A stretch of 64,000 bases of DNA from Ginglymostoma cirratum (Eukaryota). The translations under genes and the position numbers were made by a program. The stretch spans positions 1 through 64,000 of the forward strand of contig JAHRHZ010000235.1 in the NCBI GenBank assembly GCA_024137785.1, read 5' to 3'. Below the pieces are notes generated by a model. It searched no databases and was not told the origin of the DNA. It saw only the letters and a program-made list of their open reading frames with translations. This document shows positions 1-64,000 of this stretch, one piece after another (positions within the stretch are counted from its first letter, which is position 1; each line of letters opens with the position of its first letter).

Positions 1-565
1 GGCTTGAGGTGAGAGGAAAAACAGGTTAGGGAGGTGGAGACGAGCTGTGCTGGTTTTGGGATGCGGTTGGGAGAGGGGAGATTTTGAAGCTTGTGAAATC
101 CACATTGATGCCATTGGGCTGCAGGGTTCCCAGGCTGAATATGATTTGCTGTTCCTGCAGCCTTCGGGTGGCATCACTGTGGCATTGCAGGAGGCTAAGG
201 ATGGACATGTCATCTGAGGAATGGGAGGGGGAGTTGAAATGGTTCGCGACTGGGAGGTGCAGTTGTTTGTTGCGAACTGAGCGCAGGTGTTCTGCAAAGC
301 GGTCCCCAAGCCTCCGCTTGGTTTCCCCGACGTAGAGGAAGCCACAACGGGTACAGCGGATGCAGTATACAACATTTGCAGACGTGCAGGTGAACCTCTG
401 CCTGATGTGGAAAGTCTTCTTGGGGACTGGGATTGGGGTGAGGGAGGAGGTGTGGGGGCAGGTGTAGCACTTCCTGCGGTTACAAAGAAAAGTGCCGGGT
501 GTGGTGGGGCTGGAGGGGAGTGTGGAGCGGACAAGTGAGTTGCAGAGGGAGTGGTCCCTCTGGAA
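1..565 (-). mobile_element. Inverted copy of the Penelope 3' part (equivalent to about 1790-2354), running off the window edge
   Basis: ORF 26-634(-) repeats the GIY-YIG translation with few substitutions. Confidence 0.95.
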
Positions 566-2713
566 CCCTCCTACCGCCCCCTGGATCGTGACCCCACCCC
601 CGAGCACCAAACCATCATCTCCCAGACCATCCACAACCTCATCACCTCAGGTGACCTCCCACCCAACGCCTCCAACCTCATCGTTCCCCAACCCCGCACC
701 GCCCGCTTCTATCTCCACCCCAAAATCCACAAACCTGAATGCCCTGGTCGACCCATTGTCTCCACCTGTTCCTGCCCCACCGAACTCATCTCCACCTACC
801 TAGACTCCATTTTCACCCCCTTGGTCCAGGAACTCCCTACCTACGTCCGTGACACCACCCACGCCCTCCACCACCTACAGAACTTCCAATTCCCCGGTCC
901 CCAACACTTCATTTTTACTATGGACGTCCAGTCCCTATACACCTGTATTCCACATGCTGATGGCCTAAAGGCCCTCCGCTTCTTCCTGTCCCGCAGAAAG
1001 GACCAATCCCCCTCCATCGACACCCTCATCCGCCTAGCCAAACTCGTCCTCACCCTCAACAAGTTTTCTTTCAATTCCTCCCACTTCCTACAGACAAAGG
1101 GAGTGGCCATGGGTACCCGCATGGGCCCAAGCTATGCCTGCCTCTTTGTAGGTTATGCGGAACAATCCCTCTTCCGTACCTACACTGGCCCGAAACCCCA
1201 CCTCTTCCTCCGTTACATTGATGAATGCATCGGCGCCGCCTCGTGCTCCCACGAGGAGCTCGAACAGTTCATCCAATTCACCAACACCTTCCACCCCAAC
1301 CTGAAGTTCATCTGGACCATCTCCAACACTTCTCTCTCCTTCCTGGACCTCTCTGTCTCCATCTCGCGCAACCACCTAGAGACAGATGTCCATTTCAAGC
1401 CCACTGACTCCCACAGCTACCTGGAATACACCTCCTCCCACCCACCCTCCTGCAAAAATGCCATCCCCTATTCCCAATTCCTTCGCCTCCTCCACTTCTG
1501 CTCCCAGGATGAGACATTCCAATCCTGCACATCTCAAATGTCCTCATTCTTCAAGGACCGCAACTTTCCCCTCACAGTGGTCGAGAACGCCCTCGACTGT
1601 GTCTCCCGCATTTCCCGGAACAAATCCCTCACGCCCCGTCCCCGCAACAATAACCAAAAAAGAATCCCCCTCGTCCTCACATACCACCCCACCAACCTCC
1701 GGATCCAACGCATCATCCTCCGACACTTCCGCCATCTGCAATCAGACCCCACCACCAAAGACATTCTTCCCTCCCCACCCTCATCTGCCTTCCGGTGGGA
1801 CCGCTCCCTCTGCGACTCGCTTGTCCGCTCCACACTCCCCTCCAGCCCCACCACACCCGGCACTTTTCCTTGTAACCGCAGGAAATGCTACACCTGCCCC
1901 CACACCTCCTCCCTCACCCCAATCCCAGTCCCCAAGAAGACTTTCCACATCAGGCAGAGGTTCACCTGCACATCTGCAAATGTGGTATACTGCATCCGCT
2001 GTACCCGTTGTGGCTTCCTCTACGTCGGGGAAACCAAGCGGAGGCTTGGGGACCACTTTGCAGAACACCTGCGCTCAGTTCGCAACAAACAACTGCACCT
2101 CCCAGTCGCGAACCATTTCAACTCCCCCTCCCATTCCTCAGATGACATGTCCATCCTTGGCCTCCTACAATGCCACAGTGATGCCACCCGAAGGCTGCAG
2201 GAACAGCAAATCATATTCAGCCTGGGAACCCTGCAGCCCAATGGCATCAATGTGGATTTCACAAGCTTCAAAATCTCCCCTCCCCCAACCGCATTCCAAA
2301 ACCAGCCCAGCTCGTCTCCACCTCCCTAACCTGTTTTTCCTCTCACCTCAAGCCACACCCCCATCTCCTATCTACTAGCATCATCCCGCCCCCTTGACCT
2401 GTCCGTCCTCCCTGGACTGACCTATCTCCTCCCTACCCCTCTACCTACACTCACCTTTACTGGCTCCATCCACGCCTCTTCGACTTGTCTGCCTCCTCTC
2501 CACCTATCCTCTCCTCTATCCATCCTCTATCCGCCTCCCCCTCTCTCCCTATTTATTTCAGAACCCTCTTCCCCTCCCCCATTTCTGATGAAGGGTTTAG
2601 GCCCGAAACGTCATGTTTTACTGCTCCTATGATGCTGCTTAACCTGCTGTGTTCATCCAGCCCCATGCTTGTTATCTCGGATTCTCCAGCATCTGAAGTA
2701 CCTTTTATCTCTG
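566..2713 (+). mobile_element. Penelope-like retroelement, 5'-truncated (RT + GIY-YIG endonuclease + 3' pseudo-LTR)
   Basis: Open frame to 2329 with PKIHK, GRPIVS, MDVQSLYT, GVAMGT, LRYIDE (catalytic DD altered) and NVVYCIRC..C..LYVGET..R...H; C-rich tail with hammerhead motif. Confidence 0.95.
2581..2616 (+). ncRNA. Minimal type I hammerhead ribozyme motif in Penelope tail
   Basis: CTGATGA-a-GGGT(ttag)GCCC-GAAA-C-GTC; one helix I mismatch in this copy. Confidence 0.65.
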
Positions 2714-3525
2714 ATACAAACTCATTTTCAACTTTCACCACTATCAGGAGCCAATCACATTCCTTGAAAACTTTTCTATTTATATCATATCTAGTGACAG
2801 CAAACACAATCCAAAAGCAGCATCCTCATCAATGTAAACATCAAAATAATAATTAATCAAAATTAACTCTGCGAGGCAAGATATGGTTTTCATATACTAC
2901 CAGACTCACAAAGCAACTGCACTGCCATGGAGCTCATTTACTCTTAGGCGGACAGCAGAAATGTTTCAGGGATGTCCTCAAAGTATTCCTAAAATAGTCC
3001 AATTCATGAGAGAATCTGGCTTGGAGAAATCTGTTTGAGGAGGCCACTGAGCACATCTAAAGACTGTCAAGATCATGTAGAGCTGAAGTCAAGACATCAG
3101 AGAGTGCACAAAGCTTCAAACATCTGACCTATCCAAACACTTCGAGCAAGCCTTGCCTTGCACGTGTCAGAATCTGCATATTGTGCAGCAGACTCATCAA
3201 CCATCTTAGAATCTATTGAACTGGAGCAGGAGCAAGACATCCTCAGTCCTGATGGAGCCAAAGTGCAGACAATGCTTTTCTGGAGGATGTTAATTGATTG
3301 CCAAAGAGCTTACACCCCACTATCCTGAATGCAGGCTAACACTTCCTTTGCACATCTAAATATAATCAGCTAATCAAAAACCAACATCTATTTACCTTCT
3401 TACCTTCAACTATTAGGGATTTAACATCGATCAACAGAACTTATTTGATGCGACCACCAAGAGACTGACTAAGTAAAAAGATATTTACAAAAATGCTGAT
3501 CTTTAATTGCTTGCACTGTGAAGGT

Positions 3526-6500
3526 CTAGGGTATTTCAGAAGGGAAGCTGTAGGAAACGTAATTGACATGATGAACGAATCGGCTGAACTGAAGAGCAGG
3601 GATAACCGGAAACAATCTTAAAGTTTCACCTGAGCAAGTGGCTGATCCATTTTGAGAGAGAGATCCCTTAAAAATGATTCTCAAACCTTCTCAAAGGCTA
3701 TGTTATTCCAGACGTTTCTAATTAAATAGAAAGCATCTGCTATGTTAGTGCGATAAACTACTCCTTTTTCTGCCATTGTTTTGAGGACATTCCAAATTTA
3801 AATCAATTCCAGCAGAACTTTATTGCTTGATAATGGAGAGCAACGTCTTTACTATGCTGTAAAATCAATGCTTTTACGTATGGCCTTCCCTTCCGAAAAC
3901 CACAATCTCCAATGAAATGCAAAATTAACATTCCACTTATGTCAACCCAGTGTTTGGGACTATCATAACTGCGTTACTATTGCTAAATCAATATTGAATG
4001 ATCGAGCTGAACCAGCATAGTGGAATGTAAAAATTCCAAGTCTATTACACCTAGAGGTTCATTATAATTGTGGGGCAGTCAAGTTACTCCATAAGTTAAT
4101 TCTGAACAAAAACCTGTTATGCTGAACCTAATTTGGGTGCATCCTACCGATTGAATTCTTATTTGCTGCAGCAAAGATCAATCATAAACTGGCAGTCTGC
4201 ATTCTAAGTTTTCATGGTATTTGCACTTTAGTTTTTGCACTTTGGTAGTAGTTTCTGACTAGTTCACCAATGAAAGTATTGCCTCTTTTTCTCATCTCGT
4301 CAAATCCCATCTTGTCCAGGTGTTTTACAGGCGTGGAAACATTACTGGAAGGCTCTATGGGAGGATGGTCAACTGGAAAACAAAGAAACAATTAACATTG
4401 TACACATCTACTGTGAAGTATAGAACGTCTGTATAACCAAGCAAACTTAGAGCCTCCTTTCTTCTACATGGTTGGATATTCATTTTGATTTAATTGAAAC
4501 TGAATATAACTGCAGTAATTCATAGAAAATACACATCAGGGAATGAGCAGCATATACGAGTAACTGCAGTGTGTCAGAAAATGGATGAATTAAAGTGCCA
4601 ATATTTATTAAAGCCGTCTCAACCCTAGGGTGCAATCCTGTCAGTGGTTAATATACTTACATATCGTGATAGATTTCTCCTTTTGTTTTTGCGTATGAGG
4701 ATGCCTCAGGCAATAACAATGGACAGGTTGACATTATGGAATGGAATCAGGAGTCTTGGCAACTATCACACCGATTTGAAAGAAGAAACATAGAGACAAT
4801 CTCCCTTCAACCCCAGCTACCAAAGACAAGGCAACTGGTCATTCACTAAATTTCTGTCTGTGGGTCCATTGTTGTGGTCTTTGCCTACCCTTTGTGTTAG
4901 GTCGCCAACTATATATTCTGCAAGGGGAAAGTAAATTAGGCTCATTGTCCTGAAAACATGTAAAAACATGTTACAAATATGTTGAGGGTACTGGAAAATT
5001 TACTCAAACAAATTGTCAAAAAAATCCAGAGAGACATATATCACATGATCAGTTCCCGCTTCAAAAATACAAAAAAAATCCAATGCCTAACTGCACTCCC
5101 AATGTAACTACTGTTTTTCTCATGTCATGTACATTGCAATCCAATTTAAAAAGGACTTTCACTTGTACAGTTAAGTCGAAATAATAACCTTCTTCAGAGG
5201 ATTGACACAGAGCTGCTTTCAAGTTGTACTTTTTGTTGCCATTGCCAATCTTTTTTAAAGTAATTCATCGGAATGTTCGTATATATTAAATTGGCATGTA
5301 TGCTTTCCATCCTATGGACAAAAGACTTCTGCATTACAAAGCAGAAAAATACATGGTGTTAAAAAAAGTTTCTTTTTAAATTGAGGTAGTTTGTTGAAAT
5401 GGTATTTACTCTTTATCTGAGAATCTTGCAGTATTTCACTGAGAATGGGAGTGGGAAACATTACAAAGGTGGGACTAAAGAAGTAGAAATCCTGGAAAGT
5501 AATCAGCAACTTCACTTCCATATAATTACCTGTTTCCCATCTACACTCCTTAGTTGCTTACGTTAAATCTTCTAAAATTCCACTTCTTTCTATCATCCGA
5601 AAGAGTCTGAAACTAATAGCATAATGACTGTCATAGTCACAAATAAATCCAGTAGGCAATATGAGACAAAATTCTGCACTTGAAATTGGTAGAATATTGA
5701 ATTTTCTACCACAAGGTGTCACAGTGGTAACTAAATTTGAGAGATTTAAGGGGAAGCTCGAGAAGTATAGTAGGGAGAAAACAGTAGGGAGGTATGCAGA
5801 TAGGGTTAGATGAAGTTAATTTGGTCCAAGTCAGGATTGGCATACCAGTTGAATAGAATGGCCTTTTTTCTGTGCTGTAAATTCCATCCAATTCCTACTT
5901 TGCTTAATTCAAATAATTGCTTAAGGTAAAAATAATCCAACTTCAAATGGTTGTATATATATACTACACTGTGGCTCTGCTGTGACAGATATCAGTAAAT
6001 ATGTTCTGGTTTTATACAACCTTTCGATGCCATATACCAGCTCCATTCCCAAGAAGATCAGTGTTCTGTCACTTTCATGCCGATACAAATGGAATTGCAC
6101 CTTCAGCCATTAGGACAGCTACAACTCTCCACTTTTCCATTTCAACAACCCCAGCCTGTTTCAATCCCATTGGGAAGGGCACCACCTCGTAAAAAAATGA
6201 CTTTGGACCATTAACAGATTGTACAGGTAAAGTCTTGAACTGAAAATTTAACAAAATGAAGCAGTTAATGATCTGTAGTGTTGGCTGGTCAGGGAACGCT
6301 TCAAGAGAACCAGGTAACTCAATAACATTAGTTAATAGACAAAATGTTTTGAAGGAAAAGGTGATGACGGTTAAAATGCAAGAATGGCGCTTGCTCCACA
6401 GATATATTCCCATTTCTACCTCTAGCCTCAATGAATAGTGACAAACAGAAAGAATCAAATGTACATCAGTAAATTTTATTAACAATCATCGTGTGGTCTT

Positions 6501-8043
6501 ACCAGTCATGGCTCCAATACATTTCATTAAAGTCAAAGGTCCACTACCTTAATGAAACCCGCTGTCAAGTCCCACACAAAAATACTGACTAGTTCAACAA
6601 GACATCAGAAGGAAATTCTAGTCGCTGTTAGCTAGTCATGTAGCTAAGCATCGCTGTCTTCCAGGCAGAGGGAAGCGGAGAAAGTTGATATGAAGATGAT
6701 TAAATCTGAACTTGAGGAAAAGTGGTGTGAATGTTTGCAAATATACTGTTAGCACTTTAAATTCAGCCATTTCATTAATTCATGCTAACCATCAAGGTGT
6801 GCTAAAAGCTGTTATAAATGTGAAACTTAAGCTTCTCTGGTGATATGAGTTTGCTACATCTATTGCTTGCAGCATCCGAAGCAAAAATGAAGAAAGATGA
6901 AGATGCTAAATCTTTGTCATGATTTTCTGCCCTCAGAAAATTCCTTCAGGGATTCTGAATGACCAAGCTAACAACAAAGAGTCAACAAGTGTTCCATAAA
7001 CTGGAAAGTTGATCGCTGATAAGCCTCTTCCCTGTAGCTCAGTCAGGAAAAAGGTTTTATTTTTATAAAGTTCACTCGTAGGATGTAGACGTAACTGCTG
7101 AGCGAACATTTATTGCTGGTCCCTCACTACTCTTGAGAAGGTGGTACTGCACTAGTGCCTGGGTGTGATTCCAATTTTCTACTGAGTTGACTTACCTTAG
7201 CTGTAGTGAATGCAAACACTTCAATTAGCCTCAGCAGTTCCAAGTTATAGAATGGCGTTATAGAGACCTGGACACAGTGGAGGTGGAGGAATATTTCCAC
7301 CAGTAGGAGAGAATATAACCTGAGGGCACAGCCTCAGATCGAAGGGGTAACCCTTTAGAATTGATCTGAGGAGGAATTTGTTCAGCCGGATGATGATGAT
7401 TCTGTGGAACTCATTGCCATAGATAACTGTGGAGGCCAAGTAATTGAATGTATTTAAGACAGAGATAGATAGGTTCTTGATTAGTCAGGGAATCAAAGAT
7501 TACAGGAAGAAGGCAGGAGAATGGGACTGAGAAACATGCAAGCCACAATCAAATGGCAGAGTAGACTCGATGGGCCAAATGGCCTGATTCTGCTTCTGTA
7601 TTTTATGATTTTAATGGTAAGTCAGTGTGGAACTGGGTGGAAGCGAAGTTATTTGGTTTATATGTGCATGACCAGTTTGCTTTTTCTGAATATGACAAAG
7701 CAACTTGAGCCTTGTTACTGCTGTAGCAATCTTGGCAACTGGAAGGTATAGCATCACAATGTTGAATAGCGACTTATATGTACTGGGAAGATTCTTGGAA
7801 ACAAGGAGATAAGCCACAGAATATACATCTTCTGATCATTTTAATACTCACGATACAGAAGAAACAGAATAGCTCTCGAACAGAAGGAAACCTTCACCAA
7901 AAGCAAGAACAGCTCGACTAGTCCAGCTACAGGCCAAATTTTCCATCGAAGATGCTGAGAGGCCGAGATGTTATACGTATGGAGAGGACGTTTCCCCCTC
8001 TGGAAGATTCCTGAACGGGGCTGGTCCCAGGAGGGGCGCATTG
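3526..8043 (-). pseudogene. Decayed 3' four exons of an unidentified protein-coding gene (7852-8043, 6038-6239, 4268-4372, 3526-3629)
   Basis: Last two exons splice in phase to ..DHPPIEPSSNVSTPVKHLDKMGFDEMRKRGNTFIGETLRLFPVIPALQFSRFVHHVNYVSYSFPSEIP*, then ATTAAA at 3502-3507; upstream exons have a GG acceptor, an in-frame TAA (7971-7973), a frameshift and stops. Confidence 0.6.
7245..7620 (+). mobile_element. Old CR1 3' fragment
   Basis: TRGH..FF.QRVV.LWNSLP-like remnant and typical CR1 3' tail. Confidence 0.7.
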
Positions 8044-8299
8044 CCAACAGAAATGAGATAAAATAATTTCTCACAAAGGAGTGTGAATGTGTGTGGAACT
8101 TTGCTTCCAGCACCTTTTCAGGAAGAGAGTTGTTGGCCATTTTTACAGCAAATTGTTGTCAAACAAGGGGGTGAAAAGCGATCAGGTGGGGGGGGGGGCT
8201 GTGGGTTTGAGGTTACAGTCAAATCAGACAGCAGCTTACTGAATAGTGGAACAGGATCTAGGGCTGAATGGCCTTCTCCTGTTCTAATTCATACCTTTA

Positions 8300-8920
8300 C
8301 GTGTACATCTGAGAGAGAACAAAACATGGGGGACAGAGAGCGATAGACAGAGAGACAAAGAAATAGATGGGGAGAGGGAGATGGGGCGAGGGAGAAACAG
8401 GGAGAAAGACAGAGCTGAAAATAAACAAAAGTAAAGAGTAGACTTGGCCAGTGATAAATAGAGAGACATAAACACAGGGAAGGACAGATCGAGAGACAGA
8501 CAGAGAGAGAAGGAGACTTTGTCACTGATGCAGATGGACAAGTGGAAGGATCGACAAAGATAGTGAAAGACAGGAAAGAGGGAAACGGTAGAGCTGTGTG
8601 GCTGAGTGACAGAGCCATGGAGATTAACAACACAAAAAATGGCCCTTCGGCCCATGGCGTCTGCACCAGTCAAAAACAACCATCTCACTTTACTTTTCTG
8701 ATCCCATTTCCCAGCACTTGGCCTATTGCCTTTTAGACCTTGGCATTACAAGTTCACATCTAAACACCTCTTCAATGTTCTGAAGGTTTCTGCCTCTCCC
8801 ACTCTTACAGACAGTGAGTTCCAGATTCCCACCACCCTCTGAGTGAAAACAGCTTTTCCTCACATGTCCTCTAAGCCTCCTGCCCATTACTTTAAGTCTG
8901 TGTCCCCAGTCACAGATCCG
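8300..8920. repeat. Inverted segmental paralog of 38660-39250
   Basis: Same CR1 3' end joined to the same CT-rich flank (VTQPH.STVSLFPVF..FHLS in both ORF translations). Confidence 0.8.
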
Positions 8921-9244
8921 GCAATACCTCCACAGAGGCTGGTATCCCATCACCAAGTAACCCTTTATTTACACATGAACTGTCCTTGACTGTCGTGCCT
9001 CATACAGAGTCAAGCACCAAACAGTCAGAATCCCCAACCTTTTTCAGTCCGCGAGTACTCTTTCCGTTATATCCTTGCAAATGTTTGAACTTCTCTTTTG
9101 AAACCCAGTTGGGATTTTTTAATGACACTGAATCTTCGACACAATCTCACCTATCTTGATGCTCATCCTTGTCTGGTTAATTTTTTCCATTTCCTTCTCT
9201 TCTTTCAGTTCGTTTCGTTTCAGTAACATCTGAGACATTTCCAT

Positions 9245-9470
9245 GAAGCAAAAGTTGCTGGAAGCTCAGCAGGGATGGCAGCATCTGTGAAGAAAAGAAT
9301 CAGAGATAACGTTTTCTGTCTGGTGACCCTTCCTTAGAATGGACATTGGACCCAAAACGTTAACGCTGATATTTTTCTTTACAGATGCGGCCTGACCTTC
9401 TGAGCTTCCAGCAACTTCTATTTTCTGTTCATGATTTGCAGCGTTCACAGATCTTTCAGTTTTTATATTT
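9245..9470. mobile_element. Old palindromic (head-to-head) Penelope-tail/SINE element
   Basis: aagttgctggaagctcag...ctgagcttccagcaactt inverted arms with a degenerate hammerhead-like core in the middle. Confidence 0.6.
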
Positions 9471-9489
9471 CCATGGAGGATCTGTACTT

Positions 9490-10520
9490 TGATTTAATTT
9501 ATTGTGGTCACATGTACCTAAGTCGAATGAAAAGCTTTGTTTTGTGAGCAGTACAGGCAGATCAGAGCAAACAAGGACCTGCAGTTCAGAGGGTGCTTAG
9601 ACAGAGAGGAATAAAAAGTTACAGTTGCACAGGAGGTGCACAAAATGAGACCACCACGAGCAAGATCAATATTATTTGAAGTTAAAGCGGTGCAATCAGC
9701 AGTATAACAATGGCAGGGAGGAAGCTGTTCTTGAACCTGTTGGTGTATGCGTTCGAGCTTTTCTATCTTCTGCCCAACAAAAATGCCTGGAAGAGAGTGT
9801 TGCCAGGGTGGGAGGGCAGCTTTTCCATAACAACAAGAAGTGTAAATGTTGACCATAGATAGGAGTTCAGCTTCCGTGACGGTCTGGACTGTGCACACAA
9901 CTTTCCATTGTTTCTGATAGTGCTGGGCAAAGCAGTTGATGTACCAAGCCATTATGCACCCGGATAGTATACTTTCAATGGTGCATCTGTGGGAGTTGGT
10001 GAGGGTCCTTATGCACATACCGAATTTCTGAATTTGCCTGAGGAAAGAGGCTTTGTTGTGCCTTCAGGACCATTGCATCTCGGACAGATTGTCGGTTATT
10101 GTCACTCCCAGGAACTTAACACTCCGGACCCTCTCCACCTCAGCTCCGTTGATGTAGATCGGGGTGTGTGTTCCTTTCTCCAGTTGCTGAGTGTGGAGCC
10201 AAGATCTAGGTCTTATGAGTTTTATGATTAGTCTGGTAGGAATTATGGTGTTGAAGGCAGAAATGTAGTCGATGAGTCGGAGCCTGGAATAGATGTCCTT
10301 GCTATTTAGATGTTCCAGAGATGTTTTTAGCTCTAGGGAAATGGTGTCCGCTATTGGCCTGTTTTTACGGTCAGCAAATTGTAGAGGATTGAGGCAGGCT
10401 GGGAGGCCAGAGTTGATGTGGGCCATGACCAGCCTCTCGAAGCACTTCATGATTATTGAGTTCAGAGACACTGGGCGGTTGTCATTCATGTGTTTTCTTT
10501 AGTACTGGGATGATGGCCGT
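9490..10520 (-). mobile_element. Rex1/Babar-type LINE fragment
   Basis: NDNRPVSLNSIIMKCFERLV..LNPLQFA..; VERVRSVKFLGVTITDNL; RCTIESILSGCIMAWY. Confidence 0.8.
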
Positions 10521-11859
10521 CTTCTACTCGAAACCACCAGAGAGATGTTCCCAGCACTTCAATGGAAGGAAGGCGAATGTTTGCAGCAAGCCTGCACTGT
10601 GCTCTTGTGTACCTTGTTCGAAGGATTCCTTGTGATCTGCCAGCCTTCATCCCGGCCTGAAAACTACCTTGAACATTGGAAGGAAATGTCCAGGGTGCAG
10701 GTTAACATGGTGCAAAAAGCCTTTCAGCTGAAGCTCCAGTGTTTGTGCTCAGTGTGCATTTTCACTTTGTTCATTTCTCCCCTTTTCCATGGTAATGAAG
10801 AAAGTACTGTTGTTCGTACAATCTTTATTGTCTCAGGATATTCAAAGCTGTGTTCACAGTGCTGTCACGTTCACGTGGACAAGATGGTGAGTTCCCACTA
10901 ACAGCAAACGAATGACTGGACAAACCTGTTTTGGTCACTTGAGATGAATATTGAACAGGGCACCTGAGAGAATCTCTTCTGAGTGTTATCTTGTAGATCC
11001 ACCTGGTCTGTTCCTAATGTGCCCTCCATATCGCCCACTGGTGTCAGATAAGTTCTAGTATGACTGACCTTTAGGTTATTCATCATCCAATGATTATTTT
11101 GTCGTCTCTGTCTGAAGGATAAATGTTCGTTCTGATAACCACCCACTTTTATTTTATTCGGCTGCTAATGGATGGCAAGATTACCCATACTCCTCAGTGC
11201 TGTGCAAGTACTGCATAGACAGTAGATGGCTGCACTTTCACTGTCCCTGAACAATGCAAACTAGGGTCTGCTCGGATCCGACCAGCTCAATCTGCAGAGA
11301 TAGAAAGAGAGAGTGAAAGAGAGGACAGCTTTAGAAACAAAATGCTAATCGCACCAGAATGAAAATTTCACCTGTGATGTGGTACATCAATATATCTGTG
11401 GGAAAATACTTTGGCATGAGTTTTGATTGTCCGCACAGTGTGTGCTGCTTTGTTCACTCTGTGATGCACATAGACCCTGTCAATGTTGAGTTGCACAAGG
11501 TATATTTCCTCCTCTAAACCTGAAACACTCTCTCCATCTTACTTTACTCCTTATTGACCCTTCTAAAATTGTCCTTGTTCCCTCGCTCCATCCCGGTCCC
11601 AGAGGAATTGATGGCCAGTCATCATAACCCCACACTGGATGAAGGTTCATGTGAAGTGAGGCTGGTGTGTTGTAGCTTGGGCTCCAACCTCAGGACCAGA
11701 CGTAGGTGCCTGTTCCCTAATCTGCACATTGTTCTTTTTCCCTTCCTGATCACAGGCATTTTAATATTGTTTAACAAGTTAATGATGTAAATACATCAGC
11801 GCTGTTTATGGCTGGGATCATTTGACATCATGGTCCGAGTTTTCAATGGACTCTCACTC

Positions 11860-12690
11860 ATGACTTGTTTTTATTGCAAAAGTATACTTTATTTATAGAT
11901 GGAGATCTTTACGCACATACACAGATCATGAAGCCATTCAGATCTATACAGTCTTCACTTACAGAGAAGAAAACAAACATTGGGGTTCGGATTTCTGTAT
12001 ATTTACAGTTAACTTCTTGGCATATAGTTGAGGCATCAGGAAGAGTCTGATTACTGGATGAAACCCTGCTTTGCTTTGGCAGAAGGATCTTATACAATGG
12101 TCTTTCCCCACTGCCCCTTGGTGGCAGTTGCCCCAAGCTTTAGTATTGTCCCTGGAATGTGCTAGTTTGCAACACTCAGTCGGGATCAACTCTTTTGACT
12201 GGAAGACCAGAAAGTTTCGGGCAGACCAAAGTGGGTCATTCACTGATTTGTGAAGAAAAACACCTTTGACCACAAGTGCATCAGGCAGTGGTCAGCACGC
12301 AGCATCCTCGAGACCCATCGGGAAAAGGAGAGGGTGGATCTTTTCGAGTAGTTCCCTGTGCAGACTGCAAGTCATTCGGCAGAATGCCTCATTCCCAGGG
12401 CTTTCCAACAAGCACCGAGACATTGCTTGGCTGGTGGTGATAAGGAACCTGCCTGTGAGATCCTTTATGCATCACCAGTCTCCCTACACCACCGCACGCT
12501 GCCCTTGAAACTGCTGCGGGGGGAATGAGACTGTCACACAAATCCTTCTGGGATGTGCCTATGCAAAGGAAGTCTGGAGAGAAATGTAGTATTTTGTTTT
12601 GAGGCTTGACTTGAGCAGCTCCGTGATGCAGGACTCTGTGGTCTAAGCTCTGTTCAACCGGACACACACCGACACAAACATCAACTGGAC
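11860..12690. mobile_element. Tx1/L1-clade LINE 3' end with inverted 5' part
   Basis: Minus 11860-12255: LWSARNFLVFQ..ECCKLAHS; plus 12275-12690: AWLVVIRNLPVRSFM..RCP..C..ETVTQILLGC (zf-RVT-like). Confidence 0.7.
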
Positions 12691-12903
12691 CGTCATTGGA
12701 GATAACACAGTTTGAAATGTTTCTCTCCAACTTACCTGCTATTAAGAGGTTTACAAACGTGTTCTGGTGAGGACAGTGGGTCTTCAACACCATGTGATGT
12801 AGTGGGTGGGTGTTTGAATACTCATCCTAATATCATCTGGTCTTCAAAGAAAATGCTGTAGTTTGTGGGGCTTCATTTGAAATTAGATTGTACCCACGTC
12901 TTA

Positions 12904-15130
12904 TAGAACATATAGAACATACAGAACAATACAGCGCAGAACAGGCCCTTCGGCCCTCGATGTTGCACCGACCTGTGAACTAATATAAGCCCATCCCCCT
13001 ACAGTATCCCATTATCATCATCCATATGCTTATCCAAGGACTGTTTAAATGGCCTTAATGTGGCTCAATTAACTACATTGGCAGGCAGGGCATTCCACGC
13101 CCTTACCACTCTCTGATTAAAGAACCTGCCTCTGACATCTGTCTTAAATCTATCACCCCTCAATTTGCAGCTATGCCCCCTCGTACTAGCCGACGTCATC
13201 ATCCAAGGAAAAAGACTCTCACCTGTCCACCCTATATAATCCTCTGATCATTTTGTAGGTCTCTATTAAATCCACTCTTAGCCTTCTTCTCTCCAATGAG
13301 AACAGACCCAAGTCCCTCAGTCTTTCCTCATAAGACCTTCGCTCCAGACCAGGCAACATCCTGGTAAATCTCCTCTGCACCTTTTCCAATGCTTCCACAT
13401 CCTTCCTGTAATGGGGCGACCAGAACTGTACGCAATATTCCAGGTGAGGCCGCACTAGCGTTTTGTACAGTTGCAGCATGACATCACGGCTCCGGAACTC
13501 AATCCCGCTCCCAATGAAACCTAACACACCGTATGCTTTCTTAACAGCACTATCAACCTGGGTGGCAACTTTCAGGGATCTATGTACCTGAACACCAAGA
13601 TCCCTCTGCACATCCACACTACCAAGAATCTTTCCATTGACCCAGTATTCTGCCATCCTATTGTTCTTCCCAAAGTGCATCACCTCACATTTATCTGTAT
13701 TGAACTCCATTTGCCACCTTTCAGCTCAATTCTGCAGTTTATCAAGTCTCCCTGCAACCTGCAACATTCTTCCACACTGTCCACCATTCCACCCACTTTA
13801 GTGTCATCTGCAAAATTACTAACCCATCCACCTATGTCTGCGTCCAAGTCATTTACAAAATTGACAAACAGCAGTGGTCCCAAAACAGATCCTTGTGGCA
13901 AACCACTAGTAACCGGACTCCAGGCTGAATATTTTCCATCAACCACCACTCGTTGCCTTCTTTCAGAAAGCCAGTTTCTAATCCAAACTGCTAAATCTCC
14001 CTCAATCCCATGCCTCCGCATTTTCTCCAATAGCCTACCATGTGGAACCTTATCAAAGGCTTTACTGAAGTCCATGTACACCACGTCAACTGCCCTACCC
14101 TCATCCACATGCTTGGTCACCTTCTCAAAAAACTCAATGAGNNNNNNNNNNNNNNNNNNNNNNNNNNNNNNNNNNNNNNNNNNNNNNNNNNNNNNNNNNN
14201 NNNNNNNNNNNNNNNNNNNNNNNNNNNNNNNNNNNNNNNNNNNNNNNNNNNNNNNNNNNNNNNNNNNNNNNNNNNNNNNNNNNNNNNNNNNNNNNNNNNN
14301 NNNNNNNNNNNNNNNNNNNNNNNNNNNNNNNNNNNNNNNNNNNNNNNNNNNNNNNNNNNNNNNNNNNNNNNNNNNNNNNNNNNNNNNNNNNNNNNNNNNN
14401 NNNNNNNNNNNNNNNNNNNNNNNNNNNNNNNNNNNNNNNNNNNNNNNNNNNNNNNNNNNNNNNNNNNNNNNNNNNNNNNNNNNNNNNNNNNNNNNNNNNN
14501 NNNNNNNNNNNNNNNNNNNNNNNNNNNNNNNNNNNNNNNNNGCTTAACAAGAGATACAATTTCTTTTGTAAACCAAGGTTCCCTTACCTTATCACTTCCT
14601 CCCTGCCTGACTGGGACATACCTAACAAGGACACGCAATATCTGTTCCTTAAACCAGCTCCACATTTCGATTGTCCCCATCCCCTCTATTTTGCTACCCC
14701 ATTCTATCCCTCCTAAGTCTTGCCTAATTGCATTATAATTGCCTTTCCCCCATCTATAACTCTTGCCCAGTGGCATGTTCCTATCCCTTTCCATCGCTGA
14801 ACTAAACGTAACCGAATTATGGTCACTCTCTCCAAAGTGCTCACCTACCACCAAATCAAACACTTGGCCTGGTTCATTACCAAGTACCAGATCCAGTGTG
14901 GCCTCCCCTCGTTTCGGCCCTTCGACATACTGTGTCAGGAAACCCTCCTGCACACATTGGACAAAAACTGATCCATCCGACGTACTAGAGTTGTAGCATT
15001 TCCAGTCAATGTTGGGGAAGTTAAAGTCTCCCATAATGACCACCTTGTTCCTTTCACTCCTGCCCAGAATCGTTTTGCCAATCCTCTCCTCCACATCCCT
15101 GGAACTTTGCGGAGGCCTATAAAAAACTCT
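12904..15130 (-). mobile_element. Young CR1 LINE (EN-RT) spanning an assembly gap
   Basis: [37 protein letters not shown]; atagaac tail; possible gtcttata TSD. Confidence 0.93.
14142..14541. other. Assembly gap (400 N)
   Basis: Run of N. Confidence 1.
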
Positions 15131-15249
15131 CAGCTTGTCTTATAACTGTCTTACAAATATTGTTCTGATTTCTCTTCACAGATGCTGCCAGACCTGCTGA
15201 GATTTTTCAGCAAATTCTGCTTTTGTTTCTGATTTACAGTATCCGCAGT

Positions 15250-15975
15250 TACAGAGTCATAGAGTCATACAGGTATACAGCACGGAAACAGACGCTCCGG
15301 TTCAACTCATCCACGGCAACCAGACATCCCAAATAAATCCAATCCCATTCGCCAGCAAATGACCCATATTTCTCTAAACCTTTCCTATTCATATACCCAT
15401 CCAGATGCCTTTTAAATGCTGTAATTATACCAGCCTCCACCACTTTTTCTAGCACCTCATTCCATACATACACCACGCTCTGTGTGAAAAAAGTTGCCCC
15501 TTAGGTCCCTTTTAAATCTTTCCCCTCACACCTTAAACCTCGGCCGCTCACTTTTGGATTTTTCTATCCCTGGAAAATGACCTGGTCTATTTACGCTATC
15601 CATGCCCCTCATGACTTTATAAACCTCTATAAGGGTCATCCCTCTGCCTCCAACATTCCAAAGAAAATAGCCCCAGCTGATTCAGTCTCTCCCGGTAGCT
15701 CAAGCCCTCCAATCCCTGGCAACATCCTTCTAAATATTTCTGAATCCTTTCAAGTTTCGCAACTTCCTTCCTGTAGCAGGAAGCTCAGAATTGCAAGCAG
15801 TATGACAATAGTGTCCTAAAAATGTCCTGTATAGCAGCAACATGACGTCCTAACTCATATATCCTATGCACGGACCAACAAAGGCAAGCAGACCAAGCAC
15901 TTTCTTCACACCCCCCCACCCCGTCTACCTGTAACTCCAATTTCAAGGAACTATGAAACTTCACTCCAAGTTCTC
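15250..15975 (-). mobile_element. Older CR1 3' fragment
   Basis: VWNE..E.VVEAG.IT.FKRHLDGYM and tatgactc tail. Confidence 0.8.
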
Positions 15976-16465
15976 CTTTATTTTGGTTTCTATAGATATT
16001 GTATTTGGAATTTATTTATGGAATGCCAATTTGTAATAAAAAAATCCTGTTCCGTTTTGTAGCTCAGTTGTTGTATTTGTCAATGAATGTTCCCTGAGAC
16101 ACTAAGAGTTGACACAACACACCATTTGTCTCTGTGACCTTCAGCTGCTACACGAAATATGGAATTGGATTCCTTTTTACTGAATCACCTCATCAAAACC
16201 AAATACAACTGAGAAAATATAAACCAAACCAATTTCCCAAGGACAGTTATCACAACATGACAACAAACTGAGCAACAGACAGTTCCTGTCCCCTCTCTCC
16301 AGGAGTGTCACTGTTCGTGTCCGCTCTCTCCGGGAGGTCTTGCTGTCATTGTCCCCTCTATCACTATGGGTACAAATTTACGATCTTTTCTGTCTGAGCA
16401 TGTTACTCATCCTGTTCCCCGTCTCTCAGGGTCAGGGTGGGGGTGTCACACTCACCCAGATTGTC

Positions 16466-16570
16466 TTTTCTGATGAATGGTCTAGGCCCGAAACGTCAAG
16501 CTTTCCTGCTCCAATGACGCTGCTTGGCCTGCTATGTTTATCCAGCCCCACACCTTGTTACCCCCTACAA
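16466..16570 (+). mobile_element. 105-bp Penelope-tail/hammerhead insertion with 10-bp TSD
   Basis: Flanked by ccagattgtc at 16456-16465 and 16571-16580; CTGATGA at 16470, GAAACGTC at 16490-16497. Confidence 0.8.
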
Positions 16571-18439
16571 CCAGATTGTCAGTTCCATTTACTCTCTTGT
16601 GAAATGGGTAATCCCTGCTTCCCTAAACTGAGCCGTGTGTCAGAGCCTGGCACAGCTCACCCTTCATCTCAATCAGATCACAGGGTCTAAGGTTGGTCAG
16701 TACAGTCTGGACCCAGAACAACAACACTGACTGACTGGATACAACCCAGATCAAGTCACAATGAGACTGATATTGACCTTCACACTCAAAGCCCACCAAG
16801 GAGCTGGTCATTTGTCTCAATGTTACCACAGAGTCAGTTCTCTCAGAAATTCATGATTCATTCTGCATTTTAAACAGGGGAGCGATGCTGTGAAGGGAAA
16901 AGGTGGGAAGGTATGGAGAGGAAACAAGGAGGAGAGAGAATTGTATTTCTATTACACCGTCCATGAGCTCAGGATGCTTGAAGATGTTTTACAGCCAATG
17001 GAATATTCCGAAGTCTAGCCGTTGTTGCAATGTGGGAACTGGGACAGCCCATTTACTCTCAGCAGTCTCCCACAGTAACAGCGAACTATTGACCAGGGCA
17101 TCGGGGGTAGGACCCCGGAGTGGAGAATGGGACAGGCTGGCAAACTAAACCCAAGCAGCCAGTGAGTTCTGAGTATTGGGCTGTGTGGGAGGGAGATGCT
17201 AAAGGAAAGGGGCTTCATGGAATTCATTCACAGGATATGGGGGCACTGGCTGTGCCAGCATTTAATACCAGTCCCTGTTGGCCCTTGGTGAAGTTGGTGG
17301 TGAGCTGCCTTCTTGAACTGCTGCAGGCTATGTCCTGTAGACAGACCCACAATGCCCTTGGGGAGGGAATTCCAGCATTTTGACCCAGCGTCAGTGAAGG
17401 AACGGCGACATATTTGCAAGTCAGGATGGTGAGTGGCCTGGAGGGGAACTTGCAGGGAGTGGTGTTCCCATGTGTCCGCTGCCCTTGTCCTACTATATGG
17501 AAGTGGCGGTGGGTTTGGAAGGTGTTATCTTAAGGAAGCTTAGTGAGCGGGTATTGGTGGTACAGCTGTCTGAAAATGATCACCTCTCTACAGCCAGTGG
17601 TCACTCCCTTTCCTTTTATATCAGTGAGACCTGTCAATAAATAACTCCTGGTCAGTCATATCAACGACAACAACTTGTATTGATGTACCATTTTTAATAT
17701 ATTAACCATTCAAAAGGTGAGCACGTACAGTGTTTGCGTTGATGACCAAAAGGAGCCAAAGAGCTCGTTCTATGCAGTGAGAGGGGTTTGTGGAGGAAAT
17801 TCCCGTGTTGAGGGCTTGGGCGACTGAAGGCACAGTTGCCAGCCATGAGGTGGAAGGCCAGATTGGAGAGTTTTGGAGATAAGGTAGGGTTTGTGGACAA
17901 CCGTGTGGTCCATTGCATCGCCTCCGCCTGCGGGAGACAGGGGAGAGGAATCGGGAGGCTAGGCAAGGCACATCATTTGGAAGCACCACCCAGAGACTGG
18001 AGGCTGTACTGCAGGCAGGCTCCAAACCAGTTCTGCTGTGAGGGAATGAGACTGAAGCACACAAGAACATGAGAAATGGAAGCAGGCGGAGGCTCCCAAT
18101 GCCAGTCTATACTTTCTTAAATACAGGAACCAAAATTGTACACAGTACTCCCAGTGCAGACTCACTAACTCACTTTACAATTATAACAAGATTTCTACAT
18201 TTTTAAATTCCAACCCCCTGCAATAAAGGTTAAAATTACATTTTCCCTGTGACTGGGGAGTGAGGGGGAGACCCAGGCCCAGGCCCCTGTGACTGGGGAG
18301 TGTGGGGGAGCCCCGTCGATGATGGTGGATGGGGTGAGTGGGGGCAGCCAGGCTCTGAGCCTGTGACTGGAGACTTTGCAGCATTCAGCAGGTTAATATA
18401 TTGCCCACTGGTTGAGTGAATGGATCTGTGTGGATTTGA

Positions 18440-19052
<613 letters not shown>

Positions 19053-19351
19053 GTCCGGACACTGTGACCTGCTGCATATTTCCGAGGAGATGGACACTGA
19101 GAAGATTGTGTTGAAACGAACGGTGCATCGGGTGGCTGGATATTTCAGGATCTGACTGTGGGATTTGTCTCTCATTCCTTTCATAATGTCAGTGGAGGTG
19201 ATCATCCTACAGCAGCCGTACACTGCTGGGGCACGTCTTCCTGGTTTCCTGTGACTGATGACACACTCTGAGGTTTCATCTTTAGTTTAATCTTCATGTG
19301 AAACTCTACTGCAGCTTTAAGACATTCGAGTTGATAATTCCCAGATTCCCT

Positions 19352-19528
19352 CAGCTGCTTTGACCACTGTCCCTGCTGACTGCTCTTTGTTAAAAGTAGT
19401 TTCAGAGCAAAGACATTTTACTGTCACTTCCTCTTGAGGCTTATACCTGCTGCTGCATTTGCATAGCGCAAATCCTTCACTTATCACCAACAGCTATTGA
19501 CCAGTAACTCACTGGAAAGTACCAGCTG
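19352..19528. promoter_or_regulatory. Candidate 3' light-chain enhancer
   Basis: CAGCTG 19352-19357, CACTTCCTC 19425-19433, ATTTGCAT 19457-19464, GGAAAGTACC 19514-19523 (1 mismatch to kappaB), CAGCTG 19523-19528, in non-repetitive-looking DNA. Confidence 0.55.
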
Positions 19529-21269
19529 CTTTCTCCTAACCTTCTCTCCCAGCAAGAGCTCCCTTTAGTAAGTGTCCTCTAGTCAAGTCCTACCCCCTGA
19601 CCAGCACAGGGACCCTGAGCAAGCATTCTGTCTTATCCTTTTTCTGCAGGCAGGCACAGAGGTGTCCGGTACATGAATCACAAAATTAATACACAACGTT
19701 AGCAAATGATGAGGAAGGTAGATGGAGTGTTGGTGTTTATTGAAAAGGGCTGTTGATGAGGTCTCATGTGGAGACCTGTGTATACTTTTGGTCTCTTTTA
19801 AGGAAGAGTATCAAGGGCTGTGGGGGAAAAGGCAGGAAAATGGAGTTGAAGATCATCAGATTAAACCATAATCTCATTGAATCAGGGAGCAAATGTGATG
19901 GGCTGAATGAGTTAATACAGCTCCTGTATTTTATGACTTAATTATCGCAGAATTTGTTCAGAGACCATTCACTGAACTCATTCCTGGGATGACGGAGTCA
20001 TCCTCTGAGGAAAGGTTGGAAGTGCTGTACACATTGGAGATTAGAGAAGGAAAGATGATCCCATTGAAACACATTGGTTCCTGAGGGATAAAGACGAGAC
20101 ACTGAGAGGCTTTCTGACAGGATCTCCCTGCCTGAGGCTTTGTTTCCCCGTAGATACCCTGTCTCTGGGTTGTCCTGATGGATTATTTCCCAGTGACATA
20201 ATTGTTTCCTTTCTCTGCATTTCCCAGGATCTGGAGCATCATCGGGAAGTTTTCCTCAATGGGATCCAAGGACAAGAAATTGCCCTGCTCAGGGCCAGCT
20301 GCCCAACTCTTTGTACATTCAAGTCCTTCCTCATTCAGGAATGCAATCTGACAGATCGTTGGTTTGTGTATTGTAGAACAAGAAATGTTATATTTTATAA
20401 TCAGCACCTTCTTGTCATTTTCATTGGAAGCCGTTGTTGTTTGGGCATCTCATTGATTTAATACTGTGAGTGGGTTCATGCTACAGGCACTGGGAAGGAT
20501 GAAGGGCTGTCAGAAATCCAGAGTTTGCTGATTCATCACCTTGACCAGGCGAACTGATAAGTGTTCTGGGGAAAGGTCAGTGGACCTGAAATGCTTACTG
20601 ATTTCTCTTCACAGATACTGAAATTATCTATCTTGTTTCTTTAACTTTCAAACAGGATCGATATTCAACGTTGTTAAAATTTGGGGAAATTTTATGTTTA
20701 ACTTGCAGCAGCCTGTTGTCCCAGGGAACAGGTTCGTGTTGTTGGTCTGATCATCTGTAATGCCAGCTGCTCCCAATTGCTCGCCCTTTTAAAACCATCT
20801 CTTGGGGCAGCTTATATTTGTAAAAATTGTCTTTTCAAAAATAAACTAACTCACTGATGTTGGTCTACCTGTGCTCTGTGCTCGTGCTATACTGCTGGCC
20901 CTTCAGCTAGATGTACAGGAAGATCCCAATTCTTTCCCTTTCACCTCAAACCATTTGATTGGTGTTAATGTGACCACATCCTGGACAGAAGTGGGATCGT
21001 CAGTCAGTGATTGCACTCTGTCCTGTAAATCTCAGTTACAGACACATTGATCCCGTTGTTCCAGGTTTAACTGGAATATGGGAACAGGGGCCAGGATATG
21101 ATCACAACTTGTCCTGACACAGCACACTCCCTCCCTTCCCCTCCTCAAAACAAATCTGAAATCACCAACTGGGTTTCACACTGAGATCGAATTCAAGGAG
21201 GGATGACATGCTGCAAAGCTGAGATACACACCCACAGACATTCTGAGTGGCAGCCACTCATAGACTCAA

Positions 21270-22700
21270 CTGCACACATCTGCAGACAGTACTACGTATC
21301 AGCCACACACACACTCAAATACACACAGCTACAGACAGCACTGCGTTTCAGCCACACACACACTCAACTACACACAGCTACAGACAGTACTGCGTATCAG
21401 CCACACACACACTCAACTACGCACAGCTACAGACAGTACTACGAATCAGCCACACACACACTCAAATATACACAGCTACAGACAGTACTGCGTATCGGCC
21501 ACACACACACGCAACTACACACAGCTACAAACGGTACTGCGTATCAGCCACACACACACGCAACTACACACAGCTACAAACAGTACTGCGTATCCGCCAC
21601 ACACACACTCAACTATGACACGAAGATGACACGAAGATTGGGGGAGTAGCATAAAGCATAGGGGATTGTCAAAGAATACAGGAGAATATAGATAGACTGG
21701 AGAGTTGGGCGGAGAAGTGGCAGATGGAGTTCAATCCGGGCAAGTGTGAGGTGATGCATTTTGGGAGGTCTAATTCTGGAGCGAACTATAATGTAAACGG
21801 AAGAGCCTTGGGAAAAGTTGATGAGCAGAGAGATCTGGGAGTTCAGGTCCATTGTACCCTGAAGGTGGCTGCACAGGTGGATAGAGTGGTCAAGAAGGCA
21901 TATGGTATGCTTGCCTTCATCGGACGGGGTATTGAGTATAAGAGCTGGCAGGTCATGTTAAAATTGTACAAGACTTTGGTTCGGCCGCAATTAGAATACT
22001 GTGTACAGTTCTGGTCGCCACATTACCAAAAGGATGTGGAAGCTTTGGAGAGGGTACAGAGAAGGTTTACGAGGATGTTGCCTGGTATGGAAGGTGCTAG
22101 CTATGAAGAGAGGTTGAGTAGGTTAGGATTGTTTTCATTAGAAAAAAGGAGATTGAGGGGGGACCTGATTGAGGTCTTCAAAATCATGAAGGGTATAGAC
22201 AGGGTTGATAGAGATAAGCTTTTTCCCAGGGTGAGGGATTCAATAACGAGGGGTCACGCGTTCAAGTTGAGAGGAGAAAAGTTTAAGGGGGATACACGCG
22301 GAAAGTACTTTACACAGAGGGTGGTAGGTGCCTGGAACGCGTTGCCAGCAGAGGTAGTAGAGGCAGGCACGGTAGATTCATTTAAGGTGCGTCTAGACAG
22401 ATTCATGAGTAGGTGAGGAGCAGAGGGATACAGATCCTTAGGAATTGGGCGATAGTTTTAGACAGTGGATTTGGATCGGCACAGGCTTGGAGGGCCGAAG
22501 GGCCTGTTCCTGGGCTGTAAGTTTTCTTTGTTCTTTGTTCTTTAACTACACACAGCTACAAACAGTACTGCGTATCCGCCACACCCACACTCAAATACAC
22601 ACAGCTACAGACAGTACTGCGTATCAGCCACACACACACTCAAACACACACACCTACAGACAGTACTGCGCATCAGCCACACACACACACACACACACAC
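21270..22700. repeat. 49-bp CA-rich minisatellite interrupted by a CR1
   Basis: Unit cacagctacagacagtactgcgtatcagccacacacacactcaactaca; period 49. Confidence 0.9.
21616..22543 (+). mobile_element. Young 5'-truncated CR1 LINE
   Basis: RT C-terminal ORF 21724-22416; (ttgttct)n tail; aacta TSD; near-identical to 47108-48030. Confidence 0.93.
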
Positions 22701-23029
22701 CTACAGATAGTACTGAGTAACAGTCACATACAGTGTCAGAGACACAGTGAAATACAGCGCTGGGTAACAGTTGCACTCATCCTCAGAGACACCTGCAGAG
22801 TTTACTGGAAAACAGTCACATACACACAGATACACAGCTACAGACAGGACTTGGAAAAAACCACATTGACACACATGGGTACACACCAATAGACAGCACT
22901 AAATGAAATACCTGCTCTCAGAAAGATACACTGACAGAACACTGAGACACACATCCACACTGAGAAATATACCAATACACAGTATCGGGAAACAGTTACA
23001 TCCACACTCTCAGATATACCTACATATAG

Positions 23030-23231
23030 CATTGGATAACAGCCATACCCACACTGACAGACACACTGACAGACTGCATTGGGTAACAGTCATACCCACA
23101 CTGACCGATATACAGGCAGACTGCATTGGGTAACAGTCATACCCACACTGACCAATATACAGGCAGACTGCATTGGGTAACAGTTACACCCACACTGACC
23201 GATATACAGTCAGACTGCATTGGGTAACAGT
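23030..23231. repeat. 47-bp tandem repeat, about 4 copies
   Basis: gcattgggtaacagtcatacccacactgaccgatatacaggcagact at 47-bp period. Confidence 0.85.
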
Positions 23232-24065
23232 GGTCGGTGGTGTAGCAGTTGGTGAGCCTGGGAGCGACTTCACCCAGTGCGGGTGAATGTGTGCCCAGCA
23301 TGGGGGAAGGTGAGCCCTCACAAGGAAAGCCACTGTGGAGCTAATGCAGGCCCAAGGCTTAAGGCAGGACAATAATATTTAACTTTTAACTTTCTTTCTT
23401 TGCATTTCTACATTTTACTAGGAATAACTACTGGTGAATGTTATAACTGAATTCTTTATTTTTCTATTTTGATAGTTAAGATTTTGTAAACAGCTCCTTT
23501 TGTACTGAAGATGGATTTGGGAATGGTGACCTTGTACACTTTTCCCTGTACTCCTGTACCTCTGTACTTGAGTACATGTTACAGTAAAACCTAATTCTAA
23601 ATCTAAAATGTATGCTGTGCGATCCTGACTGATCCCTTCTCTGAACTAAGACCTCAGTCAGTTCAGTTTTGAGCTGTCACTGTGAGAAACAGGCGAAGAT
23701 GGGAGAAATGAACATGCCAATTGCAGCCTCCAGCATCTGGGATTGGCCTAAACTCATTTCAAACGTTACCCAGCAGAGACTGCACAGTACGATCCCACCA
23801 GCTGGGTCTGGACCAAAACAATGAAGAGTAAATGCCTCAGATTGTAATGATTAGGTCCTAGCAGTTTCCAGTTTCCATTCTGTTTGGAATCTTGGAAACG
23901 CAACAGATTCTAGATGAAAGGGATGATTTGAAAATGATTGATGTTAGGATCTAAATTCAAATTCACCAATCAGAGCAATCCTTTGCTGAAATAGAGCCAT
24001 TCAGCTGAGGGGAGGTGTGGTCAATTCTCAAAGCATTCAGAGACAGAGACTGAACCTTCTTCATC

Positions 24066-24071
24066 TTTATT
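24066..24071 (-). terminator. Candidate polyadenylation signal (AATAAA) of the light-chain gene
   Basis: tttatt on +, about 525 nt downstream of the C stop codon. Confidence 0.6.
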
Positions 24072-24596
24072 CCCTTTTCCAGATTGATATTGACAGAAAA
24101 AACACTGCAATTAACAGCCCAGACAGAGGAAGCTGCACAAATTCACAGCCACGATGGAGCTTGAGGAAAACACTTGTGGAGATTTTCTCAATAACACGAG
24201 AATCCTGCCCCTTTAAACAGTGACAAAACCTTAAATTGAAACTGACGGCTGAGCAGGAAGGAGGTCTGGTTCGCTGAAGCAGAGACTTCTGAGGTTCACA
24301 TTGTTTTTGTACAGCTGACAGTATTCTGCATCTTTGAGAGGTTTTACTTGACATCACAAGTCAACACTTTCCCCATCAAACACGCCCAGGACAGCAATAG
24401 CATGGTGTTAAATACAGAATAAAGCTCCCTCTACACTGTCCCAATGACCTGCCATAACCCCTGAACCTCAGAAGTCGCCGAGCCAGTCCCAAGAAGGAAG
24501 AGAGTTGAAATTCTGTGCTGACAATGACCTTTGTCCTGCTAGCTCAGCCCTGTTCTATTTAAAGTTGTGTCTACTCTGTGGACTGTCTCAAACACG

Positions 24597-24925
24597 CTAC
24601 ACACATTCTGATCTCCTGATGCTCTTGATGAGGGGAGAGGAGAGGGTGACGTGGGTGAGGGCACAGGAGAAGCGAGCGTTGGACTCCCAGTCAGAGGCAG
24701 AGAGGGTCAGCAGGCTGCTGACACTGTAGGTGCTGTCCGAAGCGCGCAGGTAGTTGCTGGTCTGAACCCCGTCCGAAATGACTGCACCGTCCTTCTTCCA
24801 CTGCACCTCCAGCTCTTCGGGAAAGAAGTGCTTGGCAACGCAAACCAGGGTGGCAGTGCCATTGTCCTGGACTTGCTCCGGGGAGGGGGGCAGCAGGGTC
24901 AGCTTGGGCTGAGACATCTCACGGC
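24597..24925 (-). CDS. Ig light chain constant (C1-set) exon
   Basis: Acceptor ttgtcattcag|gc in phase with J; S-REMSQPKLTLLPPS...ATLVC...W...YSVSSLLTL...W...FSCALTH...SECV-stop, with penultimate Cys for the H-L bond. Confidence 0.96.
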
Positions 24926-25249
24926 CTGAATGACAAGAGCAGCAATTTTAATTCCTGCCATTCAAAGAGAATTCAATTTACCAAACATTGATATGTAAAA
25001 TAATCCATCTGAACATTTGCAACCAATAGACAACAAACCGAACAAAAGAGTGAATGTACATTAAAATTCCTTTTTGATGGTTGATATTGGATACCCCCAC
25101 CCAGAGTAAATTCTGTGCCCTCACCACCCTCAGCGCTTCCTCCAAGTGCTGTTCAAACTGGAGGAGAGACTGATTTATCAGCCGAGGAAGACTAGTACGT
25201 GGTAATCAGTGGGAGGTTTCACAGAATCATACAGTACTGAAAAGCCCAT

Positions 25250-28200
25250 TCGTCCCATCAAGTCTGTACCATGAACGCTGCACTAAATCTGCTCTCCACC
25301 CACTTTCTATAACTGGGCCGATAACATTGAATGTTGCGATATTTCCGTGGCACATTCAAGTACGTTAGAACAGTTGTGGAATTACCCACCTGTTCCCTTC
25401 CCAGACAGTGTATGCCACTCCACAGCACTGGGTGAAAAAGCCTCAACCTTCTCTGTTCCAAAGAAAACAACCTGAGCTTATCCAGTCCCTCTTCGTCACT
25501 GAAACCTTCCATCCCAGGGAACATCCTGGTGAATCTCCTCTGCACCCCCTCCAGTACAATCACATCTTTCCTATAGTGTGGTGGTCAGAACTGCAGACAG
25601 TGCTTCAGCTGTGGCTTAACTAAGGTCCTGTACAGCTCCAACATACCCTCCTTGCTCTTATAATCTATATCTGAAATGATAAAGATGTGTGTCCCATATG
25701 CCTTCATAGCTGCCCTCTAAACCTGCTCTGGCACTTTCAAGGATCTATGGACAATCATCCCAAGATCCTACTGTTACTCTGAGATTCCTAGTGTCCTGAC
25801 ATTCATTGAGTACTCCCTTGTCTTGTTATTTCCTCTAAAGTGCCTCACCTCACATTTATCAGGCTTATATTCCAGCTGCCTCTGATATGCCCATCTGACC
25901 AATCCAGTTATATCCTCCTGTAACATAAAACCTTCTTCCTCACGTTCAAACTTCCGGCCAATGTTCATATCATCCACAAACTCAGTTATCCTCCCCTCCC
26001 CCATTCTCATCGACATTGTTCCTATATATCACAGTGAGGGAGCCAGCACTGACCGCTGTGACATCCCAATGCACACTGGGCCCAGTCACACAAACAGCCT
26101 TCTCCCGTCATCCTCTGTTACCAGTCACGAAGCCAACTTTGGATACAACTTGCTAACTTATACCTCATGGGCCTTTACCTTCTTTATCCGCCTCCCAAGT
26201 GGGACCTTGCAAAGGCCTTGTTGGAATCCACATAACCTACATCAACTGCACCCCCCGTCACCTACAAAACTGGTCACCTCCTCGACAAAATCCCACCAGA
26301 CTTAGTGGCCATGACCTCCCTCTGAAAAAGCCGCGTTGACTATCCCTGAAATGGAGATTCATTCCACCTTCAGAATTTTCTCCAATCACATTCCTAACAG
26401 TGATGTGAGACTCACTGGTTTCCTTGACCATGTTTGACCTGATGCCATGAGACATTGTCCAGAGTCAATGTTGGGGACTCCCAGAGTCATTCCTTCCCGA
26501 CTGTATCCCACTGTGTCACCACCTCTGTTGGGTTTGTCCCGCTGGTGAGACAGGACATACCCAGGGATGGTGATGGCGGTGTCTAGGACCTTGTCTGTAA
26601 GGTCCGATGCTGTGAGTATGACTGTGTCAGGCTATTGTTTGACTTCTCTATGAATTTGGCACTAGGACCTAGATGTTAGTAAGGATGGCAGAGCAGGGTA
26701 GACAGTGTGGTGTTTGATGGTGTTTCCGATGCCAAGGTCGATGCCAGGTGGATCGTCCGATTTCATTCAATTTTTGAGAGTTTTTGGTGATTTTTACAAC
26801 GGAGCAGCTCGCTCGGCCATTTCAGAGGGTGGTTAAGAGTCAGCCACGCTTCTGTGGGTCTGGAGTCACATGTAGGTCAGACCAGGTAAGGATGGCGGAT
26901 TTACTTCCCTGAGGGACATCATCCTTTATCTCAATATGTCTTTAACAAACCTCTGATCACTCACAGATCAGGAGCCACTATTTAAGAAAGGAAAAGTCAG
27001 GGAATTATAGAGCGGTGTACCTGACATTGATGGTGGGAAAGTTGTTGGAGACAATCCTGAGGGCAGGATTTACATGTGTTTGGAAAGGCATGGACTAATC
27101 AGGGATAGTCAACATTGCTTTGTAAGTGGGAAATCGTGTCTCACTAACTTGATTAGTTTTTTGTAGGAGGAATGAAGTAGATTGATGAGGGCAGAGCAGT
27201 GGACGTGACCTATATGGAGCTCAGTAAGGCATTCAGAAAGTTTCCTCACGGTAAGTCTGCATAGCGAGGTTAGAGGACATGGAATACAGGGTGAACCAAC
27301 TCTTTGGAGATGGAACTGGCTCGAAGGTATAAAACAGAGAATGGTGGTGGAGTGGTCTTTTCAAACTAGAGCACTGTGACCAGCGGTATGCCACAAGAAT
27401 CGGTGCTGGGTCCACGGCTTCTCATCATTTATATAAATGATTTGGATGTGAACATAAGAGGAATAATTCGTAAATTTGTAGATGGCACCAAAATTGGAGG
27501 TATAGTGGACAGCGAAGAAGGTTACCTCAGAGTACAAGGGGATCTTGTACAGAAGGGCCAATGGGCTGAGGAGAGTTAGATGGAATTTTATTTAGATAAA
27601 TGTGATTTGCTGCATTTTGGAAAGGCAAATCAGAGCAGGACTTATACTCTGAATGGTAAGGTCCTGGGGTGTGCTGTTGAACAAAGAAGCCTTGGAGTGC
27701 AGGTTCATTTTTCCTTGGAAGTGGAGTCATGGGTGGCTCGGATAGTGAAGACAGTGTTTGGTACGCTTCCCCTTATGAGGAAGGGGATTGGGTATATATT
27801 TGGATCATATTTGGTCATTTTCAAGCTGTATAGCACATTGGTTAGGCCACTATTGGAATACAATGGGCAATTATGGTCTCCTTGCTATAACAAGGGTGTT
27901 GTGAAACTTAACAATGCTTCGGTAAGATTTATAAGGTTGTTGCCAGGTTTGCAGAGATTGATCTATCGGGAGAAGCTGAAAAGGCTGGGGCTAATATCCC
28001 TGGGGCGTCAATGGCTCAGGTGTGACCTTATTGAGGTTTATGAAATAAACATGAACATGGATAGGATAAACTGGTAATGTCTTTTCCCAGAGGCACGTTT
28101 GTTAAAAACTAGAGGGCATTGGAGTAAGGTGAGAGGGGAAATATTTAAAAGGTACCTTTGGGGTAACATTTTCACGCAGAGGGTAGTGCGTGTATGGAAT

Positions 28201-28405
28201 GAGTTGCCAAAGGAAGTGGTGGAATCTGGATCAATTACAGAATTTAAAAGCCATCTGAATGGGTAGATGAATAGGAAGGATTTAGAGGGATATGGGCATA
28301 ATGCTGGCAAATGGCACTAGATTTATCTAGGATATGGGACAGCATAGATGAGTTGTGCCGAAGGGTCTGTTTCAGTGCTGTACTTCATCTCTGTGACTCT
28401 ATAAC
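25250..28405. mobile_element. Cluster of decayed CR1/LINE fragments in the J-C intron (25250-26400 minus; 26975-28405 plus)
   Basis: RT motifs GMPQESVLGP..YINDLD..KFVDGTK; LEGVQRRFTRM. Confidence 0.85.
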
Positions 28406-29008
28406 TCGATAACTTTACCTAAGAAACTTGGAGCAGACATGGATCAACATACTTCAGGAAGGGTGCCCGTGTAGGAGGTTCTAGATTTCATTTCAAACCT
28501 TGCTGCCCAACACTGGGCTGATGTCAAGGGTGAGGCTGCAATGAGTCTCAGTGTCTCGGGGTCAGGCGGGGTCACTGCTCCTAATGACCCTGTGACCCCT
28601 GGAAGGTGAGATCATATAGACAATGGTTGGAGGTCAGTATCAGGAGGCTCTGACCTCAAAAAGAACTTGCATTTATTTAGCACCCATCCCCAACTCAGGA
28701 TGAATTTTGCCCCTCACTTCTGATTATGCACAGGAACATCATACAGAACTTCTATAATGAGCAGGGAATCAGATTTTTAGGGATGTTGATTAACAAATAA
28801 AGATTGACCTGGACACCTGGGAGACCTGTCCTACTCCTCTAATAGTGCCTTGGCATCACTTTTTGCCCCCGAGAGGGCAGATATCAGATCGTGCCAACTG
28901 AAAGACAGTCCCAGAGATAAAAGGTACTGCAGATGCTGGAGAATCCGAGATAACAAGCATGGGGCTGGATGAGCACAGCAGGTCAAGCAGCATCATAGGA
29001 GCAGGAAA

Positions 29009-29044
29009 ACTTGACGTTTCGGGCCTAAACTCTTCATCAGAAAT
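29009..29044 (-). ncRNA. Hammerhead ribozyme motif with a helix II substitution
   Basis: attt-CTGATGA-a-GAGT(ttag)GCCC-GAAA-C-GTC-aagt on the minus strand. Confidence 0.55.
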
Positions 29045-29971
29045 GGGGGAGGGGAAGAGGGGTCTGAAATAAATAGGGAGAGAGGGGGAGGCGGATAGAG
29101 GATGGATAGAGGAGAGGATAGGTGGAGAGGAGGCAGACAAGTCGAAGAGGCGGGGATGGAGCCAGTAAAGGTGAGTGTAGGTAGGGGGGTAGGGAGGAGA
29201 AAGGTCAGTCCAGGGAGGACGGATAGGTCAAGGGGGCGGGATGATGTTAGTAGACAGGAGATGGGGGTGTGGCTTGAGGTGAGAGGAAAAACAGGTTAGG
29301 GAGGTGGAGATGAGCTGGGCTGGTTTTGGGATGCGGTTGGGGGAGGGGAGTGTGGAGCGGACAAGGGAGTCACGGAGGGAGTGGTCCCTCCGGAAGGCAG
29401 ATAAGGGTGGGGAGGGAAAGATGTCTTTGGTGGTGGGGTCTGACTGCAGATGGCGGAAGTGTCGGAGGATGATGCGTTGGATCCGGAGGTTGGTGGGGTG
29501 GTATGTGAGGATGAGGGGGATTCTTTTTTGTTTATTGTTGCGGGTACGGGGCGTGAGGGATGTGTTCCGGGAAATGCGGGAGACACGGTCGAGGGCGTTC
29601 TCGACCACTGTGGGGGTGATGTTGCGGTCCTTGAAGAATGAGGACATTTGAGATGTGTGGGAAAATCTCCCCTCCCCCAACCGCAAACCAAAACCAGCCC
29701 AGCTCATCTCCACCTCCCTGACCTGTTTTTCCTCTCACCCCAAGCCACACCCCCATCTCCTATCTACTAACATCATCCCGCCCCCTTGACCTGTCCGTCC
29801 TCCCGGGACTGACCTATCTCCTCCCTACCCCCCACCTACACTCACCTTTACTGGCTCCATCCATGCCTCTTCGACTTGTCTGCCTCCTCTCCACCTATCC
29901 TCTCCTCTATCCATCCTCTATCCGCTTCCACCTCTCTCCCTATTTATTTCAGAACCCTTTTCCCCTCCCCC

Positions 29972-30007
29972 ATTTCTGATGAAGGGTTTAGGCCCGAAAC
30001 GTCAAGT
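29972..30007 (+). ncRNA. Minimal type I hammerhead ribozyme motif, best-preserved copy
   Basis: attt-CTGATGA-a-GGGT(ttag)GCCC-GAAA-C-GTC-aagt; 4-bp helix I; palindromic ACGT in helix III. Confidence 0.7.
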
Positions 30008-30074
30008 TTTCCTGCTCCTATGATGCTGCTTGACCTGCTGTGCTCATCCAGCCCCATGCTTGAAAGACAGTCCC

Positions 30075-30730
30075 TCTGACTTTGCAGGGGTCCCTCAGTA
30101 GTGACCCTCTAACAGTACAGCACTCCCACAGCACAGACCCTCTGAAAGTGCGGTGCTCCCTCATTACTGACCCTGTGACAGTTCCGCGGTCCCTCAGTAC
30201 TGACCCTCTGACAGTGCGGCACTCCCTCAGCACTGACCATCTGACAGTGCGGCCCTCCCTCAGCACTGACCCTCCCACAGCACATTACACACTCAGTACT
30301 GACCCTCCGACAGTATAGCTTACCCTCTGTACTGACCCTTCAAACATGCAGCACTCCCTCAGTTCTGACCCTTCGATAGTGTAGAGTTCCCTCAGGACTG
30401 GCCCTCTGACAGTGCAGCACTCCCAGAGTACTGACCTTCTGACAGTGCGGCACTCCCTCAATACTGACCCTCTGAAATGCGGCGCTTCCTCAGTACTGAC
30501 CCTCTGACAGTGCAGCACTCCCTGAGTACTGACCCTCTGACAGTGCAGCACTCCCTCAGTGCTGATCTTGCGAAAGTGCGGCGCTTCCTCAGTACTGACC
30601 CTCTGACAGTGCAGCACTCCCTGAGTACTGACCCTCTGACAGTGCAGCACTCCCTCAGTTCTGACCCACTGACACAGCAGCACTTCCTCGCCACTGACAT
30701 TCTGACAGTGCGGCACTCCCTCAGTACAAC
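30075..30730. repeat. 33-bp minisatellite (cagtactgaccctctgacagtgcagcactccct) expanded inside a Deu-domain-type SINE
   Basis: About 20 units at 33-bp period; SINE-like flanks at about 28660-28912 and 30730-30790. Confidence 0.85.
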
Positions 30731-31499
30731 GCTGCACTGTCAATCTGGAATAGATTCTCAGGACACAGAATGAGAGAGTCACTACAATGTGGAAGCCAGC
30801 TATTCGACCTGTCAAGTTCACACCAACCTTCGGAAGAGAATCCCACCCAGATCCACCACCTTTACATATCCTTGTAGCGCTACATTTCCGATGGCTAATC
30901 CACCGAGCCTGCAGTCTATAGAGTGGGATGTGAGGCCATAACGTTGTGATTCTGAGGGGACAGTGCTCCCTGCTGAGGTCTGGCTGACACCTCCTTGTCC
31001 AATAGCCTGCCATGACACCCACCTCCCGGCTCACACCTGGAGGAATGAGGTCCCTTGGGGAGGCTGGTGCGGTTCCCCAGCCAGAAGCGGTGCTTTCAGG
31101 AGAGAGATGAGAAGCACGTGATGGGGACGGGAGTGGAGTTTGATATTTAGAGGGGATTGCTGTTTATCCAAAGAAAAGAAAGACTACTATTTCTGTTGAG
31201 CATTTCACACGTTATATTCTCCCAAAGATATTTACAGACAGTGAGGACCTTGTCTGAAAACCAGTCACTGTTGCAATGTCTGGAACATGGCAGCCATTTT
31301 GTACACGGCAAGATCCCAGATGCAGCAATGAGACCACTTTGCGTTTTTAGTGATGTTGGCTCAGGGATATACTCGGCCTGAACTCGACCCAAAGAGAAAG
31401 CAAATGGGAGCTTCCCCAAAACTCTGGAACACTGAAAACACTGGATTGTGAGCCCTGTTGTAGCTGTTTGTCATCAGAACTTTGTCAAGAGATAACCAT

Positions 31500-34400
31500 G
31501 GAGTGGAGACAGTGTACATCCTGTTCCATGTGGGATCTTCAGGATGCTTCCCGGCTCCTGGAATACCATGCGTGCAGGAAGTGTGGCCAGTGACAGCAGT
31601 TGGAGCACTGGGTTTTGTAGCTAGAGCAGCAGCTGGTGTCAGTGTGGAGAGCCTGTGAGGTTGAGAGATCTGTGGAGAGCACCATTCTAGGTGTGGTCAC
31701 TCCGCAGCTTCAGAGTATGTAGAGACAGGGGGAATGGGGAAGCAGCAGTCAGTTCAAAAGGACAAGGCAGCTAGTACAGGAGTCCCCTGAGTATATCCCA
31801 CTCTCCAACCAGAATTCAGTTCGCAATCCTGATGGGAATGATTGTTCATCTGGGGAATGCAGCCAGACCCAAGCCCATGGCACCACAGTTGGCTCAGCTG
31901 TCCGGGGGTGGGGTGAGGGGCACAAGGAAGACTGGAAGAGCGATAGTGAGACGGGATTCGAGAGCGAAAGCAATCGATAGGTGTTTCTGGAGCTGCAGAT
32001 GGGAATCCAGGATGGTGTGCTGTCTCCCTGGTGCCAGGGTCGAGGATGTCACTGAGCAGCTGCCGAGCACCATGAGGGGAGAGGGGGAACAGTGAGCAGT
32101 CACGGTCCACATCAGTCCCAGTGACAGAGGGAGAAAAGGGATGTGGTCCTGCAGTCAAATTTTAGGGAGATCGGCAGGGAATTAGCAGCAAGAGCTAAAA
32201 ACTATGAATTTCTGGATTACTCCCAGTGCCCCACAAAAGAGGGAACAGGAACAGGAGGGTAAGAGAGGTGAATGTTGGTCTGGAAAGAGGGCCCAGGAGG
32301 GAGGCCTTTAGATTCATGGGACATTGGGACTGGCTCTGGGGGATGTGGGACCTGGACAGACCAGACGGGTTACTCCTGAACAGAGCTGGGTCTGATTTCC
32401 TTGTGGGGTGATTTTCTAGTGCTGTTGGAGAGGGTTTAAACTAACTTGGCAGGGCTGTGGGAACCAAGAGGGAATATCAGAGAGGTGCAGTCTATAGGTT
32501 ACCAACCATTGGGAAGGATGGAGAGGAACAAATCTGCAACGAATTTGCAGAGAGGTGCAGACATTATAGAGTCATTATAATGGAGGACTTTAATTATCTG
32601 AATATAGATTGGGATAGTCACAGTGCGAAGGGCAGAAAGGTGCCAGAGTTTTGAGTGTGTTCAGGGGAATTTTCTCCAGCTGTGTGTTTCCAGTCCAATG
32701 AGAAAGGTGGATCTTCTAGATCTGGATCTTGGGAATAAGGAGGCCAAAATAGATCAAGTGTCAGTGAGAGGACATTTAGGGAAGAGTGATCATTGTACCA
32801 CAAGGTTTAGGGAGACAGTGGAAAAGGACAAAGGACAACCCAGGGTCAAAATGACTCACTCGGAGAACGCCGACTTCAATGTGGTAAGGACATAGCAGAT
32901 CTGAACCAACTGGGGTCAAATGTTGGCAGGGACATCCTGAGGTAAATATTAGGAGAGATAGACCTGGGAGAGTTGAGGTATAGTTGAGGGAGGGGAATCA
33001 GTTCCTGAGCTCTTTTGAGGGCAAAAGTGGCATAATTATGGTAACTAAGAAAAGGGCAGAAGAGGAACCAGGGAGAGAATACGCACCTTTAAAGTTGAAC
33101 AAGGCCACCTATGTATGGAGCCACAGGAAATGGGTGAGTTCCTAAATGGATATTTCGCATCAGCATTTATCATGGAGAAAGACATGGAAGGTTGTGAACT
33201 CAGTAAGTAAATACTAATGTATTGACAAGAATCCACATTACGGCAGGGGATTTCTTAAAATGCATAAATGTAGGTAAACCTCCGGGACCTGATCAAATGT
33301 ATCCCAGGGCATTGAGGGAAGCTATGGAAGAGATTGATGTGTCCGTTGCTGAAATATTTGTATCATCGACAGCCACAAGTGAGGTTCTGACAGACTCAAT
33401 AGTGGCTAATGTTGGTCCATTATTTAAGGAAAAGCCAAGGAACTGCAGGCCGGTGAGCCTAACGTCAGTGGTGGATACATTGTTGAAGGAGATTCTGAAA
33501 GATAGGATCTACATGCATTTGGAAAGGCAAGGGCTGATTTGGGAGAGTTGGCACGGTTTTGTCTCTTGCAAGTCAAACCACTGTTGTTTATCATTTGGTT
33601 AAATGATTTAGATGAAGAGAACGGAGGGATTATTAGGAAGTTTGCAGATGGCACCAAAATTGTTGGCATAGTGGACAGTGAAGAAAGTTATCTCAAAGGA
33701 CAAAGGGACATTGATTAACTGATCTAGCAGACAGAGGAATGGCAGATGGAGTTGCATACAGATAAATACAAGGTGCTACATTTTGGTAAGACACAGGAGA
33801 TGTGTGAGATCCTAAACAAATATTTTGCATCAGTATTTGCTGTCGAGAAGGGCATGGAAGCTAGGGACCTTGGGAAAATAATGATGTCTTGAAAATAGTT
33901 CATATCATAGAAGAGGAGTTGCTGGACGTCTTAAACAACATAAAGGTAGGTAAATCCCTGAGACCTGATCATGTGTATCCCAGAAATTTTTGGGAAGCTA
34001 GGGAAGAGATTGCTAGGCCCTTTGCTGAGATATTTGTGCCATCAACAGCCACAAGTGAGGTGCTGGAGAACTGGAGATGCTGGCTAATGTTGTGTGATTA
34101 TTTAAGAAAGGCTGTGTGGGAAATACGGGGAACTGTAGACCGGTGAGCCTGACGTCAGTGTTGGCTAAGTTGTTGGAAGGGATTCTGAGGGATAGGATTG
34201 ACATGCATTTGGAAAGGCAAGAACTGATTAGGGATAATCAACATGGCTTTTGCGTGGGAAATGTGTCTCACTAACTTGATTGAAGTTCTTTGAAGAGGTG
34301 ACAAAGAGAATTGATGAAGGCAGAACATTAGACATTGTCTATATGGAATTCAGCAAAATATTTGATATGGTTCCACATGGTAGATTAGTTATAAATTTAG

Positions 34401-35520
34401 ATGACATGGGATTCAGAGGGAGCTAGCCAGTTAGATGCAAAATTGGCTTGAAGATGGGAGACTGAGAGTGGTGGCAGAAGGTTGCTTTTTGGACTGAAGG
34501 TCTGTAACCAAATGTGTGCCACAAAGATTGGTGCTATGTCTACTGCTTTTTGTCCTTTAAATAAATCATACAGTTGTTCAATTTACAGATGAAAGCAAAA
34601 TGTGGCACAGTGGATAATGTAGAATGTTCTTTATTATTTAACAGATGAGAACATTGATGGGTATGCAGCATTTATTGTCCATCATTAACTGCCCAGAGGG
34701 CAGTTAAGAATCAGCAACATTGGTGTGGGTCTGGAGTCACATGTAGGCCAGACCAGGTCAGGATGACAATTTCTTTCCCTAAAGGACATGAGTGAATCAG
34801 GTTTTTTTTTTCTGACAATTGACAATGGATTCATGGTCATCATTAGGTTTTAATTCCAGATATTTACTGAATTCTGATTCCACCATTTGCCATGACAGAA
34901 TTCGAACCTGGGTACCCAGAATGTTATCCTGAAGCCTGGATTAACTATCCAGCAATAATACTACTAAACCATTGCGTACCCCATGTCAGAGTACAACGGG
35001 GGCAGACCAGATGGGGCAATGGAACGTGAATGTTTTGTTGAGAGGGCAGAAAATATTCCCAAAGATGATTCCAGGGATGAAGGATGTCGTTTATCATGAT
35101 AGTTTGGAGAAGTTGGGCCAGTCTTCCTTGAAGAAGAGAAGACTGTGAGGAGATTTGTTCGAGGAATTCAAAATCAGGAGGGGTCTGGACAGAGTGAACA
35201 GGAGAACATGTCCCCACTCATGAAAGGATTGAAAGCAAGAAGCCACAGATTGAATGTAATTGGTAAAAGCAGCAGAAGTGAGATGGAGAAAACCATTTTC
35301 AGCCAGCGAGTGGTTAAGGTGTGGGATGCACTGCCTGAGAGTGTGGTGGAAGCAGCTTCAATTGAAACATTCCGAAGGGAATGAGGCTGTTATTTGGAAT
35401 GGAACAATATGCAGGGTGACAGGGAGAAGGCAGGAGAATGAAACCCAGTGAATTGCTCATTTGGAGAGCCAGTCCGGACAGGATGGGCGTAATGGCCTCC
35501 CTGTGCACTGTAACAATTCA
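31500..35520 (+). mobile_element. Long decayed CR1 (ORF1 esterase-like + ORF2 pieces), antisense to the Ig gene
   Basis: SRMVCCLPGARVEDV (ORF1); EDFNYLNIDW; KPPGPDQMYPR; RT remnants. Confidence 0.85.
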
Positions 35521-35958
35521 GTGAGTGTGTAATTGAGCAGCGTTAAAGCTGGGGGAGGTGGGAGCTCGGTGTCTCACTGTGCTGCTGCTGCTGCTGCTGG
35601 GGTCAGCGAGATCAGAGACTGGGACAGGGAGCCAGAGCTCACATCAAACTCTGTCCGTGTCCGTCACACTGAGACTGGCAGGAGGCTACTCACTGATTTC
35701 ACTCCATGCTGCAGGAATGCGACCACAGGCTGCAAACGGGCATCCTCCACACGGTGAGTAAAACATTTACTGACTTACATCTTGCTGCTTCAAGGGGAAA
35801 ATGGAACTAAAGAAATACAGCTGGGCCCCCTGTTAGACACAGTGCTCGTCAATCAACCATTTCATTCTCTGCAGCTTCCCACTAACACCTTCAGCACGTG
35901 TGTTTTAGAAAGTTTCATTATCGAAAGTGTTAATAACGGAGGATTGAGGTTGACTTAC

Positions 35959-36288
35959 TCAGTCTGAGCTTGGTTCCATTACCGAACGTAACCGGGTTGG
36001 CTTCATTTTGCTGACAGTAATAGTCAGCAACATCCCCTTCCTGTACATTACTGATTGTCAGAGTGAATGTTTTATCATATCCACTGCCACTGAATCGCTC
36101 GAAAACTCCTGTGAATCGAGTTGTTGCATCGTAGATCAGGAGAGAGGGTTTCTGTCCTTCTCGCTGCTGGTACCAAGCACAGTCATTATCAATCTTTTGA
36201 CTGGCTGTACAGGTGATGGTTGCAGTCTGGCCCAGTTCCACTGACAGCACGGGGGGAGATTGGTTCATGGTGATGTCCCCACTGATAC
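35959..36288 (-). CDS. Ig kappa-type light chain, germline-joined V-J exon
   Basis: Acceptor cccctcag|gt; reads GISG-DITMNQSPPVLSVELGQTATITC...WYQQ...DYYC-QQNEANPVT-FGNGTKLRL; canonical Cys, Trp, YYC and FGxG; donor a|gtaagt; 330 nt, phase 1-1, no RSS between V and J. Confidence 0.96.
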
Positions 36289-36474
36289 CTGAGGGGTCAG
36301 ACAGAAACACAGTGAAGTAAAAACTGTCACAGAAAGAGCCTGTCAAATGAGTGATTGTTGGAGGCACTGAGGATTCCTCTGGTTTCAGCATTTTCCATTC
36401 AATCACAAGTCTGTGGAATTGGAGTGAAATGAAGATCAGCTAAAGATTCAAGGTGGAAGGAGAGAGATTTGTAC

Positions 36475-36523
36475 CTGCGATGCAGAATGCCAGAGGCCAG
36501 ATCAGCTGGATGTGTGAAATCAT
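36475..36523 (-). CDS. Ig kappa-type (type III/NS4-like) light chain, leader exon
   Basis: acc-ATG at 36523; encodes MISHIQLIWPLAFCIA-G (hydrophobic signal peptide); phase-1 donor gcag|gtacaa; 186-nt intron to the V exon. Confidence 0.93.
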
Positions 36524-36582
36524 GGTGTGTGCTCCTGTCCCAGTGCTTGGTTCCCGATAAACTCTCCCTTCACTGAGCCCTG

Positions 36583-36682
36583 CTTTATAAAGCGGCAGCC
36601 TGTGAGAGTCTCACTGGCTGTTCCTCAGTATGTAAATTGCATCAGGCAGAGAGAGAGCCACATCAGACCCTCGCACTTCCTC
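36583..36682 (-). promoter_or_regulatory. V-gene promoter: TATA, variant octamer, two Ets/PU.1 boxes
   Basis: ctttataaag 36583-36592; ATTTACAT (7/8 octamer) 36630-36637; GAGGAA 36621-36626; GAGGAAGTG 36674-36682; all within 160 bp of the ATG. Confidence 0.75.
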
Positions 36683-37209
36683 TTCTTTATTTCACTCTCT
36701 CTCTCCCTCCCTCAATCATTCACTCCTTCTCTCTCACAATTTTTAGTTGTTTTTAGCCTTTTTGGGTTTTAGCATCGCTGCCTGCACCAGAATTAACTGC
36801 ACATCCCCGAATGCCCAGAGGTAGTTTCGACTCACCCACATTGCTGTAGGTGTGGAATCACATGTATTCCTGTCCAGGTAAAAAGGCCAGTTTCCTTCCC
36901 TGAATGACATTTGTGAATCAGGTGGGTTTTAATGATGATTTTATGGTCACCAGAGACTTTTAATTTCCAATTATTTCTATTAAATTCATGTTCCACCACC
37001 TGTTAAGGAAGAATATTATGCTCCCCAGAACATTCCCTATGTCTCTAGATCAATGATCCAATGATAATAGGCCGTCACGTCCTTCAGTCCCTCACAATCA
37101 CCTTTCCCTCTTTCTCCCACGCACACCATTCTTTCACACTCACTGTCATTCACTCTCTTTTATCTGTTTCTCTATTTATTTCTCTCTCTCTCTCTCTCTC
37201 TTTCTGTCG

Positions 37210-38965
37210 CCAAGGAAATTTGACAAATTGGGTCCAAAATTTGCTGAGAACCAGGAAGCAGATTGTGATGATTGAGGGATGTTTTTTTCACTGGAAATCT
37301 GTATCCACTGGGGTCCCACAAGCGTCATGTTTGGCCCTTTGCTGTTTGTGACATATATGTATATATATATGATTTGATTATAGGAAGCCTGGTCAGTAAA
37401 TTCACAGAAACTATAAAAATTGGTGGGGTGGTAAATGGTGAGGAGGAAAGCCTGAGATTACAGATGGATAGGGACGGACTGGTCAGATGGGCTGATCAGT
37501 GGCAAATGAAATTCCATCCATGTAAATGTGAGGTGATGCACTTGAACAGGACAAACAAGGCAAGGGAATACATGATGGACAGTAGGACCCAGGGAAGCAC
37601 TGAGGATCAGAGGGACTCTGATGTGAATGGTCACCAGTCCCTTAATGTATCAGGACAGGCGGATAAAGTACACAAGAAGGCATAGGCGATACGTGCCTTT
37701 ATTAGCCGAGGAATAGAGTTTAGGGACAGGGAGGTTGTGCTGGATCGGTATAAAATGTTGATTGGGCCACAGCCAGAGTACTGTGCGCAGTTCAGGAATC
37801 CACATTGTAGGAGGGAAGTGATAACACTGGAGAGGATGCAGAGGAGATTTGCCACAATGTTGCCTGGGCTGAAAAGTTTCTGTTCTCGAGTCATAGAGTC
37901 ATACAGCACGGAAACAGACCCTTCAGTCCAATGGGTCCATGCTGAACATAATACGAAACTCAGCCAGTCCCATCTGCCTGCTCTTGGCCCACATCCCTCC
38001 AAACCTTTCTTATTCATGGACTTGTCTAAATGTCGTTTAAACATTGTAACTGTATCTGTATCCACTATCCCTCTGGAAGTTTATTCTACGTACAAACCAC
38101 TCTCGGTATAAAAATGTTGCCCCTCATGTCTTGATTAAATTTTTCTCGCCTGACCTTAAAAAATGCGCCTTCATCTTGAAATCACCCACTCTATAGAAAA
38201 GACACCTACTATTCACCTTTTCGAAATTGCTCATGATTTTATAAACATCTCTAATGTCAGCTCTCAACCTCCTTTGCTCCAGTGAAAAATGTCCCAGCTT
38301 ATCCAGCCTCCCGTTGCAACTCAAATACTCTTTCTTGAATCTTTTATGAATCCTTTCCAGCTGAATAATATCCTACTCATAACAGGACAGCCAGAACTTG
38401 ACACAGTATTCCAGAAGATGCCTCACGAATATCCTGTACAGCCGCAACATGATGTCCCATGTCCTATACTCAACGGTCTGAGCAATGAAGGCAAGCGTGC
38501 TAAGCACCTTCTTAACCACCCTGTCTATTATGAAGAGAGATTGCACAGACTGGGGTTGTTTTCCTTCAAGCAGAGGAGGTTGAGAGGGGATATGATTGTG
38601 ATGTGTAAAATTATGAGGGACAAAGAGAAGGGAGACAGGAAGAAACCTTTCCCCTTGACGGAGGGATCAATGACCCTGGGCCATAGATTTAAAGTCAGAG
38701 ACAGGAGGATAAGAGGGGACATGAGGAACAATATTGTCACCCAGAGGGTGATGGGAATCTGGGACTCACTGCCTGTAGGAGAGAGGGAGGCAGAACATTG
38801 AACAGAACATTGAAGAAATATATCGATGTGCATTTGTGATGCCAAGGCATACATGGCTATGGGCTGAGCACTCGAACATCGGAACAGAATAATCATGTGG
38901 TTGTTTTTGTCTAGTACAGACACGATGGGCCGAAGGGTCATTTTATGTGCTGTAGATCTCCATGA
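37210..38965 (+). mobile_element. CR1 3' part with a nested opposite-strand CR1 (about 37885-38525)
   Basis: Plus-strand RT C-terminus breaks at MLPGLKSF and resumes at YEERLHRLGLFS. Confidence 0.8.
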
Positions 38966-41611
38966 CTCTCTGTGTCACCCAGCCACACTGCTCTACCGTC
39001 TCTCTCTTTCCTGTCTTTCTCCATCTCCATAAACCTTTCCATCTGTCTGTCTGTGTCAGTGACAGAGCCTCCTTCTCTGTCTGTCTGTCTGTCCCTCTCT
39101 CTATCTGTCTTTCTCTGAGTTTATGTCTCTTTTATTTATCACCGTCCAGCTCTCCTTCTGTATACCTTCCTTTCTTTTTCTCCCTCTCTCTCACTGTTGC
39201 TCTCTGTCCGTCTTTCTCTGTGTCTCTGCCCCTCCTCTCTCTCTCACTTTCTCTCTCTCTCTGTCTCTGTCTCTGTCCTACAGGCAGTGAGTCCCAAATT
39301 CCCATCACCCTCATTCTTGTATCTCTTGGTGTTTGTCCTTCTGACAGCTCACCTCTCACTCCCACCCTGCCTCTCCCTGTCATTCTCTAACTGATCGCTA
39401 TACCACGTTTTACTGCTGGGCATTGGAACATTGTGTCGTGGGGCAGCAGTTAAATGCCTCATCTTTCTGTCTCTGTCTCACTCACAGTCTCCTGGTCATT
39501 CTCCATTTCTGTCACCGTCCCTCTCTCCTTCCTTTTCTCCCTTTCCACCCATCTCCCAGTTGGATATCGTTAAATGCAATGTAAATCTCCCTGAGATCTT
39601 CCTCATCAGTAGATCAGAAACTTTCACCAGTAAACATGTGACTCCTTTACACTGGGCCCTCCAGTGTCTCAGATTCAAACGCCACATTCTCTTCATCACG
39701 TAGGCCTCTTATTACTATTTTCACAACATTATCCATCTCTGCGCTCCATCAGCCGCATGACCACGGAGGCGTTATTCCTGTTCATCCCAACTCCAACCTC
39801 CATGATTTTAATGTCCTATTCCAGATTTCTTAATTCATGCTTCATAGATCCCAACATGTCTGAAATGGTGTGGTCACCTCCAAACATTGCTCCAGAATGA
39901 TCGCTGGCCTGTCTGGCCGTACTCCCAACCTCATTCACATCCTACCCGACCTCACTGCCCTACAAATGCCTCACAGCCTCCCTCCTCCCTCTCTCCGTGT
40001 CCTGTTGCAGACTCACATTCCCTCCATCACCCTTCCACCTCCTGTCCATTGCTGCTTCCTCCATCCCACCATTGACAGCAGAACCTCCAGACACCTAGAG
40101 CCTGCTCCCTGACCTCCAGGCCTTCATCCCTGCCACTCTCCAGGTCGCATTCTCCTCCGTCAAACCTTGGAGATTGGTGATGGCACACACAATCAAATAT
40201 CTAGCCTTCCACACAGAGAATAGGGAGGTGGGTGAGGTAGCAAGGTACTGGCAGTCTCCATAGAACTGACCCCAGCATGAATTGTCCCTCGGGAGGGGAG
40301 AGGGAATGTTCAGGGTCCTGAGCTCCATTTCCTAGCCCAGGTAGTTTGTCTCCCAATGAATGAATGAGATGTCAGTTTGGAGCCCAGGTTAGGGGCAGTC
40401 TCATGCTGTGGACACAGGTCTATAAGAGGGAATTGGAGATCGAGCTGAAAAGGAAAGCTTTGCTGGGTTATGGGGAGAGAGAGGGGCAGTGGGACTAATA
40501 GGATCACTCACAGTCATGATGGTTGTGCTATTGAATATGATGGTCAGTCAAATCACTTTTAGTTCTCTGTTCCTTTATCATTGATTTACTGACTAATTCC
40601 TCATCAGTAAATCTAGTCTGGCCTGTTCCCAGAGCTGGTTCAAGAGCATATTTCTTCAGAAAACACTTCTGTAAACTGGGTTGTCTGTTTCTCCCAGTCT
40701 TTGTGTCAAGGTGAGACTGAAGTGTGTGGAAGCTCTTATACAGCACAGACAGAGATCACTGAGCCTTTTGTGACTGTTAGTTCAATCAGTCCAATGAGTC
40801 CCATTTGCCCAGCTCTTCCTGTATAACCCTGTAATTGTTTCCTTTCCAGCGCTTTCTCCAATTTTGAAAGTTGCTGTTGAATCTGCTGCCACTCACCTTG
40901 CAGACAGTCAGCATGAACCCGCTGTATAGAAATGTTCTTGTCTTCTCTCTTGTTCTTTCGACTCGTTCTTAAATGTGTGCCCTCTGGTTACTGACCCTCC
41001 TGTCTATAGACACAATTTGTCCTGTATTTTCTGAATCCAAACTCTCTGAATTGGAACCCCACACTGAGTTAGACCTATTTACAGCACAGGAGGAGAGCAA
41101 GCAGCCTGTCAAGTAAATGTTGTCATTTCATGGAGCAATCCAGTCAGTCCCAGCCCTCCCCTACTCGAGCCCCAGAGCCTTGCAGATTTTGTTACATCAA
41201 GGGCCCATCTAATGTGCAATTACAATAACTGATTGTCTTCACTTGCCTCACCTCAATGGGCACTAATTTCCAAACCTTTACCAATAGCTGCTTCAACAAT
41301 AAGTTCTTCTTAATATCCCATAACTCTTGATGAACAAATTGGAAGGTACTCTCAATGTGAAGGTGTAATGCTGTCTCCACAAGGACTGTGCGGTGGTCAC
41401 TCTCACTGATACTATCAGGGCCAGCAGGCAGGTTGGTGAGGATGACAGTGACTATGCTTTTCCCGCTTGTTGGTTCCCTCACCACCTGCCACAGGCCAAT
41501 TCTAACAGTTCAATCAGGTGCAACTTGACCAGCTTCCTCAGGAATGATGCTTCTGAGCAACTCTTGATGGTGGACTTTAAAGTCCTTCCCCCACAGCATA
41601 TCCTGCATTCT

Positions 41612-41970
41612 ACAAAATGATCAGAGGATTAGATAGGGTGGACAGTGAGAGTCTTTTTCCTAGGATGATGACGTCGGCTAGTACGAGGGGGCATAGCTGC
41701 AAATTGAGGGGTGATAGATTTAAGACAGATGTCAGAGGCAGGTTCTTTACTCAGAGAGTGGTAAGGGTGTGGAATGCCCTGCCTGCCAATGTAGTTAACT
41801 CAGCCACATTAGGGGCATTTAAACAGTCCTTGGATAAGCATATGGATGATGATGGGATAGTGTAGGGGGAATGGGCTAAGATTAGTTCACAGGGCGGCGC
41901 AACATCGAGGGCCGAAGGGCTTGTTCTGCGCTGTATTGTTCTATGTTCTATGTTCTATGTTCTATGTTCT
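41612..41970 (+). mobile_element. Young CR1 3' end nested in an older LINE
   Basis: Same family as 12904 and 55925 copies; (gttctat)n tail. Confidence 0.9.
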
Positions 41971-42464
41971 ATCCTTCCCACCCTCAGTGCTCCCTCCAAG
42001 TATTGTTCAACATGGAGGGGGACTGACTGGTCGTTTTGTATTGGAGGGGAGTGCGGTGCTATGTAGCAATCAGCAGGAGGTTCCCTTCCCCATGTTTGAA
42101 CTGCTGCCATGAGACTTCAGGGTTCCATGGTTAATGGGGAGGACTCTCAGGGAAACATCCTTCCGACTTTGCACACCACTGCATTGTTGACCCTGCTCGG
42201 TCTATCCTGCCAGTTAAAAACTGAATGAGAAAACAATTCTGTGCATGATTCACGGCTTGGAGACAGAGCTGCTGCTGGATTCTATTTCTGATCTCCGAGT
42301 ACAGGCGATGTGTGTTTGTGAGAGAGGGACTGACACTTTTTTCATCACTATTCTGCTTCCGCTAAATAAATATCCCCAAACCAGGGAATGGCCTCCTTCT
42401 GTGCTGTTAGATTTCAGGAAGTGCAGACAGTTTACAGTTTTCTCCCATCTCAGTAACAAACTTC

Positions 42465-42628
42465 CAGCTGCTCCGAGCTCCTTCTTTCACTTCCTCTGGT
42501 AGTGAAATTTCAACCTTGCGATCTGACAGGCTTTGCAGTTATTTTTTCCACTGGGGCTTTCTGCTGTGGTCAGAATCTCTAATAATAAGTGTCCAATCAG
42601 TGACAATCACAGCAGCTAAGAGCAGTCA
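42465..42628. promoter_or_regulatory. Candidate upstream enhancer (E-box, EICE, RUNX, CCAAT)
   Basis: CAGCTG 42465-42470, TTTCACTTCC 42485-42494, TGTGGT 42565-42570, CCAAT 42593-42597; all kept in the inverted paralog at about 62418-62581. Confidence 0.5.
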
Positions 42629-45269
42629 AGACTGAGGAGCCAGGCTCACTGGGAAACACATTGGGAAGATCAAAACCATTCTCTTCAGCTCCCGATACAA
42701 ACTCCATGCCTCTCCCAGGGCATTGTCTGCTGCTCAACTAGATTCTTTACTACCTTGGCCTTATCTTTGAGTGTGATCTGAGCCCCACATCACAAAGATC
42801 AGCGCCTGAAAATCTCAGCCGTGTCTTTGGGACTCCAAATGTGACCATTCCAATGTTGTCCTGGCCCACATCACAGCCATTGCCCTCCATAAACTTCAGC
42901 TCATCCCAATCTCTGCTGCCGATATCCGAACACACACACCAAGCCCCGTTCCCCATCACCCCCTGTGCTCACTGATCTGCATTGGCTCACGGCCCATCAA
43001 TAACTCAATTTTCAAATTCTCATCTTTGTTCTCATATCCCTCCCTGTCCTCCACCCTCCCAATCTGTCTGACCTCCCCTGAGCCACCTCACTCTGTGGTC
43101 AACAATCTTTGATATATTGCAGTCTATTCCTTCATACATGTCATTGAGAAACACTGTGAAAAGTTGATGTCCCAGCGCAGGTCCCTCAGGACAACAACGT
43201 GCACATCTTGTTCATTGGAGTACACACACATTACCCCTCCACTCCAAGCTCTGAACTAATTCCTGACCCAAAGTAATTATGTTTCTCAAATTCCATCTGT
43301 AGCAATGTTTATGAACAGTCTCTCAAGCTGAGAATCTCAGAACAGTAGTAGACCATTCGGCCCTTCGAGCCTGCTCTATCATTCAATATGATCATGGCTG
43401 ATCATCCAACTCAGTCCCCTGTTGCTGCTTTCTCCCCATAAACTTTGACCCTTTTAGTCTTAAGAACTACGTTGAGTTCCTTCTTGAAAACATTCAACAT
43501 GTTGTGATCAACTGATTTCTGCGACAGAAAATTACACAGGTTTCCCACTCTCTGGGTGAAGAAACTTTCCTCTATCTGAGTCCTAAATGGTCTTTCCCAT
43601 TTCCTTAAGCTGCAATCCCTGTTTCAGGACTCTCCAGTCATCAGGAACATCCTTCCTGAGTTTATCCTGCGTTGTCCTTCAATGTGACTCACCTCAGTCG
43701 TCTAAACTCCAGTGAACTTAGTCCCAATCAATCCGGTTTCCCATCAGGTAAGAATGCTGTCATCCCACGAATCAGTCTGGTAAATCTTCGCTGCCCTCCG
43801 TCCACAGACAGAACATCCTTCCTCAGATAAGGAGATCAAACTGCACAAAATAGAATCATAAAATCACACCGTACAGTAGGGGCCCTTTGGCCCATTGGAT
43901 CTACACCAGCCAAACTGCGCTAAACCTACACTAGCCCCACATTCCAACACGAGGCCTATAGCCTTCAATGCAAACACATTTCAAGTGTTTATCCAAGTAT
44001 GTTTTAAAGGTAGTGAGGTTACTCACCTCAACTACACTCCCAGGCAGTGCATTCTGACTGCCCACCATCCTCGAGGAGAAAAACATTTTCCGCAAATCCC
44101 CTCTGAAGCTTCTGCCTTTCACATTGAATGTGTGTCAACTTGTTATTGGCCCTCCGACTAAGGGGAACAGCTGCTTTCCATCCACCCTGTGCATTTCCCT
44201 CATAACCCTATGCACCTCAACATGTCCCCCTCAACCTTCTCTGCTCCGAAGGAAACAACCTGATCTTATCCAGCCTTCTTCATCACTGAAATGCTGCATC
44301 ACAGACAACATCCTGGTGAATGTCCTCTGCAACCCCTCCAATACATTCACATCCTTCCTATAGTGTGGTGACTAGATCTACACACAGTGCTCCAGCTGTG
44401 TTCGAAACAAAGTCCTGTACAGCTCCAACCTACCCTCCCTGCTGTTATAATCTATACCTGAAATGATAAAGGTAATATCCTGCACAGCTTCAGAGCTGCC
44501 CTATTAAGCTGTTACATCTTCCAAAGTGCATCACTTCACATTTATCATGGTTAAATTCCACCTGCCTCTGATCTGCCCATCTGACCAATCCGGTTATATC
44601 CTCCTGGAACATAACACCTTCTTCCTCACTGTCAAACACCTGCCAAACTTCATGTAATCCACAAACTTAGTTATCAGCTCCCCCTCCAAAAATCCCACCT
44701 GCATTGCTTCAAGATATCATGGAAAATAAGGAGCCCAGCACTTATCCATCTAGAATGCCACTGTGCACTGTACTAGACTTATTCAACTTTCTGCCCCACC
44801 CTGTGTCTCCTGTCCCTGAGCCAGTTTTGGATTGAATGCTCCAGGTGTGATCTCACTAAACCCCTGTACAATTGCAGCAAGAAATCCCTGCTCCTGTACT
44901 CCAATCCTCTCACTATGATGACCAACATACGATTTACCTTCTTCACAGCCTGCTGCACCTGCATGCTTATTTTCAGTGACTGCTGTACAGGGACACCCAG
45001 GTCTCATTGCACCTCCCCATTCCCAATCTATCACCGTTCTGATAATAATCTGCCTTCCTGTTTTTGTAACTAAAATAGGTAACCTCACATTTATCCACAT
45101 TGCATTTCATCTGTCCCTCACTCATCTTGTCCAAATTACACTTACACTGACGCATCTCTGCATCCTCCTTACAACAACCCCTACCACCCAGCTTTGTGTT
45201 TTCTACAAACTTGGAGATATTTCTGATAAGTTCCCTCATCTAAATCATTAACACACGTTGTGAATAGCT

Positions 45270-46930
45270 GGGGTCCAGGCTTGTGGTTCCCTTTCAGAAA
45301 ATGGTCCGTTTACTCCTACACTTTGTTTCCTACTTGCTTGTTTGCATCACATGTTGAGGTTTACCTACACCTTGACAAGTATGACACCTTTTATAAAACT
45401 ACACCACACCTTTATACAATGTTTCCTGGATAAAATGCCCGTTTCTGGACGCCTGTATTTTCTGCCCCACCATGGGCATCTCATGTGCCCCTCACAATAT
45501 CTCCCTACGATAGTTGGGCAGTACCACTGGCCGATGTCTAACTGACCATTCTTCATTTGCGGGTCTATGAGGGGGAGTCTCCACTACCGCACTGGTACTC
45601 GGCTCTGAAGATAACAGCACTCTGCAACTCCTTCAGCCTCGACCTCAGTATGAGCTGACTGTGCTCATTTATTTCATTCAGGATCTGCTTTTGGGATCTG
45701 CTGTAATTAGGGACATCATTCCAAACACTCTACCTGGATTATCTTCGCCCTTTCAGAAAGTTTTAGCTCTCCTTTCACTTGCTTATGGTGTCACATGAAC
45801 CCTTATTGATGTATTTTGTTTAACCATTGCCCTGGTTGCCACACACTGAGGAGAGAGATCAGGAACCTGTTCCTGTCATTGCTCTGTTTCTTGGACCTCT
45901 TTTGGGCATTCTGTAATTATCAGTGAAGCTACTACCTTTAGCCCTGACAAATCATTACCCAGAAGGTAACTGACTGCCTCAACAGGGAACGTTTTTCCCA
46001 CTCCAACAATTACTTCTCCTCATAAAAAATCACATTCCAGTTGTACTTTATAGAATGGATGCGCAATATATTCTCCACCAATCCCTTTTATCCTTATCTT
46101 CGCTCCTATTGAGCTCTCTGGAGGGAAAATCAATTTTTCCTCCAGTAAAAGTGATTGTGTTGGCCCTGTATCTCTCAGTTTGGTTCTGGGTTTTAGCTAC
46201 TTCACTTGAAGAAAAAGGAGTCACCATTCCTTTTGTTAAAAATTCTGTCCACCTCTCATCTACTTTCCAGCTTCCTTTAATGATGACAGAATTCACCCCC
46301 AGCCTTTTTATTAAAGTTAGAGCCACAACCTGGTCGGTGATACTATCGTTCCCTTCTCTGACTCATTTTTACTGACTCCTATAAGTCCCATGTCTCTACC
46401 TCACAAATTTCTACATTCCAAACACACATGGCCCAACTTATTCCAACAGAAGCATTTAAGTTTCTGAATGTCAGCCCCACCCTCAGCAATTTCCTTCTCA
46501 ATCTGAGGAGGAGTTCTCAGGCTCTTCCCTGCTGTCCATTCTCTCCCTTGGTTACCTGCCTTCCTTACACTCTCCCACTTTTTTATTTTTCTCCGATTTC
46601 TGGAGCTGACACGAAAAAGGTTTCTGGATCAGTTTAGAACCATTAGTCATTATAGCTCCATGTCTTGCTGTAATTCCTGTTTGGCCTTCTGCATGAATTC
46701 TGACTTCAGAATGGAAGGATATTTTAAATTCTTCTCAAAGAATAATTTCTCTGATACAACCGTAAGTACTCGCAGCCTTTAACGCTCTTACCATCTGTCA
46801 AAGTTATTTTGTAAAACTTTCTCAAACTCAGTTGGAGTTTTTCCAGACTGTTTCCATAAGTTCTGAAGCCTGTGTTTGTATGTTTCTGGGACCAACTCAT
46901 ATGAACTGAGAATAACTTACATCCGCAACA
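45270..46930 (-). mobile_element. Gypsy/Gmr1-like LTR retrotransposon fragment (gag-protease-integrase zinc region)
   Basis: IREIIL*EEFK gag/SCAN-like segment, RDTG-like protease remnant, AHEMPMVG zinc-binding remnant directly after protease; heavily decayed. Confidence 0.6.
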
Positions 46931-47107
46931 AATATCACAAGACGAGATTATCTGACCACCATCTCATTGTTCCTAGAACCATGCCCTGTGTTAATCAGCA
47001 ATTGTGCTTCCTTGCAGGACAAAGTCAGAAGTTACACGACACACGGTTATAACAACAGGTTTCTTTGAAATCACAAGCGTTCAGGGCGCAGCCCCTTCAT
47101 CTGGTGA

Positions 47108-48945
47108 ACAAAGAACAAAGAACAAAGAAAACTTATAGCCCAGGAACAGGCCCTTCGGCCCTCCAAGCCTGTGCCGATCCAAATCCACTGTCTAAACCTA
47201 TCGCCCAATTCCTAAGGATCTGTATCCCTCTGCTCCCCACCTACTCATGAATCTGTCTAGACGCACCTTAAATGAATCTACCGTGCCTGCCTCTACTACC
47301 TCTGCTGGCAACGCGTTCCAGGCACCTACCACCCTCTGTGTAAAGTACTTTTCGCGTGTATCCCCCTTAAACTTTTCTCCTCTCAACTTGAACGCGTGAC
47401 CCCTCGTTATTGAATCCCTCACCCTGGGAAAAAGCTTATCCCTATCAACCCTGTCTATACCCTTCATGATTTTGAAGACCTCAATCAGGTCCCCCCTCAA
47501 TCTCCTTTTTTCTAATGAAAACAATCCTAACCTACTCAACCTCTCTTCATAGCTAGCACCTTCCATACCAGGCAACATCCTCGTAAACCTTCTCTGTACC
47601 CTCTCCAAAGCTTCCACATCCTTTTGGTAATGTGGCGACCAGAACTGTACACAGTATTCTAATTGCGGCCGAACCAAAGTCTTGTACAATTTTAACATGA
47701 CCTGCCAGCTCTTATACTCAATACCCCGTCCGATGAAGGCAAGCATACCATATGCCTTCTTGACCACTCTATCCACCTGTGCAGCCACCTTCAGGGTACA
47801 ATGGACCTGAACTCCCAGATCTCTCTGCTCATCAACTTTTCCCAAGGCTCTTCCGTTTACAGTATAGTTTGCTCTAGAATTAGACCTCCCAAAATGCATC
47901 ACCTCACACTTGCCCGGATTGAACTTCATCTGCCACTCCTCCGCCCAACTCTCCAGTCTATCTATATTCTCCTGTATTCTTTAACAATCCCCTATGCTTT
48001 CTGCTACTCTCCCAATCTTCGTGTCATCTGCAAACTTACTGATCAGACCACTTATGCCCTCTTCCAGATCATTTATGTATATCACAAACAACAGTGGCCC
48101 CAGCACTGATCCCTGTGGAACACCACTGGTCACCATTCTCCATTTCGAGAAACTCCCTTCAACTACTACTCTCTGTCTCCTGTTGCTCAACCAGTTCTTT
48201 ATCCACCTAGCTATAACACCCTGCACACCATGTGACTTCACTTTCTCCATTAGTTTCCGATGGGGAACCTTATCAAACGCCTTACTAAAGTCCATGTAGA
48301 TGACATCTACAGCCCTTCCTTCATCTATCAACTTGGTCACTTCCTCAAATAACTCTATTAAGTTAGTAAGGCATGATCTCCCCTGCACAAAACCATGTTG
48401 CCTATCACTGATAAGCCCATTCTTTTCCATATATAAATAGATTCTATCCCTCAGTAACTTCTCCAGCAACTTTCCCACCACTAACGTCAGGCTTACTGGT
48501 CTGTAGTTACCTGGAATATCCCTACTACCCTTCTTGTACAGGGGGACGACATTAGCAACTCTCCAGTCCTCCGGCACTTCACCTGTGTTTAAGGATGCTA
48601 CAAAGATATCTGTCAGGGCCCCAGCTATTTCCTCTCTCGCCTCCCTCAGCATCCTGGGATAGATCCCATCCGGTCCTGGGGATTTGTCCACCTTAATATC
48701 CTTTCGCCTACCCAACACATCTTCCCTCCTTATGTCAACTATTGCCCAAATATATACTAATTCCTTACCTTCCTCACAGCCTCCTGGTCTCCAACGTCAC
48801 CTCCGCTCCGTCTCCCGCCGCTCCCGGTGACGGAAAAAACCGCTCGCGGCTCGAGGTAAGTTTTTTAACCGTCTTACCTTCCCGTCAGGCCTCTGGTGCT
48901 CGCTGCCGCTCTTCCCGCTTCGAACTGCCGCCCGACACCAAAATG
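47108..48945 (-). mobile_element. Young CR1: RT part 47108-48740 joined to a CpG-rich putative 5'UTR 48742-48942
   Basis: ORFs 47198-47929 and 47981-48718; host Penelope-like tail splits at tgaa on both sides. Confidence 0.85.
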
Positions 48946-51900
48946 AAGTGACAGAGAAGAGCACACAGACACAGAATTTATAGGGAGAGAGATCAAGGGC
49001 AGAAAGATCGAACGATCAAAAGATCAGACAACTGGTGCAAGTGGAATGTCAAATAATAAGCTTTGCAGGTGACCAACAGTTATTAGGCGGTGTGAGTAAA
49101 ACGTCAACGGCTGAATAACAAGTGAAGAGATGACCTATAACCCGATTAAATGAAGCAGAGAGATAGTTACAAAAAAAACTATAAGTAAGGTGTTACTGGA
49201 GATAAACCAAATGATTGGAATAACCTGCTAGGCATAAGAGTTGCATGCCGAGGGTCTAACCAAACTAATGATTAACCCAAAACTGTACAAACTAATAAAC
49301 GTAAAGAGATCATATCAATTTTTCAAGGTGATAGTGCCAAAACAGAACAGGTAAGGAAGGTTTTACAGACACAGAACAGTGTGGTGTAGTCACATGTAAG
49401 CAACGAACCCAAGATCATAATTGAGACCGTCTTCATGGGTATAGAACTTGGCTATCAGTTTTTGCTCGGCGATTCTGCTGTGTATCTAGTGTGTATCTCA
49501 AAGTCCACCTTGGAGAACACTTACCCAAAGATTGGAATGTCCTTGACCACTGAAGTGTACGCCCACTGGGAGGGAACATCCCTGTCTGGCGATTGTGTGG
49601 TGTCCATTCATCCGTTGTACAATCTACATTGTCTCGCCAATATACCATGCCTTAGGGCATCCTTTCCTGCAGCTTATCAGATAGACAAAATTGGCTGAAT
49701 CACATGTGTACCTGCCGTGTACGTGGTGGGTGGTGTTCCTGCGTGTGATGGCAGTGTCCATATCAGTGATCTGACATGTCTTGCAGAGGTTGTCATGGCA
49801 GGGTTGTGTAGTGTTGTCCTGAAAAATGGCCTGTTTAAGGTTTGGTGAGAAGTGGAGGCGTAGGGATGATCTTGGTGAGAGGCTCATCTCATCAATGACA
49901 CGTTAAAGTCTGCGAAGAATATGTCGTAGTCTCTTCACTCCCTCAGCTTGATTTGTATGCTTAAGCTGGCAGAAGATGCATTAATGCCAGATTCAGCAGC
50001 CCCGCTCACAAGATAATGCAGAACATCACCCAAGCACAATGCAACACCATCCGTGCTTTCAAGTCCAATTGCAATATTGTTATTAAACCAGCAGACAAAG
50101 GAGGAGCCATCGTCATAAACAATAGAATGGACGACCGCAAGGAAGAGTACCAACAACTGAACAGCCAGGAACACTACAGACAATTATTCTCCAGCATCTG
50201 CAGTACCTTTTATCTCTCACACTACAGACAATTACCTGCCGCTGCAACCAAAGAACACACACATCAGCTCAACAGACTGATCAAGATCTGTAATCCAGAC
50301 GTTCAGAGTATCCTGTGCATTCTCATCCTGTGTACTTCTCGCATAGGAGACGACTTCTGCCTTCCGATGATACACAGAGCCACAGAACACTTGGACGTCG
50401 CATTGTATCAGGCAATGGGATGCTGTGTGGGAACTTCTCTGGCTATGTCAAGGGCATCCTGAAGCCCACTGTACAAGGAACCCCTGGCTTCTATCATGAC
50501 GCTTTCTTATGGAAGCTCAGAACCTGCAAACCAGTCGAACCAGGAGCATTCCTCATCATGATGGACGTTTCGGCACTCTACACCAGCATCCCCTCTGATG
50601 ATGACATTGCCACAAAAGCCTCAGTACTCAATATCAACAACTGCCAATTTCCAGACTCTATCCTACAACTTATCCACATTATCCTCGACCACAATGTCTT
50701 CACCTTCAACAGCCAGTTCTTCATCCAGACACATGTAACAGCCATGGTGACCAAATTTGCATCCTAATATACCAACGCTTTCATGCACAAGTTTGAGCAA
50801 GACTTCTTTGCGGTACAGGACCTCCAACCAACCCTATACACCAGATACATGGATAACATTTTCTTCTGTTGGACTCATGGCGAGTAACCACTGAATCAAC
50901 TAGATAGCAATATCAACAAGTTTCATCCCACTATCAGACTTACCATGGACTCCTCTTCAGAGTCAGTATCATTCTTAGACAAACGCACTTCCATCAAGGA
51001 CGGACACCTCAGTACCTCACTCTACCGGAAGCCAAGGATAACCTCATAATGCTGCACTTCTCTAGCTTCCACCCTAAACCTGTTAATGAAGCTATCCTTA
51101 ACGGACAAGCCCTGCATTGCGTTCCTCCTCTGCTCAGATGAGAAGGAATGTGATAGCCACCTAAAGATTTTAAAGTGCATCGTCATAAGGATGGGATACA
51201 ATCGTCAACTCATTGATCGCCACAGTGAAAAACGGCAATGACCTCCTCAATATACAGAACCAGGATACAACTGATAGAGTACCTTTCATAAAACAGTACT
51301 CCCCCGGGGCAGAGAAACTATGTCACATTCTTTGCAGCCTTCAACATATCATTGATGATTAGCATCTTGCCAAGATCTTCCCACCAAGATCACATTTAAA
51401 CGTCTACTTCTTGCCTTCAAACAACCTTCAGCGTGTCAAACTTTAAACAGACCATTGTTCGCAGCAGACTACCCAGTTTTCAGGACAACATCGACCACAA
51501 CACCACACAACTCTGCCATGGCAACCTTTGCAAGACATGTCAGATCATTAACGTGGATACTGCCATCACATGTGGGAACACCACCCAGCACTTACGCAGC
51601 AGATATTCATGTGAATTGGCCGATGTTTTCCATCATATGCTGCAGGCAAGAATGCCCCAATGCATGGTATATTGGCAAGACCATGAAGACACTATGACAA
51701 TGGATGAATGCACACCATGCAATAATCACCAGACAGGGATGTTCCCTCCCATTCAGGGAACACTTCAGTGGTCAAGGACATTCAGCCTCAAATTTTCAGG
51801 TAAGTGTCCTCCAAGGTGGACTTTGAGATACACAGCAATACAGAATTGCCGAGCAAAAACTGATAGTCAAGTTCAATACCCATGAAGATGGCCTCAACTG

Positions 51901-51985
51901 TGATCTTGGGTTTGTGTTGTGCTACGTGTGACCACACCACATTGTTCTGCATCTGTAAAACCTTCCTTTCCTGTCCTGGATCTGA
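48946..51985. mobile_element. Second, older Penelope-like family: inverted 3' copy (to about 49930, minus; tail continues 47020-47107) plus decayed RT-GIY-YIG (about 49990-51985, plus)
   Basis: IKPADKGGAIVI, MDVSALYTSIP, CKTC..CDSANFVYLISCRKGCPKAWYIGET. Confidence 0.85.
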
Positions 51986-51989
51986 CTGA

Positions 51990-54900
51990 ACCTTGCTCCA
52001 AATTTAAGTCTACTCTGTGCCCATACCTTGTCAAGTCAGTTTAAACCCCCCCACACCAACAGCATCAGCAAACCTCCCAGCAAGGATATTGGACTCATTC
52101 TGGTTCAGGGTAAACCTGTCCAGCTTGTACAGGTCCCACCTTCCCCAAATAATTTCCCAATGATCCAAACATCTAAAGACCTCTCTCCTGCACCATCCCT
52201 TTACCCACATGTTCATCTAACCCACCTTCCTATTCCTTTATTCAGTAGCACGTGGCACTGGAAGTAATGTGAAGATTGCAACCTTAGTTATCTTTTTTAG
52301 TCTGAAACCAAAATCTGTAAATTCCTGCTGCAGGATCTCATTTCTTGTTTTACGTATGTTATTGGTACTAACATGTACCACGACTGCTGGCTGCTCGCCC
52401 TCACCTTTCAGAATGCCCTGCTCTGAGACATCCCTCAACCTGGTACCAGGGAGGCACCATCCCATTCGAGAGCCTCGTTTGCTGCCACAGAACGGCCTGT
52501 CAGTTCCCCTTACAATCCAGGTCGCGATCACTAAACCTCTCCCAGTCTTTGCCCTCCCCTGCTGGGCAGCAGAGCCAACCGTGGTGCCACACAATTGGCT
52601 GTTGCTGCTTTCCCCTGAGAGGCCATTCCCCGCAACAGTATCCACCACAAACATGAATATGTAATGTGTCAGCAAGGAAAGTGGCCATTCAGCCCATTGT
52701 GTCTATACAGGTCATCAAACTCCTGTCATTTCATTTCCCAGCACTTGACCCAGAGCTGTGTATATTATCGCATTTCAAGAATTCATCGAAATAAATATTG
52801 TGAGGGTTCCTGCCTTTTCCATCCTTTCAAGCAGTGAGTTTCAGACCTCTCTCCTACCCTCTGGGTGAAACCGTTTTCCCTCAAATACTCCTGCCCTCAC
52901 CGTAAATCTATACTCCTGGTTATTGACCCCTGTACCAAGCAGGAAAGTTTCTGCCTCTCGACCCTGTCTGTGCTCCTCATAACTTTATACCCATCACTCA
53001 GATCCCCCCTCAGCATTCTCTGCTCTCAGGAAAACAACCCCAGCCTATTTTGTCTCTCTTCGTAGCTGAATCACTCCACCCTGGACAACATCCCGGTGAA
53101 TCTCCTCTGAACTGTCTCCAGTGCAATCTCATCCTTCCTATAGTGCGGTAACTAGAACTGTACACAGTGCTCCAGCTGTGACCTTATTAACATTATAGAC
53201 AGCTCCATCATACCCTCCCTGCTCTTGTATTCAATGCCTTGCCTAATAACGGCAACGATCCCATCTGCCTTTTTAACCACTTTATCTACCTGTCCTACTG
53301 CCTACACTGATCTATGGACATACTCACCAAGGTCCCTCTCACTCTTTGTACTTCCTGTGCTCCCACCATTCAGCGTGTACTCCCTTGTCTTGTTAGTCCT
53401 TCCAGGATGTATCACCTCACATTCTTCAGGATTAAATGCCATTTGCCACTGCTCAGCCCTTCATTGCTGCCCGTCTATGTCACTCTGTAGTCTCAGGCTT
53501 TCATCCTCACTATTTACCACAAACCAATGATTGTGTTCCCTGTTACCTTACTGATCATATCTCCTACATTCATGTCTAGTTCACTAATGTACACAGCAAA
53601 CAGCAATGGACCCAGCCCTGAACTCTGTGCTATCCCACTAGGCACAGGATTCCAGTCACAAAAACACCCTTCAACATCACACTCTGATTTTGCCAATCAG
53701 TCCAGTTTGGATCCAATTTCCCACATTGCCCTGGATTCCATGGGACTTACCTTCTTGTCCAGTCTCCCATGGCAGACCTTGTCAAAAGCCTGATTAAACC
53801 CGTCAGATATGATGTCCTCCTGATAAAGCCATGCTGACTGCACTTGATTCACCCTTAACCATCGAAGTGGAGATTAATTCTGTATCTCAGAATGCCTTCC
53901 GATAGTTTCCCTAACGCTGATGTTAGACTCACTGCTTTGTACGTTCCTGGTGTATCCCCACCTCCCTTCTTGAATAATGGCACCACATTATCTGTCCTCC
54001 AGTACTCTGGTATCCTTCTCATCACCAAGGAGGATTTGGAAATTAATCCCGAAGCCTCCGTAATTTCCTTCCTTATTTTCCACTGTTTCACATGCCCCAT
54101 CTTTACATTCCAAGTTTCTTTTCTCAGTAACCCCCTGCATGTTCTGCACTCCTCCAGGGCTCCTGCTGCTTTTATCGATGTTTACAGTTCATAAAAGGCC
54201 ATTCGGCCCATTGTGTCTGTGCTAGACAACTAAGATCTGACGACCCTTTCCCCATTCTCCAGCTCTTGGCCCACAGCCCTGGAGGCTACAGCAACAGCAA
54301 CAGCAGTGAATATCTAAACACTGCTTCAATGTTACAAGCGTCTGTGACTCAACCAGTCTTTCAGGTAGCCCGTTCCATATTCCCATCGCCCTCTGGGTGA
54401 AAACCTTTCTCTTCAACTCTACTCTTCGCCTTCTACTTCTAACCTTCAATCTGGACCCCTGGATATTGACCCCTCTAAGGGTATAAGGCCACAAGGAATA
54501 GAGACAGGAGAAGGACATTCAGGCCCTTGACACTGCTCTGTCATTTGATAGGACCATGGCTGATCTGACAATCATCTCGTCCACTTTCCTGCCTTTTTCC
54601 CTTAACCCTTGATTCGCTGACTTATCAAGAATCTATCAATCTCATCCTCTAATATACAAAAAGGATTCTAACTCCATTCCTCTGTGTGGCAAGGGGCTCC
54701 AGACATTCACAGCCCTCTGATAGAAGAAATTGGCCTGGCTAACCTCTGCTCATAGGACAGTCCCTGCATACCGGAGATCATCTCAGTGAACCTTCTCAGA
54801 TCTGTCAGCATTGAAATGATAAATTTATTAAATAAAGGGGCCAACCCTGTTAACGGTCCTCCAGATATGGTCTCACCAGCACCTCGTCCGGTTACAGTAA

Positions 54901-57900
54901 GACTTCCCCTAGTCTTAAACTCCAAGTCCCTTGAAATAAAGGCGAACATTCCACGAGCCTTCCTGATTCCTTGCTGCTCCTGTGTGCGAGCTTTCTGTGT
55001 TTCATGCACTTTGATGTTGCATCTCTCTGCAGTTTACCTCCATTTAAATAATATTCTATTCTTTTGTTCTCCCTTCCAAAATGAACAACTTCACATTTTC
55101 CACATTATACTCCATTTGCCAAATATTTGTCTACTTACCTAACCTATCAATATCTCCCTCTAAACTATTTGTATCTCTTTCATAACATGTCTTTCAATTT
55201 TTTTGTTCTATGTGCCAATTTGACTACAGTATATTTGCTTCCTTCCTCCAAGTCATTAATGTATATTGTAAACAGTTGTGACCCCAGCACAGATCCCTGT
55301 GGAAACCCACTGGCTACAGGATATCAAACTGAAAAATAACCCCTTATCCCAATTCTCGGTTTCCTGCCCATTCGCCAATTCTCTATCCATGCCAATATAC
55401 TCACTCAATCACCATGGACTCTTATGATTTAACCTTCTGTGAACTATCTTGTCGAACACCTTCAGGAAGCACAACTGCAACAGATCAATTGCTGCCCCTC
55501 TGCCCATTTGGCTTGAGACTACCTTAATAAACCCCAACAAATTATTCTGACAAACTTTCTCGTTTATGGAGCCATTCAGAATCTTCTCGATTAGAAGAGC
55601 CTATACTGTGTTGTACCGTTCTGTGTTCTTTCCAAAAGTTCTGCAATTACAGCTTTAATAACTGATTCCAACATTTTTAGACAATAGATGTTTGTGTAAT
55701 ATACCAATAATTAGTCACATTTTAGCCAATTAATGAAAATAATGCATTCCTGACAATCCTAATTGTGTCCCTCACAATTTTACGGACCTCTTTCAGGTTC
55801 CCCCATAAACTTCACTGATCCAAAGAAAACAACCCCAGCCTTTCCAACCTTTCCTCATAGCTCAGACCCTCCAGGCCAGGCAGCATTCTGGTAAATCTCC
55901 TCTGCACCCTCTCGAGTACAATCATAGAACATAGAACATAGAACAATACAGAGCAGAACAGGCCCTTCGGCCCTCGATGTTGCGCCGCCCTGTGAACTAA
56001 TCTCATCCCATTCCCCTACACTATCCCATCATCATCCATATGCTTATCCAAGGACTGTTTAAATGCCCCTAATGTGGCTGAGTTAACTACATTGGCAGGC
56101 AGGGCATTCCACGCCCTTACCACTCTCTGAGTAAAGAACCTGCCTCTGATATCTGTCTTAAATCTATCACCCCTCAATTTGCAGCTATGCCCCCTCGTAC
56201 TAGCCGACGTCATCAGCCAAGGAAAAAGACTCTCACTGTCCACCCAATCTAATCCTCTGATCATTTTGTAGGTCTCTATTCAATTCCCTCTGAGCCTTCT
56301 TCTCTCCAATGAGAACAGACCCAAGTCCCTCAGTCTTTCCTCATAAGACCTTCGCTCCAGACCAGGCAACATCCTGGTAAATCTCCTCTGCACCTTTTCC
56401 AATGCTTCCACATCCTTCCTGTAATGGGGCGACCAGAACTGTACACAGTATTCCAAGTGAGGCTGCACTAGCGTTCTGTACAGTTGCAGCATGACATCAC
56501 GGCTCCGGAACTCAATCCCTCTACCAATGAAACCTAACACACCGTATGCCTTCTTAACAGCACTATCAACCTGGGTGGCAACTTTCAGGGATCTGTGTAC
56601 CTGAACACCAATATCCCTCTGCACATCCACACTACCAAGAATCTTTCCATTGACCCAGTATTCTGCCTAAATCACATCCTTCCTATAATGTGGTGACCAG
56701 AACTGCATACAATATTCTAAATGTGGTCAAACCAGTGTTTTATACAGTTCCAATATAAACCCCCCTGCTCTTGTATTCTAATAAAGGCCAGTATCCCATA
56801 TGTCTTCTGAACCGCCTATTCTCCCTGTCCTGCTACTTTCAGGGATCTGTGGATAGACACACCGAGCTCCCTCAGATTTTTAGTACAGTTTTGAGCTCTC
56901 GGTATCTGCCATTAACTTTCCTTTTTCACTTCACCAATCCTTTCCATCCATTGACATCCAGGGTTCTCTGGCCTTGTTGGTCTATCCCTTGACTTTTAAA
57001 GGAACATGTTGGCCCTGCGCTCTCATTATTTCCTTTTTGAAATACTCCCACAGCCCTCAATGTGCAGTAACGCCTGTCTCCGGTGTTCATAAAACATTGA
57101 TCAAACTCAGCCTTGAAGATATTCAATGAGCAGCCTCCAGTGCTCTCTGGGGAAAGGAATCCCACAGGCTAACAGCTCTCAGATATAAGGAAAACACTCC
57201 TCATTTCCGGCTTCAATGAGATGCCTCTCATTCTTGATCTGTGTTGCTCAGTTCCAACTCCCCTCAGTAAGAGGAAACAATCTCTTGGATCCACCTGATC
57301 CAGTCCCCTCAGGATCTTATAGGATCCAATAAAATCACCTCTCTGTCTTCAAAACTCCAAAGGGTGAAGGCCCAGCTTGTTCAATCTTTCCTTCCTCCCT
57401 CATCCTAGGCATCAGTCAAATGAACCATCTCCGAACTGCTTCCAATGCAGCTCTTGTCCTTCCTTCAATAAGGAAACAGAAACTGGGCACCGTACTCCAG
57501 ATGTGTTCTCACCAATCCCCTAACCCTAACCCCTGTACAGCTGCAGTAAAATGTCACTGTTTTTGAATTGAATTCCCTTTGTAATGAGCATCAACACTCT
57601 ATCTGCCTACAGATTCACTTGCGTAGCTGCGTACTAACTTTGGGATTCACGTCCCACCACACTCAGATCCCTTTGTCCCTCAGAGGGCTGCAATCTCTCT
57701 CCATTTCAATAGTATCCTGCTTTCTCCTCTTCCTGCCAAAGTGAGAAGGTCACATTTCCTCACATGATACTACAGCTGCCCAACACTTCTCCATAGCGCA
57801 GCTGTATCTAATATTCAGCAAGATGGACCTTCACTGCGAAAGTGTCATTTGTAACGAGAATAGTGACACATCTCTGAGAATCGCATCCATAACCAGTTTT

Positions 57901-60900
57901 ATTTAAGCTTTCTTTAGTTCTGTGTTGAGTGACACAATGCTCTGGTTTGGGCTTTGCTGCCTCCACTTTGTCTTTAACTGTTAATATCTCGCAAACTTTG
58001 ATCAGCTCATCCCTTAACCTTCTGAATTCTAGAGAAAACAGGCCTAATCTGGAAAATCTCTCCTCATAAGTCATCCTCAGAAGACCAGGTATCATTTTTG
58101 TGAACCAACATTGTACTCCGTCCAAACCAATATATCCTTCCGTAGGCGTGGTGCCTAGAACTGCTCACAGTTCTGCAAGTGGTGTCTAACCAGGGTTTTG
58201 TATAACTGCAGTATAACTTCCGTGTCCTTTTACTCACGTCAGGTATAAAGACCAGCATTCAGTTCACGTTGTTGATTATTTTCTACCCTTGTTTGTGATA
58301 TTATGAAGATCTATGCACCTGAACCTCCAAGTCTCTTTGGAAATCCACTGTATTTAGTTTCATACCATCTAGAAAGTACCTCGAACTGTCCTTTCTCAGT
58401 CTGAACTAAGTAATCTCACACGTGCTTGCATTGAAATTCATCTGCCACATGTTTGATCATTCACGTGGTCTATCAATATTCATCTGCAATTTTATGTTAT
58501 CGTAGACACTGTCTTCAATACAGCCTAACTTTGTGACATCAGCAAATCTGAATATCTGATTTTCTGTGTCATTATCCAAATTATTCATCAATGAGAATAA
58601 TTGGGGCCTAACACATATGTTTGTGGAACACCACTTGTCACATCCTGCGAATTTCAGTACCTACCTATTATCTCTCCTTCTGTTGTCTGCCTCTCAACCA
58701 ATTTCCCAGCCATGTCAGTAATTTACCATCAACTCCATGAGTTTCTACTTTGGTTACCAGTCTCTTATGTGGGACTTTATCAAACACCTTCTGAAAGTCC
58801 ATATAAACAATATCCACAGACATTATTCTGTCCAGTCCTCTCGGCGCCTCTTCAAATATCAGAGTGACCTGTGCAATTTTCAAATCCAGAAGAATGATTC
58901 CCGTGTCTTGGGAACTCTGCAAGATTATTGTTAGAGAGTTTGGGTGGAAACTGTCAGGTCCTGGGGATCTGTCCCTCTTTAGTTCCATTAATTTCCACAT
59001 TACCGATGTTTTACTGACATTAATTTTATTCAGTCCCTGTCCCTGGTACTCTGTTAATTCCTTTGGGATTTCAGGCAGGCCCTCCTCCTTTTCTCCTGTA
59101 AATCCTGAGGTAAAGTAATTAGTTAACATGTCCGTCATTTCCCCACAGTCACTGACAATATCTCTCACTTTCAGTCTTTAGTGGCGAATATTGCTCCTGA
59201 CATCCCGGTTTTCCCTTAATGGAACGAGAATATTTCTTTTGATTGATTTTGACATCCCTTGCACGTTCCCTTTCAGAATCCTGTTTGGTGGCTCTGAGAA
59301 GCTGCTTTGTAGTACTTTATATCTTTTCCATTTAGCAGGATCTGTGCTGTTCTTTTGCGTTTTTGTAAGCCCTTTCTTTCGGTTTTATTCTTTTCTTTAT
59401 CTCTTTAATTGTTCATCGTTGTTTGTTCGGTGAAGTGGAGCATTTCCCTCTCAGGGTATTAACTGGTTTTATTTTGTTTTAAATGTTTCTTTAAACATCC
59501 TCTACTGGTCTCCAGTTGTTTTACCCATCAGCAGATTTTCCCATTTACTGTGGACAGCCTCTTGCCATCTCGTTGACGTCAGTCTGACCAAAATTTGAAA
59601 CCCGAACAGCTGATTCATGCTTTTCACGCTCAAACGCGACATTGAACTCGATTGTGTTATGATCGCTGTTGGATAAATGTTCGTGAACAATTTGTTTACT
59701 AATTAAATCCAGTTCATTACTCATTACTAAATCCAATATTGATTGCCCCTTTGTTGCATCCAGGACATATTGTTGCAGGAAACTATCCTGTATACTCAGC
59801 AGAAATTCATTCCCTTTCTAACAAGGTGCTTGCCTGCCTCTCCCAATCTCAGTTAAAGTTAAAATCCACCATGAATACTGCACTGGCTTTGCTACACACT
59901 GTCTAATTTCTGCGTTGAAACAATCTAGCACCTCAGAGCTGCTGTCGGAGGGCCTGTACACAACACCGATTACGGTTTTAGATCCTTTCTTGTTCCTTAG
60001 TTCCACTGAATGCTTTCTCCTCATTTTATCCTCCCTCACCGTTGAACTCATTTTGTTTCTAATCAGAAACAAACAAAAAAACAAACTGCTGATGCTGGAA
60101 TCCAAGGAGACAAACAGGAGGCTGGAAGAACACAGCATCAGATGCTGCCTAGCCTGCTGTGTTCTTCCAGCCTCCTGTTTGTCTCCCTTGTTTATAATCA
60201 GCGAGGCTGCTCCACCTCCTCTTCCCTTTCCCCCTGTCCGTCCTGTAAACTTTGTAACCCGGGATATTTAGTTCCCAATCCCAACCATCCTGCAGCCATA
60301 TCTCAGGCATGGCTACTCTATCACAGTCTCCAATTTGAATTTGTGTCTGCAGTTAATTTAGTTTATTCCTGACCCGCTGTGCATTAGAATATAGAACTCT
60401 GACTTGGGCCATTCACTGGAACCTGTTCCTCAGCACTGATGCTGTATTGACTTGTTTATTTTTTCTCTCTTTCAGTTTAATCGATACATTTCTAATTGCT
60501 TTGTGTTTATCTGCTGGACTTGAAGTCAGATTCCTGACAGTTTCATTTCTCTCCGTCATGTTCCTCGATATTAAAATGTATTGACTCGCCCCATCACTCC
60601 ACTCCCAGCATTTACTTGTCGAAAGTCTTTGTGCCCACCCTATTTAGCCTTTCCGCTGGGACATTGGTCCCAGGTCAGTTCAGGTGGAGCCTGTTCCAAT
60701 GGTACAGGTCCTTCCTGTCCCAGTACTGATTCTAGTGCCACACAAAATGGAACCTCCCCTTCCCACACCGTTCCTTCAGCTGTGCATTCACTTCCTGAAT
60801 TTTATTATCTCTTTGTCAATTTTGTATGTATCTTGGTTAATACTCCAGAGATTATATCCCTTGAATCCTGTTCTTTAGTTGTGTTTCTATTTGTTGGTAT

Positions 60901-61560
60901 TCCCCAAACAGGACCTCTTTCCTATTCTTGCCGATGATGTTGGTCCCAACATGAACCAGAACAATTGGATCTCCCCCCTTCCACTCCGATATCCTTTCAA
61001 GCTGGTTCGAGGTGTCTCTTACCTTGGTATCAGGCAGGCAGCACATCATGTGAGAATATCAATCCTGCTCACAAAGGATGCTACCGATTCCCCTTCATCA
61101 TCAAATCCCCCTCTTTTCTTAGTGCTCCCCTTAATAAATGACCTCCTGGCCTACGGTGCAGTAGTCAGTTTGCCCACCCTCCCTAAGTCCTTTTCCTCAT
61201 CCGCACACGGAGCAAGTACCTCCTTCCTTTGAAAAAAAGGTCAAGGGCTGAGGCTCCAGCAATGATAAATTCAGGATGCATCACGCTCCCTCACTTGTAT
61301 TCACACCCTCCTGTCCCTGACCACTGACCAGAAATTGAAGTATTTAACCTACAGTGTGTGACTGCCTCCTGAACACAGTGACCAGGTAACTCTCCCCCTC
61401 CCTGATGTGTCGCAGTGTTTGAAGCTCAGAATCAAGCTCATTAACTCTGAGCTGGAGAGCCTTGAGCAACCAGCACTTGCTGCAGACGTGGTTACTCAGA
61501 GCTACAATGGCGTCACCCAGTTTCCACATCATGCAGTTACTGTATATCGCCAGGCCCTGT
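51990..61560 (-). mobile_element. Stack of decayed CR1 elements incl. ORF1 remnants (52000-52660, about 60550-61560) and a young nested copy 55925-56668 (aatca TSD)
   Basis: WCLPGTRLRDV, MMCCLPDTKVRD, YMDFQKVFDKVPH, LEKVQRRFTRMLPG. Confidence 0.85.
60067..60194. mobile_element. Short fold-back element: perfect 32-bp inverted repeat with 7-bp TSD
   Basis: Arms 60106-60137 and 60155-60186; taatcag at 60060-60066 and 60195-60201. Confidence 0.8.
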
Positions 61561-61844
61561 GTCTGTAGATAATTTCATGAGTTTTTAATTTGTAATTTTA
61601 AATTTCTTGCTGTTTTAAATCAGCAAAATATTTCAGTCAAGGAGACAGAGAAGGCTCCATCACAGGAGGAGGCTGTTCAGCCCCTCGTGTCAGTGCTAGC
61701 TGTTTACTAACCTCATTCACAATGAACATTGCAGGTGAATGTTTGTTGTCGGGAAGTGATTGCATCTGTTTTACTGAACAGAATGACTGACAAATATGAT
61801 CTGATCACAGAGAATCAGCATGGATTTAAAAAGGATCAAGCATC

Positions 61845-62862
61845 TGTGCTCGGACCTCAGCTTTTCACAATAATTCTCAACGACTTGAATGAAGGATCAG
61901 AGAGCCAAACATCCAAGATTGCTGTCCACACTGAGTGAGGCGGCTTGGAGGAGGTGACAGAGATAGGGAGGGTGGGGGACAAGGAGGGGTTTGAGAACAA
62001 GGATGAGAATTTGAAAATCGAGGTGTTGCTGGACTGGGAGACAACGTAGGTCAGTGAGCAGAGTGGTGGGGGTGGTGGGGGTGGGGGGGAATGGGACTTC
62101 GTGCGAGTTTGGATTTGGGTACACACTTTGGGATGAGCTGATTCTTACAGAGGCCCGTGGCTATGATGTGGGCCAGGACAACATTGGAATGATCACATTT
62201 GGAGTCCCAAAGACAGGGCTGAGATTTTCAGGGGCTGATCTTTGTGATGTGGAGGATGTGGGGCTCAGATCACACTCAAAGATAAGGCCAAGGTAGTAAA
62301 GAATCTAGTTGAGCAGCAGACAGTGCTCAGGGAGAGGGATGGAGTTTGTACCGGGAGCTGGAGAGGATGGCTTTGATCTTCCCAATGTGTTTTCCAGTGA
62401 GCCTGGCTCCTCAGTCCTGACTGCTCTTAGCTGCTGTGATTGTCACTGATTGGACACTTATTATTAGAGATTCTGACCACAGCAGAAAGCCCCAGTGTAA
62501 AAAATAACTGCAAAGCCTGTCAGATCGCAAGGTTGAAACTTCATCAAAAGAGGAAGTGAAAGAAGGAGCTTGGAGCAGCTGGATATTTGTTACTGACATC
62601 ACAGGAGGAGGCCATTCAACACATTATGCCTGTGAGTAATACAGGTAGTCCCACTGTCCCTCTCTATCCCCATAACCCAGCAAATCTTTCCTTTTCAGTT
62701 CCACCTCCAATTCCCACCTGTAGTCCTGGGTCCACAACATTTTACTGCCCCTAACCTGGGCATCCAATTGACATCTCATTCATTCATTGGGAGACAAACT
62801 GCCTGTGCTGGGAAATTGAGCTCAGGACCCTCATTATTCCCTCTCCTCTTCTGAGGGACACT
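61845..62862. repeat. Inverted segmental paralog of Ig-upstream DNA (42450-43180 and 40283-40545)
   Basis: Shared unique sequence and shared L2/CR1 junction; 80-bp identical core. Confidence 0.9.
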
Positions 62863-64000
62863 TCAGTTTTTTCTATATTCCCTCGTGGCACTTGGGCATG
62901 ACTGGCTGGACCAGAATTTTTAACTGTCCCTAGTCGCTCCTTGAGAATATGCTGGTCAGCTGCATTCTTGAACTGCTATAGCCCACGTGCTGCAGATTGA
63001 CCCACAGTGCCCTTAGGGAGGGGATTCCGTGATGTTGACCCAGTGACAGGGGAAGTTTTATTTCCAAGTCAGGATGGGGAGTGGCTTGGAGGGGAACATG
63101 CAGTTGATGATGTTCCAATGTATCTGCTGCCTTTGCCCTTCTCAATGGAAGACATTGTGTGTTTGGAAGATGCAGTATGAGGGTCTTTCGTGAATTTCTC
63201 CATTTTATGGATAATCCTCACTGCTGCTCCTGACTGTCAGAGGTTGTTGGGTTGGATGCTTTGTGGATGGGAAGCCAATCAAACGGGCTGCTGGCTCTGT
63301 ATGGTATCAATTTTTTAGTTTGAATAAGAAAGTCATAGAATTGGATAGACATGGATAGGAAAGGTTTAGAGGGATATGGGCCAATCACAGGTAAATGGGA
63401 CTAGTTCAGTTTAGGAAACCTGATCAGCAAGGACAGATTTGGCTGAAGGGTCTGTTTCCGTGTTGTGTGACTCTTTGACACTATGACTGTATGAATATTG
63501 TTGGAACTGCACCCATCTAGCCAAGTGGGGAGTATTCCATCACAGTCCTGATTTTTGCCTTGTTGATGGTTGACAGGTTTTGGGCGAATCAGGAGGTGAG
63601 TTACTTGATGCAGTATTCCAAGCCTCTAACGTGGTCTTGTAACCATGGTGTTTCTGCGATGGGACAAATTGAGTTTCTGGTCAATAGTAACCCCTGGGAT
63701 GTTGATAGTGGGGATTCAGTGATGGTAATAGCAGTTTCTTTCAAGGGGTGATGGTTAGATTGTCCTTCTTTTAGTGATGGTCATTGCCTGGTATTAGCAA
63801 TGTGAAATGTCACTTTTCAGACCAAATTTGGATATTGTCCAGTTATTGTTCCATTTGAACATGGACTGCTTCGGTACCTGAGGATTTGTGAATGCTGATG
63901 AACATTGTACAATCATTGGCAAACATTCCATTTCTGAGCTTGCCTTGAGTTACAATGTCTGTGCGTAGTCTGTCCCATTTAGCACAGTGATAGTGTCACG

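Follow-up and report, generated by a model that had tools for sequence, protein, structure and literature searches.

The window, as we call the whole 64,000-nucleotide stretch analysed here, carries on its minus strand an immunoglobulin light-chain gene with normal splice sites, whose leader, VJ and C exons add up in frame:

24597-24925, minus strand: light-chain C exon, intact, ending ECV-stop (stop codon at 24597-24599), 88% match to nurse shark P0024
35959-36288, minus strand: VJ exon, germline-joined and in-frame
36475-36523, minus strand: leader exon; leader, VJ and C are in frame with 49+330+329 bases
36580-36684, minus strand: V promoter, with a AAGAGGAAGTG box and, after it, octamer-like ATGCAATT (the two within 36630-36684), and with TATA-like TTTATAAA

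The match of the C domain to P0024 stands against 45-51% for the next C exons in the genome. We take P0024 to be NS5, and on this footing the window light chain is likely sigma-2 (NS5, sigma-cart), a label that is likely rather than proven. Names in the databases read kappa-like or lambda-like, and when named records were searched with the VJ exon, six matches came back at 70-75%, none of them from nurse shark. The assembly holds four C exons of the isotype. Four NS5 genes are described for nurse shark in excerpts of PMC2435157, NS5 is given as sigma-2 in excerpts of PMC5985310, and PMC2193156 covers NS4, not NS5.

Downstream of the C exon, 5057-5257 bases 3' of its stop, lies the interval 19340-19540 (the element), which an earlier note on this DNA had put forward as a candidate light-chain 3' enhancer built of five motifs. 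A re-scan finds all five, 5.1-5.3 kb 3' of the C stop:

19352-19357, no strand assigned: E-box 1 CAGCTG; TAGCTG in both other copies of the same genome
19422-19431: EICE-like word GGAAGTGACA, one mismatch against GGAANNGAAA, in the IRF half
19422-19425, minus strand: would-be IRF half-site, GACA where GAAA is expected; GTCA in a related species' major duplicate
19425-19435, minus strand: PU.1/Spi-type box AAGAGGAAGTG, holding the 9-mer GAGGAAGTG at 19425-19433
19457-19464, minus strand: perfect octamer ATGCAAAT, intact in 2/7 copies
19514-19523, minus strand: kappaB-like word GGTACTTTCC, one mismatch, in the GGG half
19523-19528, no strand assigned: E-box 2 CAGCTG, abutting the kappaB-like word (motif scan of the window)

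The 11-mer AAGAGGAAGTG of the element is identical to the PU.1 box of the window gene's V promoter, and the one other perfect octamer found in a scan of the 64-kb window lies at 50755. The PU.1 box does sit in a word one mismatch from an EICE, as the earlier note had said; the reading of that word as an EICE fails, because its IRF half is GACA in the window and GTCA in the related species, and the exact EICE GGAANNGAAA was not found in 19200-19700. The kappaB-like word at 19514-19523 does not satisfy GGGRNWYYCC, and a MEF2 site is not present in the element.

The element is part of an intron of a decayed, co-duplicated RABGAP1L 3' end that stands tail-to-tail with the light-chain C exon:

18449-18559, plus strand: decayed RABGAP1L exon, residues ~814-850 of P0008
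18709-18813, plus strand: decayed RABGAP1L exon, residues ~849-884; splice donor lost (GG)
18969-19052, plus strand: decayed RABGAP1L exon, the last before the element, residues ~884-913
19247-19684, plus strand: RABGAP1L intron block with the motif cluster, 82-86% identity to C124:2023826-2024253 and C235:113543-113992
20228-20270, plus strand: what is left of the last RABGAP1L coding exon after truncation; the window copy has lost the two exons ahead of it by deletion

All 21 protein matches (21/21) come from cartilaginous fishes and are named as RABGAP1-like or Rab-GAP TBC proteins, and the best-conserved segment in the neighbourhood, 18690-18800, turned out to be coding in origin. The window copy of RABGAP1L is non-coding. 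Its upstream exons are absent, two exons are deleted, one donor is lost and the last exon is truncated, and the changes in its exons (10/188) are close to the intron rate. An intact RABGAP1L is found on C124, with exons of its 3' part at 1990077-2027160, again tail-to-tail with a C exon of the same isotype; the C124 copy of the element falls within the RABGAP1L intron between 2023244 and 2025777, and exon order and DNA are collinear with the window. The tail-to-tail RABGAP1L/light-chain segments span 9054-21242 in the window, C124:2016443-2030200 and C235:112164-123896. Broken RABGAP1L 3' ends have been copied with at least two clusters in this genome and with several in the related species. 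RABGAP1L and the light chain carry the same longest-contig figure in all three species (3/3) listing both, which suggests that the two lie on one chromosome; adjacency is not implied by that match. The tail-to-tail RABGAP1L may serve as a synteny anchor for this light-chain isotype. Among the papers that could be searched, none linked RABGAP1L to shark immunoglobulin or light-chain synteny.

Of the four C exons of the isotype, only that of the window belongs to an intact-looking gene, and it alone has an octamer alongside. Cluster D (C235:68300-77462) has split V and J segments with 12- and 23-base RSS spacers and is inverted relative to the window gene; it has stops in leader, V and C, an altered PU.1 box in its promoter, and lacks the entire flank. 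Cluster B is represented by an orphan C exon (C235:119600-119926), open with a three-residue read-through; no V or J was found in ~30 kb of gap-free upstream DNA, and its octamer is broken. The C exon on C124 (C124:2029744-2030063), the closest to nurse shark P0024 (96/98 residues), is frameshifted by one base, and a deletion at its 3' end removes the last Cys and the stop; its flank is devoid of an octamer, and the V of this cluster would fall in an assembly gap. The N run that follows this C exon starts at C124:2031586, and a rearranging gene as well as contig C235 may belong there. Three of the four isotype clusters thus have the look of dead or incomplete ones, though a rearranging gene may lie in an assembly gap.

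Elsewhere in the window, a 596-codon open frame at 539-2329 has a weak reverse-transcriptase match and is presumably that of a Penelope-like retroelement. Minisatellites with units of 33-49 bases occupy 21226-21615, 22548-22732, 22987-23231 and 30072-30727; two of them border an inserted LINE-like fragment, which lies between the element and the C exon.

For this list of motifs the cluster is rare. Across 274,385 non-N bases, the single pair of octamer and GAGGAAGTG within 200 bp is that of the window. Four motif classes per 200 bp are reached in the window flank, in 0/14 other light-chain C 3' flanks (13 of 92 C-exon matches, chosen as light-chain-like by score, plus sister cluster D) and in 0/15 non-immunoglobulin 10-kb blocks (a single one of them 90% N); the maximum in these controls is two classes in the C-exon flanks and three in the other blocks. 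Under a second-order Markov null, 64 kb would hold 0.005 loose four-class clusters (1 event in 12 Mb) and 0.02 strict octamer plus PU.1 pairs, rates that understate chance because the motif classes were fixed after the window had been seen. The exact pair of PU.1 followed by octamer (gap 10-40) is found at 83 places in the genome, none of them near the other C exons among those listed.

The octamer is typical of immunoglobulin V promoters. It raises the idea that the element is an orphan V promoter, or else a dispersed repeat, and about one third of the 83 genome-wide pairs do lie in a repeat-tail-like context, judged by eye. A common shark repeat is a few changes away from the PU.1-octamer motif pair. 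Against this origin, the sequence is collinear with a RABGAP1L intron, and neither promoter nor leader homology was detected: V promoter and leader DNA compared with 17.5-21.2 kb by blastn gave nothing better than E 0.45, the best match being the 11-base PU.1 box common to the V promoter and the element, and a search with the leader peptide gave a 7-residue match only, at E 0.05 and away from the element. The order of an immunoglobulin V promoter (octamer, then TATA, then leader exon) is not found at the element, nor are the many genomic copies of a dispersed repeat. The element is low-copy, with matches in three places in 4.36 Gb (a match search, read with a caveat on common words) and 4-5 contigs per sequencing run in the related species. 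A comparison across 270 kb of DNA gave no repeat coverage of the element, no tandem repeat occurs at it, and 17000-25500 has no Rfam match. The earlier note's view that this is not a V promoter is upheld, and the repeat that it had named as grounds for abandoning the proposal did not materialise; we regard an orphan promoter or repeat as very improbable.

The genome holds three copies of the element, each 5.1-5.7 kb behind a C exon and in the same orientation. The entire non-repeat flank at 16-25 kb is common to the copies at 77-90%. Recurrence 3' of sister C exons was considered as support for an enhancer and rejected, because the entire flank was co-duplicated and recurrence is not independent support. 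The recurrence that the earlier note had proposed to look for is real behind two sister C exons, by co-duplication, and duplicates of the element exist in the related species too; that no comparable cluster was found within 10 kb of 13 other light-chain C exons argues against an enhancer.

Excess conservation is not in evidence, the element being no more conserved than the surrounding DNA. Three-way invariance is 0.73 in 19340-19540 vs 0.76 for all non-coding flank. On the window branch, changes number 15/192 in the element vs 47/881 in the intron flanks (P 0.18), the wrong direction for constraint. When 30-base windows are ordered by invariance, the one that starts at 19447 and takes in the octamer comes 240th of 259, and the one from 19407, at the PU.1 box, 3rd of 259. 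A 22-base invariant run at the PU.1 box was considered as proof of constraint and rejected, the chance expectation being P 0.84. The E-boxes fared no better as parts of the element, both being labile and not conserved. In the three own-genome copies the PU.1 box is present in 3/3, the octamer in 1/3, the kappaB-like word in 2/3 (identical in the C235:113.8k copy, with two mismatches in the C124 copy), E-box 1 in 1/3 and E-box 2 in 2/3.

These observations suit the view that the intron came with the duplicated cluster as a neutral passenger and is decaying, its motifs being inherited or chance words. In its favour are an element divergence at least equal to that of the flank on all three branches, the commonly held 16-25 kb flank, the 83 genomic occurrences of the PU.1-octamer pair, the restriction of the complete five-motif set to the window copy, and the state of the E-boxes, the first being found, of the three own-genome copies, in that of the window alone and the second differing by one CpG-type change. 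Against it, each null that was applied makes the cluster rare, and motif states in the related species and in the sister clusters, given below, point the other way. We hold neutral passage to be a serious possibility, somewhat short of an even chance; if it is true, co-duplication can mimic the conservation of a motif cluster.

Further observations concern the 3' flanks. The most distal 3' segment common to all four clusters is 23729-23960; of the four copies only that of the window has an IRF-Ets-like word, at ~23875, and an E-box there is also not conserved. On C168, at ~93150, 28 bases separate an octamer from GGAAAGGAAA, 5.3 kb 3' of another light-chain C exon, a pair that was not counted because the two sister clusters of that exon do not have it.

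In the related species, one low-depth copy resembling that of C124 was found together with several duplicates that have the window's 390-base deletion, from which we infer that the duplication is older than the species split. The intact RABGAP1L introns of the two genomes differ at 37/931 bases; between them the element region differs at 20/399 vs 16/512 in the upstream intron, which again favours a neutral history. The intact copy of the related species has the same 9-base gap as that of C124 and no octamer, so that the octamer is missing through this gap from both copies in an intact RABGAP1L, one per species. It is intact in the window copy and in the related species' major duplicate, and is broken by differing substitutions in three duplicates, among them two minor duplicates of the related species, one of which is also altered in the PU.1 flank. 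E-box 2 is present in the window copy and the intact copies and reads CGGCTG in the remaining duplicates seen.

The major duplicate has a depth of 36 vs 7 and 62 vs 14, depth not being equal to copy number. It differs from the window at 29/215 bases, yet keeps 27/27 bases of the PU.1 9-mer, octamer and kappaB-like word, four bases of the last being counted as kept by the number of differences. This joint retention of the three rarest motifs in a high-depth duplicate speaks against neutral passage, with a binomial P of 0.02, or 0.08 allowing for four duplicates. In this duplicate both the EICE-like extension and the E-box next to the kappaB-like word are lost, and over all the motif bases of the earlier note whose state is known it differs at 2/35 (P 0.13; 0.43 over four duplicates). 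Across seven copies, motif columns are variable at 4/23 vs 35/103 for the others (P 0.09, from two close species only). The related-species contigs measure 292-464 bases, linkage to light-chain genes being beyond their reach; ~30 bases at the ends of their alignments are unlisted, and the states of E-box 1 cover the window's own genome only. A metagenome scan with the PU.1 context, for an outgroup to the 9-base indel, gave 0 matches. Two reads from one run cover 19335-19550 and are evidence neither way; neither is from the window copy, because both are under 95% alike. A second run gave 0 reads there, which likewise says nothing.

The GGAA core persists in 7/7 copies and the PU.1 9-mer in 6/7, in two species and including both intact RABGAP1L introns. 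Together with the third rank of the 30-base window at 19407, this may suggest an old element of the ancestral locus, centred on PU.1 and active across blood cells for either RABGAP1L or the light-chain gene, the other motifs being incidental. However, 31% of columns are variable, at which rate ~18% of 9-mers would have one variable column or none, and the lone PU.1 word is common (115 loose matches in 274 kb); we consider such an element quite unlikely.

Our main reading, which we put only narrowly ahead of neutral passage and to which we give a probability of roughly 0.45, is that the PU.1 box and the octamer act jointly as a 3' B-cell enhancer of the window light-chain gene. By analogy with mammalian enhancers, PU.1 or Spi-B would bind AAGAGGAAGTG, and Oct-1/2 with OCA-B would bind the octamer ~20 bases from the PU.1 box, the kappaB-like site perhaps assisting the complex. 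The complex would then loop ~17 kb to the V promoter, which has the identical PU.1 11-mer and an octamer-like site. Neither the E-boxes nor the EICE-like extension would be needed, and the octamer would be retained only beside a linked light-chain gene that is still alive. The octamer does follow gene intactness in 4/4 own-genome clusters, an agreement expected about 1 in 4 times by chance; its presence beside the sole intact-looking gene is consistent with function, but weakly so, and it counts to the same slight degree against neutral passage. Against an enhancer, the octamer is broken in 3/5 duplicates, roughly the expectation of neutral decay, and the C exon nearest to P0024 is that of C124, which has no octamer in its flank. 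On sequence grounds the evidence for enhancer function is borderline.

A bolder version, which we consider unlikely, would place a sigma-2 enhancer inside the RABGAP1L intron, a 9-base micro-duplication having made the octamer in the duplicates, where it was kept only behind living genes. Shark immunoglobulin genes are arranged as autonomous miniclusters, so each must bring its own control elements; if the enhancer does lie in the RABGAP1L intron, each new cluster had to bring its piece of RABGAP1L. If true, an immunoglobulin enhancer would have been caught at birth in an intron that hitch-hiked along, with no earlier shark light-chain enhancer defined by its sequence in our searches. The locus offers a natural allelic series, with copies that have or lack the octamer beside living and dead genes. 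Among the papers that could be searched, none defined a shark light-chain enhancer, or a shark immunoglobulin enhancer at all. The available part of PMC12227049 treats light-chain linkage and has no mention of RABGAP1L or enhancers, the available part of PMC2192082 does not mention enhancer or octamer, and PMC3014032 has enhancers only in its reference list.

Among known systems, the nearest gene organization is that of nurse shark NS5/sigma-2, with four V-J-C miniclusters, some germline-joined, and 12/23 RSS in a split cluster (PMC2435157, PMC5985310, excerpts); in those excerpts no enhancer or RABGAP1L link was found. The duplicated human IgH 3' regulatory regions resemble the locus in that a 3' flank was copied with a constant gene (PMC8269369, in part). 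They differ in being multi-enhancer regions of proven function, whereas the copied flank in the window consists of an unrelated gene's broken 3' end. The kappa 3' and distal enhancers and the lambda 3' enhancers of mammals and birds share with the element a place 3' of a light-chain C exon and PU.1, kappaB-like and E-box words. In available portions of PMC3972084, the sites that define kappa and lambda enhancers are E-box, NF-kappaB and PU.1-IRF4, with MEF2 in addition for lambda. Their conserved core is a PU.1-IRF4 composite (PMC3972084, PMC8269369, both in part), whereas the window element has no IRF half and no MEF2 site; in the chicken lambda enhancer, mutation of the IRF4 half cut activity (same sources, in part). 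The earlier note had assigned the motifs to the factor classes of mammalian kappa enhancers, a match seen in the PU.1, kappaB-like and E-box words and not in the octamer, given in the figure legends of PMC3972084 (in part) for the IgH intron enhancer and not for the three kappa enhancers. The element is not to be filed as a kappa-type enhancer, because the PU.1-IRF composite and conserved E-boxes were both looked for in vain. The IgH intron enhancer E-mu, with PU.1, octamer and E-boxes (PMC8269369, in part), is like it in combining a PU.1 site, an octamer and E-boxes within ~200 bp (PMC3972084, PMC8269369, in part). E-mu lies in the J-C intron, whereas the window element, a candidate only, lies 3' of C in a neighbour's intron and its E-boxes are unconserved. 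By this analogy the element resembles E-mu in vocabulary and a light-chain 3' enhancer in position.

Follow-up and report, generated by a model that had tools for sequence, protein, structure and literature searches.

A low-copy conserved non-coding element, and candidate enhancer, upstream of sigma-2 light-chain clusters in Ginglymostoma cirratum

Introduction

Known immunoglobulin light-chain enhancers are situated either within the J-C intron or downstream of the C exon, and not upstream of V. In human, mouse and chicken Ig-lambda enhancers, E-box, NF-kB, MEF2 and PU.1-IRF4 sites are conserved; these sites are required for the targeting of hypermutation, their mutation impairs activity, and the chicken 3'Core carries putative CBF and C/EBP sites (PMC3972084). 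For sharks, published work describes the NS5 (sigma-2) isotype at four loci, in joined and split forms, and kappa (NS4) at 60-70 loci with a promoter octamer (PMC2435157, PMC5192425, PMC2193156, PMC5985310). Rare assembly of promoter and enhancer has been proposed as the basis of exclusion (PMC2435157). The parts of PMC2435157 and PMC5192425 available to us describe no upstream regulatory element for the NS5/sigma-cart/sigma-2 loci, and the open literature searched, including the accessible parts of PMC9936319 and PMC6795676, describes no shark Ig enhancer.

In this study, we characterized a non-coding module found upstream of light-chain genes of Ginglymostoma cirratum, which bears on how a shark B cell activates one among many small Ig clusters. 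What is new is a defined 210-bp candidate enhancer with five named sites, the motif grammar being already known from tetrapods. The locus also appears to illustrate cleanly how selection and gene conversion can operate on adjoining pieces of DNA.

Results

The window, that is, the whole stretch of DNA that was analysed, comprises the initial 64 kb of contig G000:C235, which is 235 kb long, in the 4.36-Gb G. cirratum genome. It contains a single light-chain cluster (cluster A) on the minus strand, with the following parts.

24600-24925, minus strand: C exon of cluster A, intact
35959-36288, minus strand: VJ exon of cluster A, germline-joined, in-frame and sigma-2-type; presumed target of the module
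36437-36680, minus strand: V promoter and leader exon of cluster A, with the ATG at 36523, TATAAA, imperfect overlapping octamers and a PU box

Because the second copy of the module (copy B) is inverted, a second V was predicted about 6 kb past the right end of the window. This V was located at G000:C235:68559-68846 on the plus strand, 5.7 kb beyond module copy B, and clusters A and B are arranged head to head, as an old duplication. Cluster B (G000:C235:68313-77459) is split, with an RSS12 after V, an RSS23 before J and about 370 bp between V and J. It is a pseudogene, with two TGA codons in V, one TGA in C and a broken J heptamer (CATAGTG). The promoter, C exon and module of cluster B have been well preserved, which suggests that its function was lost recently. 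The V promoter and leader are 92-94% alike between the paralogues. A perfect octamer is absent from the V promoters of both clusters, and the PU box is found in copy A only. The promoter at window 36580-36690 has two overlapping one-mismatch octamers, which lie inside a 48-bp run that is identical in both paralogues.

The original prediction had called these genes kappa, an assignment that proved to be wrong. A genome-wide search found four close C exons with 82-100% amino-acid identity (36 matches, with 150 of 180 candidates scored) instead of the large family of kappa (NS4), and neither promoter has the perfect octamer. The C domain is 87% identical to its nearest experimentally named relative, a nurse shark "lambda-like" chain that we take to be NS5; database relatives are mostly auto-named "kappa-like". 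Nurse shark NS5/sigma-cart/sigma-2 loci likewise have four C exons, and we found here one germline-joined in-frame VJ and one split cluster, with RSS12 at V and RSS23 at J. The V-J gap of the split cluster, about 370 bp, compares with about 390 bp implied by published PCR sizes for the nurse shark loci (PMC2435157, PMC5192425). Four C exons, the named relative and the imperfect octamers, taken with the published locus counts, thus identify the linked genes by their sequence as sigma-2-type.

Other light-chain genes were also found in the assembly. A further sigma-2 C exon is present at G000:C235:118635-123896, within a direct duplicate, 5.3 kb long and 86.8% identical, of window 23610-28912, and this exon shares 102 of 108 residues with the named nurse shark chain; another is present at G000:C124:2028831-2030190. 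For neither of these two was a V or J found in the readable assembly. At G000:C99:1.30-2.27 Mb, seven V matches of at least two subtypes run through J and hence are germline-joined; these genes are probably of the lambda (NS3) type.

The module itself was delimited as follows.

42447-42660, no strand assigned: conserved non-coding module copy A, candidate enhancer; 94% identical to copy B over 214 bp and retained in three other organisms
42549-42628, no strand assigned: 80-bp core, identical in both paralogues
62386-62599, minus strand: module copy B, 5.7 kb upstream of the cluster B V pseudogene, which lies beyond the window

What had been observed beforehand was confirmed in part: the 80-bp identity, the position and the presence of the motifs in both copies stood, but the isotype, the placement of the motifs and the description of the flank did not stand as given. 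Alignment of the paralogues showed that the 80 bp are matched exactly (42549-42628 against 62497-62418), and when one mismatch was allowed the run reached 121 bp (42508-42628). Across the 10 collinear blocks of the duplication (7,184 aligned columns), this was the longest identical run, followed by runs of 61 bp in the adjacent L2 piece and 55 bp in the C exon. The top 200-column window, at 42508, had 193 matches, compared with 189 in the C exon and 188 in both the promoter and the J-C intron. When matches were shuffled within the aligned blocks, the probability of a run of at least 80 was 0.0008 over all blocks (mean identity 83.6%) and 0.0068 over the five best blocks (87.2%); for a 200-column window with at least 190 matches it was 0.0002 and 0.034, respectively. 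Syntenic repeats were 72-81% identical between the paralogues and unique blocks 85-87%. The module is thus the best island of the duplication, the three others being the promoter, the J-C intron and the C exon, and sliding-window identity was not uniform along the duplicated DNA. The flank had been called visibly more diverged; in 100-column windows this was true of its distal part (64-80%), but not of the near L2 piece (about 42650-42890), which was 87-93% identical and contains the 61-bp run.

The start of the module is 5.9 kb upstream of the leader ATG, in agreement with the distance of about 6 kb noted before. In a genome-wide DNA search, copies were not dispersed: both of the two candidates matched, and each was 5.7-5.9 kb upstream of a sigma-2 V. 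A 29-base pattern with at most three mismatches also gave two matches, versus none for the control. The same tool returned at least 40 matches for the distal L2 piece, so the module is not a common repeat, and the dispersed copies of an interspersed repeat were not seen. Two is a lower bound, because the readable assembly yielded no V-J region for either of the remaining sigma-2 clusters. The expression "per-cluster" therefore holds for two sigma-2 clusters but does not extend to another type of light chain, as a search of about 159 kb around the seven germline-joined C99 V genes, in 16 stretches, gave no homologue of the module (best E = 0.09). Rfam gave no match to a known structured RNA family at E up to 1 in 40000-43500, and no open reading frame runs across the module. 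A third copy of the upstream flank, at G000:C235:92937-95217, was considered as a further carrier and rejected: the module is missing from it, and the adjacent DNA yielded no V. A 102-bp piece there (93% to window 61628-61729) is joined close to a CR1-like tail. A mobile unit made of a "head" and an L2 tail was ruled out by copy number.

Five motifs were recognized in the module.

42465-42470, no strand assigned: E-box CAGCTG, putatively E2A-type; in both copies, without listed change in the other organisms
42485-42496, minus strand: EICE GAGGAAGTGAAA, putative PU.1/Spi-B-IRF composite element; without listed substitution in organisms A, B and C
42565-42570, plus strand: RUNX/CBF motif TGTGGT; without listed change in the other organisms
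42579-42588, no strand assigned: MEF2 motif CTAATAATAA, fitting YTAWWWWTAR on both strands; inside the 80-bp run
42593-42600, plus strand: CCAATCAG, putative NF-Y-like CCAAT box, which failed a strict NF-Y pattern

All four motifs named in the original prediction (EICE, TGTGGT, CAGCTG and CCAAT) were found in both copies of the module. As to their relation to the 80-bp run, TGTGGT and CCAAT are inside it, but EICE and CAGCTG are outside by 55-85 bp. The MEF2-type site CTAATAATAA had been overlooked. The 10-mer GGAAGTGAAA of the EICE, at 42485-42494 on the minus strand, fits GGAAnnGAAA and is present in both copies. When 405 kb of Ig-locus DNA was scanned, the EICE 12-mer matched twice, once in each copy of the module. 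Relaxed EICE sites numbered 32, of which these two alone had MEF2, RUNX and E-box motifs within 200 bp. EICE, MEF2, RUNX and E-box, a set chosen after the sequence was seen, occurred together in none of 20,000 shuffled versions of the module and in one of 3,759 background windows, which was the module itself. Genome-wide, EICE followed by MEF2 was not enriched (34 matches versus 41 for a reversed control), so the EICE-MEF2 pair by itself is meaningless; none of the 34 was on another contig holding Ig C-like matches. No NF-kB pattern matched in 42150-42950. Two further candidate sites were discarded, namely a second ETS core at 42416-42423, which is broken in organisms A, B and C and missing from copy B, and a second CAATCA at about 42604-42609, which is altered in organism B. 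The case for a regulatory element would rest on the motif cluster, conservation and position combined.

Conservation was examined in three other organisms (A, B and C), which supplied the 20 of 24 listed runs containing part of the stretch. Contigs of all three span the junction between the module and the L2 piece and carry the 9-bp insertion of copy B, and thus derive from the same locus family. Differences between organisms are those listed (40 of 156 rows), with changes near contig ends excluded, and some flank contigs may be paralogues. Among these differences, the module and all five motifs were retained in organisms A, B and C. In organism C, no change was listed for the 80-bp core, compared with 17 across 112 bp of L2 flank (Fisher p = 1e-4). 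For organism A, the changes listed for its main contigs numbered 0/78 in 42551-42628, versus 14/125 in L2 (p = 0.001), 18/203 in the CR1 piece (p = 0.005) and 7/219 in the flank formed by the inserted element; the last contrast was not significant (p = 0.20), and organism A may thus simply be a close relative. One organism A contig had 16 changes over 42420-42580. In organism B (run X12), 4/80 listed changes in the core did not differ from 7/147 in the near flank (p = 1.0), but did differ from 20/128 in the distal piece (p = 0.025); its listed change nearest to the MEF2 site is at 42589, just outside. Conservation of the core thus exceeded that of neutral flanks in organism C and against two of three flanks in organism A, but not against the near flank in organism B. 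Among the differences listed, none of 28 variable positions fell in the 37 motif bases (p = 0.003), and when the 16 positions varying in the other organisms alone were used, p was 0.034. On these sequence comparisons, the evidence for constraint appears good but not uniform.

The DNA on either side of the module was assigned to the following features.

40526-42385, no strand assigned: low-copy insertion splitting a CR1-like tail, in copy A only; 75-77% match at G000:C267
42657-43095, plus strand: 5'-truncated LINE fragment, presumably of L2 type as judged from its C-terminal motif; decayed frame with DLHWL..HQ..NFQIL, the distal part being a dispersed repeat
42724-42784, no strand assigned: probable gene-conversion tract, 61 bp identical in the A and B paralogues
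61844-62385, minus strand: L2 and CR1 fragments flanking copy B

Of 158 candidates for the L2 piece, 40 were scored, which gives at least 40 matches; most were 70-82% identical over its distal half. The CR1-like tail is continuous in copy B; the insertion in copy A, inside which lies a young CR1 piece (41610-41962), is shared with organism A, one of whose contigs bridges the insertion junction, and is absent from copy B. Moreover, divergence in syntenic repeats is greater between the paralogues than between G. cirratum and organism A. Given this divergence and the common insertion, the duplication is likely older than the split from organism A, and states shared by the paralogues would then result from later gene conversion. 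Within 42724-42784 there are six sites at which both paralogues agree but organism A differs, among the differences listed; organism B differs at all six and organism C at four. These six sites, together with 42694, show the pattern of gene conversion, whereas 42575-42656 has no such site. In 42657-42723, copy B is near the outgroup state (two listed changes) and copy A has eight. Interlocus gene conversion between inverted duplicates gives the same combination of identity within a species and difference between species as is seen at 42724-42784, but leaves the invariance of 42549-42628 between species unexplained, since conversion within a species cannot produce it. The original prediction had offered selection or gene conversion as alternatives; both seem to have acted, at different places, with selection on the core (organisms A and C, more weakly B) and conversion in the adjacent L2 piece. 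Conversion about 100 bp away may have contributed to the 80-bp run.

Two more matches to the flanks were rejected as further copies of the module. What matches the upstream flank at G000:C267 proved to be an interspersed element and lacks the module; beside it, at G000:C267:546500-546720, is an exon that to us reads like Nup62. The third match of the L2 piece (C124, 84%) is also without the module and has no Ig gene within 40 kb. This isolated piece (G000:C124:1449703-1449912), the start of which is nearly identical to window 42797-42877, is possibly a moved fragment of the light-chain locus. Elsewhere in the window, at 49343-51978, an inverted pair flanks decayed reverse-transcriptase and GIY-YIG-like frames, presumably a Penelope-type element with inverted ends.

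With regard to transcription, none of the listed runs containing the stretch is an RNA record. In one same-species single-cell run, of which about 6% was read without a positive control, no read matched 42400-42720. Contigs of runs X12, X14 and X18 cover the module; that these runs derive from RNA is a guess.

Discussion

The module is a real, low-copy, conserved non-coding element that is linked to sigma-2 clusters. Its closest described counterpart is the tetrapod Ig-lambda 3' enhancer (human and chicken IgLambdaE, mouse E2-4/E3-1; DIVAC elements), which likewise has CAGCTG, MEF2 and PU.1-IRF4 sites within about 200 bp (PMC3972084). The order MEF2, EICE, E-box on the V-sense strand is the same, and the EICE core AGGAAGTGAAA is common to the shark module and the mouse lambda E2-4 site; the MEF2-to-EICE distance, however, is about 82 bp in the shark versus roughly 45-55 bp in the tetrapod enhancers (PMC3972084 and its Fig S4). 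The chicken 3'Core resembles the module in its E-box, putative CBF (RUNX), CCAAT-type and PU.1 sites but has three E-boxes, has its CCAAT-type site assigned to C/EBP, and is downstream of the gene (PMC3972084). Three of the four Ig-lambda enhancer sites are thus found in the module: the PU.1-IRF site, with MEF2 and the E-box near it, is present, and NF-kB is missing (PMC3972084). The module belongs with another isotype (sigma-2) and is neither intronic nor, like the tetrapod lambda enhancer, 3' of C, but 6 kb upstream of V. Homology in the spacers was not evident by eye.

We infer from these data the binding factors, the cell type, the target gene and a role as enhancer rather than promoter. 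In our best estimate, with a probability of roughly 0.6, the module would be a per-cluster B-cell enhancer like the tetrapod Ig-lambda enhancer, kept by purifying selection, with gene conversion beside it. The original interpretation as a lymphoid element under selection or conversion is supported in part; neither of the two outcomes named beforehand as refuting it, copies scattered without regard to Ig clusters and identity that is even along the duplication, was observed. PU.1 or Spi-B with IRF4 or IRF8 would occupy the EICE, and E2A, RUNX, MEF2 and a CCAAT factor the neighbouring sites. Once assembled into a complex, these factors would reach across 6 kb to the V promoter, where there is a TATA box and only an imperfect octamer, and this contact would open the cluster for transcription and V-J joining. 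The complex might also target hypermutation, as do the chicken and mammalian lambda enhancers. It counts against an enhancer that copy B is upstream of a pseudogene.

The same features could also arise without any function, if the module were a tract of gene conversion joining the inverted paralogues, in shark DNA that evolves slowly, with motifs that arose by chance. Conversion did occur nearby, as the six paralogue-shared states at 42724-42784 that are absent from organism A persist despite the 15-25% divergence of the repeats. Moreover, a single high-depth contig of organism A covers 42575-42799, the L2 part included, which suggests homogenised copies (depth is not copy number); the near-identical L2 piece on C124 stands isolated from any Ig gene, and organism B has no contrast between core and near flank. 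However, organisms A and C differ by 8-15% in the converted L2 piece and show no change in the core. Within-species conversion does not give such a likeness between species, and variable sites avoid the motifs; we therefore regard this explanation as unlikely. Another explanation retains the constraint but takes the module to be a lymphoid promoter that drives, from upstream of the cluster, a sterile or antisense non-coding transcript; its core promoter elements would be the A/T-rich MEF2-like site together with the CCAAT box. A CCAAT box is a typical promoter feature, the conserved CCAATCAG is about 60 bp before the L2 junction, and the conservation applies to a promoter as well as to an enhancer. 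Yet a transcript towards V would need to cross 6 kb of repeats that differ between the copies. Given also the statement of a review that promoters appear only with V segments (PMC5192425), we consider a promoter improbable.

A constrained element could serve yet another role: it might act between the two opposed clusters as silencer or insulator, be an enhancer in myeloid cells, or belong to an exon of a non-coding RNA. Conservation is silent on the sign of regulation and on cell type, and EICE, RUNX and MEF2 motifs are active in myeloid cells too. Constraint in copy B, furthermore, runs about 65 bp into L2 (two changes in 67 bp versus organism A), where no motif was found. The presence of one copy per cluster, in a similar place and orientation to V, speaks against such roles, as do the absence of any Rfam match and of an open frame across the module, and we judge them very improbable.

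A more far-reaching version of the enhancer reading joins all of these elements: a per-cluster upstream enhancer in the MEF2-EICE-E-box code of tetrapod Ig-lambda, with co-opted L2, homogenised by conversion, the rare activation of which would lead to the use of one cluster at a time and to hypermutation targeting. We put this forward tentatively, as unlikely in its entirety. If it were true, the light-chain enhancer code would be older than the split of cartilaginous and bony fish, and rare activation of a 210-bp unit would let a shark B cell use a single cluster.

Finally, a second non-coding island was observed in the J-C intron, at window 35425-35720, with 92-95% identity between the paralogues and a RUNX motif at its edge. 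Its first 135 bp belong to a repeat, of which C123 and C124 carry unusually similar copies (87-93%); beyond these 135 bp, matches were found in the two clusters only. This island is a possible candidate for an intronic enhancer.
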